DNA of 64,000 nucleotides. It comes from Candidatus Xenobia bacterium. Lineage in GTDB: Bacteria > Vulcanimicrobiota > Xenobia > Xenobiales > QWHO01. Made by a program: the position numbers and the translations under genes. The notes under the pieces were generated by a model. That model did no database searches, was not told the DNA's origin, and was given only the letters and a program-made list of their open reading frames with translations. Position 1 is the stretch's first letter, and every line of letters begins with the position of its first letter. Shown piece by piece: positions 1-64,000 of this stretch. The stretch is taken from positions 32,001 to 96,000 of the forward strand of contig BTUM01000020.1 of the NCBI GenBank assembly GCA_045863235.1, read 5' to 3'.

Positions 1-1
1 C

Positions 2-190
2 CTGATCGAGATCTTCAAAGGCTATGAAAAGAAGCGTCCTCAGACGCTGGTGCGCCTGACCGGCGAAGGTCGCGAGCGCTTTCTGGCCTACCTCGAGGAG
101 CTCGAGCGGGTGGTCCAGGACGCCGCCAACAGCGCCCGCTCGACATCCACCGGGCCGACCGGAGTGCCGGCGGGGTGGATGCCGGCCTGA
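2..190 (+). CDS. 3' end of winged-helix transcriptional regulator (HTH_34/ArsR-like), 5'-truncated by window
   Basis: Own translation LIEIFKGYEKKRPQTLVRLTGEGRERFLAYLEELERVV..., a typical wing plus C-terminal helix; stop TGA 188-190. Confidence 0.75.
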   Translation: MIEIFKGYEKKRPQTLVRLTGEGRERFLAYLEELERVVQDAANSARSTSTGPTGVPAGWMPA

Positions 191-209
191 GGTTTTTTTT
201 GCCACGATT

Positions 210-224
210 CTTTGTTCGATAAAG
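210..224. promoter_or_regulatory. possible operator CTTT-N7-AAAG between regulator and ispH
   Basis: Short AT-rich inverted repeat CTTTgttcgatAAAG just after the wHTH gene. Confidence 0.25.
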
Positions 225-247
225 TTCACTGTGGAGGAAACCTGAAC

Positions 248-1117
248 ATGCGGGTGATCCTGGCCCAGGCGATGGGCTACTGTTTCGGGGTCAAAGACGC
301 ATTGGAGCTGGCCGACGAGCTCGCTGACCCATCTCAGGTCACGATTTACGGAGAGCTGGTGCACAACGAGGAGGTGCAGAGCCGTCTGGCGGCCCGGGGC
401 TACGTGGCCATGAGCGAAACCGGACGGTTGATCCCCGCCACTCCGGCGGTGATGGTCACCGCCCACGGCATCAGCGAGCGTGAGCGCAAACAGCTGCTGG
501 CGGCCGGCAAGGAGCTCATCGACACCACCTGCCCGCTGGTGCGGCGGGTACATCGTCAGGCCGAGAAACTGCGCGATGAAGGCTACTTCCTGGTGGTCAT
601 CGGCAAGAGCGGGCACGTCGAGGTGCGCGGCATCACTGGCGACCTGGAGCGATACGCAGTGGTGGAGCGCCCCCAGGACGTGCGGTTCTTCACGGCCGGC
701 AAGCTGGCGGTGATCTGCCAGACCACCACCGCGCCGGCCTCGGTGGGCCCCATCTTACGGGCCATCGAGGCGGCCCATCCGGGCCAGGAGGTGCGTTTCG
801 TGGATACCATCTGCAAGCCCACCAGAGACCGCCAGAACGCGGCTCAAAGCCTGCTCAACCGGGTTCAGGCCCTGGTGGTGGTTGGGGGCAAGAACTCCAA
901 CAACACCCGGGCGCTGGCCCAGATGGCCCGCGAACGAGGCATCCCTTGCTGGCACGTGCAAACGGCGGCCGACCTCGACCCGGCCTGGTTCGAGCCCTTC
1001 CGGGGTCAGGCCGTGGGTCTCACCGCCGGTACCTCCACCCCCGAGGAGGTGATCCAGGGAGTGCACGGTTTCTTGCTCGATCTGGCCCGTCAGCACCAGG
1101 GCCGCCCGGCCGCGTGA
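248..1117 (+). CDS. ispH: 4-hydroxy-3-methylbut-2-enyl diphosphate reductase
   Basis: GYCFGV, ELVHN, AHG, DTTCPLV, QTT, DTIC, SNNT and TAGTSTP motifs; GGAGG RBS before ATG 248. Confidence 0.95.
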   Translation: MRVILAQAMGYCFGVKDALELADELADPSQVTIYGELVHNEEVQSRLAARGYVAMSETGRLIPATPAVMVTAHGISERERKQLLAAGKELIDTTCPLVRRVHRQAEKLRDEGYFLVVIGKSGHVEVRGITGDLERYAVVERPQDVRFFTAGKLAVICQTTTAPASVGPILRAIEAAHPGQEVRFVDTICKPTRDRQNAAQSLLNRVQALVVVGGKNSNNTRALAQMARERGIPCWHVQTAADLDPAWFEPFRGQAVGLTAGTSTPEEVIQGVHGFLLDLARQHQGRPAA

Positions 1118-1824
1118 GCAGAAAGAGCCTGAGCCACGCCGTCCGGGCCCGCACCTTGCTCGAGCTGGCCACCCACGGCGCCCTGGGCACGCTGGCCGAA
1201 GGCCACCCTTATACATCCCTGGGGACAGTGGCCGCCCATCAGGGTCAACCGGTGTTGCTCCTGAGCGACCTGGCCGAGCACACCCGCAACTTGCGGGCCG
1301 ATCCCCGCGCCTCCCTGCTGGTCTGGGAGGAGGGGGCCGTCGATCCGCTGGCCACTGGACGCGTCACGCTGCTGGGCCGGCTGCTGCAGGATGATTCCGG
1401 CCGGGAGGACTTCCTGGCCCGCCACCCCGAGGCCGAGCGCTACGCCGGGTTCAAGGATTTTCACTGGTTCCGGCTCGTGGTGGAGTCGGCTCGCTATGTG
1501 GGCGGGTTCGGGCGCATGTCCTGGGTGAGCGGCGAAGAGTTTGTCTCGGCCGAGCCTGACCCTCTAGCCGCGCTGGCAGCCGGCATCAAGGCCCACATGA
1601 ACGACGACCACGAGGAGCATATGCTGCTGATGGCCCGCCACTTCGCCGGGGTATCCGGCCAGCGGGCTCGATTGGTCGAGGTGGACTCGCTGGGATTCAC
1701 GATGCGTGTGGACGAGGCCGAGGTCGGTGTGGACTTTCCTCAACTCGTCACGACTTCCGTCGAGGTGCGCCAGGCCATGGTCGAGCTCGTGCGGCAGGCC
1801 CGGGGAGGTACCAAAGATCACTGA
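1114..1824 (+). CDS. HugZ/pyridoxamine 5'-phosphate oxidase-like protein with DUF2470 C-terminus
   Basis: GHPYTS, LSDLAEHTRNL, YVGGFG and HMNDDH motifs; GTG overlaps the ispH stop. Confidence 0.85.
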   Translation: MSRKSLSHAVRARTLLELATHGALGTLAEGHPYTSLGTVAAHQGQPVLLLSDLAEHTRNLRADPRASLLVWEEGAVDPLATGRVTLLGRLLQDDSGREDFLARHPEAERYAGFKDFHWFRLVVESARYVGGFGRMSWVSGEEFVSAEPDPLAALAAGIKAHMNDDHEEHMLLMARHFAGVSGQRARLVEVDSLGFTMRVDEAEVGVDFPQLVTTSVEVRQAMVELVRQARGGTKDH

Positions 1825-1845
1825 AGGCTGCCTTCCGATCGGCTA

Positions 1846-1870
1846 GCATGGTTGCTATAATCAACCATGC
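1846..1870 (+). promoter_or_regulatory. extended -10 box (TGcTATAAT) enclosed by a perfect 9-bp inverted repeat, probable operator
   Basis: GCATGGTTG-CTATAAT-CAACCATGC, followed by GGAGG and ATG 1880. Confidence 0.7.
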
Positions 1871-1879
1871 GGAGGAACG

Positions 1880-2296
1880 ATGAACGAGCGAATCCAGGCC
1901 CTGGAGAAAGCTGTGGCCGAGGCCCGGCGCGTGCAACGACAAGACTACAATCAGCTTATGGGGGGAATTGCCAGCCTCCACGATGCGACAACCGGTCTTC
2001 ACCGGCGAGTGACCGCGGTTGAGCAGGCGGTGAGCACCCTCCAACAGTCTGTGAAGAAGGTTGAGCAGGCTGTGAGCACGGTTGAGCAGGCTGTGAGCAC
2101 GGTTGAGCAGGCTGTTCGCGTCCAGAGTGGAGTCACTGGAGGGCTTCACGACTCCATGTTGTCCTATCAGAGCAGCAGCCTGTCTCTGTTCGACCTGCTC
2201 TACGGAGCCGTGGTCGCCGAGAATGATCAGAAGGATGCCGCAATCGAGGAGATTTGCCGCCGGCTCGACCGGCTCGAGAACCCTCCCGCCGCCTGA
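1880..2296 (+). CDS. coiled-coil heptad-repeat hypothetical protein
   Basis: Strong promoter and RBS; repeated VEQAVST heptads. Confidence 0.8.
   Translation: MNERIQALEKAVAEARRVQRQDYNQLMGGIASLHDATTGLHRRVTAVEQAVSTLQQSVKKVEQAVSTVEQAVSTVEQAVRVQSGVTGGLHDSMLSYQSSSLSLFDLLYGAVVAENDQKDAAIEEICRRLDRLENPPAA
2017..2115 (+). repeat. 21-bp coding tandem repeat GGTTGAGCAGGCTGTGAGCAC
   Basis: Copies start at 2017, 2059, 2080 and 2101 (last partial). Confidence 0.9.
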
Positions 2297-2656
2297 TCAG
2301 GCCCGCTTGCTGAACTCGAACAGGCTCGAGAGCTCGCCGTCGTCGAGCCAGATGCCGTGAGCGGCGCAGCCGTCGATCACCACCGGGCAACCCTCCAGAA
2401 AGGCCTTGCGCTCCATTGGCCCCTGGCAGCGCGGGCAGGGGAGGGGAGGAGCCTGGTCGTCCGGAGGTTGCACGTCCCGAATCAAGCCCACGGCCAGGTC
2501 GGAGGCAGCCAGAACGGCATAAGGCGCCTTGAGCAGGCGCTCCAATTCGTCCCCGTCATACCAGGCCCCATCGCATTCCGGGCAGAGGTCCACCTGCACC
2601 TCGCCGACCATGATCTCGCGCAGGTTGACCCGGCAGCGAGGACAGCTGAGGCTCAC
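2297..2656 (-). CDS. double zf-TFIIB-type zinc-ribbon protein
   Basis: Two CPRC...D.C...G.W.D.(D/G)EL units. Confidence 0.85.
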   Translation of the reverse strand: MSLSCPRCRVNLREIMVGEVQVDLCPECDGAWYDGDELERLLKAPYAVLAASDLAVGLIRDVQPPDDQAPPLPCPRCQGPMERKAFLEGCPVVIDGCAAHGIWLDDGELSSLFEFSKRA

Positions 2657-3036
2657 GGGGTGGGAGGCGCGGGGGCGGGGGGAGCGTCGTCGGCGCCAGG
2701 CGTGATGGTGCCGTCGTCGTCGGTCACCTGATACTTCTTGACGGTCAGGTTCTTCCAGCCGTCCTTGTCCAGCGTGATGGTGCCCGAGGCTACCACGTAG
2801 CTGCCCACGAAGCGAAGCAACTGGCTTCCCGTGGCATCGTTGACCACGATGTATGACTCGCCATCATTGGGCTGAATCTCGACCTGCACCGGGTAGCCGT
2901 TCTGGTCTTCAGCCAGGGCCATCACGGTGCCGGAAATGATGAAAAGGTCTTGCTTACCCTTGGGCTGGGCCAGCAGGCCCAGGCACAGGCTGGCAATCAG
3001 AGTGATGAAAAGGGTGGCTCGCAGAGCGCGATTCAA
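2653..3036 (-). CDS. exported hypothetical protein (beta-rich)
   Basis: Signal-peptide-like N-terminus; overlaps next gene by 4 nt. Confidence 0.7.
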   Translation of the reverse strand: MNRALRATLFITLIASLCLGLLAQPKGKQDLFIISGTVMALAEDQNGYPVQVEIQPNDGESYIVVNDATGSQLLRFVGSYVVASGTITLDKDGWKNLTVKKYQVTDDDGTITPGADDAPPAPAPPTP

Positions 3037-3039
3037 AGC

Positions 3040-3795
3040 TTATCCCTCATTTTCAAGCGGAGTTCGAGCAGAAGGGCCCGTTAGGAGCAGATTCGCGTTC
3101 TCAGCTCGCCCCCCTTCCCACACGCGCCAGGGAAGCCATAAGAGCAGGAAGTTGAAGGCAGAGAGAACCTCCAGGCTCAGTAGATAAAAGGGCCAGGGAC
3201 CGAGGTAGTCCATCAAGCTGCCGCCCGCAGGCTTGGAGCAGAGGTACCCGTAGTTCCAGCCGAAGGAAAAGTCCAGTGCCCCCACGATCAGGGCGTAGAG
3301 GTTGAGCGCGAGCAGGGCTCGCAGCACGCTCCCGGGGCGCGGGCGGAGCCGGTAGGCGGCCATCAGATAGAAGACGGCCGTGAAGATCAGCCCGTGTCCG
3401 ATGAAGAATTCCAGGTAGTACCAGCTGGGAAAGCCCACCCCCTGGGAGATGTCCGGCTGAAGGAGGGCCTGCAGTGCTCCCGCCAGCCCCCAGTAGTAGG
3501 CCAGCTCGAAACTTGTCTGGGAAGGGGAGAGCACTGCCCAGAGGCAGATCAACACCACCAGGTCGCACAGGTGCAAGGGCAATGCCTCGGTCACCGCCGC
3601 CAGGCCCGCGTCCTTCCAGCGCTGGTAGTAAGCGGTGAGGATATAGGCCAGGATAACAAGAGCGATCAGTCGGCCCGGCAGCAGGCGCTGGCGCTCGTCC
3701 AGCCGCCTGGCCCAGAGCAGGATGGCCACCGACAGGATCACGGTCAGAGCCAGGGGGATCAGGTGCTGGTCCGACCAGGCCTGAAACGGGATCAC
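3040..3795 (-). CDS. TIGR02206/YwaF family integral membrane protein
   Basis: LPLHLC, ALLQPD, FFIGH and NYGYLC.KP...SLMDYLGPWP motifs; GTG 3795 overlaps upstream stop. Confidence 0.85.
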   Translation of the reverse strand: MIPFQAWSDQHLIPLALTVILSVAILLWARRLDERQRLLPGRLIALVILAYILTAYYQRWKDAGLAAVTEALPLHLCDLVVLICLWAVLSPSQTSFELAYYWGLAGALQALLQPDISQGVGFPSWYYLEFFIGHGLIFTAVFYLMAAYRLRPRPGSVLRALLALNLYALIVGALDFSFGWNYGYLCSKPAGGSLMDYLGPWPFYLLSLEVLSAFNFLLLWLPWRVWEGGRAENANLLLTGPSARTPLENEG

Positions 3796-4424
3796 GGGCG
3801 ACGGCCGTAACGCTCGAACGAGACCACCTCGCGCACGGGTCGGCGGCGATTGGGGGTATACTCCTCCAGGGGCCAGCCTAGCGGAATGAGGCAACAAGGG
3901 GTGACCCGCCAGGGCAGCCCCACCGCCCGGCGGACCGCTCCGAGATTCCACAGCGGTATGGTGATCAGGGCCGCCCCCAGACCGGCGGCCCGGGCGCCGA
4001 GCAAAAGGTTCTGCACGGCCGGATAGATGGACCCGAAAGCGCTGGTGGCAGCCAGGAAGGGAAAAGGCCAGATGACTTGCTTGAGGCATGGGATGATCAG
4101 GGCGGGAATCTCTTCGAAGTGGTCTGCCTGCCACTGGGCCGATTCGAACATGCGCTGGCGGGTGGGTGTAAGCTTTGCCAGTGGCTTGAGCATGCGAAAC
4201 AGCGCGAATGCCTGTCGATTGAGGCGGGCCAGTCGGGCTATGGTCTCGCGCTCGCGCACGACCACGAACTCCCAGCCCTGGGCATTGGAGCCTGAGGGAG
4301 CTCGGATGGCCAGGTCCAGAAGGTGCAAGAGCAGCTCATCCTCGACCGGGTCTGTCTTGAGGCGGCGCAGGGCTCGCTGGGTACGCATGGCCTGCTCGAG
4401 GGGCATGTCCAGGTTGTAAGCCAT
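3792..4424 (-). CDS. nitroreductase family protein
   Basis: R.LRR, APSGSNAQGWEF, AVQNLLLGARAAGLG and IPLGWP motifs. Confidence 0.9.
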   Translation of the reverse strand: MAYNLDMPLEQAMRTQRALRRLKTDPVEDELLLHLLDLAIRAPSGSNAQGWEFVVVRERETIARLARLNRQAFALFRMLKPLAKLTPTRQRMFESAQWQADHFEEIPALIIPCLKQVIWPFPFLAATSAFGSIYPAVQNLLLGARAAGLGAALITIPLWNLGAVRRAVGLPWRVTPCCLIPLGWPLEEYTPNRRRPVREVVSFERYGRRP

Positions 4425-4539
4425 GGCTACAGGTTCTGGAGGGCCTGCCGGCAAGCCTTTCTCTCGAGGACTACGATCCGTCCCCCCGCCTCCGCCACAA
4501 GATGGCGCAGGGGTTCCGCTCCCAGGGTCTACCTCTCCG

Positions 4540-4680
4540 CCTGGCAGGCTGATGCAGAACCGGTTGTGGTGTCGAAGCAGAGCTCCCGCCACCACAAGAC
4601 ATTGTGTAGGGCATCAGCCTGCTACACATTCTGTTGAGCGCAGGATGATGCAAAAGCCACTTTTGCATCACTCTGCCAGG
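4540..4680. repeat. nested inverted-repeat intergenic element (MITE/REP-like or structured RNA)
   Basis: Terminal IR 4540-4559/4661-4680 (17/20); internal IRs 4544-4555/4611-4622, 4564-4571/4590-4597 and 4646-4656/4660-4670. Confidence 0.7.
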
Positions 4681-4746
4681 AGAAGGACCGCGGCGTTCGA
4701 GCAGAAGCACGATTTGAGGTTTTTTCATCGAGCACGAGTTCCGACC

Positions 4747-5856
4747 TCAGCTGCCCAGGCTGGAAAGCACGCCGTAGACCGGCAAGAACATGCCCACGAA
4801 CAAGATGGCGGTGACCACTCCGATGGCGCACACCACCACGGGCTCGAGAATGGTGACCAGCTGGGTGACCACCACTTCCACCTGCTGCTCGAGCAGCCGG
4901 GCCAGCGATTCCAGAAGAAGATCCAGGCTGCCGCTTTCCTCACCCACCTGGCAGAGATTGCTGACCATGGACGGAAAATACGGGATGGTCGAGACGGCCT
5001 GCGAGATGCTTCCCTCCAGCACCAGGCGATCGCGAGCCGCCTCGAGGTAGCGGCGGTGAAGCCGGTGGGGAGAGGTCCTGGCCAGCATGGTCAGGGACTG
5101 GTTCAGGGTTACCCCTTCGCGGTGCAGCGACGCGATGATGTCGCAGAATTGTTTGCAGAGCACCACGCCGATCCAGGGTCCGACCACCGGGGCATGCAGA
5201 GCCATTTCGAACACTCGCTCGGAAAGTTCGCGGCGAAAGTGCCACAGGACAGCCAGGGTGAGCAGGAAAAGGACGATGAAGGCCGGGTGGTTGACCGCCC
5301 CCACCAGACCGATGACGATCTTGGAGAGCAAGGGGAGCTCCAGGTTCATCTGGTGATAGAGACCCAGGAATCTGGGCATCACGAACTTGACGATGCAGAG
5401 CAGGATCAGGAAGCCTGCGGCTATCGTAATGGCCGGGCCGGTGAGGGCCTGACCGATGCGTGCCGAGAGGTTGGCCGAACGTTCCAGCAACTCGCCCGCC
5501 TTGCGCAGCCGTCCGGCCAGGTCGCCCCCCGTTTCGCCGGCCTTGACCAGCATGATGGCGGTGGGCGGAAAGACGTCCGGGAAGGTGGCCAGCGATGAGG
5601 AGAGCGACCAGCCGTGTTTACAGACCCGGTCCAGGATGACGTCCAGGGTTCTGACCAGACGAGGGTGGGACTGCTGAGCCTGGAGCACGTTGAGGGCAGC
5701 TCCCGGCGGGACCCCGTTCTCGAGCAGCAGGGCCAGTTGCTGGAGCAGGACGGCCACTGCTCGCACCGGGACAGGCCCGGCCAGGGTCAATTGGAGCTCT
5801 TCGAGGTCGAACCAGGAAGACCGGGGAGCCTTGTGACTGGCCGCAACCGCCTTCAA
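4747..5856 (-). CDS. type II secretion system F / PilC family inner-membrane platform protein
   Basis: Two T2SSF domains: QLALLLENGVP, AGETGGDL, VGEESGSL, LEP, MFLPVY. Confidence 0.9.
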   Translation of the reverse strand: MKAVAASHKAPRSSWFDLEELQLTLAGPVPVRAVAVLLQQLALLLENGVPPGAALNVLQAQQSHPRLVRTLDVILDRVCKHGWSLSSSLATFPDVFPPTAIMLVKAGETGGDLAGRLRKAGELLERSANLSARIGQALTGPAITIAAGFLILLCIVKFVMPRFLGLYHQMNLELPLLSKIVIGLVGAVNHPAFIVLFLLTLAVLWHFRRELSERVFEMALHAPVVGPWIGVVLCKQFCDIIASLHREGVTLNQSLTMLARTSPHRLHRRYLEAARDRLVLEGSISQAVSTIPYFPSMVSNLCQVGEESGSLDLLLESLARLLEQQVEVVVTQLVTILEPVVVCAIGVVTAILFVGMFLPVYGVLSSLGS

Positions 5857-6572
5857 GGCAATTGGCTGACCATGTAGTTCACCACCGCGTCAAGATCGGC
5901 GTCGGAGAGCGCAGTCGTGTTGAAGGTGGTCATGTAGCTCATGTTCTGCCCGGTGCTGGGATCGTTGTAGTAGTAGTTGCTGCTGCCGGTGTTCACAAAG
6001 GCGTTGGGGTTGCGCACCGAGTCCCGGATGTACTGGTCCAGGCTGACTCCGGCTGCGCTGGCGTTGGCTTGAAGCTGGGCCCTGGTCCAGGGGGGAGCCG
6101 CTCCGGTGGTGGACCCGACCTGCCCTCCTCCGCCGTAGGCCTGCATGGAGTGGCACGATAGACAGGTGAGGTTGTTCACGATCAAGCTGTAGCCCGGGGC
6201 GGGCGGGGGTGCGTTGGTCTTGATGGTCTTGAGCTCGCGAAACTGACCGGCGGGGTCGGAAACCCGGACCGTCACCACAATGGCGTCGGGCCCGAAGTCC
6301 GAGTCGAGAGAGTTGGCACTGGTCTCAGTCACCTGCCCGGTGAACGGGGTAGGGCAAGCAAACGGGCCCGTGGTGGTGAAGTAGGAGCCTTCAGCGATGA
6401 CCCTGTCCATCTGAGCCTGAGCCAGCATGTCCATTTTCTGGTTATGCTCGACATGCTGCGGCACGCGACTCCCCGTGATGAACATGCTCATCACGAAGCT
6501 GGCTGAGAGAAAGAGCAGGGCGATGGCCATCACCATCTCGAGCATGGTCAGTCCGCCGCGCCAGCGTCTCAT
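5853..6572 (-). CDS. prepilin (PilV-like minor pilin) fused to a C-terminal cytochrome c domain
   Basis: Class III signal RRWRGG|LTMLE plus hydrophobic helix; CLSCH at 6150-6164; YIRDSVRNPNAFV...M...LSDADLDAVVNY cytochrome c pattern. Confidence 0.8.
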   Translation of the reverse strand: MRRWRGGLTMLEMVMAIALLFLSASFVMSMFITGSRVPQHVEHNQKMDMLAQAQMDRVIAEGSYFTTTGPFACPTPFTGQVTETSANSLDSDFGPDAIVVTVRVSDPAGQFRELKTIKTNAPPPAPGYSLIVNNLTCLSCHSMQAYGGGGQVGSTTGAAPPWTRAQLQANASAAGVSLDQYIRDSVRNPNAFVNTGSSNYYYNDPSTGQNMSYMTTFNTTALSDADLDAVVNYMVSQLP

Positions 6573-7069
6573 TGCAGTAGCCTCCCCTCCATCTCGATGG
6601 GGGCGCTCAGGGTGGCCACCCAGACGCGGGCTCGGACCATGTTCGGCGTGCCCGACGGGACCACGTCAAAGCCCCGCACGTTGCGCACCATGACCTGTCC
6701 CCCGGAGGGGTCGCCCGGCCCCAGCCTGCGGATTTCGGCGGGCTGGTTGGGCCCCAGCGGTTGCAGCCAGTACTCCACCTGCACCAGGGTCTGGTTGGGG
6801 CCGTTGCGACGCAGCACCAGGTGCTGGGCGGGGCCAGGGTTCAGGGGCACCCCCGAGAGCAGCATGCCGGGTCGGGTGGTCTGCAGCTCGCGTTTGAGCT
6901 GCCCGAGCATGGTCAGCGCCTCGCGACGGGCCTGCACCTTGTCCACCGTCTTGCTCTGGGCCCGGTAGGCTACCACGACCGCCTGACAGACCATGCCCAT
7001 AATCAGCAAAAAGACGGAGGAGGACACCAGCAGCTCGATGATCGTGACGCCCCTACAGGCCTTCATCAT
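6569..7069 (-). CDS. PilW/PulJ-like minor pilin
   Basis: KACRG|VTIIE plus hydrophobic helix. Confidence 0.8.
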   Translation of the reverse strand: MMKACRGVTIIELLVSSSVFLLIMGMVCQAVVVAYRAQSKTVDKVQARREALTMLGQLKRELQTTRPGMLLSGVPLNPGPAQHLVLRRNGPNQTLVQVEYWLQPLGPNQPAEIRRLGPGDPSGGQVMVRNVRGFDVVPSGTPNMVRARVWVATLSAPIEMEGRLLQ

Positions 7070-7466
7070 ACATCTCCTGGCGGGCTCCGCCAGCGGTGGT
7101 GCCAGCCGGCAAGACGACCGTTCGCGAGGCCACCGTATTGCCCATGGCGTCCACCACCCGGCCGGTGCAGCGATAGAGGTTCAGGCTGCTGTCATAGGCG
7201 ATGTCCACCAGCTCGGTTCCGGTGGCATTCAAGCTGAGCGTCTGAGGGGCCGACTTGAAGAAGTCCGGGTTGTGGACGTCCTTCCAGCAGACGTAGTCAA
7301 CCCCCGCCTGGGCCAGGCAGGTGGCTCGCTCCATCTTTTCGGAGCGAAGCTGCATGTAGCTGTCGCGCTCGACAAAGTAGAGAAAGCCGAGGCCCACGGT
7401 GAACAAAAACATGGCCAGCAGCATGGAGAGCATGAGAGCCATTCCTCGTCGTAGCAGGCGGACCAT
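7053..7466 (-). CDS. PilX/GspK-like minor pilin
   Basis: RRG|MALML lacking E5, hydrophobic helix, A..LAQAGV motif; start could be 7475. Confidence 0.7.
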   Translation of the reverse strand: MVRLLRRGMALMLSMLLAMFLFTVGLGFLYFVERDSYMQLRSEKMERATCLAQAGVDYVCWKDVHNPDFFKSAPQTLSLNATGTELVDIAYDSSLNLYRCTGRVVDAMGNTVASRTVVLPAGTTAGGARQEMYDEGL

Positions 7467-7545
7467 TTGGTTCATTTGTACCACAAACCTGGCCGCAATG
7501 CCAGGTTGGGAGAATTTTTTGACGAATGACCGGAGGGTGAGGACG

Positions 7546-8127
7546 ATGCTGCTTGTCCTGGCCATGTTTGCCTGCCACTGCGGCTCGAGCCCTCCTGCCA
7601 AGCCAGCCGCTCCCCCCTCGGTTGCCGGCCAGCCGTCCGCCGCCCCGAGCTCCCCGACGCAAGGTGCAGCCGGCCCTCGGTTGAGTCACAACGCGCCTCC
7701 GGGCGCCGAACCTCAACCCGAGGCCCCTCAGTCGGTTCGTTTGCGCCGCCAGCACCCCGACGACCCCATTCCGGCGCAGCTCTCCGAGCTTCCTGGCTTT
7801 ACCGATGCGAGTCGGGTGGCCCGCTCGGTGGACTACGGTCCCGAATCGGTGGCCCGGGGTCGCAGGATGTATCAAAATGCCTGCGCTCCATGTCACCAGA
7901 TGACTGGCGAGGGAATGCCCGGTCGCAATTACGGGGTCAAGACTCTCCCGCGCGATCTGCGCGAGCCGGAATACTACCGCTATGGAAGCTCCGACCGCGC
8001 GCTCTACCGCACCATCGTCCACGGCATTCCAGGCTCTCCCATGGGCTCATTTGACGGGATGCCGCCTGAGATGGCCTGGGATCTGGTCCACTACGTCCGC
8101 TCCCTGTACAAACCGGAAATGCCCTGA
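7546..8127 (+). CDS. exported (lipoprotein-like) monoheme cytochrome c
   Basis: Short hydrophobic N-terminus with Cys, Pro/Ala linker, CAPCH at 7882-7896, GIPGSPMGSF distal Met, WDLVHYVRSL. Confidence 0.85.
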   Translation: MLLVLAMFACHCGSSPPAKPAAPPSVAGQPSAAPSSPTQGAAGPRLSHNAPPGAEPQPEAPQSVRLRRQHPDDPIPAQLSELPGFTDASRVARSVDYGPESVARGRRMYQNACAPCHQMTGEGMPGRNYGVKTLPRDLREPEYYRYGSSDRALYRTIVHGIPGSPMGSFDGMPPEMAWDLVHYVRSLYKPEMP

Positions 8128-8187
8128 AAGGTCTCCGCTCGGGTTCTCCCGAAAGAATCTAATACAATCATAAGCAAAGGAACCATT

Positions 8188-8955
8188 ATGGAACGAGGAA
8201 CAGCATTCCGTTCGGGCAACCCGGCCCTTTCCGAGAAGACTTTTGAGCAATGGCGCACGCTCAGCCTGCCCCAGAATGATGTGATGACCATTCAGGGCAC
8301 GGTCAACAAGACTGCCATCTTGCTCTTCATCGCGGTCGTTGCCGCCAGCTTTACCTGGAAGCTCTTCCTGGACAAGAACCCGGTGGTTCTACCCCTGATC
8401 ATCGTTGGCTTCGTGGGGGCGCTGATCGTCGGGCTCGTGACCATCTTCAAGAAGGAGTGGTCTCCCGTCACGGCGCCCCTCTATGCGGCCCTGGAGGGGT
8501 TGCTGTTGGGCGGCATCTCGGCCATGTACAACCAGGCCTATGAAGGCATCGTGGCTCAGGCCGTCGTGCTCACCTTCGGCACCCTGGGCGTGTTGCTGGT
8601 GGCCTACAAGTCCGGGCTCATCAAGGCCACTGAGAACTTCAAGCTGATGATCGTGGCGGCCACCGGGGGGATCTGTCTGCTCTACCTGGTGTCCATCTTG
8701 TTCAGCGCCTTCGGGATGCCCAACGCCATTCCGATGATTCACTCGAGCGGCACGTTCGGGATCATCTTCTCGCTGGTGGTGGTGGCCATCGCCGCGCTGA
8801 ACCTGGTGCTCGACTTCGACTTCATCGAGAGCGGCGCCGAGGCCGGCGCGCCCAAGTTCATGGAGTGGTACGGGGCTTACGGCCTGATGGTGACACTGGT
8901 GTGGCTCTACCTCGAGATTCTCCGGTTGCTCTCCAAGCTGCGCAGCCGCGACTGA
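8188..8955 (+). CDS. Bax inhibitor-1/YccA family membrane protein
   Basis: MTIQGTVNKT, YAALEG, LDFDFIE and LVWLYLEILRLL motifs. Confidence 0.92.
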   Translation: MERGTAFRSGNPALSEKTFEQWRTLSLPQNDVMTIQGTVNKTAILLFIAVVAASFTWKLFLDKNPVVLPLIIVGFVGALIVGLVTIFKKEWSPVTAPLYAALEGLLLGGISAMYNQAYEGIVAQAVVLTFGTLGVLLVAYKSGLIKATENFKLMIVAATGGICLLYLVSILFSAFGMPNAIPMIHSSGTFGIIFSLVVVAIAALNLVLDFDFIESGAEAGAPKFMEWYGAYGLMVTLVWLYLEILRLLSKLRSRD

Positions 8956-8974
8956 GCTCAGCCTCAAGACCAGG

Positions 8975-9007
8975 AAGTAAGCCCGGGGGCGGGCTTACTT
9001 TTTTTTT
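8975..9007 (+). terminator. Rho-independent terminator
   Basis: AAGTAAGCCCG-GGGG-CGGGCTTACTT followed by a T tract. Confidence 0.9.
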
Positions 9008-9133
9008 GTCGGGGTTGATGCGGGTGCTCAGACGCGCTCTGCTCGCTAAGGCTCGGCAGACTTGATCGAGCTGACTCCTCCTTAGCCTTTCGCGGAGGGT
9101 CTCTCTGCGCAGGGGGCGAACAGGCAGCGCCTG

Positions 9134-9883
9134 ATGAGCCGAATCACCGTACACCGCATTCCTGTTTTGCAAGACAACTACAGCTATCTGATCGAAGACA
9201 CGCAGGAGAAGACCTGCGTGGTGGTCGATCCGGCCGAGGCCGGCCCGGTCAACGCCGCCATCGAGGAACTCGGCCTCAGGCCGGTCATGCTGTGGAACAC
9301 TCACCACCACGCCGACCACATCGACGGCAATCCGGGCGTGCTCGACAAGGCGGGTTCGATTCCCGTTTATGGATCGGCCGGCGACCGGGGGCGGATCCCC
9401 CAGTTGACCCACTTTCTCCAGGCCGGGGACAGCCTCGAGTTCGGGGGCGATACGGTGCGCGTGCTGGAGGTTCCCGGCCACACCCGGAGCCACATCGCTT
9501 ACTACCTGCCCAGCGGGCACCTGTTCTCGGGCGATCTGCTCTTTGGCTACAGCTGCGGCAAGGTTTTCGAGGGCACCATGGAGGACATGTACCGCTCTGT
9601 GGCCCAGGTGGCCGAGTTGCCCGACGAGACGCTGATCTACTGCGGTCACGAGTACACCCTGAACAATCGGCGCTTTGCCGAGACGGTCGAGCCCGACAAT
9701 CCGGACCACAAGGCCCGTGCCGCCGCCGAGACGGCTCCGCCCACCATCCCCCTCAAGCTCGCTCAGGAGAAGAAGACCAACCCCTTCTTGCGCTGGCACG
9801 TGCCGGCCGTGCAGGCATTCACGGGGAAGACCGCGCCGGCCGAGGTGTTCGGCGAGCTACGTCGTCGCAAGGATAACTTCTAA
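9134..9883 (+). CDS. gloB: hydroxyacylglutathione hydrolase (glyoxalase II)
   Basis: DNYSY, THHHADH, PGHT, GDLLF..SCG, CGHEYT, EK.TNPFLR and LRRRKD motifs. Confidence 0.92.
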   Translation: MSRITVHRIPVLQDNYSYLIEDTQEKTCVVVDPAEAGPVNAAIEELGLRPVMLWNTHHHADHIDGNPGVLDKAGSIPVYGSAGDRGRIPQLTHFLQAGDSLEFGGDTVRVLEVPGHTRSHIAYYLPSGHLFSGDLLFGYSCGKVFEGTMEDMYRSVAQVAELPDETLIYCGHEYTLNNRRFAETVEPDNPDHKARAAAETAPPTIPLKLAQEKKTNPFLRWHVPAVQAFTGKTAPAEVFGELRRRKDNF

Positions 9884-10037
9884 GCGCCGTGGCCTGCAAA
9901 CTCGTCCCCACCCCTTCTTGCTGCACGGAACTCGCGGAGAGATTCCAGCGCGACGCCCATCTCCTCCGCCACCACAAAGGGGTTTGCGGCCAGCGCTCTC
10001 TGCGGTTTGAAACATCAGCGACGACAGGAGCTGCCCA

Positions 10038-10610
10038 ATAACTTCTCTGCGTCAGCGGCTGGCCACCCGGCTCGCACCATACCGACCCCAGACGCTCCAG
10101 CGTCCCGACCTGACCCCCACCGGGGTGCTGCTACTGCTGGTTGGCTCGAGCGAGCCCGAGCTCGTCTTGACGCGGCGCAGCGAGCACCTGAGCCGGCACC
10201 CGGGCCAGATCTCCTGTCCAGGTGGGGTCAGGGATGAGGGCGACGCCAACCTTCGCGCCACCGCCCTGCGCGAGTGTCACGAGGAGATCGGCCTGGCGCC
10301 GGAGCGGGTCGAGGTGCTCGGTCAGCTCGACGACGTCTGGACGCCCAGCGGCTTTCTGCTCACCCCCTTCGTGGGCTGGACCGACCCTCCGGTCCAGCTA
10401 TCGCCCTGCAGCGAGGTGGCCGAGATCCTCTCCGTCCCGCTGGGCCAACTGCTTGACCCGGAGGTCTTCGAGCTGGAAGAGCGCTGGCTCGGCGAGCAGA
10501 AGTTCTTGCTGGGCGCCTTCCGCCTCAGGCAGGCCCACGTCTGGGGCGCCACCGCGCGCCTGGTGCAGCGCCTGTTGGAGGTGGGCTTCGACTGGAAGCC
10601 GCCCCGATGA
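10038..10610 (+). CDS. Nudix hydrolase, CoA pyrophosphatase type
   Basis: LTRRS..L..HPGQISCPGG...ALRECHEEIG and VWGATA; start uncertain (ATA 10038 after AGGAG, or GTG 10125). Confidence 0.88.
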   Translation: MTSLRQRLATRLAPYRPQTLQRPDLTPTGVLLLLVGSSEPELVLTRRSEHLSRHPGQISCPGGVRDEGDANLRATALRECHEEIGLAPERVEVLGQLDDVWTPSGFLLTPFVGWTDPPVQLSPCSEVAEILSVPLGQLLDPEVFELEERWLGEQKFLLGAFRLRQAHVWGATARLVQRLLEVGFDWKPPR

Positions 10611-11512
10611 AAGTCGTGTTGCTGGCCGGCGGGGTAGGCGGCTCGCGCCTGGCCGATGGGATGGCCCGACTGCTCGGTCCCGAGCTGACCGTGGTGGTCA
10701 ACACCGGGGACGATTTCGACCACTACGGCCTGCGCATCTGTCCCGACCTGGATACGGTACTCTACACCCTGGCCGGCCTGGGCGACCCCGCGCGAGGCTG
10801 GGGCCTGGCGGGCGAGACCTTTAACTGCCTGGAGGCTCTGGAACGGCTGGGGGAGGACCCCTGGTTCTTGCTCGGCGACCGCGATCTGGCCACCCATCTG
10901 TGGCGCCGCCAGGCCCTGGACCGGGGCCTGCGACTCACCCAGGTCACCGATGAGCTGCGCCAGCGATTGGGGGTGACCTGCCGGGTGCTGCCGATGGCGG
11001 ACGAGCCGATGGCCACCAGAGTGCGCACCGACGAGGGCTGGCTCAGCTTTCAAGACTACTTCGTGCGTCACAAGCACCGGCCCGCGGTGCGCGAGCTGGC
11101 CTTCGATGGCAGCCCCGGCCTGAGCCCCGAGCTCGAGCAGGTGCTGGCCGAGGCCGAGCTGACCGTGCTGGCCCCCTCGAACCCGTTCGTCAGCCTGTTG
11201 CCGATCTTGCGGGTGAGCGGGTTGGCCGAGCGGCTGCCCCGGCCCCGGCTGGCGGTCAGCCCCATCGTCGCCGGGCAGGCCCTGAAAGGGCCGGCGGCGG
11301 CCATGCTGGCTTCGCTGGGTTTCCCGGTCTCGGCGGCGGGGGTGGCCCTGGCCCTGCAGGGCCACCTGGACGAGCTGATCTGCGACGATCGGGACCGCGC
11401 TCTTGAGTTGCCCTGTCCGGCTCGGTTCCTGCCCACCGTCATGCGCAATCCGGAAGACCGTCTGGAGCTGGCCCGGAGGATCCTCGAAGGGCGGCCCGAA
11501 AGCCCGGGCTGA
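10607..11512 (+). CDS. cofD: 2-phospho-L-lactate transferase (CofD/FbiA)
   Basis: LAGGVGG, VNTGDD, CPDLDT..YTLAG, LGDRDLATH, FQDYFV, PSNP.VS and KGPA motifs. Confidence 0.95.
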   Translation: MKVVLLAGGVGGSRLADGMARLLGPELTVVVNTGDDFDHYGLRICPDLDTVLYTLAGLGDPARGWGLAGETFNCLEALERLGEDPWFLLGDRDLATHLWRRQALDRGLRLTQVTDELRQRLGVTCRVLPMADEPMATRVRTDEGWLSFQDYFVRHKHRPAVRELAFDGSPGLSPELEQVLAEAELTVLAPSNPFVSLLPILRVSGLAERLPRPRLAVSPIVAGQALKGPAAAMLASLGFPVSAAGVALALQGHLDELICDDRDRALELPCPARFLPTVMRNPEDRLELARRILEGRPESPG

Positions 11513-12081
11513 TGTCGATTCGAGCCGTGATCCCGGTCAACCGTCTGGAGCAAGCCAAGAGCCGCCTGGCCGAGGTGCTCAGCGACCGCAGCGAGCTGGT
11601 GCTTGAGCTGCTCTCGCGGGTGGTGCAGGCGATCAAGCCGTGCGTGGACGAGGTGCTGATCGTCAGTCCCGACCGCCGCCTCGAGCCCGAAGCCGCACGG
11701 CTGGGGGTGAGCTTTCTCTTGCAGCGCTCCAGCGGCCTCAATCCCGCCCTGGATGAGGCGCGCGCTCACCTGGGAGAGGGCCCGCTGCTGGTGGCGCTGG
11801 GTGACCTTCCCCAGCTGACCGAGCCGGACGTGCGCGCCTTCCTGCTGCGGCCTGAGGAGGTGCTGCTGGCACCCGACCGCGAGCAGAACGGCACCAATCT
11901 AATGTTTCTACGCTCGACCGGGAGCTTCATGTTTCAGTATGGTCCGGGTAGCTTCGTGCGCCACTTCAGCCAGGCGATGGGTCGGGGCCTGACGGTGGGC
12001 GTGCACCGCTCGAGCGGCACCGAGGTCGACCTGGATGCTCCCACCGACCTGCCCCAACTGGCGTGGACGAGCTGCGACTGA
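11512..12081 (+). CDS. cofC: 2-phospho-L-lactate/PEP guanylyltransferase (CofC/FbiD)
   Basis: VIPV....AKSRL, GLN, DLP, APDR..NGTN, YGPGSF..H and DLD.P.DL motifs. Confidence 0.92.
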   Translation: MSIRAVIPVNRLEQAKSRLAEVLSDRSELVLELLSRVVQAIKPCVDEVLIVSPDRRLEPEAARLGVSFLLQRSSGLNPALDEARAHLGEGPLLVALGDLPQLTEPDVRAFLLRPEEVLLAPDREQNGTNLMFLRSTGSFMFQYGPGSFVRHFSQAMGRGLTVGVHRSSGTEVDLDAPTDLPQLAWTSCD

Positions 12082-12803
12082 TCCCCGTCCGGGGAGTTCC
12101 AGAGATTCGGGCCGGAGAGGACGTGGCGAAGCTGCTCGCCCCCCTGCTCGCGCGGCTGGCTCGGCCTGGCGACGTTCTGGTGGTGACCCACAAGGTGCTC
12201 AGCAAGGCGGAAGGACGGCTGGTCGACCTGACCGAGGTGCAGCCATCGGCCCTGGCCGAGAGCCATGCCCGGGCCTGGGGCAAGGACCCCCGCCAGGTGG
12301 AAGTGGTGCTGCGCGAAAGCGGCTCGATCTTGCGCATGGAGGGCCCGGTGATCATCTCTCGCACCCGCCACGGGCTGGTCTGCGCCAACGCCGGCGTGGA
12401 CAAGAGCAACGTGCCAGGCCAGGCGGTCTGTCTTTTGCCGGAGGACCCGGACGCCTCGGCAGGCCGCCTCTACCAGGCGCTGGAGGCGGCTCTGGGTTTC
12501 TCCCTACCGGTGGTGATCAGCGACTCGTTCGGCCGGCCCTGGCGGCTGGGCATCGTCAACGTGGCCATCGGCCTGGCGGGGATGGCGCCCTTTACCGACC
12601 ATCGCGGCCGGACCGACGCCCACGGCTATCGTCTGGAGGCCAGCCTGATGGCGACTGCCGACGCGGTGGCCGCAGCCGCCGAGCTGGTCATGGGCAAGAC
12701 CGATGGCGTGCCGGCCGCCCTGGTGCGCGGCCTCGAGCTGAGCGGCTCGACGGGCTGCGCGGCCGAGCTGATCCGCCCCGGCGAGCAGGATCTCTTTCGT
12801 TGA
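12063..12803 (+). CDS. cofE: coenzyme F420-0:L-glutamate ligase
   Basis: HKVLSKAEG, CANAGVDKSN, LLPEDPDASA, DSFGRPWR.G and LVMGK motifs. Confidence 0.95.
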   Translation: MDELRLIPVRGVPEIRAGEDVAKLLAPLLARLARPGDVLVVTHKVLSKAEGRLVDLTEVQPSALAESHARAWGKDPRQVEVVLRESGSILRMEGPVIISRTRHGLVCANAGVDKSNVPGQAVCLLPEDPDASAGRLYQALEAALGFSLPVVISDSFGRPWRLGIVNVAIGLAGMAPFTDHRGRTDAHGYRLEASLMATADAVAAAAELVMGKTDGVPAALVRGLELSGSTGCAAELIRPGEQDLFR

Positions 12804-12822
12804 CCGGGCGAAGGGAGTCGGC

Positions 12823-13842
12823 ATGAATCGGATCAAGAAGAAGCACCTCGGCTACTGCGCGATGTTCGAGCAGTTCCACCCCAACGATATGCTGGTCTGG
12901 TGCGAGCAGGCGGAGCAGCTCGGCTTTGGCAGCATCATGGCCAGCGACCACTTCCACCCCTGGACCCCTCAGCAGGGCCACAGCGCTTTCGTGTGGACCT
13001 GGATGGGGGCGCTGGGGGCGCGCACCTCGCTGCCCTTCGGAACCGGAGTGACGCCGCCCGGCTATCGCTACCATCCGGCCCTGGTGGCCCAGATGGCCTG
13101 CACGGTCGAAGCCATGTACCCGGGGCGCTTCTGGCTCGGCCTGGGGGCCGGAGAAGCTCTCAACGAGCACGTCATCGGTTGCTACTGGCCGGAGCCCCCG
13201 GTGCGACTCGAGAAGTTGCTCGAGTCGATCGAGATCATCAAGAAGCTCTTCACCGGCAAGGTGGTCAAACACCAGGGCAAGCACTTCACCCTCGAATCGG
13301 CTCAGATCTATACCCTGCCGCCCTCCCCGCCGCCCATCCTGGTGGCCACCTCGGGCCCCATCATGAGCGCCAACACGGGCCGCTTCTGCGACGGCGTGAT
13401 CACGGTGGGGGCGGCCGACGACAAGCTCTCGATGCTGATGGGCAAGTTCGAGGGAGGGGCCCGCGAGGCCGGTAAGGACCCGGCGGCGATGCCGCGGCTG
13501 ATCCAGATCCACGTCTCCTGGGCACCTGGCCTGGAGGAGGCCACCGACAACGCGGTGCGCGAGTGGCCCAACGGAGGGATGAACTTTCCCAAGGCCGATG
13601 TGCGCTCCCCCGAGGTTTTCGAGGCCATCGCCCGCATGGTGCGTCCCGAGCACTTCAAAGGCCGGGTGCTCATCTCCGAGAAGGCCGAGGACCACATCAA
13701 CCTGATCAACCACCTCTACTCCAAGGGCTTCGATGGCGTCTACGTCCATAACGTGGGCCGCAACCAGGCCGAGTTCCTCAAGTTCTACGCCGCCGAAGTC
13801 TTGCCCAGCCTCGCTCTGGAGCCGGTCGGTAGTCCTGGTTGA
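12823..13842 (+). CDS. F420-dependent LLM-class oxidoreductase (G6PDH-like family)
   Basis: EQFHP, SDHFHPW..QGHS, GVT.P..RYHPA.VAQ and GAGEALNEH; follows the cof genes. Confidence 0.9.
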   Translation: MNRIKKKHLGYCAMFEQFHPNDMLVWCEQAEQLGFGSIMASDHFHPWTPQQGHSAFVWTWMGALGARTSLPFGTGVTPPGYRYHPALVAQMACTVEAMYPGRFWLGLGAGEALNEHVIGCYWPEPPVRLEKLLESIEIIKKLFTGKVVKHQGKHFTLESAQIYTLPPSPPPILVATSGPIMSANTGRFCDGVITVGAADDKLSMLMGKFEGGAREAGKDPAAMPRLIQIHVSWAPGLEEATDNAVREWPNGGMNFPKADVRSPEVFEAIARMVRPEHFKGRVLISEKAEDHINLINHLYSKGFDGVYVHNVGRNQAEFLKFYAAEVLPSLALEPVGSPG

Positions 13843-13873
13843 ACGCCGACCCTCCCATAGTCGGTAGGTCGCG

Positions 13874-15211
13874 ATGAGCTGGGGACTCATCCTGCTGGGT
13901 ATCCCGGCTCTGCTGCTGCTGCACGGCTTCTTCGTGGCGGCCGAGATCGGCGCGGTTTCGGCCCGCCGTCACCGGCTGGCTCAGCTGGCCGCCAACGGGG
14001 TGCGGGCCGCCACCAAGTTCCTGCCGGTCACCCAGGACGCCGGTCGGTTTGCGGCCTATGTGTCCGCCTGCCAGGTGGGCATCAGCCTCACCGGTCTGGT
14101 CCTGGGCTACTGGGGTTACGCCTTTCTGGCCCTGCCTCTCGACCCCTGGCTGGGGCAGCGCTTCGAGCTCTCCGAGATGGGCGCTCGGATTCTGGCCGTC
14201 ACCATCGTGCTGGCCACCATGATGTCCCTGCTGGTCTTGTTGGGCGAGCTGGTGCCCAAGTCGCTGGCCCTGCTCGAGCCCGAGAAGGCGGCCGTGCGAA
14301 CCTCCACCCTGATGCGCAAGATGACCACCCTCTTCAAGCCCCTGACCTTCGTCTATGATCGGGTGTCGCGTTTTCTTCTGGCCCGCCTGGGCTTGAGCGA
14401 GGCCGCCTGGCAGAACACCCACGTCCACTCGCCCGAGGAGATCCAGATCCTGGTGGAGGAGAGCGGCGCCCAGGGACTGCTCGAGGAAGAAGAGCAGCGC
14501 CTGCTCGAGAACACCCTCCGGCTGCGCGACTTCAACGCCCGCCACGCCATGATTCCCCGCACCAAGATGTTCACCGCCTCGCTCGAGTTGCCCATTCCCG
14601 AGTTGCTCAAGCTGCTGGCCGAGTCCAACTATTCGCGCCTGCCGCTTTATCGCGAGTCGCCTGACCAGATCGAGGGGGTGGTGCACCTCAAGGACCTGCT
14701 TTGCCTCAGCCGCGCTCCGGGCCAGGTCAAGCACGTCTCCCAGGTCATGCTGAAGGTGCCCTACGTGCCCGAGACGGTGCCTGTGGACGAGCTGTTCAAC
14801 CTGCTGCAGCGCAAGCATTACCACATGGCCATCGTGGTGGACGAGTTCGGTGGCACGGCCGGCATGGTCACTCTGGAAGACCTGATCGAGCGCATTTTCG
14901 GCGATTTCGAGGACGAGTTCGACCCCCCCGAGCTGACCGCCGAGCTGCGCTCGGGGCGACTGTTCCTGGCCGGGGACGTCCTGGTGGAAGACCTCAACGA
15001 GTGGCTCGACGTCGAGCTCGACTCGGACCTGGCCGACTCGGTCGGCGGCCTGGTGATGGCCGAGCTGGGCCAGGTGCCCGAGCCGGGGGCAGAGGTCACC
15101 ATCGCCGAGATCCCGTTCCGGGTGGAGCGGGTGGAGGGCAAGTGGGCCGCCCGCGTCAGCCTGGCCGTCACCGAGGAGCAGGCAGCTCACTTCCAGGAGC
15201 ACTACGACTGA
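13874..15211 (+). CDS. hemolysin/CNNM (DUF21-CBS-CorC) protein 1
   Basis: FFVAAE, GELVPKS, SRLP.Y, VVDEFGGTAG.VT.ED.IE and CorC tail. Confidence 0.92.
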   Translation: MSWGLILLGIPALLLLHGFFVAAEIGAVSARRHRLAQLAANGVRAATKFLPVTQDAGRFAAYVSACQVGISLTGLVLGYWGYAFLALPLDPWLGQRFELSEMGARILAVTIVLATMMSLLVLLGELVPKSLALLEPEKAAVRTSTLMRKMTTLFKPLTFVYDRVSRFLLARLGLSEAAWQNTHVHSPEEIQILVEESGAQGLLEEEEQRLLENTLRLRDFNARHAMIPRTKMFTASLELPIPELLKLLAESNYSRLPLYRESPDQIEGVVHLKDLLCLSRAPGQVKHVSQVMLKVPYVPETVPVDELFNLLQRKHYHMAIVVDEFGGTAGMVTLEDLIERIFGDFEDEFDPPELTAELRSGRLFLAGDVLVEDLNEWLDVELDSDLADSVGGLVMAELGQVPEPGAEVTIAEIPFRVERVEGKWAARVSLAVTEEQAAHFQEHYD

Positions 15212-16494
15212 TGGAGGTGACTGTCGGGCTGCTGGTGATCGCGGGCCTGGTGCTGCTCAACAGCCTGTTCGTGGCGGCCGAGTTCTCGCTGGTGGGCGTG
15301 CCCCAGGCGCGGCTGGCCCAGCTGTCCGAGTCCGGCTCACGGGGGGCCACCGAGGTGCTCACCCTGCTCAAGGATCGAGACCGTCTCAACCGTTTCGTGG
15401 CCACGGCCCAGGTCGGGCTGGCCCTGGTCATCCTGGGTCTTGGCATGTACGGTGAGCCGCTGCTCTCATCCTGGTTTCGCCAGGCCATGCCCACCACTCC
15501 GGGTCTGGCCACTGTGCTGGCCTTGCTGGTGCTGACCTGCCCCCACGTTGTGCTGGGGCAGGTGGTCCCCAAGGCGTTGGCCCTCACTTATGCCGTGCCG
15601 ACCTCCATCACGCTGCAGGGGCCTTTGAGCTTGCTCGAGCGTCTCTTCTTTCCGGTGGTGGTCACTCTGAACGCGGCCGGCAACGCCCTGCTCAAGCTGC
15701 TGGGTGCTCACTCGCTGGACCCCAAGGGTCGGCTCTTTTCGCCCGAGGAGCTCGAGCAGGTCGTGGAGGAGAGCCACCAGGGCGGTCTGCTCGAGCGCAC
15801 CGAGGAGCAGTTCCTCAAGAACATCTTTGATTTTCAGGGTCGCATCGTGGGCCGGGTGATGACCCCCCGCACGCGAGTCTTCGGTTTGAGCGTGGAGGCC
15901 GACCAGGACGAGGTGCTGGGGGCCATCCACGAGCACCGCTACACCCGCTATCCGGTCTATGAGGGCGATATGGATCACCTGGTGGGAGTCTTGCATATCA
16001 AGGACCTGGCCCGCCAGATGGTGCAGAACCACCCCTTCAACCTGCGGGCGGTGCTCAGGCCAGTGCTCTATGTGCCTGCCTCCACTCCGCTCGAGGACAT
16101 GGTCAACCGCTTCCGCACCGGCCGCACCCAGTTTGCGGTCGTGCTCGACGAGTTTGGCGGGATGGCCGGCGTGGTGACGGTGGAGGACGTGGTCGAGGAA
16201 GTGGTGGGGGAGATTCAAGACGAGTTCGACCAGGAGACGCCCCCCCTGGAGCGGCTCGACGACGAAACCGTGCGGGTTCGAGGCGATCTGATGCTGACCG
16301 ACCTGCGGCGAGAGTTCGGAGGGGAGATCCCCGAGCATCCCGAGGTCGAAACGGTGGGCGGTATGGTGATGGCCGAGCTGGGCCGGGTGCCCGAATCGGG
16401 GGATCGGGTGCAGTACGCAGGCCTCGACTTCGAGGTGGAGGAAGTGACCGGAATGGCGGTGCAGTCCTTGCTGGTGCGCCGAGAGAAGGAGTAG
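15211..16494 (+). CDS. hemolysin/CNNM (DUF21-CBS-CorC) protein 2
   Basis: FVAAEF, G.VVPK, MTPR and VLDEFGG..G.VTVED; ATG overlaps the previous stop. Confidence 0.92.
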   Translation: MEVTVGLLVIAGLVLLNSLFVAAEFSLVGVPQARLAQLSESGSRGATEVLTLLKDRDRLNRFVATAQVGLALVILGLGMYGEPLLSSWFRQAMPTTPGLATVLALLVLTCPHVVLGQVVPKALALTYAVPTSITLQGPLSLLERLFFPVVVTLNAAGNALLKLLGAHSLDPKGRLFSPEELEQVVEESHQGGLLERTEEQFLKNIFDFQGRIVGRVMTPRTRVFGLSVEADQDEVLGAIHEHRYTRYPVYEGDMDHLVGVLHIKDLARQMVQNHPFNLRAVLRPVLYVPASTPLEDMVNRFRTGRTQFAVVLDEFGGMAGVVTVEDVVEEVVGEIQDEFDQETPPLERLDDETVRVRGDLMLTDLRREFGGEIPEHPEVETVGGMVMAELGRVPESGDRVQYAGLDFEVEEVTGMAVQSLLVRREKE

Positions 16495-16499
16495 CTCGA

Positions 16500-17021
16500 A
16501 TGGACGGAGTTTGGGTCTACCCGGTGGATGATGCCGACCAGGAGGAATCCAAGAGCGAGGCGGTGGCCCGCCTCAGCGAGGCCAGCTCCTACCTGGTGGT
16601 TTTTCTCGAGCCTGAGCGCAGCCTGGCTCTGGCACCCTCGGCCGACCTGGGGCACTCGTTCAGGCAGGGCGAGCGGGTCTATGATGCCATGGACGAGGTC
16701 CTGGTCTACGACTGGATGACCTCACCGGACGGGCGGCTGGTGGGCGTTCGCAACCTGCTGCCTCCCGAGAGCCTGCTGCAGGCTTACCAGCACGAGAAGT
16801 GGCCCTGGATCTCGCACGAGCAGGATGAGCTGCGCATCTGGTTCGGGGAGGAGCGGGGGGCCGACCTGAGCCAGACCGTGCACCGCTGCGTCTTCGCCGA
16901 CCCATTCCGCTCGGCTGACGGGCGCCTGGCTCTGGCTTACGACACCTACGGTTTGAAGGGAGATGAGCTGGAGCGTCTGCGCAAGCTGGCGGCCCACTGG
17001 CTGCCCGTAGCCTCGGCCTGA
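16500..17021 (+). CDS. hypothetical protein (possibly two DUF2283-like units)
   Basis: Coding-like codon usage; repeated S.DGRL motif. Confidence 0.6.
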   Translation: MDGVWVYPVDDADQEESKSEAVARLSEASSYLVVFLEPERSLALAPSADLGHSFRQGERVYDAMDEVLVYDWMTSPDGRLVGVRNLLPPESLLQAYQHEKWPWISHEQDELRIWFGEERGADLSQTVHRCVFADPFRSADGRLALAYDTYGLKGDELERLRKLAAHWLPVASA

Positions 17022-17079
17022 TCCCGCGCGTTGACCTCTTCAGACTCAGAGCGCGCAAGACAATCTGTCGAGCGCCGGC

Positions 17080-17505
17080 TCAATGCACCTTGGCCCAGTA
17101 ACGCACGTTGCCCTGCGTGCTGCCGCTGCCGGGCGACTGCACGAAGGTCGGAAATGAGCCCGTGGACTGGCTGAAGTCCTGGGCGGCAAAGTAGGGAGTG
17201 GCATAGACCAGGGTGCGGGTCTGCCCGGGTTTGAGCTCGCCTACCTCCATGTCGCTTTCATGGAAGTAGTAGGCTTCGAAGCCGGAGGCCTTGTAGCCGA
17301 TGGGAGCCAGGGGCTGGAACTTCATGGTCACGAGGCTGTCGCGATCGGTCGTTTTGCCGTTGTTGCGCACCTTGATTTCGAGGTAGATGCGCCGGTCGAG
17401 ATCTCCGTGGGCATAGGCCCTGGTGCTCACGATGCGCAGATCCTGCGGTTCACCCTTGGCGATGCCGATTAGCAAGAGAACGATGAGGGTCAGTCGTTTG
17501 AGCAT
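17080..17505 (-). CDS. exported hypothetical protein (CARDB/Ig-like)
   Basis: Signal peptide; VRNNG and ELKPGQT motifs. Confidence 0.7.
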   Translation of the reverse strand: MLKRLTLIVLLLIGIAKGEPQDLRIVSTRAYAHGDLDRRIYLEIKVRNNGKTTDRDSLVTMKFQPLAPIGYKASGFEAYYFHESDMEVGELKPGQTRTLVYATPYFAAQDFSQSTGSFPTFVQSPGSGSTQGNVRYWAKVH

Positions 17506-17521
17506 GCGTTCCTCCCCTGGT

Positions 17522-20500
17522 TCATTGTCCGAAGATCAAGATGACCTTGCCTGGAACCGAGGCGTTGCCGGGTGCCGGGGCGGCGATGTCGTTGATGCCG
17601 TCGGCGTTGAGGTCGCCGATGGCCATCTTGCCCGGATTGGAGAGGGCGTAGCGAAGAGGGGCGGCGAATGCTCCCCCGGCCTGTCCGACCAGGATCTGCA
17701 GGCTCTCCAGCCCGGTGATCAGGTCCAAGATCCCGTCGGCGTTGAGATCGCCCGCGACCAGCCGGCCACCGCCCACCACCAGCGGAAAATTGACCGCTCC
17801 GGCAAATGTGCCCGCCCCCTGGTTGAGCAGTACGCTGACATTGTTGGTGCCGGTGTTGGAGGCCGCTAGATCGGGCCCGTTGACCCCGTCGAAGTCGCCC
17901 GCGGCAAGTCCCGTCGGGCTGACGCCTCCAGCCAGGCCCAACACCGTGGTCGCAAACGAGGTGCCTGCGCCGTTGTTGCGCAGAACCCTGAGGTTGTCGT
18001 CGTCGGCGTTGGCCACCGCCAGGTCGGGGCCGTTGACCCCATCGAAGTCGGCTGCTTGAACGAAGCTGGGCCCGTTGCCGACGGCGAAGGTGTTCTGGGC
18101 GGCAACGCCTCCCGAGCCGTTGTTGAGTAAGACGCGAACCACCAGTTGCAGCGAGTCGATGACCGCCAGGTCGGGCCCGTTCAGCCCATCGAAGTCGGCG
18201 CTGATCACCACGGTCGGGTTGAGCGCACCCGGCATGGCGATGGGAACGGCCGGATTGAAGCCGGCCCCGTTGTTCAAGAGCAGCGACAGATCGGCTCCGA
18301 CCGAGTTGGCGGTGACCAGGTCGATTCGTCCGTCCCGGTTGAAATCGGCTGCCACGACGGACGTGGGGTTGATCCCCACGGGGAAGTTATTGAAGGCGCT
18401 GAAGGTGCCCCCGCCCTGGTTGAAGATCACCTCCACCCGATTCTGCAGCGAGTTGACCGAAGCCACATCCAGCCCGTTGCTGCCGTCGAGGTCGGCCAGA
18501 ACGGAGTAGTTGGTGCCTTCATTGGGGCCCAGCACGAAGGGGTAAGCCAGGTAGCCGCCCCCCTGGTTGAGGAAGACACTGGCCCCGGGCTCCATGATGC
18601 TGACGCTGGCGGCCACCGCGTCGGGGCCGTTGAGGCCGTCCAGATTCCCGAAATCGAACTCGGAAGCGCTTCCAGCGATGGCCGTGGGGCTTGAGGCGGT
18701 GAAGGTGGCCGCGCCCGAGTTGAAAAGTACGGTCAGGCTGTCCTGGAAGATGTTGGTCACTCCGATGTCCAACCCGTTGACCCCGTCGACATTGGCCAGA
18801 CCCAGCCGGAAGACGCCCGGGGAGTTGAAGATGGCCGTGGTGGCCGGGAAGTTGCCGGTGCCGTCGTTGAGCATCAACCAGATGTTCTGGTTGATGGAGT
18901 CGTTGAAGACCATATCATTGCCGTTGACCCCGTCGAGGTTGCCCGACTTGAGGTCCAGGCCGTTTCCGCCCAGCGGAATGCCGAAATTGGTGAAGGGGCC
19001 GAACACCCCGCCGGCACCCGCCGGATACACCCGGATGTGGGGGAAGACCACCACGCCGATGTCGGCGAGTCCATCGCCGTCGAAGTCGCTCAGGGTGACG
19101 CCCTGGCCGCCTGCCCCCAGAGCGATGGTTGCTCCCGGAGCCAGGACTCCGGCGCCGTTGTTGAAGAGGGTCTGCAGGTCATTGAGGCCGACGTTGGTGA
19201 CCAGGTCGAGATCGCCGTCTGCGTCGATATCCCCCAGGTCTCCCCAGATGTTGCCGCCGATCAGGGTGGCCACGTCGGTGGCTGCAAAGCCACCCGCCCC
19301 ATTGCTCAAAAAGACGGTGACCTCATCGTTTTTCAGCAGCACGAAGTCGATGCCGTTAAGGTTGTCCAGATTCCCTTTGATCAGCCGGTTCAGGCTGTTG
19401 GTCGGATCGGTGTAGATGGTCGAGGCCGCGCCCAGCGTGCCATCGGCCTGGGTGAGGAGCTGGAACAGGGCGCGGGAGGCCGGATTGGGGCCGGTCATGA
19501 TGACGTCGTCGCGCCCGTCCCCGTTCACGTCCAGCAAGATGGTGCTGTCGGCCTGGTTGGGGGTGGAAAAGGCGCGGTTGCCGGGCGGGAGGCTTCCCAC
19601 CGCGACCGTGGCCGGCACGCTGGCGGTGATGCCATCGCGAGTGGCCGAGATGTTGGCCGTGCCGGGAGTTCCCGTGCCGCTCACCAGGCCGGTCGGGGTC
19701 ACGGTGGCCACGGCGGGATTGTCCGAAGACCACGTCGAGCTGGCGGTTACGTCGGCCGAGCTATTGTCGGAGAAGGTGCCGGTGGCGGTCAGCTGTTGCG
19801 GGGTCAGGCCCACCAGGGCCACCGGGTTGGGGGTTACGGCGAGGGTCTGAAGCAGAGGAGGCGTGATCTCGAAGGCGGCACTGGTGGCCCCGGTGAGGCC
19901 AGTTGAGGTTGCGACCAGGGTGTAACCTGTCGAAGGCGCGGCCACCACCAGGTTGGAGAACACGGCCACGCCGTTCACCGGGGTTGCCGTCGGGCTGCCC
20001 AGCAGTGTGGTCGAGGTGGGGTTGGATCCCAGGGCGAGCGTGATGGGGGAGGTGGCCGTGGGGAACAGGTTCCCGTTCTGGTCGAGCACGGCGACCTGGG
20101 CGGAGAAAACGGTCCCGGCCGCGGACTGTACTGATGGTTGGACGGCGAACGTCAGAGAGGTTGCGGTCGGAGACACCGCTGGATTCGGCGGGCCGGGTGG
20201 TGCCGGGGGAGCCAGACTGAGGAGCTGAATCCTCTGAGTCAGCACCTGGCCGGGTGTGACCGTGATGTTGACCGGAGCCGACTCGGCGATCTTGTTGCCC
20301 ACCTCGTCATGGCCGAACACGCTGAGCCGGAAGGTGCCGGGCAGCACCTGGAAGGTGACGGTCACGCTCTGGGCGTCCTCAGGAACCGGAGTGACGATGG
20401 GTCCAGCCACCAGGTTGAAGGGCGGGTCGGGAGCGGCCACCTCGGTGTGCACCGTGGCCACCCCGGCTCGCTCCTGGCGAGCCTGGGGCAGGTCGAGGGC

Positions 20501-20623
20501 CATTCGCACCGAGACCATCTGGGGCCCGGGGGCAGGTGCCGGCACACCTCCCGAGCGGGGGCCAGCCGAGGAGCACCCCAGCAAGAGCAGCAACAGCAGG
20601 AGTGAGGCGGAGCTCAGGCGCAT
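17522..20623 (-). CDS. FG-GAP/VCBS repeat lipoprotein with Ig-like (Big_2) domain
   Basis: Lipobox LLGC; many D-(F/L)-(D/N)-G-x-x-G-x-D repeats; TWSSDNPAVATV. Confidence 0.9.
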   Translation of the reverse strand: MRLSSASLLLLLLLLGCSSAGPRSGGVPAPAPGPQMVSVRMALDLPQARQERAGVATVHTEVAAPDPPFNLVAGPIVTPVPEDAQSVTVTFQVLPGTFRLSVFGHDEVGNKIAESAPVNITVTPGQVLTQRIQLLSLAPPAPPGPPNPAVSPTATSLTFAVQPSVQSAAGTVFSAQVAVLDQNGNLFPTATSPITLALGSNPTSTTLLGSPTATPVNGVAVFSNLVVAAPSTGYTLVATSTGLTGATSAAFEITPPLLQTLAVTPNPVALVGLTPQQLTATGTFSDNSSADVTASSTWSSDNPAVATVTPTGLVSGTGTPGTANISATRDGITASVPATVAVGSLPPGNRAFSTPNQADSTILLDVNGDGRDDVIMTGPNPASRALFQLLTQADGTLGAASTIYTDPTNSLNRLIKGNLDNLNGIDFVLLKNDEVTVFLSNGAGGFAATDVATLIGGNIWGDLGDIDADGDLDLVTNVGLNDLQTLFNNGAGVLAPGATIALGAGGQGVTLSDFDGDGLADIGVVVFPHIRVYPAGAGGVFGPFTNFGIPLGGNGLDLKSGNLDGVNGNDMVFNDSINQNIWLMLNDGTGNFPATTAIFNSPGVFRLGLANVDGVNGLDIGVTNIFQDSLTVLFNSGAATFTASSPTAIAGSASEFDFGNLDGLNGPDAVAASVSIMEPGASVFLNQGGGYLAYPFVLGPNEGTNYSVLADLDGSNGLDVASVNSLQNRVEVIFNQGGGTFSAFNNFPVGINPTSVVAADFNRDGRIDLVTANSVGADLSLLLNNGAGFNPAVPIAMPGALNPTVVISADFDGLNGPDLAVIDSLQLVVRVLLNNGSGGVAAQNTFAVGNGPSFVQAADFDGVNGPDLAVANADDDNLRVLRNNGAGTSFATTVLGLAGGVSPTGLAAGDFDGVNGPDLAASNTGTNNVSVLLNQGAGTFAGAVNFPLVVGGGRLVAGDLNADGILDLITGLESLQILVGQAGGAFAAPLRYALSNPGKMAIGDLNADGINDIAAPAPGNASVPGKVILIFGQ

Positions 20624-20681
20624 CAGAAGGGCCGGGTTAGGCAATGAGACCAACTTCCCTGCTCGGTCGGGGGAGGCGAGG

Positions 20682-22028
20682 TTAACCCCACAGGATCCAG
20701 GTGACGGCCAGCTCGCCTCCGGTCTTGATGTTGAGCATGTCGTTGCCCGACAGGCGCATCAGGGGCACCCCGATCTTCTGAGAGAACAGGTAGGGATCGA
20801 AGTCCACCCGGAAGGGTTGATACTCCCAGCCCTCCCCTGAGGGCACCGGGCACTCGAATTGCGGGATGAAAACTCGCTCCTGAGCCACGTAGCGCTTGCT
20901 GATGGCCGTTTGGACGGCCGTTTGCCAATCCGAGTCGGAAAGCTCCCAGCCCAGGTAGATTCCGTCTCCACCCCAGCCATCGGCAGGCTTGAGCACCAGA
21001 GTCTCGCGGCGCTCGAGCAGAGTGCTCACCACCGGGCCGTCCTCTACGATGGCGGTCCAGGGTACGATGCGGCGGATGAACTGCAACTCGTCGGCATCGA
21101 GCAGCTCTTCCATCTCCTCGCGATGGAACAGGGCCAGCAGCGACTTGATGGTGAGGGGCTTGGCCCGGAAGGGGTTGACCATGCACACCGCCCCGGCCCG
21201 GTAGGCGTCGAGCAGGGCCTGCGCTTCCTCGCCCCGGGCCAGCAGGTCCTCGACCAGCACCCGCCGGTAGACCACATCGATGGGCTTGCCGTCGTAGTCG
21301 AGCAGACGGCCGTTCTTGAACTCGAGCTCGCGCGGGTCGGAGACCACGGTGTCGATCCCGTGGCCCTTGAAGTGGTCGCGCAGGAGGGCGAACTCGGCGT
21401 GGGTGCTGACGGTGACCCAGTCCACGATGGCGATGCGGGGGCTGCCCGAGCCCCCCCAGCTCTTCCACGAGCGGAGCAGCACTTCCAGAATGCTGGGGTC
21501 GCAGGGCAGATAGTGGCCCGGGTGAAGCTGGGCAAACTGTTTCCAGGTCTCGGTCTGGGAGATGATGTCCCAGCAAGCGTCCATGAAGGCGGCCCCGCCG
21601 GGGCTGTCGATGTTCAGCTCCACGATGCGGTAGCCCGAGTCGTCGGGGCTCTGGGGCGGCCCCAGAAACCCGTCCACGCGCGAAACGTGGGAGCCGTGGG
21701 GGAGGCTGGCCGGCAGCCGGATGAGGTCGCGCTCCTGGGGCGAGATGCCCAGCAGCTCCATCCAGCGGGGACGATGCAGGATGGGCTCGAGGCGGATCAG
21801 GATCTTGAGCAGCTGGGCCATCTCGCGGTTGACCGGCTCGAGGCGCGAGCGGCTCACCAGAGCGGGGGCGAAGTTCAGCGGGATGGGACGATCCCCCACC
21901 ACCAGCCCGGCCTTGCGCAGGCGCTCGCGGACGGCCTCCAGCTCCTGGCGCGTGCCAGCGGGGTCTTTCTCCAGCAGCGAGCGGAAGGTGTCAGCGGCCT
22001 TCTGGGCAGCGGGGTCGGTGTGCGTCAT
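20682..22028 (-). CDS. circularly permuted ATP-grasp (glutathionylspermidine synthase-like) peptide ligase
   Basis: RVDGF, VELNIDSPGG, IAIVDW, IDVVYRR, VLKPA..GG.G and VAQE motifs. Confidence 0.8.
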   Translation of the reverse strand: MTHTDPAAQKAADTFRSLLEKDPAGTRQELEAVRERLRKAGLVVGDRPIPLNFAPALVSRSRLEPVNREMAQLLKILIRLEPILHRPRWMELLGISPQERDLIRLPASLPHGSHVSRVDGFLGPPQSPDDSGYRIVELNIDSPGGAAFMDACWDIISQTETWKQFAQLHPGHYLPCDPSILEVLLRSWKSWGGSGSPRIAIVDWVTVSTHAEFALLRDHFKGHGIDTVVSDPRELEFKNGRLLDYDGKPIDVVYRRVLVEDLLARGEEAQALLDAYRAGAVCMVNPFRAKPLTIKSLLALFHREEMEELLDADELQFIRRIVPWTAIVEDGPVVSTLLERRETLVLKPADGWGGDGIYLGWELSDSDWQTAVQTAISKRYVAQERVFIPQFECPVPSGEGWEYQPFRVDFDPYLFSQKIGVPLMRLSGNDMLNIKTGGELAVTWILWG

Positions 22029-22897
22029 CGAGGGCGGTTCGCAGGGCTCAGGCAGCCGTCCTGCAGTCGATAGCGGGCGCCGTAGAGAAAGGGCAGGTTG
22101 GCCGCCCCGTGGCCCACCGGCAGCCCGAAGACCAGAGGGACCCCCAGCCCGCGCAGGATGGGCTCGAGCACCTCCTCGGCGCTCCAGGGCTCGTCCGCGC
22201 TGGGAGCACAGTCCTCGAAGCTGCCCAGGGCCACGGCCAGAACCCCGTCCAGACAGCCCGACTCGCGCAGCTGCACGAGATAGCGGTCGAGGCGGTAAGG
22301 CTTCTCGTGCACGTCCTCGAGCAGCAGGATGGAGTCTCGAGCCGAGAGTTGGAAGGGCGTTCCGCACAGGCTGGCCAGCACGCACAGGTTGCCGCCCACC
22401 AGGGGGCCTTCAGCCTGACCCGCCACCACGGTGCGGCCTGCCAGATCGGGCACGGTATCTTCGGTCAGGAGGCTCTTCAGGGCCCGCCGACTTTCTTCGT
22501 CGGGGTGATGACCCAGACTGTGCAGCACCGGGCCGTGCACCAGCTCGGTCCAGCCCTTCCGGTGCAACGCCTGGTGAAGCACGGTGAGATCGGAGAAGCC
22601 CACCACCGGCCGGGGGTGGTTCCCAGGGTCGAGCTGGCCCAGCAAGCGGGCGGTGCCGTAACCGCCACGGCTGGCCCAGACCAGGTCGATGGCAGGGTCC
22701 TGGAGCGCCCGCTGCAGCTCCTGCAAGCGCTCCTGGTCCGAGCCGGCAAAGTAGAGCTCCCGGCGCTCGGGGGGCAGCACCGGCTCGAAACCCCAGCTGG
22801 CGATCAGCTCGGCATTCTGCTCGAGCTTCTTTCGGTCGGGCGGACCTGAGGGAGAGACCACGGCAACCCGGGCACCGGGACGAAGCGGCAGGCTCAA
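22025..22897 (-). CDS. LD-carboxypeptidase (peptidase S66)
   Basis: RGGYG, GFSDLT (catalytic Ser), GGNL, LEDV.E and PVGH. Confidence 0.92.
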   Translation of the reverse strand: MSLPLRPGARVAVVSPSGPPDRKKLEQNAELIASWGFEPVLPPERRELYFAGSDQERLQELQRALQDPAIDLVWASRGGYGTARLLGQLDPGNHPRPVVGFSDLTVLHQALHRKGWTELVHGPVLHSLGHHPDEESRRALKSLLTEDTVPDLAGRTVVAGQAEGPLVGGNLCVLASLCGTPFQLSARDSILLLEDVHEKPYRLDRYLVQLRESGCLDGVLAVALGSFEDCAPSADEPWSAEEVLEPILRGLGVPLVFGLPVGHGAANLPFLYGARYRLQDGCLSPANRPR

Positions 22898-23307
22898 CGC
22901 TCTTGCAGGCCTTCCCGGGTGGACCAGCGAGGGAAGTCGGCCGGCACGCCGGGATGGTTCTGGCCACGGCAGACCACCGTGCAGGAGCGCTGGTCGGGGC
23001 TGACCTGGTAGCCCTCGCGATAGGTCGGTTTGCCGACCGCGGGACAGAGCTGACGGGGATGCTCAGGGTCGAGGGCTTGCATGTAGGGCACCAGAGCCTC
23101 CCAGTCGGGAGGAAAGTGCCCCTCGTGCTCGCGGGCATAGAGCTCGAGGCAGCGCTGGATCCGGATCAGCGCCGTCTGGCAGGCCAGCAGCTGGCCCCGC
23201 TCGCGCGCCCCGGGCTGTAAGATGACCTTGCTCACCAGATAGGGCCCGCCCAGCACAATCAGAAGAGCAAAGCCGACCAGCAGGAGAATGACTTTCTTGC
23301 CGCTCAA
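22894..23307 (-). CDS. pilin/GspG-like membrane-anchored protein with four Cys
   Basis: N-terminal TM, then ARERGQLLACQ..L..I...LELYA..H.G.FP...L. Confidence 0.6.
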   Translation of the reverse strand: MSGKKVILLLVGFALLIVLGGPYLVSKVILQPGARERGQLLACQTALIRIQRCLELYAREHEGHFPPDWEALVPYMQALDPEHPRQLCPAVGKPTYREGYQVSPDQRSCTVVCRGQNHPGVPADFPRWSTREGLQER

Positions 23308-23381
23308 GAGGGATGGATTCGCGGCCCGCCGGGTGGACCCTGGTCAAGGTGAGCAGTCACCTTCTGTCGAAGCCTCAAAGC

Positions 23382-23576
23382 ATGAAGATCGCCCGGGTTG
23401 TCCGCAAGCTCAAAATGGGGGAAGAGCCGACCGACTTTGCCTATTGGCAGTCGCGCCCCATGGAGGAGCGCCTGGAGGCCCTGCTCGAGATTCGGAGGGA
23501 TTATCACGAGTGGCGCTATGGGTCTGAGCCAGGATTTGAAAGAGTTCTTACAATTACTCGAGACTCACCAGGTTGA
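23382..23576 (+). CDS. small protein coupled to nucleotidyltransferase (putative TA partner)
   Basis: DFAYWQSRP.EERLEAL pattern; overlaps the downstream NTase gene. Confidence 0.65.
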   Translation: MKIARVVRKLKMGEEPTDFAYWQSRPMEERLEALLEIRRDYHEWRYGSEPGFERVLTITRDSPG

Positions 23577-23958
23577 GTATCTCGTAGTTGGAGGGTTCGC
23601 TGTGGCGGCCCACGGCCATCCTCGCTACACCAAAGACATTGACCTCTGGGTTCGGCCCTCAGCCGAGAATGCCCGAAGGCTCGTGCACTGTCTCCAGGAG
23701 TTCGGCTTTGCCTCCTTTGGCATCAAAGCGGAGGATTTCCTTGAGCCGGACGTGGTCATTCAACTCGGTCACCCACCCAACCGTATCGACCTCCTGACCA
23801 GCCCGAGCGGTGTCGACTTTGAAGACTGCTATTCGAAGCGAGTGCGGACTGTGCTCGAGGGGGTGCCGATCAATCTGATCGACCTGGAGAGCTTGAAGGC
23901 GAACAAGCGAGCTTCCGGACGGCATCAGGATCTGGCCGACCTGGAGAACCTGAGTTGA
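23518..23958 (+). CDS. nucleotidyltransferase (DUF6036/MNT-like)
   Basis: YLVVGGFAV..HG.PRYTKDID and K..SGR.QDLADL motifs. Confidence 0.88.
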   Translation: MGLSQDLKEFLQLLETHQVEYLVVGGFAVAAHGHPRYTKDIDLWVRPSAENARRLVHCLQEFGFASFGIKAEDFLEPDVVIQLGHPPNRIDLLTSPSGVDFEDCYSKRVRTVLEGVPINLIDLESLKANKRASGRHQDLADLENLS

Positions 23959-23968
23959 GAGAGGTTTG

Positions 23969-25015
23969 CTACTCCTCCAGGTCTCCACGCTGGGGCTTGA
24001 GGGGAACGAGCACCGTGCGGTCGGGTGCCTCCACCCGGACGCGGTCCAGGAAGCAGCCTTCGCCGGTCTGGCTGGCGTCGGTCTGCACCCGGAAGCGCAG
24101 CTCCACTGTCTTACCCTGGTAATCCGACAGGTCCAGGCGGTGCTCGCGCCAGTCGGAGCGGCCGGTCACACGCTCCACGGCCGTCCACTGACCGTCCTTG
24201 GGCCGGGCTTCCACGTGCAGGAAGTCGGCCTCGGGCTCGAGGTCGTGGCGCAGGTCGAAGGCCAGCTCAGGCTTCTCGGTCCCGGCCAGCGAGATGGGCT
24301 GGCTCACCAGGCCCAGGTTGCTGAAGTTGCCGTAGCGGCCTCCCGGACTGTCGGTCCAGACCTTGCCACGGCCTTCCTCGTCGACCTTGCCCCAGTGGTC
24401 ATTGCGGTGCAGGATGCCGTGCATGAAACGGCCCAGACGGTCGACGTCGCCGGCTGCTACCGCTTCTGCGTGCTTCTTGGAATGGTAGGCGTAGGTGCCG
24501 ATCTTGCCTACCTGCAAGGCCAGGATGGCGGCCTGGGCAGGCAGCCCGGCCCCGGCTCCGATGGCCGCGAAACTTCCCGCCACGCCGATCTGCAGCACTC
24601 CGGCGATGGTCTGGGCGGTGTCCTTGTGGCGCACACCCTGGACGGCGAGATAGAGGCCCATGGCGCCCACGAAGCCGTTGCCGAGGAGGCCCGGAAGCAT
24701 ACTGCCCGCCCCCAGGCCCATCCGGGCCACGCCGTCGAACATCGCCTCGCGATCGCCGCGCACGTGGCCGCTGTTGAAGCGAGCCGCGCCCAGGCCCATG
24801 ACCTTGAGGCCGTCCAGGATTCCCATGCTGGTCACGGCGCTGTGGTCGGTGGAGCCGATCAGGGCGGCGGTGGTCTCATCCAGGTCCATCAGGCAGAGCA
24901 CGTCGCCCGTCACCTGGGCCGCTCGCGCAGGCAGCGGCTTGGCGGGTGAATGACCCGCAGGCGCACGGGAAGGTTCGCGACAGGTTGCCACGCTCAGTTG
25001 CACCCCTTGATCCAA
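23969..25015 (-). CDS. hypothetical protein: hydrophobic helices plus C-terminal beta-sandwich (immune inhibitor A/MAM-like)
   Basis: WTDSPGGRY, LE..ADFL.VE, DLS.Y.GK.V.LRFR..TD.S and G.FLD pattern; start uncertain. Confidence 0.7.
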   Translation of the reverse strand: MDQGVQLSVATCREPSRAPAGHSPAKPLPARAAQVTGDVLCLMDLDETTAALIGSTDHSAVTSMGILDGLKVMGLGAARFNSGHVRGDREAMFDGVARMGLGAGSMLPGLLGNGFVGAMGLYLAVQGVRHKDTAQTIAGVLQIGVAGSFAAIGAGAGLPAQAAILALQVGKIGTYAYHSKKHAEAVAAGDVDRLGRFMHGILHRNDHWGKVDEEGRGKVWTDSPGGRYGNFSNLGLVSQPISLAGTEKPELAFDLRHDLEPEADFLHVEARPKDGQWTAVERVTGRSDWREHRLDLSDYQGKTVELRFRVQTDASQTGEGCFLDRVRVEAPDRTVLVPLKPQRGDLEE

Positions 25016-25227
25016 TCATTTTGCTCTCAAAGATCTCTGAAGACGACAAAGCCCTCCATGAGCGAACCGTGGCCCAGATCTCTGCGAAACGCCCGGAGTG
25101 GTCCTGGTCGGGTGGACAGCGGCCGGGGCCTCGAGCTGGTCAGGGTCGGCGAAGTGCGGCACCCTGACGATCCGTTGCGTCCCGGCTCACGAGGGAACGC
25201 AGCCGCACCGCGCGAAGCGCCCGGCTT

Positions 25228-27819
25228 ATGAGCGAGATCCCCCAGAAGTACGACCACAATGCCGCCGAAGAGCGCTGGATGAAGCTGTGGGAGGAGTCCG
25301 GCATCTACCGCTGGGATCCCACCCGTTCGCGCGAAGAAACGTTTGTGGTGGACACCCCGCCCCCCACGGTGAGCGGCTCGCTCCACGTGGGACACGTCTT
25401 CTCCTACACCCACCAGGATCTGATTGTGCGCTACCAGCGCATGCGGGGCAAGAACATCGCCTACCCGATGGGCTGGGACGACAACGGACTGCCCACCGAG
25501 CGGCGGGTGCAGAACATCTTCGGAATCCGCTGCAACCCGCGCCTGCCCTATGACCCCGAATGGAAGCCCCGGCGCGACAAGCCTGACAACGACGTGGAGG
25601 AAGTCTCCCGGCGCAACTTCATCGAAGCCTGCGCCCTGGTGACGGTGGAGGACGAGGCTGCCTTCGAAGCCCTCTGGCGCCGGCTGGGCCTCTCGGTCGA
25701 CTGGCGAGAGACTTACGCTACTATCGACGCCCACTGCCGCAAGATCTCCCAGCTCTCGTTCCTGGACCTGGTGGAGAAGGGTCAGGTCTACCAGGTGGAG
25801 GCGCCCACCATGTGGGACATCGACTTTCAGACCGCCGTGGCCCAGGCCGAGGTGGAGGACCGCGAGCGGGACAGCTTCTACCACGACATCCGCTTTCAGG
25901 TCGAGGGGGGCGGCGACTTCGTCATCTCCACCACCCGCCCCGAGCTGCTGGCCGCCTGCGTGGCGGTGGCCGCCCACCCCGACGACGAGCGCTTCAAGCC
26001 GCTCTTTGGCAAGCGAGCCATCACCCCGCTCTTTCACGCCGCCGTGCCCATCGTGCCGGCCGAGCATGCCGACCCCGAGAAGGGCACGGGGATCTTGATG
26101 GTCTGCACCTTCGGCGATTCGGCCGACGTGGACTTCTGGAAGAAGTCGGGCCTGCCGCTCAAGCAGGTGGTCAGCTTGCAGGGCACGCTCTTGCCCGTGA
26201 CCTTCGGCACCGAGCCCTTCAGCAGCCTCGATCCGGCCGCCGCCCAGGTGGCCTACGATCAGCTGGCCGGCCAGCACCTCAAGAAGGCCCGGGCCCGCGT
26301 GGTGGAGCTTCTGGCCGAGGCCGGGGCCGGAGTGGGGGAGCCGCGCCCCACCAAGCAGTTCGTCAAGTTCTATGAGAAGGGCGACAGGCCGCTCGAGTTC
26401 GTGTCCAGCCGGCAGTGGTTCATCCGCCTGCTCGAGCACAAGGAGAAGCTGCTCGAGATGAGCCGCAAGATCGAGTGGCATCCGAGTCACATGCGCCTGC
26501 GGGTGGAGCACTGGATCGAGGGCCTCAACCAGGACTGGGCGGTGAGCCGCCAGCGTTACTTCGGAGTGGCCTTCCCGGTCTGGTATCCGGTCGACCAGGA
26601 CGGCCAGCCCGACCACCAGCAGCCGATCTACGCCAGCAAGGAGAGTCTGCCGGTGGATCCGCTCTCGGACGTGCCCCCGGGCTACACCGAGGCCCAGCGC
26701 AACCAGCCGGGCGGCTTTACCGGCGACCCGGACGTGATGGACACCTGGGCCACCTCCTCGATGAGCCCTCAGATCATGAGCCACTGGGGCATCGATCCCA
26801 AGCGCCACGGGCGCCTGTTCCCGATGGATGTGCGCCCGCAGTCGCACGAGATCATCCGCACCTGGGCCTTCTACACCATCGTGAAGGCCTGGATGCACGA
26901 GGACACGATTCCCTGGAAAAACGTGACCATCAGCGGCTGGATCCTCGACCCGGACCGCAAGAAGATGAGCAAGTCCCGGGGCAACGTGGTCACCCCGGGG
27001 CACCTGCTGGAAAAGCACTCTTCTGACTCGGTGCGCTACTGGGCTGCCCGCGCTCGCCTGGGCACCGACACCGCTTTTGACGAGAAGGTGATGGAGCAGG
27101 GCTCGAAGCTTCGCACCAAGCTGTTCAACGCCAGCAAGTTCGTGCTGGGGGTCATGGAGCGCTCGGGCGCCAGGGCGGGAGGCCCGGACCAGATCACTCA
27201 CCCGCTCGATCTGGCGATGGCCGCCAACCTGAGCGAGCTGGTGCGCCAGGCCACTGAGAGCTTCGACCGCTTCGACTACGCCGGGGCCCTTTCGGCCACG
27301 GAGGACTTCTTCTGGAACTTCTGCGACGACTACGTCGAGCTGGTCAAGCGCCGCAGCTACGAAGAGGAAGACTCGCCTGGCCGCCGCTCGGCCCTGGCCG
27401 CCCTCAAGCTTGGCCTGGAGACATTGCTGCGCCTGTTCGCGCCCACCATGCCGTACGTGACCGAGGAGATCTGGTCGTGGCGCCATCCCGGTTCGATCCA
27501 CAAGGCAGCCTGGCCGTCCGAGGACGAGTTCGCCACCGGCGGACGCGTCGAGCACCCGCAGGCCTATGCCTGTGCCGTGGAAGTGCTCAAGAAGGCTCGC
27601 ATGGCCAAGACCGAGGGCAAGAAGAACCTGCGCTGGCCCATCGCCAGACTCGAGGTGGTGGGCAAGGAGGAGGACCTCGCGGCCCTGCGCACCGTGCTCG
27701 ACGATGTGCTGCAGGCCGGCGCGGTGGAGCCGGAGGGCGTCACCTTGCAGGCCGGGGAAGCTGGCGGGTCGGAGCGCTTTGTGGTGAAGGCGGTGCTGGC
27801 CGAGTCCGGAGCGAGCTGA
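25228..27819 (+). CDS. valS: valine--tRNA ligase (type 2 subfamily)
   Basis: DTPPPTVSGSLHVGH, GWDDNGLPTER, DW.VSRQR, RPQ.HEIIRTW and KMSKS. Confidence 0.96.
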   Translation: MSEIPQKYDHNAAEERWMKLWEESGIYRWDPTRSREETFVVDTPPPTVSGSLHVGHVFSYTHQDLIVRYQRMRGKNIAYPMGWDDNGLPTERRVQNIFGIRCNPRLPYDPEWKPRRDKPDNDVEEVSRRNFIEACALVTVEDEAAFEALWRRLGLSVDWRETYATIDAHCRKISQLSFLDLVEKGQVYQVEAPTMWDIDFQTAVAQAEVEDRERDSFYHDIRFQVEGGGDFVISTTRPELLAACVAVAAHPDDERFKPLFGKRAITPLFHAAVPIVPAEHADPEKGTGILMVCTFGDSADVDFWKKSGLPLKQVVSLQGTLLPVTFGTEPFSSLDPAAAQVAYDQLAGQHLKKARARVVELLAEAGAGVGEPRPTKQFVKFYEKGDRPLEFVSSRQWFIRLLEHKEKLLEMSRKIEWHPSHMRLRVEHWIEGLNQDWAVSRQRYFGVAFPVWYPVDQDGQPDHQQPIYASKESLPVDPLSDVPPGYTEAQRNQPGGFTGDPDVMDTWATSSMSPQIMSHWGIDPKRHGRLFPMDVRPQSHEIIRTWAFYTIVKAWMHEDTIPWKNVTISGWILDPDRKKMSKSRGNVVTPGHLLEKHSSDSVRYWAARARLGTDTAFDEKVMEQGSKLRTKLFNASKFVLGVMERSGARAGGPDQITHPLDLAMAANLSELVRQATESFDRFDYAGALSATEDFFWNFCDDYVELVKRRSYEEEDSPGRRSALAALKLGLETLLRLFAPTMPYVTEEIWSWRHPGSIHKAAWPSEDEFATGGRVEHPQAYACAVEVLKKARMAKTEGKKNLRWPIARLEVVGKEEDLAALRTVLDDVLQAGAVEPEGVTLQAGEAGGSERFVVKAVLAESGAS

Positions 27820-27825
27820 GCTGGG

Positions 27826-28602
27826 CTATTGGCAGATCGCCGAGTAGGCCGCGGCCAGCCTGAGGCAACGCTCGCGGTCGAGCGGCCCGGACCAGTGGCC
27901 GCCCTGCTTGATCCACGAGCCCACGATCAGTCCGTTCGCAGCCCGCAGGGCCGAGAGCTGGTCGGGGGTGACGCCTGAGCCGACCAACACCGGCAGGCCG
28001 GTGGCGGCTTTGACCTCGGCCAGGTCTTCCGGCCGGGTGGGCTGGCCGGTCGAGGTGCCGGTGACGATCAGCCCGTCGGCCCCGAAGAACTCGGCCCCGC
28101 GGGCGGCCTCGGCCAGGCTCAGGTCGGCGGTCAGGGCGTGGGAGGCGTGCTTTTTCTTGATGTCGGCGTAGACCTGCACGCCCTGGGCCCCGATCGCGCG
28201 CCGGTAGCGCAGCAGGGGACCGGCTTCGGCCCGCTCGAGCAAGCCCTCGTCGGCCACATGGGCGAAAACGAAGTTCTCCACCCGCACGAATTCGGCTCCG
28301 ATGGCCAGGGCCACGGCCACCGCCTCGCGGGCACCCCCCGAGAGGATCTGCACCCCCATGCGAAGCTCGGGCACGGCCTGGCGCACGGCGATGCCGATGC
28401 GGGTCATCACGGCCACGGTTTCGGGGGGGTGCTGGCCATGCACGTAGGGCGTATCGTGCATGTTCTCCAGGATCAGCCCGCCGAAGCCGGTCTCGGCCAG
28501 GATGCGAGCTTCCAGCACCGCCTGCTCCACCAGCCGCTCTACGCCGTCCTGGGAGCGGGGCGAGCCGGGCAGGGGCAGGGCATGGACCATGCCGATGAGC
28601 AC
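27826..28602 (-). CDS. BtpA/SgcQ family TIM-barrel protein
   Basis: IGMVH..PLPGSP, ENMHD.PY, ADIKKKH, IVTG..TG and VLVGSGVT. Confidence 0.92.
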   Translation of the reverse strand: MLIGMVHALPLPGSPRSQDGVERLVEQAVLEARILAETGFGGLILENMHDTPYVHGQHPPETVAVMTRIGIAVRQAVPELRMGVQILSGGAREAVAVALAIGAEFVRVENFVFAHVADEGLLERAEAGPLLRYRRAIGAQGVQVYADIKKKHASHALTADLSLAEAARGAEFFGADGLIVTGTSTGQPTRPEDLAEVKAATGLPVLVGSGVTPDQLSALRAANGLIVGSWIKQGGHWSGPLDRERCLRLAAAYSAICQ

Positions 28603-28606
28603 GGGC

Positions 28607-29239
28607 TCAGTCCTCGATGGCCACCTGCTGGCGGCAGAGGAAGTCCACCAGGTCGTCCACCGCTTGCCCGTAGCACACCTTGCGGCCGTCCGAGCCCTGG
28701 GTCCAGTCGCAACCCGGCGGGATGGCCACCTTGCGGCCATCGCTGCTCAGCGTCCAGTCCCCTCCGGGAGGAACGGCCACCTTGCGTCCGTCCGGGCCCT
28801 GGGTCCAGGTGTAGCCGTGCGGAATGGCAACGCGGCGCCCGTCCGGGCCCTCGGTCCAGTCGCCGCCAGAGGGAACGGCCACGCGGCGCCCGTCGCGACC
28901 CTCGGTCCAGGTCCAGCCCTGGGGTACGGCAATGCGGCGCCCATCACGCCCCTCGGTCCAGTCGCCGCCAGGGGGGATGGCCACCCGTCGGCCATCGCGC
29001 CCATCGGTCCAGTCCCAGTTATGGGGCAGGGCGATCTTGCGCCCGTCGCGGCCGTAGGTCACGTCGTCTTCAGCCGGGTAAGCCACCCTCCGTCCGTCGC
29101 GGCCCTCGGCCCAGTCCCAGCCCTCGGGCACGGCCACCCGCCGGCCGTCCGAGCCGTTGCACCAGGTTCCCCGGGCTGCGCCGAGGCTGGCCGCCGGCAG
29201 GCGGGACGGAACTTGGTAGGGCGTGGCGGTGATGCGCAT
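28607..29239 (-). CDS. 17-aa tandem repeat protein
   Basis: About 10 copies of (D/T)WTxGxDGR(R/K)VAxPxGx. Confidence 0.85.
   Translation of the reverse strand: MRITATPYQVPSRLPAASLGAARGTWCNGSDGRRVAVPEGWDWAEGRDGRRVAYPAEDDVTYGRDGRKIALPHNWDWTDGRDGRRVAIPPGGDWTEGRDGRRIAVPQGWTWTEGRDGRRVAVPSGGDWTEGPDGRRVAIPHGYTWTQGPDGRKVAVPPGGDWTLSSDGRKVAIPPGCDWTQGSDGRKVCYGQAVDDLVDFLCRQQVAIED
28670..29167 (-). repeat. 51-bp degenerate coding tandem repeat, about 10 units
   Basis: Periodicity visible in both DNA and protein. Confidence 0.85.
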
Positions 29240-29317
29240 GGCGTGATGACTCCCCGGATTTTGGGCCAGTCTATCCCAGCGCGCGCTCCAGGGTTTTGTG
29301 GGAATGTTACAGGAGCG

Positions 29318-30457
29318 TCAGACGGGTACCTCGGCCACCGCCATGGGATGATCCGAGATCTGCACGCCGTGCGCGTCGTGGAGCTTGAATCCCTCGAACT
29401 CGGCTGGGCCGGCGGCGTTCTTGGTGTTGACGAAGTCGATGTGGAAGGCGTGCACCTCGTGGCCGGCCTGGCGCAGCTCATTGGCCAGCGAGCTGTCCGC
29501 GCCGCCGTTGAGGTCGCCCCCTCCGACCACCAGCTGGCCGGGCTCGGCCTGACGCGCCAGCTCGTCCATCACTGCCTCGCGCGCCTCGGTTCGCTGGGCG
29601 TCGGTATAGTTGTGGGTGGGCATGTGGGTGTTCCAGAGCAGCGCCTCGCGCCCGCCGGGAAGGCGGACCTCCACGGTCTGAAGGCTGCGCGGCTCTTGCC
29701 CGTCGCCCTGCAGGGCCCACTCCTTGAGCTCCTGGAGCCCGCTTCCGTCGTTGAGCAGCACCCGGTTGGAATGGGCCGTCACCTCAAGGTCGGGGTGCAC
29801 CAGGGTTAGATTGCCCTGCAGCAGCGTGGTCTGGGAATAATAGCCGTGCATCGAGAGGCCTTCCACCAGCTCGTCCACGTGGCCGGGGGAGACCTCCTGG
29901 AGCAGGTAGACGTCGGCCTGCCGATCCTTCATGGCGGCGATCATCTCGTCGAGCTGCGGCCTGGCCCCGTCGGCATCGCGGCTGCGCTCGTGGTGCAGGT
30001 TCCAGGTGACTACCTTCAGGTCTCCACCGTCCACCGCCTGCCAGCCCGGGCGGCCGTCCGTCGTGGTGATCTGATTGTGCGACGATTCCAGGTTGCGCGC
30101 GGCGTCGGGCAGCGAGGGGATGCCCTCCAGAATGCGCCAGGCGTGAGCACCCTTCACCCCCAACTCGGGGGAGATGCACAGTCCCTGCTCGGTCAGAGCC
30201 ACTGGAGCGGCCTGGGCGCACACTGGCGCGTGGGCCAGCGCATAGCTTCCCGCTCCCGCGGCCGTGCCCACCACGCCCAGGGCCAGCATCGAGCCCAGCG
30301 CCAGCTTGCGCAGCCGATGGCCCTTCTGCTCAGGCTCCTGTTCGTCGGTCTCGGGCTGCGGCAGGTAAGCGTCCGCCGGCCCGCTCTCCGGCGGGGCATA
30401 GCGCACGCCGGGCACGCCCTTGTAAGCTGTGGTGCTGGTGATGCTGGTCGCTTCCAT
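29318..30457 (-). CDS. endonuclease/exonuclease/phosphatase family protein
   Basis: VTWNL, LLQEV, NTH, GGDLN, IDF and SDH motifs; internal TM segment. Confidence 0.88.
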   Translation of the reverse strand: MEATSITSTTAYKGVPGVRYAPPESGPADAYLPQPETDEQEPEQKGHRLRKLALGSMLALGVVGTAAGAGSYALAHAPVCAQAAPVALTEQGLCISPELGVKGAHAWRILEGIPSLPDAARNLESSHNQITTTDGRPGWQAVDGGDLKVVTWNLHHERSRDADGARPQLDEMIAAMKDRQADVYLLQEVSPGHVDELVEGLSMHGYYSQTTLLQGNLTLVHPDLEVTAHSNRVLLNDGSGLQELKEWALQGDGQEPRSLQTVEVRLPGGREALLWNTHMPTHNYTDAQRTEAREAVMDELARQAEPGQLVVGGGDLNGGADSSLANELRQAGHEVHAFHIDFVNTKNAAGPAEFEGFKLHDAHGVQISDHPMAVAEVPV

Positions 30458-30583
30458 CCAGGCTTTCAGGATAGCACCGGTCGGCGCCCCCCCGGGAGAA
30501 ATTCATGTTACCGGACTGCAACCGATGTTAAAGTTCCTGGCCACGCCCTGCCGGTCAGGGACCCCTCTTCTGTGTGCTCGAGA

Positions 30584-30621
30584 AATCTGTAGTGTAAGTT
30601 TTGGATCTTACACTACAGATT
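30584..30621. repeat. perfect 15-bp inverted repeat with core TGTAGTGT-N14-ACACTACA
   Basis: AATCTGTAGTGTAAG-TTTTGGAT-CTTACACTACAGATT. Confidence 0.9.
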
Positions 30622-30643
30622 CCATGAGCGAGCCAAACCACGA

Positions 30644-30700
30644 GCAGGCTGACGCAAAACCGGTGGTGGTGTCGAAGCGTGCCCTGCACAATACATTGTG
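30644..30700. repeat. dispersed copy of the 4544-4606 element
   Basis: 32/35 identity with 4544-4578, followed by CACAA(T/G)ACATTGTG in both. Confidence 0.85.
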
Positions 30701-30798
30701 GTCTCGGAGCTATACCAGTGTCGGAGTGACCCTCCGCCACCCCGGGACCGACCGAACGCTCGGCAGTCGGGCGGGGGTCGATGGCCGCGCCCGGGGGA

Positions 30799-31422
30799 TC
30801 AGGAAGCCTGACCGATGCCCGAGTGCATGGAGGGGCCGGGGGGCTGCGAGCGCACGATACGGGCTTCGGCCTCGAGCAGCTCCTGCCAGCGCGCCCGCAC
30901 CCGCCTGGGGGCAGCCACCTTGTTGGCCAGGCGCAGGAAAACTTTGTAGTGTCCGTGCTCGGAGGCCCACAGGCTCTTGTAGAGCTTGGCCAGCTCGGCG
31001 TCGGGGGCGTGCTCGGAGAGCAGATGGAAGCGCTCGCACGAACGAAGCTCGATCAAGGATGAGATCAGCAGCCGGTCGACCAGCTCGTCGCGGCCCTGGC
31101 CCAGGCGGATCTCCTTGCGCAGGTCGGCGGCATAGCGGTTCTTGTGCAGGCGCGAGAGCTCGCCTCCGCGCCGGGCCAGCAGGCGCGTCACGATGGCCAG
31201 ATGCTCGGCCTCGTCCTTGGCGATCAGGGTGAGCGTGTTGACCCACTCGTCGGGAGGGTTGGCGTCGGGCCACTGATTCAGGAGGGAGAGCGCGTTGCTG
31301 GCGGCCTTGCGTTCGAGGTGGGCGTGGTCGTTGAGCAGGGCCACAACGTCGGAGAGGGCCTGCTCGGCCCATTCCGGCGGGGTGAGCCAGGCCAGCGGGA
31401 GATCGTCAATTTTTCCAGCCAT
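30799..31422 (-). CDS. miaE: tRNA-(ms2io6A)-hydroxylase
   Basis: W...AL.D...LL.DHAHLE.KAA, E.EH, IE.RSCERF and SE..H di-iron motifs. Confidence 0.88.
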   Translation of the reverse strand: MAGKIDDLPLAWLTPPEWAEQALSDVVALLNDHAHLERKAASNALSLLNQWPDANPPDEWVNTLTLIAKDEAEHLAIVTRLLARRGGELSRLHKNRYAADLRKEIRLGQGRDELVDRLLISSLIELRSCERFHLLSEHAPDAELAKLYKSLWASEHGHYKVFLRLANKVAAPRRVRARWQELLEAEARIVRSQPPGPSMHSGIGQAS

Positions 31423-32068
31423 CGAGCCACTCCTGGAAGAGGTTGGGGTTCAGGGATGTGAGCGAATCCACCACCCGGTGGGCTAAGGCAAGATCCGAGG
31501 CCGAGCGGGTGGAGGTCACGGCCACCACCAGCGAGCCGGCCGCCAAGCCTGCCTCCACGCCCTGCGGGGCATCCTCCACCACCAGGCAGCGAGCCGGGGG
31601 CAGGCCCAGGGCTTCGGCGGCCAGCGAGAAGACCTGCGGGTGGGGCTTGCCCTCGGTTACGTCATCCCCCGTGACCAGGGCGTCGAAGTACTGGCGGATG
31701 CCCAGCCCGGTCAGCAACAGCTCCACGTTCTCGCGCGGACCCGAGGAGCCCACCGCCAGCTTGAAGCCGGCTCTGGCCAGGCCTTCGACCAGCTCACGGG
31801 CTCCCGGCAGGGGATGGATGTGCTCGCGGACATGGGCCCGAAACAGCTCCTCCTTTTCGCCGGCCAGGCTCTCAAGCTCTTGCTGGCTCACTTCGCGGCC
31901 CAGCCAGACCGGGAGAATCTGGGCGTTGTGCGAGCCGAAAGTGCGCTCGAAGAGCGGCAGCTCGAATGGCACGCCGTGGCGCCGGCCCAGCTCGTTCCAG
32001 GCGGCAAAGTGCGACTCATGGGAGTCCACCAGCACGCCATCCATGTCAAATATCGCTCCGTACTCCAT
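31406..32068 (-). CDS. HAD family phosphatase (beta-PGM-like)
   Basis: FDMDGVLVDS, GSS, GKPHP and VEDA..G. Confidence 0.92.
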   Translation of the reverse strand: MEYGAIFDMDGVLVDSHESHFAAWNELGRRHGVPFELPLFERTFGSHNAQILPVWLGREVSQQELESLAGEKEELFRAHVREHIHPLPGARELVEGLARAGFKLAVGSSGPRENVELLLTGLGIRQYFDALVTGDDVTEGKPHPQVFSLAAEALGLPPARCLVVEDAPQGVEAGLAAGSLVVAVTSTRSASDLALAHRVVDSLTSLNPNLFQEWLDGWKN

Positions 32069-32159
32069 TGCGTCTTTTCTCGAGGGCCGCTTTTCAGACT
32101 TTTTTCAGGATCTCCTGGCACGATAGCGCGGCACAAGAGAGCGGAGGGATCTGAATACC

Positions 32160-32561
32160 ATGAACGTCGCCCTGACCGGAGCCACCCCCATTCCCCAGCG
32201 CTTCCAGGCGCCCGCCAGCGCCAACTCTGCACCCCAGCAGGCGCCTGCTCCGAAGGACGACAGTGAGGACAACGCCCTCCTGAAGTTCTACAAGGAGTAT
32301 CAGACCCCCATTCACGTGGCCGGTGGGGCCCTTCTCGGAGCGGGCATCTCCCGTTTGGCCGGCGTTCCCGGGGAGGCCGTGCTCTCGGCCGCCGGAATCG
32401 GAGCCTTTGCCGGTTGGGTGGCTGACAATCCCCGCCGGGCCGCTTGCATGGCCGGTGGGGCCGTGCTCGGCGCCACCATCGCCTCGCTGGCCGGCCTGTC
32501 CGGGCCGGCCGTGGTCAGCGCCGCGGGCACCGGCACCTTCGTGGGATGGATCGTGGGCTGA
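32160..32561 (+). CDS. small glycine-zipper membrane protein with internal duplication
   Basis: Two copies of AGGA(L/V)LGA.I..LAG..G.AV.SAAG.G.F.GW. Confidence 0.75.
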   Translation: MNVALTGATPIPQRFQAPASANSAPQQAPAPKDDSEDNALLKFYKEYQTPIHVAGGALLGAGISRLAGVPGEAVLSAAGIGAFAGWVADNPRRAACMAGGAVLGATIASLAGLSGPAVVSAAGTGTFVGWIVG

Positions 32562-33181
32562 TGCGACCCATCGACCCCAGCAACCCTTCGCAGCCGGCTC
32601 GGCCCAAGAACCGGCCCTCGTTGCCACCTTCCGGTGACAAAGAGCCTCAGGACGGTGTGCAGCTCTCGCGCACCCGAACCGCCAGCGGGCGCTTTCGCGT
32701 CAAGCGCGGCGACACCAAGCTGAAGACCCTGCGCGAGACCTACGGGCTCGACTTTGCGGCCGGGTTGCCGGGCAATATGCCTCTGGCCATCCTGCGGGCC
32801 GCCAGCGGGCTTTCCTTGAGCCAGATGCTCGAGCAGCCCGAGAAGCTCGAGGAAGCCACCGAGAAGGTCAAGAAGGAGAAAACTCTGGTCCGGCTTTACC
32901 AGGACAGCCCGGGCGCCGGTGGGGGCTATCCTCCGGAATCGACCGTGGACACCGACAGCCCGGGAGCCGGGGGCGGTTATCCTCCTTACCAGACCATTGA
33001 CAGCCCGGGAGCTGGTGGCGGGTATCCGCCTGCCGAAACCGTGGACAGCCCCGGTGCCGGTGGAGGCTATCCTCCCTACCAGAGCGTGCCGCCTGGTAAG
33101 GACCCTTCCAGAGAGCCCTCTAAGGAGCCCCCTGCGGAGCCTCAAAAAGGGCCTTCCGAGCCTCCAAAAAGTCCGGCTTGA
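32561..33181 (+). CDS. repeat protein with 4x DSPGAGGGYPP (RiPP-precursor-like)
   Basis: ATG overlaps the previous stop (TGATG); repeat conserved in protein with synonymous DNA variation. Confidence 0.75.
   Translation: MRPIDPSNPSQPARPKNRPSLPPSGDKEPQDGVQLSRTRTASGRFRVKRGDTKLKTLRETYGLDFAAGLPGNMPLAILRAASGLSLSQMLEQPEKLEEATEKVKKEKTLVRLYQDSPGAGGGYPPESTVDTDSPGAGGGYPPYQTIDSPGAGGGYPPAETVDSPGAGGGYPPYQSVPPGKDPSREPSKEPPAEPQKGPSEPPKSPA
32903..33076 (+). repeat. four coding repeats of DSPGAGGGYPP with 4-6 aa spacers
   Basis: Direct reading of the sequence. Confidence 0.9.
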
Positions 33182-34616
33182 TGGAAAGGGCCTGCTGGTA
33201 GCACTCGCAGGCCTCCTCGCGGCGCCCTAAAGCGTCCAGGCAGTTGCCCTTGAGAAAGAGCAGCACCTCGTCGCGGCCGTAGCGGTCGATGGTGCGCTGG
33301 AAAAAGTCCAGGGCCGGCTCGAAGCGCCCGATGCCGTAGCTCAGGTGGCCCAGCCAGAACGTGAGGTTCGGACCGCCCGGGAAGTGGTAGTCGTTCTCCC
33401 AGGTCCGCCCGAGGAGCTCGACCAGGTCGCTGCCCTCGCTGAAGTTGAGCCGGGGAAGGACTCCGGCCAGCTTGTTGGCGCAGGCTGCCAGGGCCTGAGG
33501 GTCGGCCAGGTTCAGGCGCACGAAGGCCGGCAGGGCGGTGCGCCAGCTGTCTGAGCGGTCGCGCACCAGGGCGAACATCTCATTGGCTGTGTTGACCAGG
33601 TTGACCCGATCGAATCGCTCGCGAAAGGCGTAGTTGAGGTGCGGGAAGTCGCCCTCGAGGTCGAGGGCGCAGACCGTCTGCAAGCTGTCGAGGTAGCGGT
33701 GGCTGGTCAACCAGGCCTGCTCGAACGTGCCCGTCAGGGCCGGGTAGTTGACCAGGTGGGAGAAGGCTCCCTCGTGCAGTTGCAGGGGGTGGTCGGGATA
33801 GTGGGTCATGTGCTCGACGCTGGTAAAGGCGCGATCGGAGCTGAGCAGGATCAGCCGGCCCAGCTTGCGCAGACCCCGCAGCACGGCCAGGCTGGCTGTT
33901 GGAATGGTGAAGGACCCTTTCGTGACGGTGCGGGTGTAGTGCTGTAACAGCTCGGAGAGGTTGCGCTCGGCGTATCGGGTGGTCGGGTCGATCGCCTGGT
34001 AACTGCGCACCACCTCCACATCGCGAGCATCGCGCGGCTCCTGGTTGGGGGTCTTACGGACCAGCTCCACCAGGCACTCCTCCAGAACGCCGTCTTTGAC
34101 ACGGAACTCGTCCTGGGCCAGGGAGTCGAAGAAGTAGTTGGCGATCACCACCAACGGATTGGCGAAGCTCTGGATGGTTTCACCCGAGCGCCGCAACTTC
34201 AGAACCGGGTCTTCACCCGCGCGAAAGAGGGCGAAGTCGAAGCGCTCGCCCTGCAATCGCTCGTGTTGCTCCCAGAACTCCAGGTTGGCCTCGGCCAGGT
34301 CGGTCAGCACCAGGCGAAAACGCAGGCTGCGGGTAGCCGGAAAGTAGGCCAGCTTGCGCTCCAACTCGCGCGCCAGGTAGAAGGACAATCGGCCGGTGCC
34401 GGTGCCCACCTCGAGCAGGGTGAGCGGCTCGTCAGGATGCTCGAGAGGCCGATCGAGCAGCATGGCCAGGATCAAGTCGGCATAGGCCTCGGCGATGACG
34501 GTGCTGTTGGTCACATAGTAAGGGGTTCGCTCGTTCCAGGCCTGTACGCCCAGATTGCGGTAGTGGTTCTCCTGCAGTCGCCAGAGGTCGCATTGCGACA
34601 AAGAAACAGCCGTCAT
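33120..34616 (-). CDS. SAM-dependent methyltransferase (MidA/Methyltransf_28-like) with C-terminal TPR
   Basis: LLEVGTGTGRL motif I, VVIANYFFDSL and C-terminal TPR. Confidence 0.8.
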   Translation of the reverse strand: MTAVSLSQCDLWRLQENHYRNLGVQAWNERTPYYVTNSTVIAEAYADLILAMLLDRPLEHPDEPLTLLEVGTGTGRLSFYLARELERKLAYFPATRSLRFRLVLTDLAEANLEFWEQHERLQGERFDFALFRAGEDPVLKLRRSGETIQSFANPLVVIANYFFDSLAQDEFRVKDGVLEECLVELVRKTPNQEPRDARDVEVVRSYQAIDPTTRYAERNLSELLQHYTRTVTKGSFTIPTASLAVLRGLRKLGRLILLSSDRAFTSVEHMTHYPDHPLQLHEGAFSHLVNYPALTGTFEQAWLTSHRYLDSLQTVCALDLEGDFPHLNYAFRERFDRVNLVNTANEMFALVRDRSDSWRTALPAFVRLNLADPQALAACANKLAGVLPRLNFSEGSDLVELLGRTWENDYHFPGGPNLTFWLGHLSYGIGRFEPALDFFQRTIDRYGRDEVLLFLKGNCLDALGRREEACECYQQALSIKPDFLEARKALFEAPQGAP

Positions 34617-35569
34617 TGCACACTCAGGGCCCCGGACCAGCCGGTCGAGGGCTCGCCTTTCAAAGTCGTGGGATCCAGGGCCCAGGCGCGGGCTATGGCC
34701 AGCACGCTGGATTCATCCGGATAGGTGAGATCGGTGCGCTCGAAGTAGCCGGGCTCTTCGGCCTCGTCGCTGGTTTCGTCAAAGAAGGCTGGCAGGCTCT
34801 GCTCGGCCTCGGTGACGTGACCGAGCCGCCACAAGGTGGTGCCGATCTCGCCCAGGTAGGCGTAGGCGCGCACGATGGTGCCCTCCTCGGTACGGGCCCA
34901 GGCGAACAGCCCCTGACCCGGGTCGCAAGCGAAATAGCAGACCTTGTGGGCTCGCTGGCTGAGCGACTCGAGGTAAAGCAGCAGCGGATCGGATTGCACT
35001 TCGGCCTCGGGGTCCGGGTAAGGTAGCCCCACCGCCAGGCTCCAACCCTCCAGGCGAGGGGTGACGAACACCCGGCCCGGCGTTTGAGCGAGGCCTTCTT
35101 GCCAGGAGACCGGGCGCACCTGGCGCAGGCCCATCTCGCACAAGAGCAACTCGCTCTCGCAGGCCGCCGCCAGCCAGGCACAGGGTGGGTGGAAGGGCGT
35201 CGGCTCTTGCGGGATGGGACTCCCCTCAGCCGGACGGGCCGCCAGGCTCAAGAGCAAGAGGCCGAGCCGGAGCGGATCTGCCTCTACGGCCTGCCCTTCG
35301 ACCGTCAGCGTGCCGCCGTTGGACTGGCAGACCAGGCACGGCTCATCGGGACCGGCCACAAACGTGCTGGGAGCCTTGCCGCCTTTGAGGGCCTTCAGCA
35401 CGGCCTTGCCCAGGTCGGCAGGGTAAGGTCGGGGACCCAGGCTGAACACCGGCTCGCAACTGGCGAAGCCGCCCTGTGACGTGCGCCGGCGGGCTACCAC
35501 CGCCGTCTGGTTGGGACGCGGGTAGACCAGGCATTGCTGCTCTTTCGGGCCGAACAGCCGCTGCAACAT
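34613..35569 (-). CDS. hypothetical protein
   Basis: Long ORF coupled to the methyltransferase (ATGA overlap). Confidence 0.7.
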   Translation of the reverse strand: MLQRLFGPKEQQCLVYPRPNQTAVVARRRTSQGGFASCEPVFSLGPRPYPADLGKAVLKALKGGKAPSTFVAGPDEPCLVCQSNGGTLTVEGQAVEADPLRLGLLLLSLAARPAEGSPIPQEPTPFHPPCAWLAAACESELLLCEMGLRQVRPVSWQEGLAQTPGRVFVTPRLEGWSLAVGLPYPDPEAEVQSDPLLLYLESLSQRAHKVCYFACDPGQGLFAWARTEEGTIVRAYAYLGEIGTTLWRLGHVTEAEQSLPAFFDETSDEAEEPGYFERTDLTYPDESSVLAIARAWALDPTTLKGEPSTGWSGALSVQ

Positions 35570-35772
35570 GCCCCCCCTTTCGGGCCGTCGCTCGGGGGGC
35601 CTTCTGGGCTCCCATGTAGGTTCTCCGGGTCAGGGCGACGCTGCCTTCCGGCTTCGTGCGGGTTCGGAGAACCTGTAAGCCAAGCTTACTCGATCGACGG
35701 GCCGGCCTCAGTGAGATTTTCCCCGATGACCGCGTTCCAGGGGTCCTGCTCGGATTGGGCGAACCAGGCCTC

Positions 35773-36159
35773 ATGAAGCGTCTGACGACCCTCCTCTTGC
35801 TTTTGACCGCCCTGGCGGGGGCCCAGATCGGCGGCTATTTCGAGCTCGGCCCCACACCCTCCACGGTCTGGGAGGGCGATTCGTTCGAGGTCGAGGTGAA
35901 GCTTGAGATGGTGGCTCGCGAGGAGCTGCGGGTGCATCTCAGCGCCGACCATCTGAGTCTCTCGACCCGAGAGCTGGTGATCCCAAAGGGCGAGAGGTCA
36001 GCGGTGTTCATGGTGACCGCGCCCCTCTTGCCGGTAAACTACAACCAGCAGCCTCAGTCCTACACAGGACGGTTGAAAGTGAGCGACCGCAAAAACTCGC
36101 ACGAACGCTACGTGACCATCATCCCTCGCAGCTATCCCAACCCCAATCCGATTCGATGA
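35773..36159 (+). CDS. exported hypothetical protein (Ig-like)
   Basis: MKRLTTLLLLLTALAGA signal peptide. Confidence 0.7.
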   Translation: MKRLTTLLLLLTALAGAQIGGYFELGPTPSTVWEGDSFEVEVKLEMVAREELRVHLSADHLSLSTRELVIPKGERSAVFMVTAPLLPVNYNQQPQSYTGRLKVSDRKNSHERYVTIIPRSYPNPNPIR

Positions 36160-36269
36160 ACAAAGTCGCATCAACGTTTCCGTTTTGTTTCAGCCCGCCC
36201 TGGTAGGTTGAAGCTCCAACCCGGGAAAGACGCAAACATGCGCGCAGCTCGGGTGGGCTGGAGGCAAAT

Positions 36270-37613
36270 GTGGGGACGATCACTGACTTCAGGCATGCCA
36301 TGCCTGCGGCGCAGGCCACTGCGCCCGTTCCGGCCGCGAACGCGGCCTCGACGACTCTCGAGAGCCCTGCCGCTCGACCGGGAGTCCAGGATGAAGTGGA
36401 ACTGAGCGCTCCGGTCAACCCCTACGCTGACATCGCCAAGAAGAGCGCGAACGTGAAGGTGGATGCCTGGAAGAAGGGCCCCAACGACTCGGTGGAGCGC
36501 ATTCTCACCAGCCAGGGCTACACCCCCGAGGAGATTTACCGCAAGGATTCCCAGGGCCGCTCGCTGATTCAGCGCGTGGCGGGAGTGAACGACCTGGCCG
36601 ACCCGAACCTGGTGCGGCCGGGACAGAGCCTGGTGGTGCCGGTGAAGGATCAGGCCCAGGCTTCCCCGTCCCCTCAAGCCCAGAACCAGGCGCAGGCCCA
36701 GAATGAAGGCACGGCCCGGGTCACCATCGACGCCTGGGGAAAGGGTCCCAACGATTCCGTGGAGCGTGTCCTGGTCAATCAGGGATACAGTTTGCGGGAG
36801 ATCCACTCGAAGGACCGGGACGGCAAGAGCATGCTCGACCGGGTCGCCGCTGACAACGGTCTGCAGAGCCCCGACTCGGTTCGAGCCGGGCGAGAGCTGG
36901 TGCTGCCCTCCAAGCGCCAGGATCGCGGCGAGCAGGACCAGCGGGGCCAGGGCCAGCCGCGCCAGGAGCCGACGGAGCCTCGCCAGGAGCCCAAACCGGA
37001 GGCGCCCCGCGTCGAGGAGCCGAAGCCGCCGGTGCCCGAGCCCCGTCCGGAGGTTCCTGCGCCCCGCGTCGAGGAGCCGAAGCCACCCGTGCCCGAGCCC
37101 CGTTCGGAGGTTCCTGCGCCTCGCGTCGAGGAGCCGAAACCCCCTGTGAGCGAGCCGCATGCGCCCCGGCTCGAGGAGCCGAAACCAGCCGTTCCGGTCG
37201 AGGGCGAGGCCACGCTGGAGATGGGTCTGATGCTTGATGGAATGCGCCAGAACCGCTTCACCCGCGACGAGTTCAGGGCGCTCAATGGTGCTGCCAATCG
37301 TTACGAGGAGATGCGCGCCGCCTACGGTAAGGACGGCTACTCGAGCGACGAGCTGCGCGACCTGGGTCGCTACGAAGAGCAGTATGGCAAGATGTATGCC
37401 CGCTTCTTCGAGCACGACCGCTCGCGCATCCGCATCGAGGCTCACCAGACCGACGATCCCCGGGTGCAGCAGCGCCTGCGCCTGACCGAGGAGGGAGCGG
37501 TGCTCTATGACCGCTACAAAGCCGGCGAGATCACCCTGGATGATGCCGCTGGCCTGCTCATGGTTCAGCGCAGCCAGGCCCGCGAGCTTGGACGGACGGA
37601 GGGAGGACTGTGA
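36270..37613 (+). CDS. protein with two LysM-like domains, Pro-rich repeats and a helical C-terminus
   Basis: Duplicated V.(V/I)DAW.KGPNDSVER.L..QGY...N.L..P..VR.G..LV.P; start may be ATG 36300. Confidence 0.8.
   Translation: MGTITDFRHAMPAAQATAPVPAANAASTTLESPAARPGVQDEVELSAPVNPYADIAKKSANVKVDAWKKGPNDSVERILTSQGYTPEEIYRKDSQGRSLIQRVAGVNDLADPNLVRPGQSLVVPVKDQAQASPSPQAQNQAQAQNEGTARVTIDAWGKGPNDSVERVLVNQGYSLREIHSKDRDGKSMLDRVAADNGLQSPDSVRAGRELVLPSKRQDRGEQDQRGQGQPRQEPTEPRQEPKPEAPRVEEPKPPVPEPRPEVPAPRVEEPKPPVPEPRSEVPAPRVEEPKPPVSEPHAPRLEEPKPAVPVEGEATLEMGLMLDGMRQNRFTRDEFRALNGAANRYEEMRAAYGKDGYSSDELRDLGRYEEQYGKMYARFFEHDRSRIRIEAHQTDDPRVQQRLRLTEEGAVLYDRYKAGEITLDDAAGLLMVQRSQARELGRTEGGL
37002..37190 (+). repeat. 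57-bp coding repeat APRVEEPKPPVPEPRxEVP, about 3.5 copies
   Basis: Direct reading of the sequence. Confidence 0.85.
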
Positions 37614-39532
37614 TGAACGTTCTGGCAACTTTACCCACCCGCGCCAACCTGCAGGGCGCTCCGCCGCCCGGAGCCCGGTATTCTCTGGTGTCACCTGACC
37701 AGGTCAACCTGAGTCAGCCACCTTGCGCTGAGACCATCGAAACTGACCCGGTCTGCCAGATTTCCCCCTACCGGAAGTCGGTGGTGGCGGTCTGCCTCTG
37801 CCTCAGTGGGTTGACCGGCCTTGGTGCTGCCGTGCCCGCTCTGGCAGCGCAGGTCGCTCACCAGACCCAGCAAGCCGACGACTTCAAGGTGGTGGTCGTG
37901 CCCCACGGCACCCCCCGGGTCGATCTGATCGCCCAGACGGAGAAGGGCCCCAATGACGAGGTCACCCACGTCCCCTACTCGGAGGTGGGGGTCTACCTGG
38001 GCGACGGACTGTTCCACGACTCCAATGGCAACCTTTCCTACCTGCCCACCGACGCCCATGGCTGGACCCCGGCCCTGAGCCAGTTCCAGCGCGTGGATGT
38101 GGAGGTGAACAACGGGCGCGACAAGTCGGTCTCACGCTTCGGGAATACCGTGCACTTCACCGAGGGCTCCACCAAACGTCACGTTTTCACCGACCAGGGA
38201 GAACACATCGAGCAGTTGAGCCGGCGTGAGAAGGCTCAGTTCGATCGCACCGATGATCAGATCCGGGTCAGCAGCGAGAAGGCGAATTATACCGTGACCC
38301 GCGGCGAGGGTGGCACGCTGACCATTGCTCAGCCCGGCAAGGACAACATCGTCCTGTATCCAGGCATTACCCAGACCCGCATCGGGCAGGGCGAGCGCCT
38401 GATCGGCCGGGTTACCGTCCGCGACGAGGGCCGCATGACCGTGGAGGGCCAGCGTGGCAAGTCCGAGGTCATGCGCTCGGCGGGAGGCGGCGTGCTCCAG
38501 GTGGATGGCCGCCAGGACTACCGCCTCACCCGCGAGGCTGATGGGACGCTGCACATCGAGAAACCGGGTGGCGACCACCGCATGCGAGTGGACAACCCCG
38601 AGAAGCTGCAACTTGCCCAGGAGCGCTACCAGGCGATCGTCAATCACCTGGAGGCCCGCGAGCCGGGCTATACCCAGAAGCACCCGGTCATCATGGCTAT
38701 CCTTGAATATGCCGCCCATAACCCGGACATCCTGGACGGCGAAGAGGATGCGCAGGCCTTCCTGCAAGCCGGGACGCAGCTCACCAACGTGGGCGGCGCG
38801 GCCGTCTCGGGCGTGGCCATGATCAAGGGAGCCACCGCCCTGAGCTTGGCCGAGCGGGCCCACGCTCTGGGCTCGGCTGCCCTGGCCGCCAAGGCCGGGG
38901 CGGAAGCTGCCGCCCGGGCCGGCAACCTGGCCCAGGCCGCGGGACTCGCCGGCGAGGCGCGCGCCCTGGGTGAGCAGGCGCGCAGCATCGGGGCCGAGGC
39001 CATGCAGACCGGCAAGGGCGCCCAGAATGCCGCCAAGGTGGCTCAGGTCATGCTGGGCGTTGCTGCCACCCTCGAGATCGTGGATGGCGGCTGGGGTATC
39101 CACGAGGGAGCCTCTAACCGCTCGCTGGTGGAGGGCGCCATCGCCGTCACCGAGGCCCGCATGCAAGAGCTGAGGGGGACTCTCACGGGAGCCGAGCTCG
39201 AGCGGGCCACCGAGGACTACTCCAAGGTCATGAACACCCTGGAGCAGCTGAGACAGAACGCCAAGAAGCAGGTGCGCGTGGGCGGCCTGAAGGTCGGCTG
39301 CGGAAGCTTGCTGCTGGTCTCAGCCCTGATGGGCCCCAAGGCTCCGGTGGCCCTGGGAGCGGTGGGCATCGCCTGCACTGCCGGCACATCGATTTACGAG
39401 CACTGGGACAAGCTCGAGAGCTTCTTTGACAAGGATGCGCCTCAACGCCCGACCCTGATCGACATCCTGCCCGACGACGAGATCGTGCTCAAGCTCGACG
39501 ACGGGACGCCCTTGAAGATCAAGCGCGACTAG
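37610..39532 (+). CDS. hypothetical protein: beta-rich middle plus Ala/Gly-rich hydrophobic helical C-terminus
   Basis: 640-aa ORF with GGAGG RBS, coupled to the LysM gene. Confidence 0.8.
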   Translation: MMNVLATLPTRANLQGAPPPGARYSLVSPDQVNLSQPPCAETIETDPVCQISPYRKSVVAVCLCLSGLTGLGAAVPALAAQVAHQTQQADDFKVVVVPHGTPRVDLIAQTEKGPNDEVTHVPYSEVGVYLGDGLFHDSNGNLSYLPTDAHGWTPALSQFQRVDVEVNNGRDKSVSRFGNTVHFTEGSTKRHVFTDQGEHIEQLSRREKAQFDRTDDQIRVSSEKANYTVTRGEGGTLTIAQPGKDNIVLYPGITQTRIGQGERLIGRVTVRDEGRMTVEGQRGKSEVMRSAGGGVLQVDGRQDYRLTREADGTLHIEKPGGDHRMRVDNPEKLQLAQERYQAIVNHLEAREPGYTQKHPVIMAILEYAAHNPDILDGEEDAQAFLQAGTQLTNVGGAAVSGVAMIKGATALSLAERAHALGSAALAAKAGAEAAARAGNLAQAAGLAGEARALGEQARSIGAEAMQTGKGAQNAAKVAQVMLGVAATLEIVDGGWGIHEGASNRSLVEGAIAVTEARMQELRGTLTGAELERATEDYSKVMNTLEQLRQNAKKQVRVGGLKVGCGSLLLVSALMGPKAPVALGAVGIACTAGTSIYEHWDKLESFFDKDAPQRPTLIDILPDDEIVLKLDDGTPLKIKRD

Positions 39533-40431
39533 CTCTGGAAGGCGGCTGCCTGGCGTGAGGCGTGGAAGGCCTGCACCAGCGCGCGGGCAGCCTTCTCCAG
39601 GTCGTGCAGGCCGGTCTCGAGGTAGGTATCATCCTCCTTGACGAAGGCCAGCTTCATCTTCTCCAGGGCCGCCAGGGTTTCGACCAGCCCTTCCTCGGTT
39701 TGCTCGATCCCTCCAAGCAGTCCTTCGCGGGCCTCTTCCGGGGCAAGACCCACCATCTCGCGCTGCTGCACCAGCTCAGCGCGGTGATGGCGCGAGCGCT
39801 TCTCCACTTCCTCGAGCACCGCCAGCAGGCCGTCTGCGTCCAGTTGATCCTGGCGCCAGGCTTGCAGGGCCCGGGCTACCTCCACGTAGTTGTCGGTGAC
39901 CTCGGAGCCCCTGGGCCCTCCCGCCTCCAGGCCTTCGGCGTTGACGGCCGCGAAGGAGGATTTCTCCGGCTCGTCTGCCGAGGCGGGCAGGTTGCGCCCG
40001 CACTTGGCGCAGCGATCACTTCCTCGCTCGTTGTCGTGGCTGCAGAAGATGCAGCTTACTCGGCCCATGGCCTCGATGTGCTCCATCGCCTGGCTGTGAG
40101 CATCCAGCATCAGGTCGTTGGCCGCCTTCGCCAGCTCCAGCCCTCGGGCGAACTCGGCTCCCGATGGCTCCTCCAGGGAGAATTCGGAGGTCATCACCTC
40201 GACCGCTGCCAGGTGGTTCTGGAAGGCGGTCACGATCTGGCGATAGATGGGATCATCGGCCCGGGCCACCCCCTTTTCTGCCTGATCGGCCAGGGTAGCC
40301 AGCTCGAACTGAACGAAACCGGCCACCTGGGAAAGGACGCCGAGGACGTCCTCCGAGGTGGCCTGCCCTTCCTGGTAGGCGGCCCAGACCCGGCGAATCG
40401 TCGCCAGGGCCGGTGATTCATAGTTCTGCAA
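39529..40431 (-). CDS. helical protein with central zinc ribbon
   Basis: CIFC...CAKCG between two similar helical halves. Confidence 0.75.
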   Translation of the reverse strand: MQNYESPALATIRRVWAAYQEGQATSEDVLGVLSQVAGFVQFELATLADQAEKGVARADDPIYRQIVTAFQNHLAAVEVMTSEFSLEEPSGAEFARGLELAKAANDLMLDAHSQAMEHIEAMGRVSCIFCSHDNERGSDRCAKCGRNLPASADEPEKSSFAAVNAEGLEAGGPRGSEVTDNYVEVARALQAWRQDQLDADGLLAVLEEVEKRSRHHRAELVQQREMVGLAPEEAREGLLGGIEQTEEGLVETLAALEKMKLAFVKEDDTYLETGLHDLEKAARALVQAFHASRQAAAFQS

Positions 40432-40437
40432 GGCGAA

Positions 40438-41028
40438 CTAGAACTGCATGAAGCGGGCCGCGCAGCCGCAGCCCGAACCCTGGTAGAAGTTCCCGCCATA
40501 GCTGGGAACGAAGCCGGGGTTGTAGGTGCCCCAACTGGTCTGGCCCCAGGCGTTGCCGGCCGAATGCTGCCCGATTTGAGCCCCGCTCCAGGTGTTGCCC
40601 ATCACCGCATCCTGACGGAAGCCCCAGTAATTCATGTCGGTCTGGTTGGCATAATAGTTGCCCGTGTAGAAATTCCCGCCGGCGTTGGCGTTGGTGTAAC
40701 CGTGGTTACCGGTGTTGGTGTAGGTCTGGTTGTAGTTGCCAAAGAAGTCCCGGCTGGCGTGGCCGGTCTCGACCCCGTCGCCAAAAAAGCGCCCGTAGCC
40801 CGCCTGCGAGCCGAACATGTTGTTGTTGGAGTAATCCGCCCCGGCATACACGCCGCGCTGGGTGTTCAGGCCGATCTCGGCGCCCTGGTGGCCCCAGCCG
40901 AAGGGCCCGCCTCCATACTGCTGCGAGCGAAGTCCGAAGTCGAAGTCGAGCTTGCCGTCCCGGTTCGCGTCCCCAAGCCCGATCCGAAAGTTGCCGTCAT
41001 TGAAGATCGTAAATCCGCCGCCCGCCAT
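40438..41028 (-). CDS. Gly/Asn/Tyr/Phe-rich low-complexity protein
   Basis: GAGGAGG RBS; high-GC3 codons; DANRDGKLD loop. Confidence 0.8.
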   Translation of the reverse strand: MAGGGFTIFNDGNFRIGLGDANRDGKLDFDFGLRSQQYGGGPFGWGHQGAEIGLNTQRGVYAGADYSNNNMFGSQAGYGRFFGDGVETGHASRDFFGNYNQTYTNTGNHGYTNANAGGNFYTGNYYANQTDMNYWGFRQDAVMGNTWSGAQIGQHSAGNAWGQTSWGTYNPGFVPSYGGNFYQGSGCGCAARFMQF

Positions 41029-41221
41029 GGTGAGACCCTCCTCATGTTGACTTCTCTCTCTTTGTATGAAGTATCCCGCGCGATCGGTCGAAAGTCAGGG
41101 TCCAAATGTTAAAAAAACATTGCCAAACGGACACGAGCCAGAGAGTCCTGCTACCTGGCGCGAGCCAGACGGTAACAGCCTGTCTATGACTTCAGGCCCG
41201 CTATGAGGCTATTCTCCGGGC

Positions 41222-42028
41222 ATGCGCATCCAGGACTCCTTCGTCTCGCTCGTTCAACGCACTGTAACCCCGCGGGCGGCTGTTCCGGTCCCCTCCGGCG
41301 ACACCGTCGAGCTCGCCCCTGTCACTCCCGAGAAGGAGGCGGTCATCCGAGCGATGATCCGCAAAGCCCCAGACGAGCTCTCACGTGAGCGGGTAGTGGA
41401 GGCTCTGGCGGCCTACCCCCTGGAGGCCCTGGAGCGGGTTCAGGCCTACGGAACCCTTATCGAGGTTTACGACTTCGCCGCCGGGGAAGGCGTCCCGAGC
41501 TATTTGCCCACGCTGTCCAACCCGGATACGCTGGGCGCTTACAACACCAAAGCCAACGTGTTGGGCTTCAATCGCTCCAACTTGACTCCGTTCGCCGTGC
41601 TGCATGAGTTCGCGCACGCTCTGGACATGTCCATGGGCGAGCCGAGCCGCACCCCCGAATGGCGTGGGGCCCACGCCCTGGCGGCCAACACCAATCAGGT
41701 GGTGCGCGACTACGCCAAACAGGACCCGTCGGAGTATCTGGCCGAAAGCGTGGCTGCCTACCTGGTGCCCGACCAGGCCCTGGTGCCCCTGATCGAGCGC
41801 GGACTGGCCGAAGAGCGCGGGCTGGGTGGGCTGGATGAGCGCGAGTACTGGCAGATGCACCAGAACTTCTGCCATGGTCGGCTCGAGCGCGTGGACGGCG
41901 AGGGCTACCGGTTGGTGCGCGAGCTACTCGAAGAAGACGAGGTGCCCGCCGTGGCGCCGCTGCCGGCAATGAGCGAGGAACAGTGGAACCAGTTCTTGCT
42001 CAGCTCTCCTCAGCCCGCGGCGAGCTGA
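41222..42028 (+). CDS. anthrax lethal factor (ATLF)-like zinc metallopeptidase
   Basis: VLHEFAHALD plus DYA....EYLAE. Confidence 0.8.
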   Translation: MRIQDSFVSLVQRTVTPRAAVPVPSGDTVELAPVTPEKEAVIRAMIRKAPDELSRERVVEALAAYPLEALERVQAYGTLIEVYDFAAGEGVPSYLPTLSNPDTLGAYNTKANVLGFNRSNLTPFAVLHEFAHALDMSMGEPSRTPEWRGAHALAANTNQVVRDYAKQDPSEYLAESVAAYLVPDQALVPLIERGLAEERGLGGLDEREYWQMHQNFCHGRLERVDGEGYRLVRELLEEDEVPAVAPLPAMSEEQWNQFLLSSPQPAAS

Positions 42029-42989
42029 GAACCCCGAGCGTCACCTCGCAAAGCGGCTCCATCACAATCACCCCCTCGACCCCCAGCAGCAGGAAGCCGA
42101 TCGCTCGGCCGGCCAGGCGCCCGGCGCACATGCCCGTGCTCATGCGCCAGGCGGCAACAAAGGGCGACCGGGTGAGCATTGTGGCCGCAGTGATGGAGAG
42201 GAACTGGAACAGCGGCACCAGCCAGCTCGCGAAGAGCAGTGGGCCCAGCCAGTCCACCAGAAAGCCCACCACCAGAGGCGCTCGCATACCGCGCGTGGCG
42301 GGGGTGAAGAGCAGTGCCAGCAAGATGCCCGCTTTGAAACCGTGGGCATAGAGGGGCTGGGACAGGCTGGGGTGCACCCCTGAGAGCAGATAGAGCACAT
42401 TGGATACGCTCAGCGCATACACCGTCAGCCCCACCAGCAGACCGGCCATCACCAGGTGTTGAGCCAACCACACCATCTGGCCCAGGCGCCCCGGCGGAAT
42501 CTCCCAGGGGGTGGGGATACGCGGCACCAGCGGGTCAGCTTGCCAGGCCATCCCGAAGGCCAGCGCTGACCAGAGCACCGTGGTGCCCAGTTGCCCGTAG
42601 GCAAATTTGACGGCCTGAGGGGGGATGGCCCCTGGCTGGCCATAGGTGTGCAGGCTGATCAGCACTGCCAGGATGCCCAGGGCGCCGGCTACCCGCAGCA
42701 GCCAGCGCCACTCTGAGCCCTCGGGCTCGTCCCGGTCGGCCGCCACCGTGGGCCCGAAGAGGGTCTGAGGGAGCAGGACGGCAAGGCCCCCCACGAAGAG
42801 CAGCACCAGGAGCAGATTCACCCCAGCGGTCAGGAAAATCGCCAGGTGAATTCCCAGAGAGCCCAGGAGCGACTTGAGCATGGACTCGGTGAGGAGGCGC
42901 ATCCCCAGTTGGAGCATCATCCCGCCCAGCAGGGCCACCTCCAGGCTCAGCAACACGATCAGGATGAGGTTGGCGCGCTTCTGGTTCAC
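42000..42989 (-). CDS. multi-pass membrane protein
   Basis: Several hydrophobic segments. Confidence 0.65.
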   Translation of the reverse strand: MNQKRANLILIVLLSLEVALLGGMMLQLGMRLLTESMLKSLLGSLGIHLAIFLTAGVNLLLVLLFVGGLAVLLPQTLFGPTVAADRDEPEGSEWRWLLRVAGALGILAVLISLHTYGQPGAIPPQAVKFAYGQLGTTVLWSALAFGMAWQADPLVPRIPTPWEIPPGRLGQMVWLAQHLVMAGLLVGLTVYALSVSNVLYLLSGVHPSLSQPLYAHGFKAGILLALLFTPATRGMRAPLVVGFLVDWLGPLLFASWLVPLFQFLSITAATMLTRSPFVAAWRMSTGMCAGRLAGRAIGFLLLGVEGVIVMEPLCEVTLGVLSSPRAEES

Positions 42990-43231
42990 GGGCTCAGCGT
43001 CTCGACCGGTCGGGGCGTCGGCTCATCCTCCGTCAGGCCCCGTAGGCCGTGCTCGGCGTAGAGCTGCATCCAGCCAAACAGCATGCTGATCGAGATGAGC
43101 ACCATCAGAATGAAGAGGCGCGCGCGCATGAACATCCCCGGCCAACTCCCCAGTCCGGGCGGGAAAGGATTCAGCCCGATGCCAAGGCCCAGGAGCAGCA
43201 GCATTCCCAGCCCGATCAGGTCAGCGATCAC
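42986..43231 (-). CDS. small membrane protein
   Basis: Two TM segments; GTG start inferred; GTGA overlap with the next gene. Confidence 0.5.
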   Translation of the reverse strand: MIADLIGLGMLLLLGLGIGLNPFPPGLGSWPGMFMRARLFILMVLISISMLFGWMQLYAEHGLRGLTEDEPTPRPVETLSP

Positions 43232-43265
43232 AGAGACTGTGAATTCGGGTGAGCCGGGCCGGTTC

Positions 43266-44306
43266 CTACTTGACCCGGTCGAGGATGAGTTGCTGCACGA
43301 TCCCATCCGGGTCCACGCAGATCTCGAGGCTGAGGTCGGAATAAGTCCAGATCGTTCCCTGGTAAGGGACCATGGAACGATGGCGAACCGAGTCCGGTGG
43401 GCCCAGGGCCGCAGAGATCCTGTCCTGAGGATCCCCTCGAAGGAGCATGACGGATCCACCCCGCTCCAGTTGATACCCTGACAGGAAGGTAACCACGTCG
43501 TTCCTGCAGGCAGCACTGACCTGCCCGAATTGAGACGGCCGGGGGTCACCCAGCTCGTAGTAGCATCGCCACGGCTCGACTCCAGGATTCACCTCGTAAG
43601 GAAGTCCGAGCCCCACAAGATCGGTCACCGGCATTCCAAGATAGACCTCGCGGATGGTCAGGACATCCTGGGGAATTCTCAAACCAGGGCGGCGAGCTGG
43701 CTTCTGCATGCGAGCGAACTCCTGCTCAGCCCGTTTGCGGTTGATCCGATCCAGGCGCTGACCCACGGCATCCCAATCGCGAAGGTAGTAGTTCCTCACT
43801 CCGGTGCCGCCTCGCACGAGCACGCCTGGATGATGGTGATACGAAGCATCCGCACTCCAGCTCATTCGTGCGGGTCCCAACTGAGCCGTGATTTCAGACG
43901 CACTGCTGGTTTGACTCAGAATCTCCCGACCACGGGATTCGACGGACGAACCCGCGATGAAGACCACGCGTCCCCCTCTTGTATCCAGGCCGACGTGCGC
44001 TTTGAGATGGACGGCGGGCAAGGTTGGCGAGTCACCTCGCTGGAGGCAAGGCGGGTCTTCGTAGTTAAGCCACCAGCCAATCTCGGGCATCGTGTCCAGT
44101 GCTTCCTCAAAGAGCGGATCCCCCTGACCCTCCGACACGGGAGGGCCGAGCACCCGTCGAACCTCTTCGTCCGTCATTCCCACTCCCACTCGTCCCACCG
44201 TGAGGCTCCGACCTCTTTCCGGTCGGCCGAGCTTCAAGCAGGTCAGAGCGACCAGGCCAACAGTCAGGAGCACCCAGAGGAGATTGAGTCGAGCGTGCTG
44301 GCGCAT
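43266..44306 (-). CDS. exported hypothetical protein with duplicated SmpA/BamE-like module
   Basis: LT...V.(V/L)GM...(V)...LG.P module repeated twice. Confidence 0.65.
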   Translation of the reverse strand: MRQHARLNLLWVLLTVGLVALTCLKLGRPERGRSLTVGRVGVGMTDEEVRRVLGPPVSEGQGDPLFEEALDTMPEIGWWLNYEDPPCLQRGDSPTLPAVHLKAHVGLDTRGGRVVFIAGSSVESRGREILSQTSSASEITAQLGPARMSWSADASYHHHPGVLVRGGTGVRNYYLRDWDAVGQRLDRINRKRAEQEFARMQKPARRPGLRIPQDVLTIREVYLGMPVTDLVGLGLPYEVNPGVEPWRCYYELGDPRPSQFGQVSAACRNDVVTFLSGYQLERGGSVMLLRGDPQDRISAALGPPDSVRHRSMVPYQGTIWTYSDLSLEICVDPDGIVQQLILDRVK

Positions 44307-44516
44307 ACCCGGAGTCTAACACTGCAGTGTGGCAAGTGATTGGCACGCCTGAGATTCGACGCCTGTCCGACCGACCGGCCTGCTCTAGTCCGGCTGACCT
44401 GTCTGGCTGCCGCGCGAGGCGGACGACCCTTACGATGCCTGGACGACCTGCCGGGCCTGTCCTGCCGACCTGGAACCGCCCATCTCGCCGCCTGGACCTC
44501 ATTCACAAAACGCGGC

Positions 44517-44617
44517 CGGTGCCCTCTGTCTCGAATCCGGCAGGTGCCCTGTGTCTCGAATCCGGTCGGTGCCCTCTGTCTCGAATCCGGCCGGTGCCCC
44601 TCTGTCTCGAATCCGGT
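44517..44617. repeat. four tandem 25-26 bp repeats CGGTGCCCTCTGTCTCGAATCCGG(C/T)
   Basis: Units at 44517, 44542, 44567 and 44592, no spacers. Confidence 0.92.
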
Positions 44618-44655
44618 CGGGACGCGCAGGAACTGCTCAAGTCGCTCCAAAATCA

Positions 44656-44685
44656 TGTAGTGTTGGTTTTTATTTTTACACTACA
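44656..44685. promoter_or_regulatory. palindrome TGTAGTGT-N14-ACACTACA directly upstream of ATG 44698
   Basis: Same arms and spacing as 30588-30617. Confidence 0.7.
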
Positions 44686-44697
44686 GGATGTTAGAGC

Positions 44698-45984
44698 ATG
44701 TTTGTGAGACAGACCGGTCGCCGATTCCTTTTGTTGCACTCCTACCGCGAGGGCGGCAGTCGCGTTTGCCAGCTGGCCCTGCATCGGTTTGACGGGGTAG
44801 GCGAGGTGGTGGAGGCGCTTGAGCCGCGGGGATGGCGAGCTCTCCGGGGCAAGGTCGAGGGTCAGTTCCCTCACCTGGCGCTGGACTGGGATGGGCTGAG
44901 GGGCAGGCTGACCCGGCTGCTCGAGCGGCTTCAGGAGGCTGGTGGTCCTGAGGAGAGGGTACGGGCAGGGCTGGAGTCAGGCAAGCGCGCGACCGAACGA
45001 GTCACTCCCCTGGTGGAGTCCGGGAAAGATGCCGGGCGCGCTCTTGAGCTTCGACGCGCGATCCGCAGATTGCGCCGACTGGTGAGCGAGGCGGAGCCTG
45101 AGGTTTTGCGACTGGCCGGCTCGGACCTTCACGAGTTGGGTCAGCGACTTGCTGAGAGCGTTCCGGTGGAGGCAGAGGGAGTCGAGAGCGAGTTGGCTGC
45201 TTCGGCGGCCCTCGAGGAGGAAGACCCGAAGGCGGCCCGAGGGAGGCTGCGTCGGGCGCAGCGGCTCCGACCCTGGGACGGAGGGCTGTGGAGGCTGGAA
45301 GCTGAGCTCCTGGCCCGCCATCGACGCTGGAAGGGGGCTGAGAAGGCGTATCGAGCCGCTGCTCGGCTCGACTGGCACCGGCTCCCCACGAATCGGCGGG
45401 TCTTTCGTCCAGACGAGCCGGAAGTCCGTCCCTATCTGCAAGACCTGGAAGGGCTGGCATTGGTCCTGGAGCGGAGGGGCCTTTTGGAGCAGGCCTGTGA
45501 GGTTCTCCAGGAGCGAGTTCGCGTCTGTCCGGAGCCGGCCTCTCGCGAGGCGCTGGGAGCCGCTCTCCACCGTGCCGGTCAGTTTGAGCAAGCGCGGCAG
45601 CAATTCCGAAGACTGCCCGACTGTGACTGGAGACGGCATTATCACGAGGCCGTCACCTGGCTCGAGCAGGGGGCTGCTCTGGCCGGCCTGGGGGTCTTGC
45701 TGCGCGCCATCGCCCGCAACGATTGGCCCGCCTGCACGCTGCTTCCCCGTCTTCGGGGAGGGCCTCGAGTCTCGCAGCCTGACACTGAATATTGGGAGCA
45801 GTTCGGCGATCTATGGAGCGAAGAGGCTCGTTGTTTTCTTCGAGCCGTCCGCGAGGATCGGACAGTTCGGGTCTGGATCACCCAGCTCTACAAGCGGCGC
45901 CATCGGGTGCGCAAAGTGATGCCGCTCTATGTGATGAGACCGGTGGCCCGACGGGCACTGGCCAGAATCGTCAGTTCGGCGTGA
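44698..45984 (+). CDS. TPR-like protein with an N-terminus resembling the IS1634 transposase N-terminal motif
   Basis: MFVRQ....LLHSYREGG.RV.Q; helical TPR-like remainder; atypical codon usage. Confidence 0.65.
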   Translation: MFVRQTGRRFLLLHSYREGGSRVCQLALHRFDGVGEVVEALEPRGWRALRGKVEGQFPHLALDWDGLRGRLTRLLERLQEAGGPEERVRAGLESGKRATERVTPLVESGKDAGRALELRRAIRRLRRLVSEAEPEVLRLAGSDLHELGQRLAESVPVEAEGVESELAASAALEEEDPKAARGRLRRAQRLRPWDGGLWRLEAELLARHRRWKGAEKAYRAAARLDWHRLPTNRRVFRPDEPEVRPYLQDLEGLALVLERRGLLEQACEVLQERVRVCPEPASREALGAALHRAGQFEQARQQFRRLPDCDWRRHYHEAVTWLEQGAALAGLGVLLRAIARNDWPACTLLPRLRGGPRVSQPDTEYWEQFGDLWSEEARCFLRAVREDRTVRVWITQLYKRRHRVRKVMPLYVMRPVARRALARIVSSA

Positions 45985-47374
45985 TCCCCGCACCGCGACG
46001 GCGAAGTCTCACTCCGCCGATCACGACCGCGTCCGCTCCGGCGGACACGGTGGCGGAACCTTGCTCTGGCGTCCCGACCCAGTTCAGTTGGGCCCGGGCG
46101 TGCTCGAAGTCAAAGGTGTGGATGTGCGAGTGCATTCCATCAGGAGTGTCGCGATCGCGCTCGCGGGTCAGGAAGACGACCGTGTTACCGTCCTGGCTGA
46201 GCTGAGGAGCCACGTTGACGGGCGGACCTTCCAGGGGGTATTCCTTCTGAGCCGGCGGGCGGTCGACCGTGAGCAGTTCACCTTCCTGGCTGCGGAGCTC
46301 GATTTGCCCCCGTGATTCCCAGCCAATCCAGCGCCCGTCACCCGAGAAGGTCGGGGCGCTGCCGGGCTGGTCACCGGAAACCCTCTCCAGCGCTCCGAGG
46401 AGCGAGGCCTGATACACGGCCATCATTCCGGCTGCGTCGCCGGCAGTCAGATTGCTCGCTACCGAAGCGAAGGCAATGCGCTGCCCATCGCGCGAGATCG
46501 TCGGATCGATGCAACGGCCGTCGGCTGCCTGGCCCTCCTGGTTCCGGCTCACCAGGCGTGTTTCACCGGTCTTGCGATTGTGGAGATAAACCTGCGGGTC
46601 GAACTTCTCATGCCCCCAGGCGTCTGTCGCTTGAGGAACGGAAGCATCCAGCGATCGGCCCATGAAGTTGAAGGCCACCAGGCTTCCATCCCCCGACAGG
46701 CTGATCTGCTCGGCCAGGCCGTGCTGGCTCACGCCACCGGTGGGGCGGCTGACCACCTCGACGCGGCCGGTCGCGAGCTCCTTGACGACCACCTTCTCGT
46801 TGCACCCGGTCGGCTCATCGGTCAGATTGTTGGCTGTCGAGATGAAGGCGATCACCTTACCATCGGCAGAGATTCGGGGGGCGAACGAGGAGAGGTTGGC
46901 GGGAGTGCCATTCTGAGCCGTGCTGACCAGCCGGGTCTGGTGGCTCTCGCGGTCGTAAAGAAAGACGTCCGTGGCACGGTTGGTGTCGTTCTCGACCAGG
47001 TTGGAGGCCCGGGAGGCAAACGCCACGTAGCGGCCATCGGCTGACATGCTCACTCCGAACGAGGAGTCGTTCGGGTCTGCCCCATCCACACCGTTGCTGA
47101 TTCGGCGCAGCTCTCCGTTGAGCCGGTCCTTCAGGAAGATGTCGTAGCGCAACCGTCCCGGTTCGTTGTGGTACCAGTCTCGCCCATTGGCCTGAGCGGC
47201 GAAGGCCACAAAGCGGCCATCGTCCGACACGCAGGCTTCGCTGGCCAGACCCTTGATGACCACCGAGTCGCTCGGTGAGGAAGCATGGCTGGTTGATTCG
47301 AGTCGGCGCCCGGGTTCGAACTCCCGGGTCAGCAGGCGAGCTGCGCGCGTCGGATCGACGGTCGCGTCGGCCAT
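45971..47374 (-). CDS. TolB-like/PD40 beta-propeller protein
   Basis: Repeated (I/M)S.DGR.VAF.S.A.NL units. Confidence 0.88.
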   Translation of the reverse strand: MADATVDPTRAARLLTREFEPGRRLESTSHASSPSDSVVIKGLASEACVSDDGRFVAFAAQANGRDWYHNEPGRLRYDIFLKDRLNGELRRISNGVDGADPNDSSFGVSMSADGRYVAFASRASNLVENDTNRATDVFLYDRESHQTRLVSTAQNGTPANLSSFAPRISADGKVIAFISTANNLTDEPTGCNEKVVVKELATGRVEVVSRPTGGVSQHGLAEQISLSGDGSLVAFNFMGRSLDASVPQATDAWGHEKFDPQVYLHNRKTGETRLVSRNQEGQAADGRCIDPTISRDGQRIAFASVASNLTAGDAAGMMAVYQASLLGALERVSGDQPGSAPTFSGDGRWIGWESRGQIELRSQEGELLTVDRPPAQKEYPLEGPPVNVAPQLSQDGNTVVFLTRERDRDTPDGMHSHIHTFDFEHARAQLNWVGTPEQGSATVSAGADAVVIGGVRLRRRGAGITPN

Positions 47375-47375
47375 C

Positions 47376-48344
47376 TCAAACCGTCCGGCGCTGGGCCAAC
47401 TGGCCCTGATCCACGAAGTTGAACAGGATGTCGTGAATGGTCCTCACGCTTGCGGTGTTGAGGTTTTGCTGAGGGCTCAACATTGCGTGAGGCACCTGCT
47501 CGGAGGGACCAAAGCGATACCAGCCGTTGCTGCTGGTGCAGCGCTCCAAGAAGGCGGCCACCCGCTTTGTGCCACTCAGCTTGTCGCCGTCGGTGGTCAG
47601 GATTTGCACCGGGCAACTGACCTTCTTGATCGTGTTGCCTACCAGGCGCATCGCCCGGGCCTGGCCCAGCGAGCCCTGGGTGTGTGGCGTGGGGTCGTTG
47701 GACTCGAGCACGTTCTTGTTGTAGGGGATCTGGTCGAGCACGAGACGGCCAAACAACCCGAAGGTGCAGTGGTCGAGGATGTCCGAGACGGCAAAGAGGA
47801 TGCCGTGGGGGAGATCCCCACCGATATAGGGGGCCATGGCGGCCGCCCCGGCCAGCTGGTGTCGCTCGGCCATGCGCAGGGCCACGTTGCCCCCACCCGA
47901 GAGACCGATGGCGTGGATGGGGGCTCCCAGGCCGGCGGCCCGGGCGTAGGTCTGGTCGATGAACCGGTCCCAGGCCCCGGGCTGGCCCATCCGGGGGATG
48001 CGCACACCGGTGGGAAGGCCGTCCGTCCCCACGTAACCGTGGCCCGGCATGCGCGGGGCCAGAACGTTGTAGCCAGCGTCGTGGAAGCGTCCGGCCAACT
48101 CGCGAAACTGCCACGGCCCGGCGCTGTACCCGTGGAACATCAACACCGTGCCCTTCGCCTTTCCGGGTTGCTGCAAGAACAATGGCTCGTAGCCCGGTTG
48201 CAGCTTCAGGCCGTCGGGGTCGGGCGTGTGGACGAGCGCCTGGTCCTTGACCACGAGGGCTTCGAGCTCCGCCGCTACCTCGTGAGGCGTGGAGGCGCGA
48301 GTCGCGAGCCCTGAACGGTAAAGCTGTGCCGGTGCAACCTGCAT
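47376..48344 (-). CDS. alpha/beta hydrolase (carboxylesterase/lipase-like)
   Basis: FHGYS, PRMPGHG, GLSGGG nucleophile elbow, plausible Asp and His. Confidence 0.85.
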   Translation of the reverse strand: MQVAPAQLYRSGLATRASTPHEVAAELEALVVKDQALVHTPDPDGLKLQPGYEPLFLQQPGKAKGTVLMFHGYSAGPWQFRELAGRFHDAGYNVLAPRMPGHGYVGTDGLPTGVRIPRMGQPGAWDRFIDQTYARAAGLGAPIHAIGLSGGGNVALRMAERHQLAGAAAMAPYIGGDLPHGILFAVSDILDHCTFGLFGRLVLDQIPYNKNVLESNDPTPHTQGSLGQARAMRLVGNTIKKVSCPVQILTTDGDKLSGTKRVAAFLERCTSSNGWYRFGPSEQVPHAMLSPQQNLNTASVRTIHDILFNFVDQGQLAQRRTV

Positions 48345-48594
48345 GGACCGATTGTGCCCCGCGGGCCTGAAAGGCCGCTTAAAGCCGTCAGACCGCCATG
48401 GCTGCCTGGGTTCCGTCCAGACCCTGACCCATGGCCCGGCTTGCAGGCCGTAGCCCGCTCTCGAACGTCTGGCTGCACCCGGTCCGACGCCGATCTGGAC
48501 ACGGCGGGACCTGGGGGTGGTTTGCTCAATACCCGAGAGCGAGCACAGGAGCGGCGGGCGGCTCCCTGGCTGGCTGGAGAGAGCGTCAATCGCC

Positions 48595-51222
48595 CTACGT
48601 GCGGCGTCGCGTGCGCAGGAGCGTGCCGCCGATAGCCAGGCCCGAATCGAGCTGGGCGATCCCGCCCGCAGCCGTCGGGAGGACGCCGGAGGCCTGACCG
48701 AAGAGGCTGTGCAGCACAGCCTGACGCTCCTCGCCCGCAGCCACGCGCTCCTCGACCCGGGCGAAATCCAGGCCAGCCCTGGAGCTGTCCCCGTCGTGCA
48801 AGCTCAGGAGCTTGGCGAAGGTCTCCCCCTGGGCTGGATCGGGCAGTGCCTTCTCTGGCAGGCGCTCGAGCAGCCTCCAGAGAGCCTGGGGCAGTCCGGC
48901 CTCGCCGGTGCGCTCGGCGATCGCGCCCACCCAGGGAGCGTTGGAGCTCTGCACCGACTGCACGCGCATCCTCATTCCCTCCGGGCTGACGCCCAGCAGG
49001 TCGTTCAGCTCCTCGGGGGGCGGCTTCTTCACCCCGCTCAGAGCCAGGCGCCCCAACCGGGCGAAGTCGATTCCCTCGCTGTCCAGGGGCAGCGTCTGCT
49101 CGAACCAGAGCCGGGAGTCCAGGGCCTGGGCGCAATCCTCAGGGGAAAGAGGCAGCGGACGACCGTTGAGACGCGCCCAGGCCAGGGCCGAGGTGGTCAT
49201 CAGGCCCAGCTCGCGGGCGTCGTTGATCGGCCCGAACCCCAGCCCGGTGGCGGCGGGGATGGGGCTGGAGGAGAAGTCCTTCCCGAGCGGATCGCTCTCC
49301 CAGCGGTGCGAGTAGCGACCGGCTTCGGCCAGCGCAACCAGCCCCAGCGCCTCCGCCTGCAGCTCCCTGACTCGTTCCGTTTGCCCCATGACTCTGGCCA
49401 CCAGGAGGTCCTCCAGAATCAGGTCGTTGGTGACGGGCAGGCTCGTTTGCTGAGCGCTCAGGGGGCCGGCGTGGAACTGAGCCTCCTGGCTGATGCCCAA
49501 CAACCTGCGAACCGATTCGGCATCGCGCGTCATCGCCACCCAGTAGGGATTGCGGGCCAGCGGCTTGCCGCCCCCGCCGGTCGAGCCCGAGGTGCGACCC
49601 ACCTTCGTCGCGGGCTCCACCTTTCCGTCCAGCTCCACCCGTCCCAGCTGACCGGAGGTACCCAGCCGCAGCAGAGTGCGCACGGCCGCCTCGCGAGTGG
49701 TGGCGTCATCTTGCACCGTGGCCTTGAGGTAGTCGCGCACCGGACCTGCGACCTCCGGCGAGAGGTCGGGCAAGGGGAGGAGCTCGGCCACCCTGCCCGG
49801 CTCGGGAACGCTCGCGAGATGCTCGAGGATTTTGTGGGGAAGGCGGTACTCGGACTGCAGGTAGTTGGCCCAACTCTCCGGGCTGGAGAGATCGGCTTCG
49901 CGTTCAGCCCGCTCGGCCGCGATCCGCTCCGCGGTCGGGATGCGGGGATCGTTGAGCTCGCTGGCCCGGCGGTATTCCTTCTCGACCGCCTCTTTCAGGG
50001 GCTCGAGCAGATCACCTGGCTCGAACGGCGAGCTGCGGGCATCATGCAGAGCCTCTTGCAGCTTGGAGGTATCCGAGCTGTACAGATCGGCAAGTTGCAG
50101 CCCGGCCAGGCCACCGAACTCCTGCTGCAGACGTCGCTCGAAAAGCTCCACCGAGCCTTTGGGAAAGGCCAGATCGCTCTGCACCAGACGGTAGGTCGCC
50201 TGCTGGTAGCCCTGAATGGGATGGAGCGCTCTGACCACCTGCCCCGCCTGCTCGAGAGGGTCCCCGGACGGGTTCTCGCGGGCCTCCTGGAGGGCCCCGT
50301 GGGCCTTCTGGATATGCCCGGCCAGTTCGGTCAGCGCCGCCTCCCGACGGGTGCGCTGATCCTCCGGGCTCGAGAGGCGGAAACGGCCGTCTTTGCCCTG
50401 ATGCAGCACCGCCGAGTGACTTGTCCGGAGCGTGGCGGCCTGGCAGTCCGCCGCACCCTTCAGGATGGTGTTGGGAACGTCCACGAACACTTCCAGCAGC
50501 TCCTCGGGTAACCCGGTGAGGCGCACCAGCTCGCGCTTGTCGAGTGGCCCGAGCCGGGCCAGCTGCTCGAGGACCATCGTCTGGCAGCGATTCACCGCCT
50601 CGGGGTCTTTGAGCAGGACGGCCTCGGGGGTTCTTTCGGAATCCATCATGCCGAGCTCGAGGCCGTCGCGATTGAACAGCTTTCCAAGCGGCTCCAGACC
50701 GCGCGTCATCAGCTCATCCAGCGAGTAGACGGGCAGCGGCCGGGCCAGGGGGGCGATGGGTGGCATCAGAGAGAGCAGGTCGGGGCCGAAGGGGCGGACC
50801 GTCGGCGGGGTCAGCGCGAGAGTGTGCTCTGCCGTGAAGCTCAATTTCTGGTGGAGCCTGTTGCGCTGCTGGACGGCCATCATCTCCTTGAGGAGGTCGA
50901 GATGGGACGGCCCCGTGCCGTGGGACTGCTCCCCGCCGCTCAGCAGAAAGCCCTCGCCCAGCAGGTCGCTGAAGCTGGTGCGCCGGACCGCGCCGTCGCG
51001 AGGCCAGACGTGCTCGGGAGCGGCGGTCGGCTCGCTCGGGTTCGGCTCGGTCGGGGTTTCTGGCAGAAAGGACGGCAGCTTCTCGCTCGGAGCGGTGACC
51101 GACGAGCCCAGGGAGTCGCGGACCCAGAGCGAGTCCGGCACCTCGTGCTCGCGATTGCCGGTACTACCCGTGAAGGACGGCAGGGGGGCCAGGGGACCGA
51201 TTGGGGAATTGGCCGATGCCAT
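48595..51222 (-). CDS. large hypothetical helical protein
   Basis: 875-aa ORF with Pro/Ser-rich leader and C-terminal IGG motif. Confidence 0.75.
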   Translation of the reverse strand: MASANSPIGPLAPLPSFTGSTGNREHEVPDSLWVRDSLGSSVTAPSEKLPSFLPETPTEPNPSEPTAAPEHVWPRDGAVRRTSFSDLLGEGFLLSGGEQSHGTGPSHLDLLKEMMAVQQRNRLHQKLSFTAEHTLALTPPTVRPFGPDLLSLMPPIAPLARPLPVYSLDELMTRGLEPLGKLFNRDGLELGMMDSERTPEAVLLKDPEAVNRCQTMVLEQLARLGPLDKRELVRLTGLPEELLEVFVDVPNTILKGAADCQAATLRTSHSAVLHQGKDGRFRLSSPEDQRTRREAALTELAGHIQKAHGALQEARENPSGDPLEQAGQVVRALHPIQGYQQATYRLVQSDLAFPKGSVELFERRLQQEFGGLAGLQLADLYSSDTSKLQEALHDARSSPFEPGDLLEPLKEAVEKEYRRASELNDPRIPTAERIAAERAEREADLSSPESWANYLQSEYRLPHKILEHLASVPEPGRVAELLPLPDLSPEVAGPVRDYLKATVQDDATTREAAVRTLLRLGTSGQLGRVELDGKVEPATKVGRTSGSTGGGGKPLARNPYWVAMTRDAESVRRLLGISQEAQFHAGPLSAQQTSLPVTNDLILEDLLVARVMGQTERVRELQAEALGLVALAEAGRYSHRWESDPLGKDFSSSPIPAATGLGFGPINDARELGLMTTSALAWARLNGRPLPLSPEDCAQALDSRLWFEQTLPLDSEGIDFARLGRLALSGVKKPPPEELNDLLGVSPEGMRMRVQSVQSSNAPWVGAIAERTGEAGLPQALWRLLERLPEKALPDPAQGETFAKLLSLHDGDSSRAGLDFARVEERVAAGEERQAVLHSLFGQASGVLPTAAGGIAQLDSGLAIGGTLLRTRRRT

Positions 51223-51513
51223 CGGGGTTAATTCGGTTTTTGGCGGAGTTGGACCTGCGTGCGCTCAGCAGCTGAAAAGCGAGCAGCTCGGAGTGGTCGA
51301 GCGCGCCCGGGCTGTCGAAGCCGGAGAACGGGTTGCCGGCGAGAGTGGGGAACCGGGTGCCGGGGTCGAGGGAGAAGCCGGCCACATGCTCGGCCGTGCA
51401 CATAGAGCACCAGGCTGCCGTCTGCGAGCTTGAGGCGAACAGAGAGTATACCGCCGGTATTGAAACCGAGCATATGTTCTGTCTGTGCCAGCCGGGTATC
51501 GGACGAGAGCGCG

Positions 51514-52659
51514 GTGGACGGCAATCTGCAGGCCTACTTCGCTACCTCCACCGCCGAGCTCGGCCCGGAGGCGACCGTGGCCGGCGTTGCTTTCGTTAAA
51601 GCCAACAGATCCGCTGCCGCCGCCCCTGCGGCCAGCTCCGCCCCGCCCGAGCTGGCCGATCTCGCCGAGCGACTCAAGAAGCTGTTCGCGAAGATCGACA
51701 AGAACAAGGACGGCATCCTGTCGCACGCCGAGGTTCAGCAGGCAATGAAGGACCCCACCATCAAAGGCAAGGATGCCGCCGCTCTGAACGTGCTGGTCCG
51801 GTATGGCGACCAGATCCAGTGGCTCAGCCACGATGAGAGCGACCGTCCCTACGACCAGAAGGGCGTCAGCCTGAAAGACCTCGAGCGCCTGGGCAGGCGC
51901 GACATGACCGAGCACCAGCGCATCAGCAAGGGTCACAACGCCGACTTCATGACGAAGGCGGCCAGGCTTTACAACCACTTCCAGAAGCAGATCGAGGGCC
52001 AGAGCAGCCAGCTCTTCGAGGGGATGCCCGACCCGAGCAGCGTCAAGCAAGGGCAGGTCGGCAACTGCTTCTTCCTGGCCGCCGTCGTGGCCCTGGCCTC
52101 CAGGAACCCCGGGGCCATCAAGAATATGATTAAGGAGAACCCGGACGGCTCCTACACCGTCACGTTCCCCGGCAAGCCCCCGGTCAAAGTCCCCGCCCTC
52201 ACGGACGCCGAGAAAGCGGTCGCATCCCAATCCAACGGCCTCTGGGTGACCGTGCTGGAGAAAGCTTACGCCAAACTCACCAACCAGGGCGGCCCCAACC
52301 CGATGGAGCCCGGCTACATGGGCAGCGTGGATACCGGCCTCGACCCGTTCTCCAAGAACGGCCGCGCCGAGGGGATCTTTCTCAGCGGCGCCAAACCCGG
52401 CGACATCCGCTTGAAGCTGATCCAGGCCTTCAAAGAGGGCCGCCTGGTAGAAGCCGGCTGCGTGCAACCCAAAATGAAAGGCCTCGTGGCCGGGCACGCC
52501 TATACGGTGCTGTCTTTCGACGAAAGGTCGGACAAGCTGACGCTGCGCAACCCCTGGGGCAACACCGAGCCGGGCAGCGACGGCAAGGATGACGGGGTCT
52601 TCGTCATCACGTTCCCTGACTTCATGGCCAACTTCTTTTCGCTGGGGATCAGCGCATAA
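51514..52659 (+). CDS. calpain-like (peptidase C2) cysteine protease with EF-hand
   Basis: DKNKDGILSHAE EF-hand; QGQVGNCFFLA, LEKAYAK, GHAY and RNPWG triad; start uncertain (ORF opens at 51430). Confidence 0.88.
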   Translation: MDGNLQAYFATSTAELGPEATVAGVAFVKANRSAAAAPAASSAPPELADLAERLKKLFAKIDKNKDGILSHAEVQQAMKDPTIKGKDAAALNVLVRYGDQIQWLSHDESDRPYDQKGVSLKDLERLGRRDMTEHQRISKGHNADFMTKAARLYNHFQKQIEGQSSQLFEGMPDPSSVKQGQVGNCFFLAAVVALASRNPGAIKNMIKENPDGSYTVTFPGKPPVKVPALTDAEKAVASQSNGLWVTVLEKAYAKLTNQGGPNPMEPGYMGSVDTGLDPFSKNGRAEGIFLSGAKPGDIRLKLIQAFKEGRLVEAGCVQPKMKGLVAGHAYTVLSFDERSDKLTLRNPWGNTEPGSDGKDDGVFVITFPDFMANFFSLGISA

Positions 52660-52855
52660 TACGGGGGGGCTGTACCGGAGCCGGCGGCTCGAAGACCGAC
52701 GACGGCGCAAGCCGCCCGGCCGGCCGAATTGCTCGTCCTCGCGAACATTCAGGCGCCCCTTGCGGCCGTGGACAGCTCCGAATAGGGCGCTCCTTTCAGA
52801 CGTCTCCGTGGACAGCTGTGGCAGGAGTGTCCTCCCCCGGAGCCAATCGTCCGGA

Positions 52856-53968
52856 GTGAGTCCGGACTACCACGAGCGACGCCAGTCGATTCTCTACCTC
52901 AAGAAGCAGGGCCGCCACCAGGAGGCGCTCGATCAGGTGCTGGCCCTGCAAGCAGAAGGAGTGGAGACCGTCGATCTGGCCGTCAATCACGCCGACACCC
53001 TGGCCCGGCTGTTGCGCGCGGCCGAGGCCCTGGAGGTGCTCGAGAACGCCCGCCTGCGCTTTCCCCGTCTGCCTCTCTTCGGCCGGGCCCTGCTGGCCGG
53101 GCTCTTGCAGGGCGCCGGACGGCTGGAGGAGGCCAGGCTCGAGTTCGACCAGCTGGCCGGCGAGCCGGAGCTGTCGGTGGCCGTTGCCCGGCGGGTAGCC
53201 GATTTTCTCCAGTCTGACAACCAGTCCGAGCGCATCGGACCCATGCTCGAGCGCCTGGCCCGCGACGAGGCCGAGTGGTATCGCCTGCGGGCTCGTTTTG
53301 CTCCCGAGGGCGAAGCGCTCTCGCTCCTCAAGCGGGGCCACGAGCGCTTTCCCGACCACCGACCTATGTTTGAGGACTACGTGGTCTTGCGTCTCAAGCA
53401 CGAGGGACCCGAGGTGATGGCCTCCGAGCTCGAGTCGCTGCTCTCGCTGGGCAGCCACAAAGACAGCCTGCGCCTGCGCGAGAGGCTGGCTCAGAGCCTG
53501 CGTGAGCTCAATGAGCCGGCTCGGGCCCTGGAGCTGCTCTTGGAGTGCGCTCGCCGCGAGCCCGGCAACGGCTACTACCTGGCCAACGTGGGCTACGTCT
53601 ATAAGGATCTTGGCGAGCCCGAGAAGGCGCTGGACTACCTGGCCCGGGCCATCGAGCTGCGACCAAACGATCGCTGTTCGGTCAACTCGTTCGTCAAGAC
53701 CAGCCGCGACTGGGGCCAGTCGGAGCGGGCGATGGAGCTGTTGCGCTTGCGCCTGGAGAAGGTGCCCGACGACCGGGCCGTCCTCAACGGCTTTCTCACC
53801 GCCTGCCGCGATGCCGGTAAGCGCGAGCTGGCCCACGGCTACATCTCCGCGCGCGCCGCTCAGAACAAGGGGCTGTGGGGCGCTTACATGAGCGTGTTCC
53901 GGGCTGGAAAGAAGACCACCCCCAAGAAGAAGGCTCGCAAGCCCGGGTCTCCGGTCGAGGAGCCTTGA
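52856..53968 (+). CDS. tetratricopeptide repeat protein
   Basis: ANVGYVYKDLG..EKALDYL.RAIELRP; GTG start inferred. Confidence 0.8.
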   Translation: MSPDYHERRQSILYLKKQGRHQEALDQVLALQAEGVETVDLAVNHADTLARLLRAAEALEVLENARLRFPRLPLFGRALLAGLLQGAGRLEEARLEFDQLAGEPELSVAVARRVADFLQSDNQSERIGPMLERLARDEAEWYRLRARFAPEGEALSLLKRGHERFPDHRPMFEDYVVLRLKHEGPEVMASELESLLSLGSHKDSLRLRERLAQSLRELNEPARALELLLECARREPGNGYYLANVGYVYKDLGEPEKALDYLARAIELRPNDRCSVNSFVKTSRDWGQSERAMELLRLRLEKVPDDRAVLNGFLTACRDAGKRELAHGYISARAAQNKGLWGAYMSVFRAGKKTTPKKKARKPGSPVEEP

Positions 53969-54052
53969 GATAGCCGAGGGCCCCTCGCTCGGCTCGCCGC
54001 AGGAGGCTCCCCGCCGGTTGGCGTGGAAAAGCTGAGCTGGAGGTGATTCGCC

Positions 54053-54835
54053 ATGGCAGAGGCCGCCCGGCCGCTCGAGGAGCTTGCGCCCCGCCCTGAC
54101 ATTTCGCACCTGATCACGGAGAACGATGAGCCCGTGGACAACTGGTTCCAGGAACGCCAGATACGTCTGCTCCCCGAGAGTCTCTATACCTCCTGGGCTC
54201 GAGCCGGCCAGACGCGTCCGTTCGTGGCGGGCGCTGATGTCGGCCTCTTTTACAAGGTCTCCGAGCAAGCCGTGGTGCCGGATGTCATCATCAGCCTGGA
54301 CGCCGAGGTCCGGGACGATTGGTGGGAGGATCACAACCGCTCGTACATGATCTGGGAGTTTGGCAAGCCTCCCGACCTCGTGGTTGAGGTGGTCTCCAAC
54401 CGCCAGGGTGGGGAGGAAGACAAGCTCTCCCGCTATGCTCAGGCCGGGGTCCCGTATTGCGTGATCTTTGACCCCTGCCACTTCTTGAGCAAGCGCGTCC
54501 TGCGCGTTTACGCCCTTCACGCCGGGCGCTACGTCGATGTGCTCGACCCTTCGTGGCTGGAGGAGATCGGGCTGGGTTTGACTCTCTGGCAGGGAAATTA
54601 CGAAGGGATGACTTCAACCTGGCTGCGCTGGTGCGACCGGGAGGGACAACTGCTGCCGACCGGGCGCGAGCTGGCCGAGCAGGAGCGTCAGCGGGCCGAG
54701 CAAGAGCGGGAGCGGGCCGAGCACGAGCGTGAGCGGGCCGAGCACGAGCGTGAGCGGGCCGAGCACGAGCGTGAGCGAGCCGATCGATTGGCAGTGCGCT
54801 TGCGCGAGCTAGGAGTCGAGCCCGATACTCTTTGA
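54053..54835 (+). CDS. Uma2 (DUF820) family endonuclease with coiled-coil tail
   Basis: VPDV, WEFGKPPDLVVEVVS, K...Y...GVPY..IFDP and WLRW.D..G.LLPT. Confidence 0.92.
   Translation: MAEAARPLEELAPRPDISHLITENDEPVDNWFQERQIRLLPESLYTSWARAGQTRPFVAGADVGLFYKVSEQAVVPDVIISLDAEVRDDWWEDHNRSYMIWEFGKPPDLVVEVVSNRQGGEEDKLSRYAQAGVPYCVIFDPCHFLSKRVLRVYALHAGRYVDVLDPSWLEEIGLGLTLWQGNYEGMTSTWLRWCDREGQLLPTGRELAEQERQRAEQERERAEHERERAEHERERAEHERERADRLAVRLRELGVEPDTL
54674..54783 (+). repeat. 21-bp coding tandem repeat (AE(Q/H)ERER), about 5 copies
   Basis: GCCGAGCACGAGCGTGAGCGG units. Confidence 0.9.
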
Positions 54836-54878
54836 CCAGAAAGGAACTCCTGCCCGGAAAAGCTAAAGCGCTGAGCCT

Positions 54879-57800
54879 ATGGCTCGCAAGCCCGCGGCCC
54901 AGGCTCCCCGCACCATCGGCGACCTCATCGAGGTTCCCCCGATCCGCACCGTCATTCAGCTGGTGGACGCCGGTCGCGCCGAGCTTCGCGACGAGCTGCT
55001 GGGCAGTTTCGTGTTTACCGGCGAGGTGGAGGCCTTCTTCGCTCGCCTGCTGCCGGCTCTGGCTCAACCCACCGGGCTGGGGGCCTTCCTCAAGGGCCAC
55101 TACGGCAGCGGCAAGTCCCATTGCCTTACTTTCCTGCAGCGCCTGCTCGAGCGCGATCCCCTGGCCCGCGAGCGGCTCCCCGAGGGCCTGAGCGCCGTGG
55201 AGCGCGATTTCCTGGTCGTGCCCATCCCCCTGACGGCCTACAGCAACCGCACGCCGCTCGAGAGCATCGTGATGCTGGGCGTGGAGGAGGCGTTGCGCTC
55301 GGCCACCGGGACGCGCCCGGTGCTGGCCGACCGCACCCGTCTGCTGGAGAATTTCCGGCTCTTGATCCTGCCCCACTACCCCCTGCCGGGCTGGGAGGAG
55401 CTGGGCGAGGAGGAGGCTGCCAGGGCGGCCCTCGAGCTCTTGCGCAGCCTGCCCGAGAACCCCCTGCAGCTGAGCTTCGACCGGCGCCAGACCATGGACC
55501 GCCTGCAAGAGCACCTCCAGGGGCGCGCCCTGGTGCTGCTGCTCGACGAGCTTTCCGAGTTCTTGCGATCCAAGGGCAACAGCGCCGGCTACCACGAGGA
55601 CATTCGCTATTTGCAGTTTCTGGGCGAGTGGGCCCAGCAGATGCCGCTCTTCGTGGTGGCCACGCTGCAGCAGTCGCTCGAAGAGCTCGGCTACGGCGAG
55701 GAGGAGACCTACCTGCGCATCAAGGAGCGCTATCCCCTGCGCTTCACCCTCTCGGCCCGCCACGTCTCCGACCTGGTGGAGGGTCGCCTGATCCGCCGCA
55801 AGCCGGGCGCCGAGGAGGTCCTCGAGCGGCTCTGGCGCGAGCTGGAGGAAGCCTATCCCGGACTGATCTCGCGCGAGCGCTTCCTCAAGACCTACCCGGT
55901 CCACCCCGCCACGCTCGAGCTGCTCGAAGGTCTGATGCCCATCTTCTCGCGTCACCGCGGGGTGGTGGATTTCGTGCATACCCGCCTGGCCGGCAACCCC
56001 CTCAAGGGCGAGAGCGGCCTGCTCGGCGAGCCGTTGGACCGGCTCTTGACGCCGGACACCATCTTTGACCACTTCGAGGAGCGTTTCAGCGAGATAGGCG
56101 AGCTCTCACCCTACCGCGATACCGTCTGGGCTCACCTTGCGGGCGAGATCCCTCGTCTTTTCGAGCAACCGCGCGAGCGCGAGATGGCCGAGCAGGCGGT
56201 CAAGATCCTGATTCTGGCCGAGGCCCGCCAGACCCCGGTGGCCCGCGACGCGGCTGGCCTTGCGCGTATGATGGCCCGGCGCATCAGCCGCCTGTCGGCC
56301 CAGGTGAACGTGGACTACCTGCGCGAGAACGTGCTCGAAGTGCTGATCGCCCGGTCCTCGTTCGTGGCCCGGCGAGGCCAGGAGTACTTCCTCGATCTCG
56401 AGGCCAACGTCAACCAGCTGCTCAGCCGGCGCTTGCGAGCGGTTCGTCCCGACAAGGTGGGCGACTGGGGCCAGCTGCTCTCGCTGGTCAAGCGAAACGA
56501 GTTGCCGCTGGCCGAGTACGCGGGCCTGCGCAAGAGCACCCTCAAGTGGGAGAATTCGGTGCGCGAGGGCCTGTCGGGCTGGCTGGACGTACGCGCGCTT
56601 CCCTATCAGGAGTTCATCCGCACCCTCAACCGGCTGGAGGAGGACTCGCTGGACTTTGCCGTCCATCTGGGCCTGCCCGAGGAGGGCCAGGGCGAGGCGG
56701 CTCGGGCCCTGCTCGAGCACGCCCGGCAGAGTCGCATGGCGCCCACGGTGCTATTCTGGTTGCCGACCCCGCCCGACGCCGAGGCGAGCGAGTTGGCCCG
56801 CGACGTGCTGGCTCACCGCCGGGTGGCCCACGATCTCGAGGAGGAGGGCCAGCACGATCCGGCCCGCCTGGTGCGGGCCAACCTGGAGAAGCTGGAGCGA
56901 AAGCTCGAGCGAGCCCTGGCCGACCTCTACGCGGCCGGGCGGGTGCTGCGGGTGGGGGCAGAGGAGAAGGCTCCGGCCGGCGACCCCATGCAGTGGAGCG
57001 AGGTGCTCGCGCGGCTCTTGAAGCCCCGCCTGGCCGAGCTCTATCCCCGTTTTGCCAGCGTGGCTCCCTTCACCGACCTTCTCACCCGCAAGGCCCTCGA
57101 GCGCCTCTGGGCAGAGTTCCTGGCCGAAGGGCGGGCGGCTCGTCCCGGCCAGGCCGACGTTCTCATTGAGACCCTGCTCAAGCCTCTGGGGCTGGTTCAG
57201 GAGGCGAGCGACCACTACGCCCTGCAGGTCGACCCCATCGGTTCTCCGGTGCAGGCCGAGCTGCTCGACCGGTTGCTCCCCGACCAGAAGATCCCCTTGA
57301 GCCAGCTGCGACGGGCCCTGCAGAAGGGTCCCTTCGGGCTGCTCGCGGATCAGTTCGCGCTGCTGGCGGCGGGACTGATCCAGGCCGGTCGGGTCACCCC
57401 CTACGTCAACGACCGCGCTACCCGCCTGGGCTCGATTCGTGACCTGACGCAGCCCCGGGTGGAGGCGCTGGGTCAGGCCCAGATGCTGGAGGCGAGCCAG
57501 CTCGAGCGCCTGGGGGAGCTGGCCTTCTTGTGGCCAGGCGAGAGCCTGTTGCCTCTCAGCCCGACGCGCCTTCGCACCCTGTGGGAGAGCGCCCTGGCCA
57601 GCCTGAGCGCCTTGCGCGAGCAGGCTGACGAGCTGCACGCGCTCACGGGCAAGCTGCCGAGCTGCCCGGCCTTGCCGCTCGAGGAGCTGGCCGCCCGGGC
57701 CCGTCGCGTCGAGCAGATGCTGTCCGCGGTGGGCTCACCGGCCGGGGCCGCCGTGGGCCTGCGCCGGCTGCTCGAGCAGGACGTGGCCGAGCTCGAGCGA

Positions 57801-59750
57801 GCGTTTCGCGAGCTGCCCTTGTGGCTCGAGCTCTTGCGCCGTCACGGTCGGGCCATCGCCGCCGCCTGGCGTCGCTGGGAGGAAGCGCCCGACGTGCGCT
57901 CTCGCCTGGGCGAGCTGGTCGCTCATCCCGAGCGCTGGGAGGAGCTCTCGCTCGAGCTCTCCGAGCGCGAGGCAACCTATCGCCAGAGCTATACCGAGGC
58001 GCACCGCGAGTTCTATGCGGGCGAGGTGTTCAGCCTCAAGAAGCGCCTTCTGGCCACGGGCGAATGGGCTGCGGTGGAGGCCCTGGGCCCGGTGCTGGGG
58101 CTGGAGGCGCGTCCCAGCGCCGCTTCCCTCAAGCACCTCCTCGAAGAGCTCCCCCGCCCCTGCCGTCACCGTCTCGAGGAGCAGCTTCTCCTGGGCGTGC
58201 GCTGCGCCTGTGGCTTCGTGCCCGGCCAGAGCCCGCCCGAGGTGGAGGACCCGGGACCGCAGGTGCGTCAGGGCCTGGTCTCGGCCTGCCAGGCTCTGTG
58301 CGAGGCCCACGAGCGGCTGGACGTTTTCGTGCGCAACCTGCGCCAGGTAGGCCAGGAGGCCCGCGCGGCCCGCCTCGAGCAGGTGCTGGCGGCGGCCTCC
58401 GAGCTGGCCGCCGAGCCCGCCCTGGAGGGAACCTGGACGCGCCTGTCCACGCACCTTGCCGGCCTGGTCGACGGGCCCACCGTGGAGAGCTTGAGCCGGG
58501 CTCTGACCGGCCAGGTCCTGGTAGCGCCTCGTCGCCTGGAAGATCTGGTGCGCCGCCTGGAGGATCAGCGCTTACCGCTCTCTCGCCTGCGCCAGCATTT
58601 CGAGGAGTGGTTGGAAGCGGGCTCGCTACGTCCCGACAGCTGGGTGCACGTGCAGTACGGGCTTGACGCCGAGCGGGGCCTGGGGGCCTGGCTTGCGGCC
58701 TGGCTGGCCCAGCACTCGCTGGAGGCGGGCCGCGAGCTGCGGCGGCGCTTCCAACTCGAGGACGCGGGAGCGCCCTCGGGCTCGGCCGAGGAGGCTTACG
58801 CGCGGCTTTCCGAGGTTTTGCCTGTGTCAGCTCTCGATCCGGTCGCCGGAGCGCTGCAGGAGCGTATCTTTCCAGAAGTCTCGCTGCGCCTCTGTCGATC
58901 AGCTCTGTACCGGGCGCTGGAGGACCCTTCCGTGGCCCGCCGCCTTTTGGAGCTGCCGCGCATTGATTTCGAGCACCTGGAGGTGGCCCGCCTGGCCGCC
59001 GAGGTGCTCTCCTGCGAGTCGAGCGACTATCCCACCGTGGCCCGCCTGCTGCCCGAGTGGGGCTGCGCCCGCCACCTCGATCTTGCCGCCGGCCTGCTCG
59101 AGCCTGCGCTGGAAGCGGGCATTTCGGCCCGCCTGGAGGCTCTGCTGGAGGGCTGTGAGTTGCCTTCCCTGGGCCTCGGGGAGGCCCCCGCCGCTCTGGC
59201 GGGAAGCTGGAACGGCCCGCTGGTGGTGCTGGTGGTGGACGCCCTGCGTTGGGACCTGTGGGATCTCATGAGGGGCCTGGTGGAGGCCGAGCTGGGCGCT
59301 CCCGCGCAAGAGCAGCTGGCCCTCTCGCCGCTCCCCACGGTGACCACGCAGGCCCGCTCGGCCCTGCTAGGCGGCGAGGAGGAAGCTCCGCCCGGCAGCG
59401 ACGGCCTCTTGCTCGCTCGTCCCGTGGTGCTGGTCAAGAACGCCGATGACAGGCGCAATCGCTCGCGGGTGGAGGGGCTCCTGGCTTCGCCCCCGCCGGT
59501 GCTGATGCTGCATCTGTCCTTCGTGGATCGGCGGCGCCACGAGTCGAGCCTCGAGCTCTGGCCGCTCTACCAGGAGCTGCTCGGCGAGGCACGCGTGCGG
59601 CTGGTGCCGCTGCTGCGCCTGATCCGGCCCGGCTGCCGGATCTTGCTGCTGGCCGACCACGGCTTTCTGGGGGTGGAGGAGGGCGACCGGGCCCACGGAG
59701 GCGCGCGTCCTCAAGAGCGGGTCGTGCCCGCCGTGGTCTGGGAGCGTTAG
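54879..59750 (+). CDS. DUF6079/BrxC-like P-loop ATPase fused to a C-terminal PglZ domain
   Basis: GHYGSGKSH, LLLDELSEFL, YPVHP and RCACGF; C-terminal VVDALRWD, SPLPTVT, ADHG and HGG..P.E.VVP. Confidence 0.8.
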   Translation: MARKPAAQAPRTIGDLIEVPPIRTVIQLVDAGRAELRDELLGSFVFTGEVEAFFARLLPALAQPTGLGAFLKGHYGSGKSHCLTFLQRLLERDPLARERLPEGLSAVERDFLVVPIPLTAYSNRTPLESIVMLGVEEALRSATGTRPVLADRTRLLENFRLLILPHYPLPGWEELGEEEAARAALELLRSLPENPLQLSFDRRQTMDRLQEHLQGRALVLLLDELSEFLRSKGNSAGYHEDIRYLQFLGEWAQQMPLFVVATLQQSLEELGYGEEETYLRIKERYPLRFTLSARHVSDLVEGRLIRRKPGAEEVLERLWRELEEAYPGLISRERFLKTYPVHPATLELLEGLMPIFSRHRGVVDFVHTRLAGNPLKGESGLLGEPLDRLLTPDTIFDHFEERFSEIGELSPYRDTVWAHLAGEIPRLFEQPREREMAEQAVKILILAEARQTPVARDAAGLARMMARRISRLSAQVNVDYLRENVLEVLIARSSFVARRGQEYFLDLEANVNQLLSRRLRAVRPDKVGDWGQLLSLVKRNELPLAEYAGLRKSTLKWENSVREGLSGWLDVRALPYQEFIRTLNRLEEDSLDFAVHLGLPEEGQGEAARALLEHARQSRMAPTVLFWLPTPPDAEASELARDVLAHRRVAHDLEEEGQHDPARLVRANLEKLERKLERALADLYAAGRVLRVGAEEKAPAGDPMQWSEVLARLLKPRLAELYPRFASVAPFTDLLTRKALERLWAEFLAEGRAARPGQADVLIETLLKPLGLVQEASDHYALQVDPIGSPVQAELLDRLLPDQKIPLSQLRRALQKGPFGLLADQFALLAAGLIQAGRVTPYVNDRATRLGSIRDLTQPRVEALGQAQMLEASQLERLGELAFLWPGESLLPLSPTRLRTLWESALASLSALREQADELHALTGKLPSCPALPLEELAARARRVEQMLSAVGSPAGAAVGLRRLLEQDVAELERAFRELPLWLELLRRHGRAIAAAWRRWEEAPDVRSRLGELVAHPERWEELSLELSEREATYRQSYTEAHREFYAGEVFSLKKRLLATGEWAAVEALGPVLGLEARPSAASLKHLLEELPRPCRHRLEEQLLLGVRCACGFVPGQSPPEVEDPGPQVRQGLVSACQALCEAHERLDVFVRNLRQVGQEARAARLEQVLAAASELAAEPALEGTWTRLSTHLAGLVDGPTVESLSRALTGQVLVAPRRLEDLVRRLEDQRLPLSRLRQHFEEWLEAGSLRPDSWVHVQYGLDAERGLGAWLAAWLAQHSLEAGRELRRRFQLEDAGAPSGSAEEAYARLSEVLPVSALDPVAGALQERIFPEVSLRLCRSALYRALEDPSVARRLLELPRIDFEHLEVARLAAEVLSCESSDYPTVARLLPEWGCARHLDLAAGLLEPALEAGISARLEALLEGCELPSLGLGEAPAALAGSWNGPLVVLVVDALRWDLWDLMRGLVEAELGAPAQEQLALSPLPTVTTQARSALLGGEEEAPPGSDGLLLARPVVLVKNADDRRNRSRVEGLLASPPPVLMLHLSFVDRRRHESSLELWPLYQELLGEARVRLVPLLRLIRPGCRILLLADHGFLGVEEGDRAHGGARPQERVVPAVVWER

Positions 59751-59751
59751 C

Positions 59752-62700
59752 TCAACCGCCGTGGGCCAGATCCTCGCTTAACTTCCCCTCCCTTATTCCG
59801 TAGAGCCCGGCGTAGCGCACCGGCTCGGGCGCCAGCTTCGCCCAGTGCTCGGCGTACTGCTCCACCTGACCTGCGTAGCGCGCCACCAGCTCGTCCAGGC
59901 TCCTGCGGTCGGTCTTGTAGTCCACCAGCTCCCACCCCTCCTCCTGCTGCAGGGCCAGATCCAGCACACCAAAGATCAGCCGGTCCTCCACCCGGGCCCC
60001 GAAAGGCACCTCCACCAGGCGCTGGCCGGCTTGCATGGCCCGGGCCCAGAAGGGGGTCGTCTTCACCTGCTCCACCGTCTCCAGGGCCAGCGGTATCAGC
60101 TGGCTCAACTCCGGCGACTCGAAGGTGAACCAGCGAGCCAGTCTTGCCAACTCGTCCGAGCCCAGTGAAGGTTTGCGCATGAGCTGCTCGAGCAGCCGGT
60201 GGATCAGCTCGCCCCAGGCGGCACCCGCGTCGGGACGCTCGCTGCTCAGGGCCTCCTCGGGGATGGGCGCGCTCCACACCTGGAGGCGCTCCTCGTGGTT
60301 GCTGGCGGTGACCGAGGTACGCCGCCAGCTCAGCTCGCGGGCGCTCTCCCAGTCGCACACAGGGGGGTGCTTGCGACGCTTGCGGGGGCGAGACGGCTCG
60401 AGCGCCGGGGGCAGCTCGTCGGCTTCGCCCAGGAACTCGTCGAAAGCCGCCCAGGGGCGGTGGGCCGAGCCGTGAGTGCCGGTCCACTGGCTCACGACCA
60501 GCTGCTCGCGGGCCCGGGTGGCGGCCACGTAGAGCAGGCGGATCCGCTCCGCATTCAGATAGCCGATCTCGGCCGCCTCGTGCTCGGGCCAGTCGGGGGG
60601 CTGGGCGAAGATGCGATACTGGTTGCGCATGGTGAGAAATCCCCGGGCGCCCCCCTCGGCTCGCAGAATACGCCGGTCGGCCCGCACCGCCAAGCCCCCG
60701 GTGGGGGCCACCAGGAAGACGACCCGGGCCTCCAGGCCCTTGGCCTGGTGGAGGTTCATCAACCGGACCACGTCCGAGCGTCCGCAATCGAGGGCCAGAG
60801 GACGTTCCTGGCGCACGCTGAGAAGCCCGCGCAGGGCCTCGGAGAAGGTCAGGCCCTCCGAGCAGGCCAGGCGGAGCGCATCGGCGATCTGCAAGAGCTC
60901 GGCGGCGCCTCCCGGTCGGGCGGCCGCCAGGGCCAGCAGGCCGGAGTCTTCCAGCACTTTCTCCACGGCGGCCCCGATGGGCAGGCGGCCGAGCAGCTGG
61001 TGCATGGCGCGCAGGCGCTGCAGGGCCTGGTTGACCACCCGCTCGCCCTGATCAGATGGGTAGAAGGCGCCCCCCTGCAGGCGGTGGCGATAGAGAGTGT
61101 CGTCGTCGATCCCAAAGAGCGTGCCGCGCAGCACGCCCACCAGGCTCACCTCGTCTTGCGGGTCGCTGAGCACGCTCAAGAGCTCGAAGAGAGCCCCCAC
61201 CTCCTCGTCGGCGCTGGCGTGACCGCCGGTGACCTCGCAGGGCACGGCCCGCTCGGCCAGGGCCTGGGCGTACAGGCTGAGGTGCTCGCGCCTCATGGTG
61301 AGCAGGAGGAAGTCGCCGGCGCGATAGTCGCCTGAGGCGATGGCCCCCGAGATCCACTCGGCCACCTTCGGAGCCTCGCAGTCGCTGGTCTGGGAGTATC
61401 GCTCCGAGCTAACCGGGCTGCGCCACAGCCGGGCCTGGCCCGTCTTCACCGGCACCAGGGGCGAGAAGGCGGCTTGCTCGTCGGTAGGCTCTTCAGGCAG
61501 CAGGCGGCTGAAGACGCGGTTGGTCCATTCGCAGAGCCCGGGCAGCGAGCGGAAGGAGGCGCTGAGGGTCACGGTGCGGTCCATGCGCTCGCGCACCTGG
61601 TTGTAGGTCTCGATGTCGGCGCGCCGGAAGCGGTAGATCGACTGCTTGGGGTCGCCCACGATGAAGAGGGCTCCGGGGCGCAGCTCCAGCTGGCTCCAGT
61701 CGCTTTCTTCTTGCCCCGGTCGGGCGGCCAGCAGGAACAACACCTCGGCCTGGATGGGATCGGTGTCCTGGAACTCGTCCACGAAGAGCCAGCGGTAGCG
61801 GCGCTGCAGGCGCTCGCGCACCTCGGGACGCTCGCGCAAGAGTCGGGCGGCGATCGTCAGAAGGTCGTTGAAGTTCAGCAGCCCCCGGCGGCGTCGCTCT
61901 TCTCGGTAGCGCTCACGCACGGTCTGGAGAAAGCCGGTGCAGAGGGTGTAGAGGAAGGCCTTCCAGTCGCGCAGGAAGGGCTCTGCGATTTGCTCTCGGA
62001 AGGCGTTGGCTCGGGCCAGGGCGCGGTCGCAGTTGGCCCGCCGCTCGGCCGGGCTCTCGCCCCACCATTTCTGCACCGATTTGGGCTCGCGCTCAAAGAG
62101 CGACAGAAGACCGACCAGGTTGAAGAGATCGCGGGAGGCGCGACTTTTCTTGCCCAGGAACTGATCGCTTCGCTTGAAGAGCTCACAGGTGGTGTGGACG
62201 GCCTGAACGCTCCGGGGAAGAAGACCCTCGATCTCTTCGGCAAACTGGTCCACGGCCTTCCAGGCGGCCTCGACGTCGGGCCGGGGATGGTTGCCGGGGG
62301 GGAAGTCGACCTCGCCGTTATCGCACACGATGGCCAGGGCGTCGAGCAGATCCTCGGGAGCTGCCCCCGACTCGGACAGCTCGCGGCGCACCGCCACGCC
62401 CTCGGGCTCTTCGAGGCAGCGGCGGAAGATGAAGTTGCGCAGGGTCTGATCCTCGGCTTCGTCGGTCTCGCGAAAGCCGGGGGTGATGCCGGCCTCGACG
62501 GGAACCTCGCGCACGAGCGAGGCGCAAAACGAGTGCACCGTGCCCAGAAACATGCGGTCGAGCTCTTGCAGGGCCTGGCTCAGGAGGGGCGAGGGCTCCT
62601 CGGCAATGGCCTGCTCGAGCGCGAGCTGCAGGCGGCCGCGCAGCTCGGAGGCGGCCTTGCGGGTGAAGGTCACCGCCGCCATCTCGCCGGTCCGGTAGCG

Positions 62701-62835
62701 GCCGGAGCGCAGTCCGGCCACCATGCGCGAGGAGAGGCTTTGGGTCTTGCCCGAGCCGGCGGGGGCCTCCACCATCAAGTTGAAGGCGAGATCGCTGGCA
62801 ATCTGCTCGCGCGCTTTCTGGTCGGGCAGGGTCAT
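59752..62835 (-). CDS. UvrD-family helicase/nuclease, AddA-like
   Basis: APAGSGKT, VTFT.KAA.EL, VDEFQDT, VGDPKQSIYRFR, H.AKGLE, YVAATRA and C-terminal DYKT. Confidence 0.92.
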   Translation of the reverse strand: MTLPDQKAREQIASDLAFNLMVEAPAGSGKTQSLSSRMVAGLRSGRYRTGEMAAVTFTRKAASELRGRLQLALEQAIAEEPSPLLSQALQELDRMFLGTVHSFCASLVREVPVEAGITPGFRETDEAEDQTLRNFIFRRCLEEPEGVAVRRELSESGAAPEDLLDALAIVCDNGEVDFPPGNHPRPDVEAAWKAVDQFAEEIEGLLPRSVQAVHTTCELFKRSDQFLGKKSRASRDLFNLVGLLSLFEREPKSVQKWWGESPAERRANCDRALARANAFREQIAEPFLRDWKAFLYTLCTGFLQTVRERYREERRRRGLLNFNDLLTIAARLLRERPEVRERLQRRYRWLFVDEFQDTDPIQAEVLFLLAARPGQEESDWSQLELRPGALFIVGDPKQSIYRFRRADIETYNQVRERMDRTVTLSASFRSLPGLCEWTNRVFSRLLPEEPTDEQAAFSPLVPVKTGQARLWRSPVSSERYSQTSDCEAPKVAEWISGAIASGDYRAGDFLLLTMRREHLSLYAQALAERAVPCEVTGGHASADEEVGALFELLSVLSDPQDEVSLVGVLRGTLFGIDDDTLYRHRLQGGAFYPSDQGERVVNQALQRLRAMHQLLGRLPIGAAVEKVLEDSGLLALAAARPGGAAELLQIADALRLACSEGLTFSEALRGLLSVRQERPLALDCGRSDVVRLMNLHQAKGLEARVVFLVAPTGGLAVRADRRILRAEGGARGFLTMRNQYRIFAQPPDWPEHEAAEIGYLNAERIRLLYVAATRAREQLVVSQWTGTHGSAHRPWAAFDEFLGEADELPPALEPSRPRKRRKHPPVCDWESARELSWRRTSVTASNHEERLQVWSAPIPEEALSSERPDAGAAWGELIHRLLEQLMRKPSLGSDELARLARWFTFESPELSQLIPLALETVEQVKTTPFWARAMQAGQRLVEVPFGARVEDRLIFGVLDLALQQEEGWELVDYKTDRRSLDELVARYAGQVEQYAEHWAKLAPEPVRYAGLYGIREGKLSEDLAHGG

Positions 62836-64000
62836 CAGGGCACCTCGGCGGCCCGCCGGCGATAGTCGAGCAGCGGGTTGTGGCCTGCGAGCTTGTTCCT
62901 GGCTGCCTCGTCGGTATTCGCCCGGCAGGCGTTCTGGAAGTTGCAATAGGTGCAGTCGTTCTTGCGGCTCTCGGTGTGCAGGAAGGCGCCCGTCTCAAGC
63001 GGCTCGAGCACGTCTTGCAGCAGGGCCTCGAGGTGGGCCGCGTCGGGGGAGGGGAAGAAGAGCCAGGGCCGCTCGCCGCGCGTGGTGGGGAAGCAGTAGC
63101 TAAGCCCCCGCACGCTCTCGCCGGTGAGCTCCTGGGCGACCAGCGCGTAGAGGGCGTGCTGCAGCAGACGCCCTCCCTGAAAGACGGCCCCATCCACGGT
63201 TTTGAGCCGGCGGCCGGTCTTGTAGTCGACCACCTCGATACCCTGCCCGAGGCGGTCGATGCGGTCGATGCGCCCCCGCAGGGGCAGGTTCATGACCTTG
63301 ACCGGCTCGGCGCGGGCCAGGGGCTCGTCCTCGAGCCCGTCCTGGCCGAAGGCCACCTCGCAGCCGATGGGGGTGCGCTCGGGATGGCTCAGCTCGAGGC
63401 GCAAGAAGCACTCCAGATCGCGCTTGAGCATGCGCGTCTCGCCTCTCTCGACGGCCCGGGAAGGAGGAGGATATTCGCGCCGGAACGCTTCCAGCGCCTC
63501 CTCGAGGAGCTGCTCGAGCCGGGGCGTATCGCGCTCCTTGTCGGGTCGCCACCCGCGCCGGCGAAGCTCGCGATGGTAGGTGGCGAAAAGGTCGTGCAAG
63601 AGCGAGCCCCGGGCCGCCTCGTCGAGCCAGCGGTCGGGGTCGGGGCGAGACAGATCGAGCGGTCGCAGCCTGAGAGCGCGCTCGAGGAAGTCGCGGAAGG
63701 GGCAGGCCGCCAGGCCTTCGAGCCGGCTGGCCGAGACAGGCTCTCCGGTGCGGCGGGGATCGAGCCGTCCGGCCGCAGAAGGCACATAGCCGTCGTAGAC
63801 GGTGAAACGGTCGGAGGCGCGCTCCTCGGCCGCCCGGCGGCCGGCGGCCAGATTGGGGAAGCTCTCCAGGGCCGGGTCGGGGTCGAGCAGCCAGCGCTCG
63901 GTCACGCTGGCGGCGACCTCCGGGCTGGCGTAGCCCACCGGCTCGCCCAGCCAGTGCTCGAGGTCTTCATAGCTCTTCAGCGGGTGCACCTTGCGGGCGG
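62835..64000 (-). CDS. PD-(D/E)XK nuclease, AddB-like, 5'-truncated by window
   Basis: SASRLE..AACP, RGRIDRID, VVDYKTG, Q..LY and CTYC.....C Fe-S ligands. Confidence 0.88.
   Translation of the reverse strand, partial: ARKVHPLKSYEDLEHWLGEPVGYASPEVAASVTERWLLDPDPALESFPNLAAGRRAAEERASDRFTVYDGYVPSAAGRLDPRRTGEPVSASRLEGLAACPFRDFLERALRLRPLDLSRPDPDRWLDEAARGSLLHDLFATYHRELRRRGWRPDKERDTPRLEQLLEEALEAFRREYPPPSRAVERGETRMLKRDLECFLRLELSHPERTPIGCEVAFGQDGLEDEPLARAEPVKVMNLPLRGRIDRIDRLGQGIEVVDYKTGRRLKTVDGAVFQGGRLLQHALYALVAQELTGESVRGLSYCFPTTRGERPWLFFPSPDAAHLEALLQDVLEPLETGAFLHTESRKNDCTYCNFQNACRANTDEAARNKLAGHNPLLDYRRRAAEVP

Follow-up and report, generated by a model that had tools for sequence, protein, structure and literature searches.

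Our analysis supports the view that positions 4747 to 8127 of the window (the whole stretch of 64,000 nucleotides analysed) hold a minor-pilin cassette of the priming/tip type, with a true pilin-cytochrome c fusion and a functionally linked lipoprotein cytochrome c. A single polypeptide thereby unites two folds and has been retained, along with another cytochrome, across a bacterial class. Whatever the exact job of the fusion may be, it takes modular pilins beyond adhesion into cofactor chemistry. The unit has five genes (Table 1), and its hosts are uncultured soil and sludge bacteria (Ca. Eremiobacterota). The four overlapping minus-strand reading frames and the divergent plus-strand cytochrome gene that a sequence-only reading of this DNA had proposed were all found where it had placed them.

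Table 1. Features of the pilin-cytochrome cassette, in window coordinates.
Feature	Position	Strand	Remarks
PilX/GspK-like minor pilin	7053..7454	minus	133 aa; G|MALML; without Glu5; short, without large cap domain
PilW/GspJ-like minor pilin	6569..7069	minus	166 aa; G|VTIIE; N_methyl 19.6 bits, below cut-off
PilV/GspI-like modular minor pilin, cytochrome c fusion	5853..6572	minus	239 aa; G|LTMLE
CLSCH heme-c attachment motif (Cys137, Cys140, His141)	6150..6164	minus	40/40 rows of alignment A2
Met214 of YMTTF, predicted distal heme ligand	5931..5933	minus	Met in 37/40 rows
PilC/GspF-like inner-membrane platform protein	4747..5856	minus	369 aa; Pfam T2SSF PF00482, 154 bits, two repeats
Spacer between divergent pilX and cytochrome genes	7455..7536		presumed shared promoter region
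Partner monoheme cytochrome c, lipoprotein-type signal	7537..8127	plus	CAPCH, distal Met in SPMG; PF00034 43.7 bits

The minus-strand genes are transcribed in the order PilX-, PilW-, PilV- and PilC-like, with 4-nt overlaps at the W/V (ATGA) and V/C (TTGA) junctions. The pilX-like start is backed by a related genome (G002), in which the identical Met comes after a stop codon. The partner cytochrome gene begins with GTG 7537 or ATG 7546, leaving 82-91 bp up to the start of pilX. Profile scanning, proposed in the earlier reading, confirmed the cytochrome c domain of the V-like protein (Pfam Cytochrom_C PF00034, 32.4 bits against a cut-off of 21.3) but not the N_methyl signature, for which none of the three prepilins reached the Pfam cut-off of 21.2 and the V-like and X-like proteins had no listed match. 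The pilin identity of all three rests on motif and gene context, and for the V-like protein also on its fold. The GspF, HofC and PilC family models match the platform protein below their cut-offs, and no Rfam match was found within 4300-8400.

The V-like protein consists of the leader MRRWRGG, a hydrophobic helix with Glu5, a PilV/GspI-type pilin head ending near residue 122 (pilin part, residues 8-122), a Pro-rich linker and a class I cytochrome c domain (residues 123-239). In the predicted model (pLDDT 82.8), the helix spans residues 10-61 and strands extend up to residue 119. A Foldseek search with this two-domain model gave no match at E 0.001 or better; VIA-align separated the two domains, aligning the pilin part with EpsI (2ret; Z 9.2, rmsd 2.3, 81 aa) and GspI (3ci0; Z 8.4), and the cytochrome part with the anammox protein Kustd1711 (7zs0; Z 9.8, rmsd 2.4, 96 aa) and a caa3 cytochrome c domain (1w2l; Z 8.7). 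Profile comparison matched the cytochrome to the same two proteins (1W2L, E 4e-11; Kustd1711, E 6e-15). Glu5, which is needed for filament packing, is kept in all 36 homologous rows that cover it, and the class III signal peptide's residue at -1 is Gly in 29 and Ala in 2 of 31 covering rows. The V-like protein has the signal peptide and, as predicted, the fold of a type 4 pilin, and with a pilin module that a short linker connects to a functional domain of no pilus specificity, it is a modular pilin.

By its CxxCH motif, distal Met and helical fold, the C-terminal domain is a class I cytochrome c. The monoheme domain that had looked complete from its letters stood up to comparison with homologs, both heme-binding elements being conserved (Table 1) in an alignment that left out homologs with a propeller instead of a cytochrome on the pilin part. 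The profile column of Met214 aligns with Met116 of Kustd1711, a distal heme ligand known from crystallography, as described in PMC11791136. A single CxxCH per subunit is present at 19/19 loci, and in none of the 19 pilin domains is the motif followed by a Cys. The nearest relatives of the pilin cytochrome lie, in this genome, in a caa3-type oxidase operon and, in the Atlas, among cytochromes linked to CoxII/CoxIV. The tree of the cytochrome graft is poorly resolved (three changes; p-AU 0.33 for one clade, which is not rejected) and points to no firm donor. The long branches and variable loops of the pilin cytochrome would befit an exposed domain at the tip better than a redox interface that is fixed. 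The representative P0038 carries an extra CxxCH motif within a loop.

A frameshift or assembly join, which would have been a trivial source of the fusion, was ruled out by contigs of other runs and by intact full-length homologs at 19 loci. Contigs from two other runs read without a gap through both the CxxCH codons and the junction of pilin and cytochrome (X3, 5905-6333; X7, 5998-6346), and comparison with contigs of other runs listed no indel within 4747-8127. Between this genome (G000) and G002, dN/dS is 0.072 for the pilin part and 0.056 for the cytochrome part (about 0.06 for the fusion as a whole) and 0.034 for the partner domain, indicating purifying selection. Three RNA-labelled runs yielded contig pieces of the cassette: X3 (27/30 bins) and X7 (20/30 bins), both possibly DNA, and X9 (15/30 bins, one contig spanning 6564-7459), making transcription at most a candidate.

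The homolog and synteny search suggested at the outset found the fusion at 19 loci in 17/44 genomes of the class Ca. Eremiobacterota, counts that are not independent, since these loci span only 6 genera and 3 families. Gene order is reshuffled across loci, but W, X, PilC and partner genes still accompany the fusion: a PilW-like homolog accompanies every locus, within the fetched stretch at 18/19 and at a distance of 13 kb in the remaining case, a PilX-like homolog occurs at 18/19 (16, plus L023 and L054), a PilC-like gene at 16/19 and a linked partner cytochrome at 16/19. Three genomes of the same genus (G001, G003, G004) have neither the fusion nor a full-length match to the partner, and G005 (590 contigs) has the fusion and, of the partner family, only an acidic, unlinked paralog. 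Outside the class, no full-length fusion appeared among the matches listed for 401 genomes of the phylum, a listing that stops above 89 weaker matches. Other phyla were covered through protein sets only, and an independent pilin-cytochrome fusion may exist there; searches for homologs by word index had little sensitivity (2 and 7 matches), and an Atlas feature search gave no usable match. The conserved genes of the unit include no FimU/GspH-like gene, PilY1, major pilin, ATPase or secretin. Nor is there a signalling protein among them, a point against a sensing role.

The partner cytochrome carries a Pro/Ser-rich tether of about 60 aa after its lipoprotein-type signal; across 13 partners measured, the tether is long and disordered, at 17-98 aa. 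The lipobox Cys column is kept in 14/15 partners, mostly as L-x-G-C, with a non-canonical MFAC in the window and no lipobox in the copy of G025. Judged by a signal peptide II with lipobox Cys, the partner is a predicted bacterial lipoprotein, and as no LolA was found in the genome, it probably remains on the inner membrane. Its predicted model (pLDDT 85.4) is nearest in fold to Kustc0458 (6h5l, Z 13.4). The distal ligand is Met in 12/15 partners and His in 3/15, so that the redox potential is not fixed. Donation from ActE to caa3 was considered as a template for the pair and rejected, the resemblance to ActE being only moderate (6f0k_E, E 1.7e-6; 8k9e_E, Z 10.0, below that of Kustc0458); we keep it as an analogy. 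The pilX and partner genes stand head-to-head in 15/16 loci carrying both, with 107-161 nt between lipobox and pilX motif (11 loci measured). In these 11 spacers, no FNR-, CRP- or sigma-54-like site was found with consensus patterns, no 8-mer was common to more than two of them, and no sigma-70 site was found in the spacer.

Charge sets the linked partners apart from the rest of their family. Linked partner domains have charges of 0 to +11 (median +4) and are never negative (16/16), whereas unlinked paralogs range from -4 to -16 (negative in 11/11); the pilin cytochrome domains are negative in 18/19. From sequence, a neutral-to-basic partner facing an acidic pilin cytochrome looks as in an electron-transfer pair. 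Only the shift in the partner is informative, because non-pilin relatives of the pilin cytochrome are likewise acidic, and binding of lipids or of some other protein would be an alternative use of the basic surface. The contrast is weak in this genome (partner 0, pilin domain -3), and the correlation between partner and pilin-domain charge across loci is not significant (Spearman -0.37, p 0.18). A complex prediction with pilin residues 28-237, the partner domain and two hemes scored 0.59/0.22/0.23 (median 0.23, mark 0.32; controls not folded) and carries no weight for or against binding.

The machinery that such a unit would need is encoded elsewhere. As the earlier reading had recommended checking, the genome contains heme-c maturation genes (ResB and CcsA-type, C89), one gene for the prepilin peptidase PilD and the core of a type IVa pilus machine (pilA-pilD-pilM-N-O-(P)-Q, C145), in addition to a type II secretion-like locus (C26); a genome-wide search for PilY1, run without a positive control, found nothing. 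Dozens of further tip cassettes share the same stand-alone layout, several with large C-terminal domains, which shows that both tip cassettes and platform proteins are unusually expanded in these bacteria. A sister cassette of the same genome (C45) repeats the layout of small X, W and PilC, but a beta-propeller replaces the cytochrome, indicating that the V-like position accepts interchangeable cargo.

The nearest precedents for the fusion are modular pilins and Myxococcus TfcP. Like the modular type IV pilins Streptococcus sanguinis PilB and PilC (PMC8179133), the V-like protein combines a pilin module, a short linker and a grafted domain predicted at the tip; there the graft is an adhesin, here a predicted covalent heme-c redox domain. 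Dataset S1 of that survey (264 architectures, 1,219 proteins; sheet 1) contains no cytochrome, PF00034, PF13442 or any of three InterPro cytochrome accessions, the survey having required the N_methyl signature that the fusion family mostly misses. TfcP, encoded in the minor pilin/PilY1 cluster 1 of Myxococcus xanthus, is likewise a monoheme cytochrome c conserved with PilX/W/V-type pilins, but it is described in PMC8833165 as a separate soluble periplasmic protein with a type I signal peptide and His/Cys ligation, outside the machine. Neither the pilin domain nor the partner shows these properties: one cytochrome lies inside a pilin and the second is a lipoprotein, the ligands are canonical and the unit has no PilY1. 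With the PilVWX/GspIJK priming complexes the unit appears to share three prepilins, one of them without Glu5, a V-like head of predicted GspI/EpsI fold and the PilC/GspF link, but its conserved genes include neither FimU/GspH nor PilY1, and the cargo sits on the I-position while the K-position is minimal. The caa3 domain and Kustd1711 share with the pilin cytochrome its subfamily, fold and distal Met position, but are respiratory or nitrite-oxidation proteins and not filament subunits; the calcium site of Kustd1711 itself and its potential of +350 mV are at most candidate features here. In the long debate on whether pili or cytochromes serve extracellular electron transfer, opinion has settled on two separate kinds of filament. 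Cytochrome nanowires (OmcS, OmcZ) also place hemes on surface filaments, but are multiheme polymers without a pilin fold, and the fusion is not a multiheme polymerising subunit. The 'pilin-cytochrome' cluster of Carboxydothermus, as far as the accessible text of PMC7829351 goes, has separate multiheme genes within a pilus cluster, with no mention of a fusion. The earlier reading knew of no described example, and our full-text literature search, with most subscription papers outside its scope, found none either. Two proteins of the unit make a small system that can be expressed to test whether redox state can be carried or sensed at the tip of a pilus, and the unit could be a natural template for heme display on pili.

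The reading that we tentatively favour, at somewhat less than even confidence, is a specialised priming/tip complex of a type 4 filament whose one heme serves sensing or gating, not bulk respiration. The PilX-, PilV- and PilW-like subunits (K, I and J positions) would have a PilC platform of their own to assemble on, with the major pilin, peptidase, motor and secretin supplied by genes elsewhere in the genome; that one machinery serves several priming sets has been described (PMC13759059; PMC8833165). The V-like subunit would enter the inner membrane by its N-terminal helix, which puts its C-terminal domain on the periplasmic side, where ResB/CcsA could attach a His/Met heme c before PilD cuts the leader, as knowledge of these families suggests. 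According to PMC10191384, IJK complexes sit at the tip, capped by a subunit without Glu5; here the V-like subunit has an I-like predicted fold and the X-like subunit lacks Glu5, and family models match W and X only below their cut-offs. The tethered lipoprotein cytochrome may swap an electron with the pilin heme while the latter is at the membrane, either ahead of extension or once the filament has retracted. With a single heme per tip and a tiny flux, the likely job would be information, either by signalling the redox state of whatever surface, cell or oxidant is touched, or by coupling assembly of the filament to the state of the respiratory chain. A bolder version seems possible but rather doubtful, namely that the lipoprotein charges and reads a redox-active heme on a true pilin at the pilus tip over extension and retraction, the tip acting as a single-electron probe of surfaces or prey, possibly calcium-tuned, and one of dozens of exchangeable tips.

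Several rival explanations have to be weighed against this redox-tip reading. TfcP, a cytochrome c from a minor-pilin cluster that, according to PMC8833165, carries no electrons and promotes calcium binding by PilY1, raises the prospect that the heme merely stabilises a compact adhesin, cap or calcium-dependent tip element, with the lipoprotein as a folding or assembly helper. The beta-propeller at the cytochrome's place in C45 and the alignment of the Pro189 loop with residues 104-107 of Kustd1711, a backbone calcium-binding loop, fit this explanation. However, in TfcP the non-redox role accompanies His/Cys ligation and a potential of about -310 mV (PMC8833165), against canonical ligands on both hemes here, and two cytochrome families kept jointly with opposite charge are easier to understand by electron exchange, so that we regard a purely structural heme as unlikely. 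Somewhat more unlikely is that the three pilins stay in the envelope, as a PilC-anchored scaffold or short periplasmic endopilus that positions the cytochrome for periplasmic electron transfer. The cassette's lack of filament and motor genes of its own, noted above, would suit this, as would the type II secretion-like locus and a membrane-tethered partner, which reaches only periplasmic hemes and, with no LolA found, probably stays on the inner membrane; yet the dozens of stand-alone cassettes, several with large C-terminal domains, point to a shared machine, and the invariant Glu5 speaks against such confinement.

In Shewanella, lipoprotein cytochromes are exported by type II secretion. A type II-like endopilus might similarly push the partner to the surface here, with the pilin cytochrome as its recognition module, and the long, disordered tether and a complementary charge, which suits any direct contact, are compatible with this, as is the binding of effectors by the HIJK complex of type II secretion described in PMC10191384. 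Such cargo recognition is nonetheless improbable in our view: recognition alone does not need the conserved Met ligand, and lipoproteins are not clearly enriched beside other cassettes (11/68 against a random mean of 7.0 and maximum of 15, in a crude test that overlooked the window's own partner cytochrome). As for the original proposal of a heme-bearing tip for electron transfer or redox sensing, sensing or gating is plausible, while respiratory transfer found no support, with one heme per tip and no multiheme protein in the cassette. The idea that the filament carries respiratory electrons between the cell and minerals or other cells, as a wire or bucket, draws on the unit's two canonical c-type hemes, linked as they are to a filament machine, and on near-identical DNA in sludge, digester and bioreactor runs. 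It is nevertheless highly improbable, as a lone heme per tip forms no chain and we estimate one electron per extension cycle to be orders of magnitude under respiratory flux; known nanowires are multiheme cytochrome polymers and the Geobacter pilus is a poor conductor, as reported in PMC12954529, and the genome gave no match to an MtrB/PioB-type porin (weak control). The unit tracks lineages with heme-copper oxidases: it is absent from 19/19 genomes of the family without these enzymes, and all genomes with the fusion lie outside that family.

A modular pilin that is predicted to carry heme and has a dedicated partner cytochrome is real and conserved, and apparently has not been described before. 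The unit at 4747-8127 of the window has the open reading frames, motifs and overlaps reported in the sequence-only reading, its last minus-strand gene being a T2SSF platform with two repeats (Pfam). Both the V-like pilin (residues 134-236, 32.4 bits, cut-off 21.3) and the divergent partner (43.7 bits) pass Pfam Cytochrom_C, as that reading had predicted. An AlphaFold2 model of the V-like protein, built from a 40-row alignment, has two parts (pLDDT 82.8): residues 37-122 resemble the pseudopilins EpsI (Z 9.2, rmsd 2.3, 81 aa) and GspI (Z 8.4), and residues 123-239 resemble Kustd1711 (Z 9.8, rmsd 2.4, 96 aa) and the cytochrome c domain of a caa3 oxidase (Z 8.7). These Z values are middling, yet consistent with the sequence evidence. 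Contigs of two other runs span the pilin/cytochrome junction and the heme motif gap-free, which removes the concern that a frameshift or assembly join had created the fusion, and we consider the two-domain anatomy very probable.

A search of 1.84 billion representatives returned 54 hits at E 0.001 or better; 38 of them, with the query and P0001, form a 40-row alignment, from which non-cytochrome paralogs, cytochrome-only outgroups and unrelated rows were left out, while two cytochrome-side fragments were retained. Cys137, Cys140 and His141 occur in 40/40 rows and Met214 in 37/40, so that the heme motif and candidate distal Met noticed at first are upheld among homologs, and Glu5 in 36/36 rows covering its position. 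Met214 falls in the same column as Met116 of Kustd1711, which acts there as distal ligand to a His/Met heme (PMC11791136), and the conserved Pro189 loop adjacent to it aligns with the backbone calcium-binding loop of that protein, an alignment that may serve as a lead only. Comparison of the window's genome with G002, another genome of the class, gives dN/dS values of 0.072 (pilin part), 0.056 (cytochrome part) and 0.034 (partner domain). In one homolog, P0038, the loop that follows the first heme motif contains an inserted second CxxCH.

Of the 44 genomes of the class, 17 have the full fusion, at 19 loci in all, as found by a profile that includes 15 of those loci: it is in 2/5 genomes of its own family and, for the other families, in 13/16 of f2, 2/3 of f4, 0/1 of f5 and 0/19 of f3. 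Outside the class, no full-length fusion was among the matches listed for 401 genomes of the phylum. One ortholog's 90% cluster has a member labelled Candidatus Eremiobacteraeota, and another cluster has one labelled Pseudomonadota, which we take as a depositor label, contradicted by the genome kinship table. Since f3, devoid of the fusion, also lacks heme-copper oxidase subunit I (missing from 19/19 genomes, present in 24/25 others of the class), the unit follows respiring lineages. Three own-genus genomes (90, 64 and 97% complete) yielded no fusion and no full-length partner; at one locus, L021, the V-like protein is 93% identical to the window's.

The homolog and synteny search bore out the unit as a set: W-like and X-like genes are each present at 18/19 fetched loci (W lying 13 kb off at the 19th), PilC and the partner each at 16/19, and partner and pilX stand head-to-head in 15/16, with the order of all five genes differing widely, so that they travel with the V-like gene through reshuffled orders. 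Of the three loci that lack a linked partner, two are on contigs 2.3 and 9 kb long, and their genomes have partner-like genes on other contigs. One copy in G031 is split, V and PilC being separated by 13 kb from W, X and partner.

A lipoprotein-type monoheme cytochrome (lipobox Cys column 14/15), the partner comes from a wider family of lipoprotein cytochromes, with Met as distal ligand in 12/15 and His in 3/15. Judged from the ligand residue, the His-bearing branch would have a lower potential; the pilin cytochromes of the same loci are strongly acidic (-12 to -19). Net charge is 0 to +11 in linked partners (16/16 not negative), -4 to -16 in unlinked paralogs (11/11) and negative in the pilin cytochrome domain at 18/19 loci, counts that are inflated by kinship among loci; two unplaced partner candidates have +5 and +7. 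In the window's own genome the contrast is weak (partner 0, pilin cytochrome -3).

Features of the unit's surroundings, relatives and sister cassettes
Feature	Position	Strand
Double zinc-ribbon gene (Zn_ribbon_TFIIB)	window 2297-2656	-
Flanking genes: TMEM164-like, nitroreductase, Bax-inhibitor-like, glyoxalase II	window 3040-4424 and 8188-9883	
Partner with His for distal Met	L031:6262-6855 (G009); L037:6355-7080 (G033); L038:9903-10598 (G011)	
Partner paralogs: acidic lipoprotein monoheme cytochromes, tandem pairs, unlinked to pilin cassettes	L049:5855-7015; L050:5359-6576	
Sister cassette PilC-X-W-V; V-like pilin with beta-propeller (NHL/SGL-like) in the cytochrome's place	L048:2654-4084 (G000:C45:28153-29583)	
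Second cassette type, window's genome (G000)	C16:17156-21165; C18:44472-48277; C21:22978-26908; C43:22417-24277; C76:14264-18034; C83:19837-23577	

The maturation and pilus genes sought in the host are present: ResB and a CcsA-type gene for heme c, a locus with pilA, pilD, pilM, pilN, pilO, pilQ and probable pilP, and a second secretin within a type II secretion-like locus. The T2SSE ATPase family has 23 matches in this genome. Loose local profiles gave 41 PilC-like genes and 125 V/W/X-like ones; these 125 form 68 clusters, and only the unit's V-like pilin among them has CxxCH. Filament parts are greatly expanded relative to one PilD and two clear secretins; many X-like pilins have 450-950 aa. 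A PilB-like ATPase with MshEN, a double zinc ribbon and a C-terminal receiver-like domain (L067, G000:C1:230432-232519) is, from its domains, a candidate regulated motor. Multi-CxxCH reading frames (11/12 scanned) encode peroxidases, cytochrome c3/c7/c554-like and TPR-linked proteins, and no match to MtrB/PioB or LolA was found in this genome.

The closest sister cassette there, on contig C45, has a PilC 44% identical to the unit's, and V-like proteins of 400-630 aa similar to its type have matches throughout the class, the oxidase-free family included. The second cassette type has V-like pilins of ~260 aa and mostly small X, with a 650-700 aa prepilin alongside in 5/6. Because the nearest relatives of the pilin cytochrome domain in this genome, a CoxIV-cytochrome fusion and a monoheme protein, both belong to a caa3-type oxidase operon, the domain seems to have been grafted from respiratory stock; the cytochrome-domain tree leaves the donor unsettled.

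Prepilins are anchored in the inner membrane, their heads on its outer side, and the cytochrome domain should therefore encounter the maturation system as other membrane-anchored cytochromes do. As IJK-type pilins form the filament tip and initiate assembly, a subunit without Glu5 being the cap (PMC10191384), and one machine can serve several priming sets (PMC13759059; PMC8833165), the unit may be read as one exchangeable tip, whose cargo would be heme, with the lipoprotein cytochrome as its possible electron-exchange partner at the membrane. The pilins probably do assemble into a filament; a periplasmic scaffold is unlikely. The account as a whole, including the function that we infer for pilin and partner, is tentative, with a chance approaching even. 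Extracellular electron transfer, which the sequence-only reading had offered beside redox sensing, fares poorly, since a tip with a single heme cannot act as a wire and is unlikely to support bulk respiration, so that sensing or redox gating remain as candidate roles; respiratory transfer is accordingly very improbable. Across the 19 loci the unit retains no read-out protein. A non-redox role as cap or helper, comparable to TfcP, is rather unlikely, and cargo recognition quite improbable.

Modular pilins are already known (PMC8179133), and the three supplements of that paper contain none of the cytochrome terms and accessions sought. TfcP is described as a free cytochrome with His/Cys ligation (PMC8833165), whereas here the cytochrome is built onto the pilin; the Carboxydothermus 'pilin-cytochrome' cluster comprises separate genes (PMC7829351) rather than one fused polypeptide, and nanowires are multiheme polymers (PMC12954529), unlike this pilin with one heme motif. 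Searches of the open-access full-text literature, bioRxiv supplements apart, yielded no described pilin-cytochrome fusion, in agreement with the first impression of novelty. A predatory life has been suggested for marine members of the phylum (PMC9259500), in a paper whose consulted passages do not mention a heme-bearing pilin.

Runs from sludge, digesters, wastewater, bioreactors and soil contain near-identical DNA. A dispersed, partly palindromic repeat 3' of pilC (window 4540-4660; 34 blastn hits in the window's genome, no Rfam match) shows a depth spike and loose ends in all four runs. The flanking genes are absent from the neighbours kept at at least three loci; a homolog of the zinc-ribbon gene lies near the unit at 6/19 loci and directly adjoins it in four genomes of one genus, g2.
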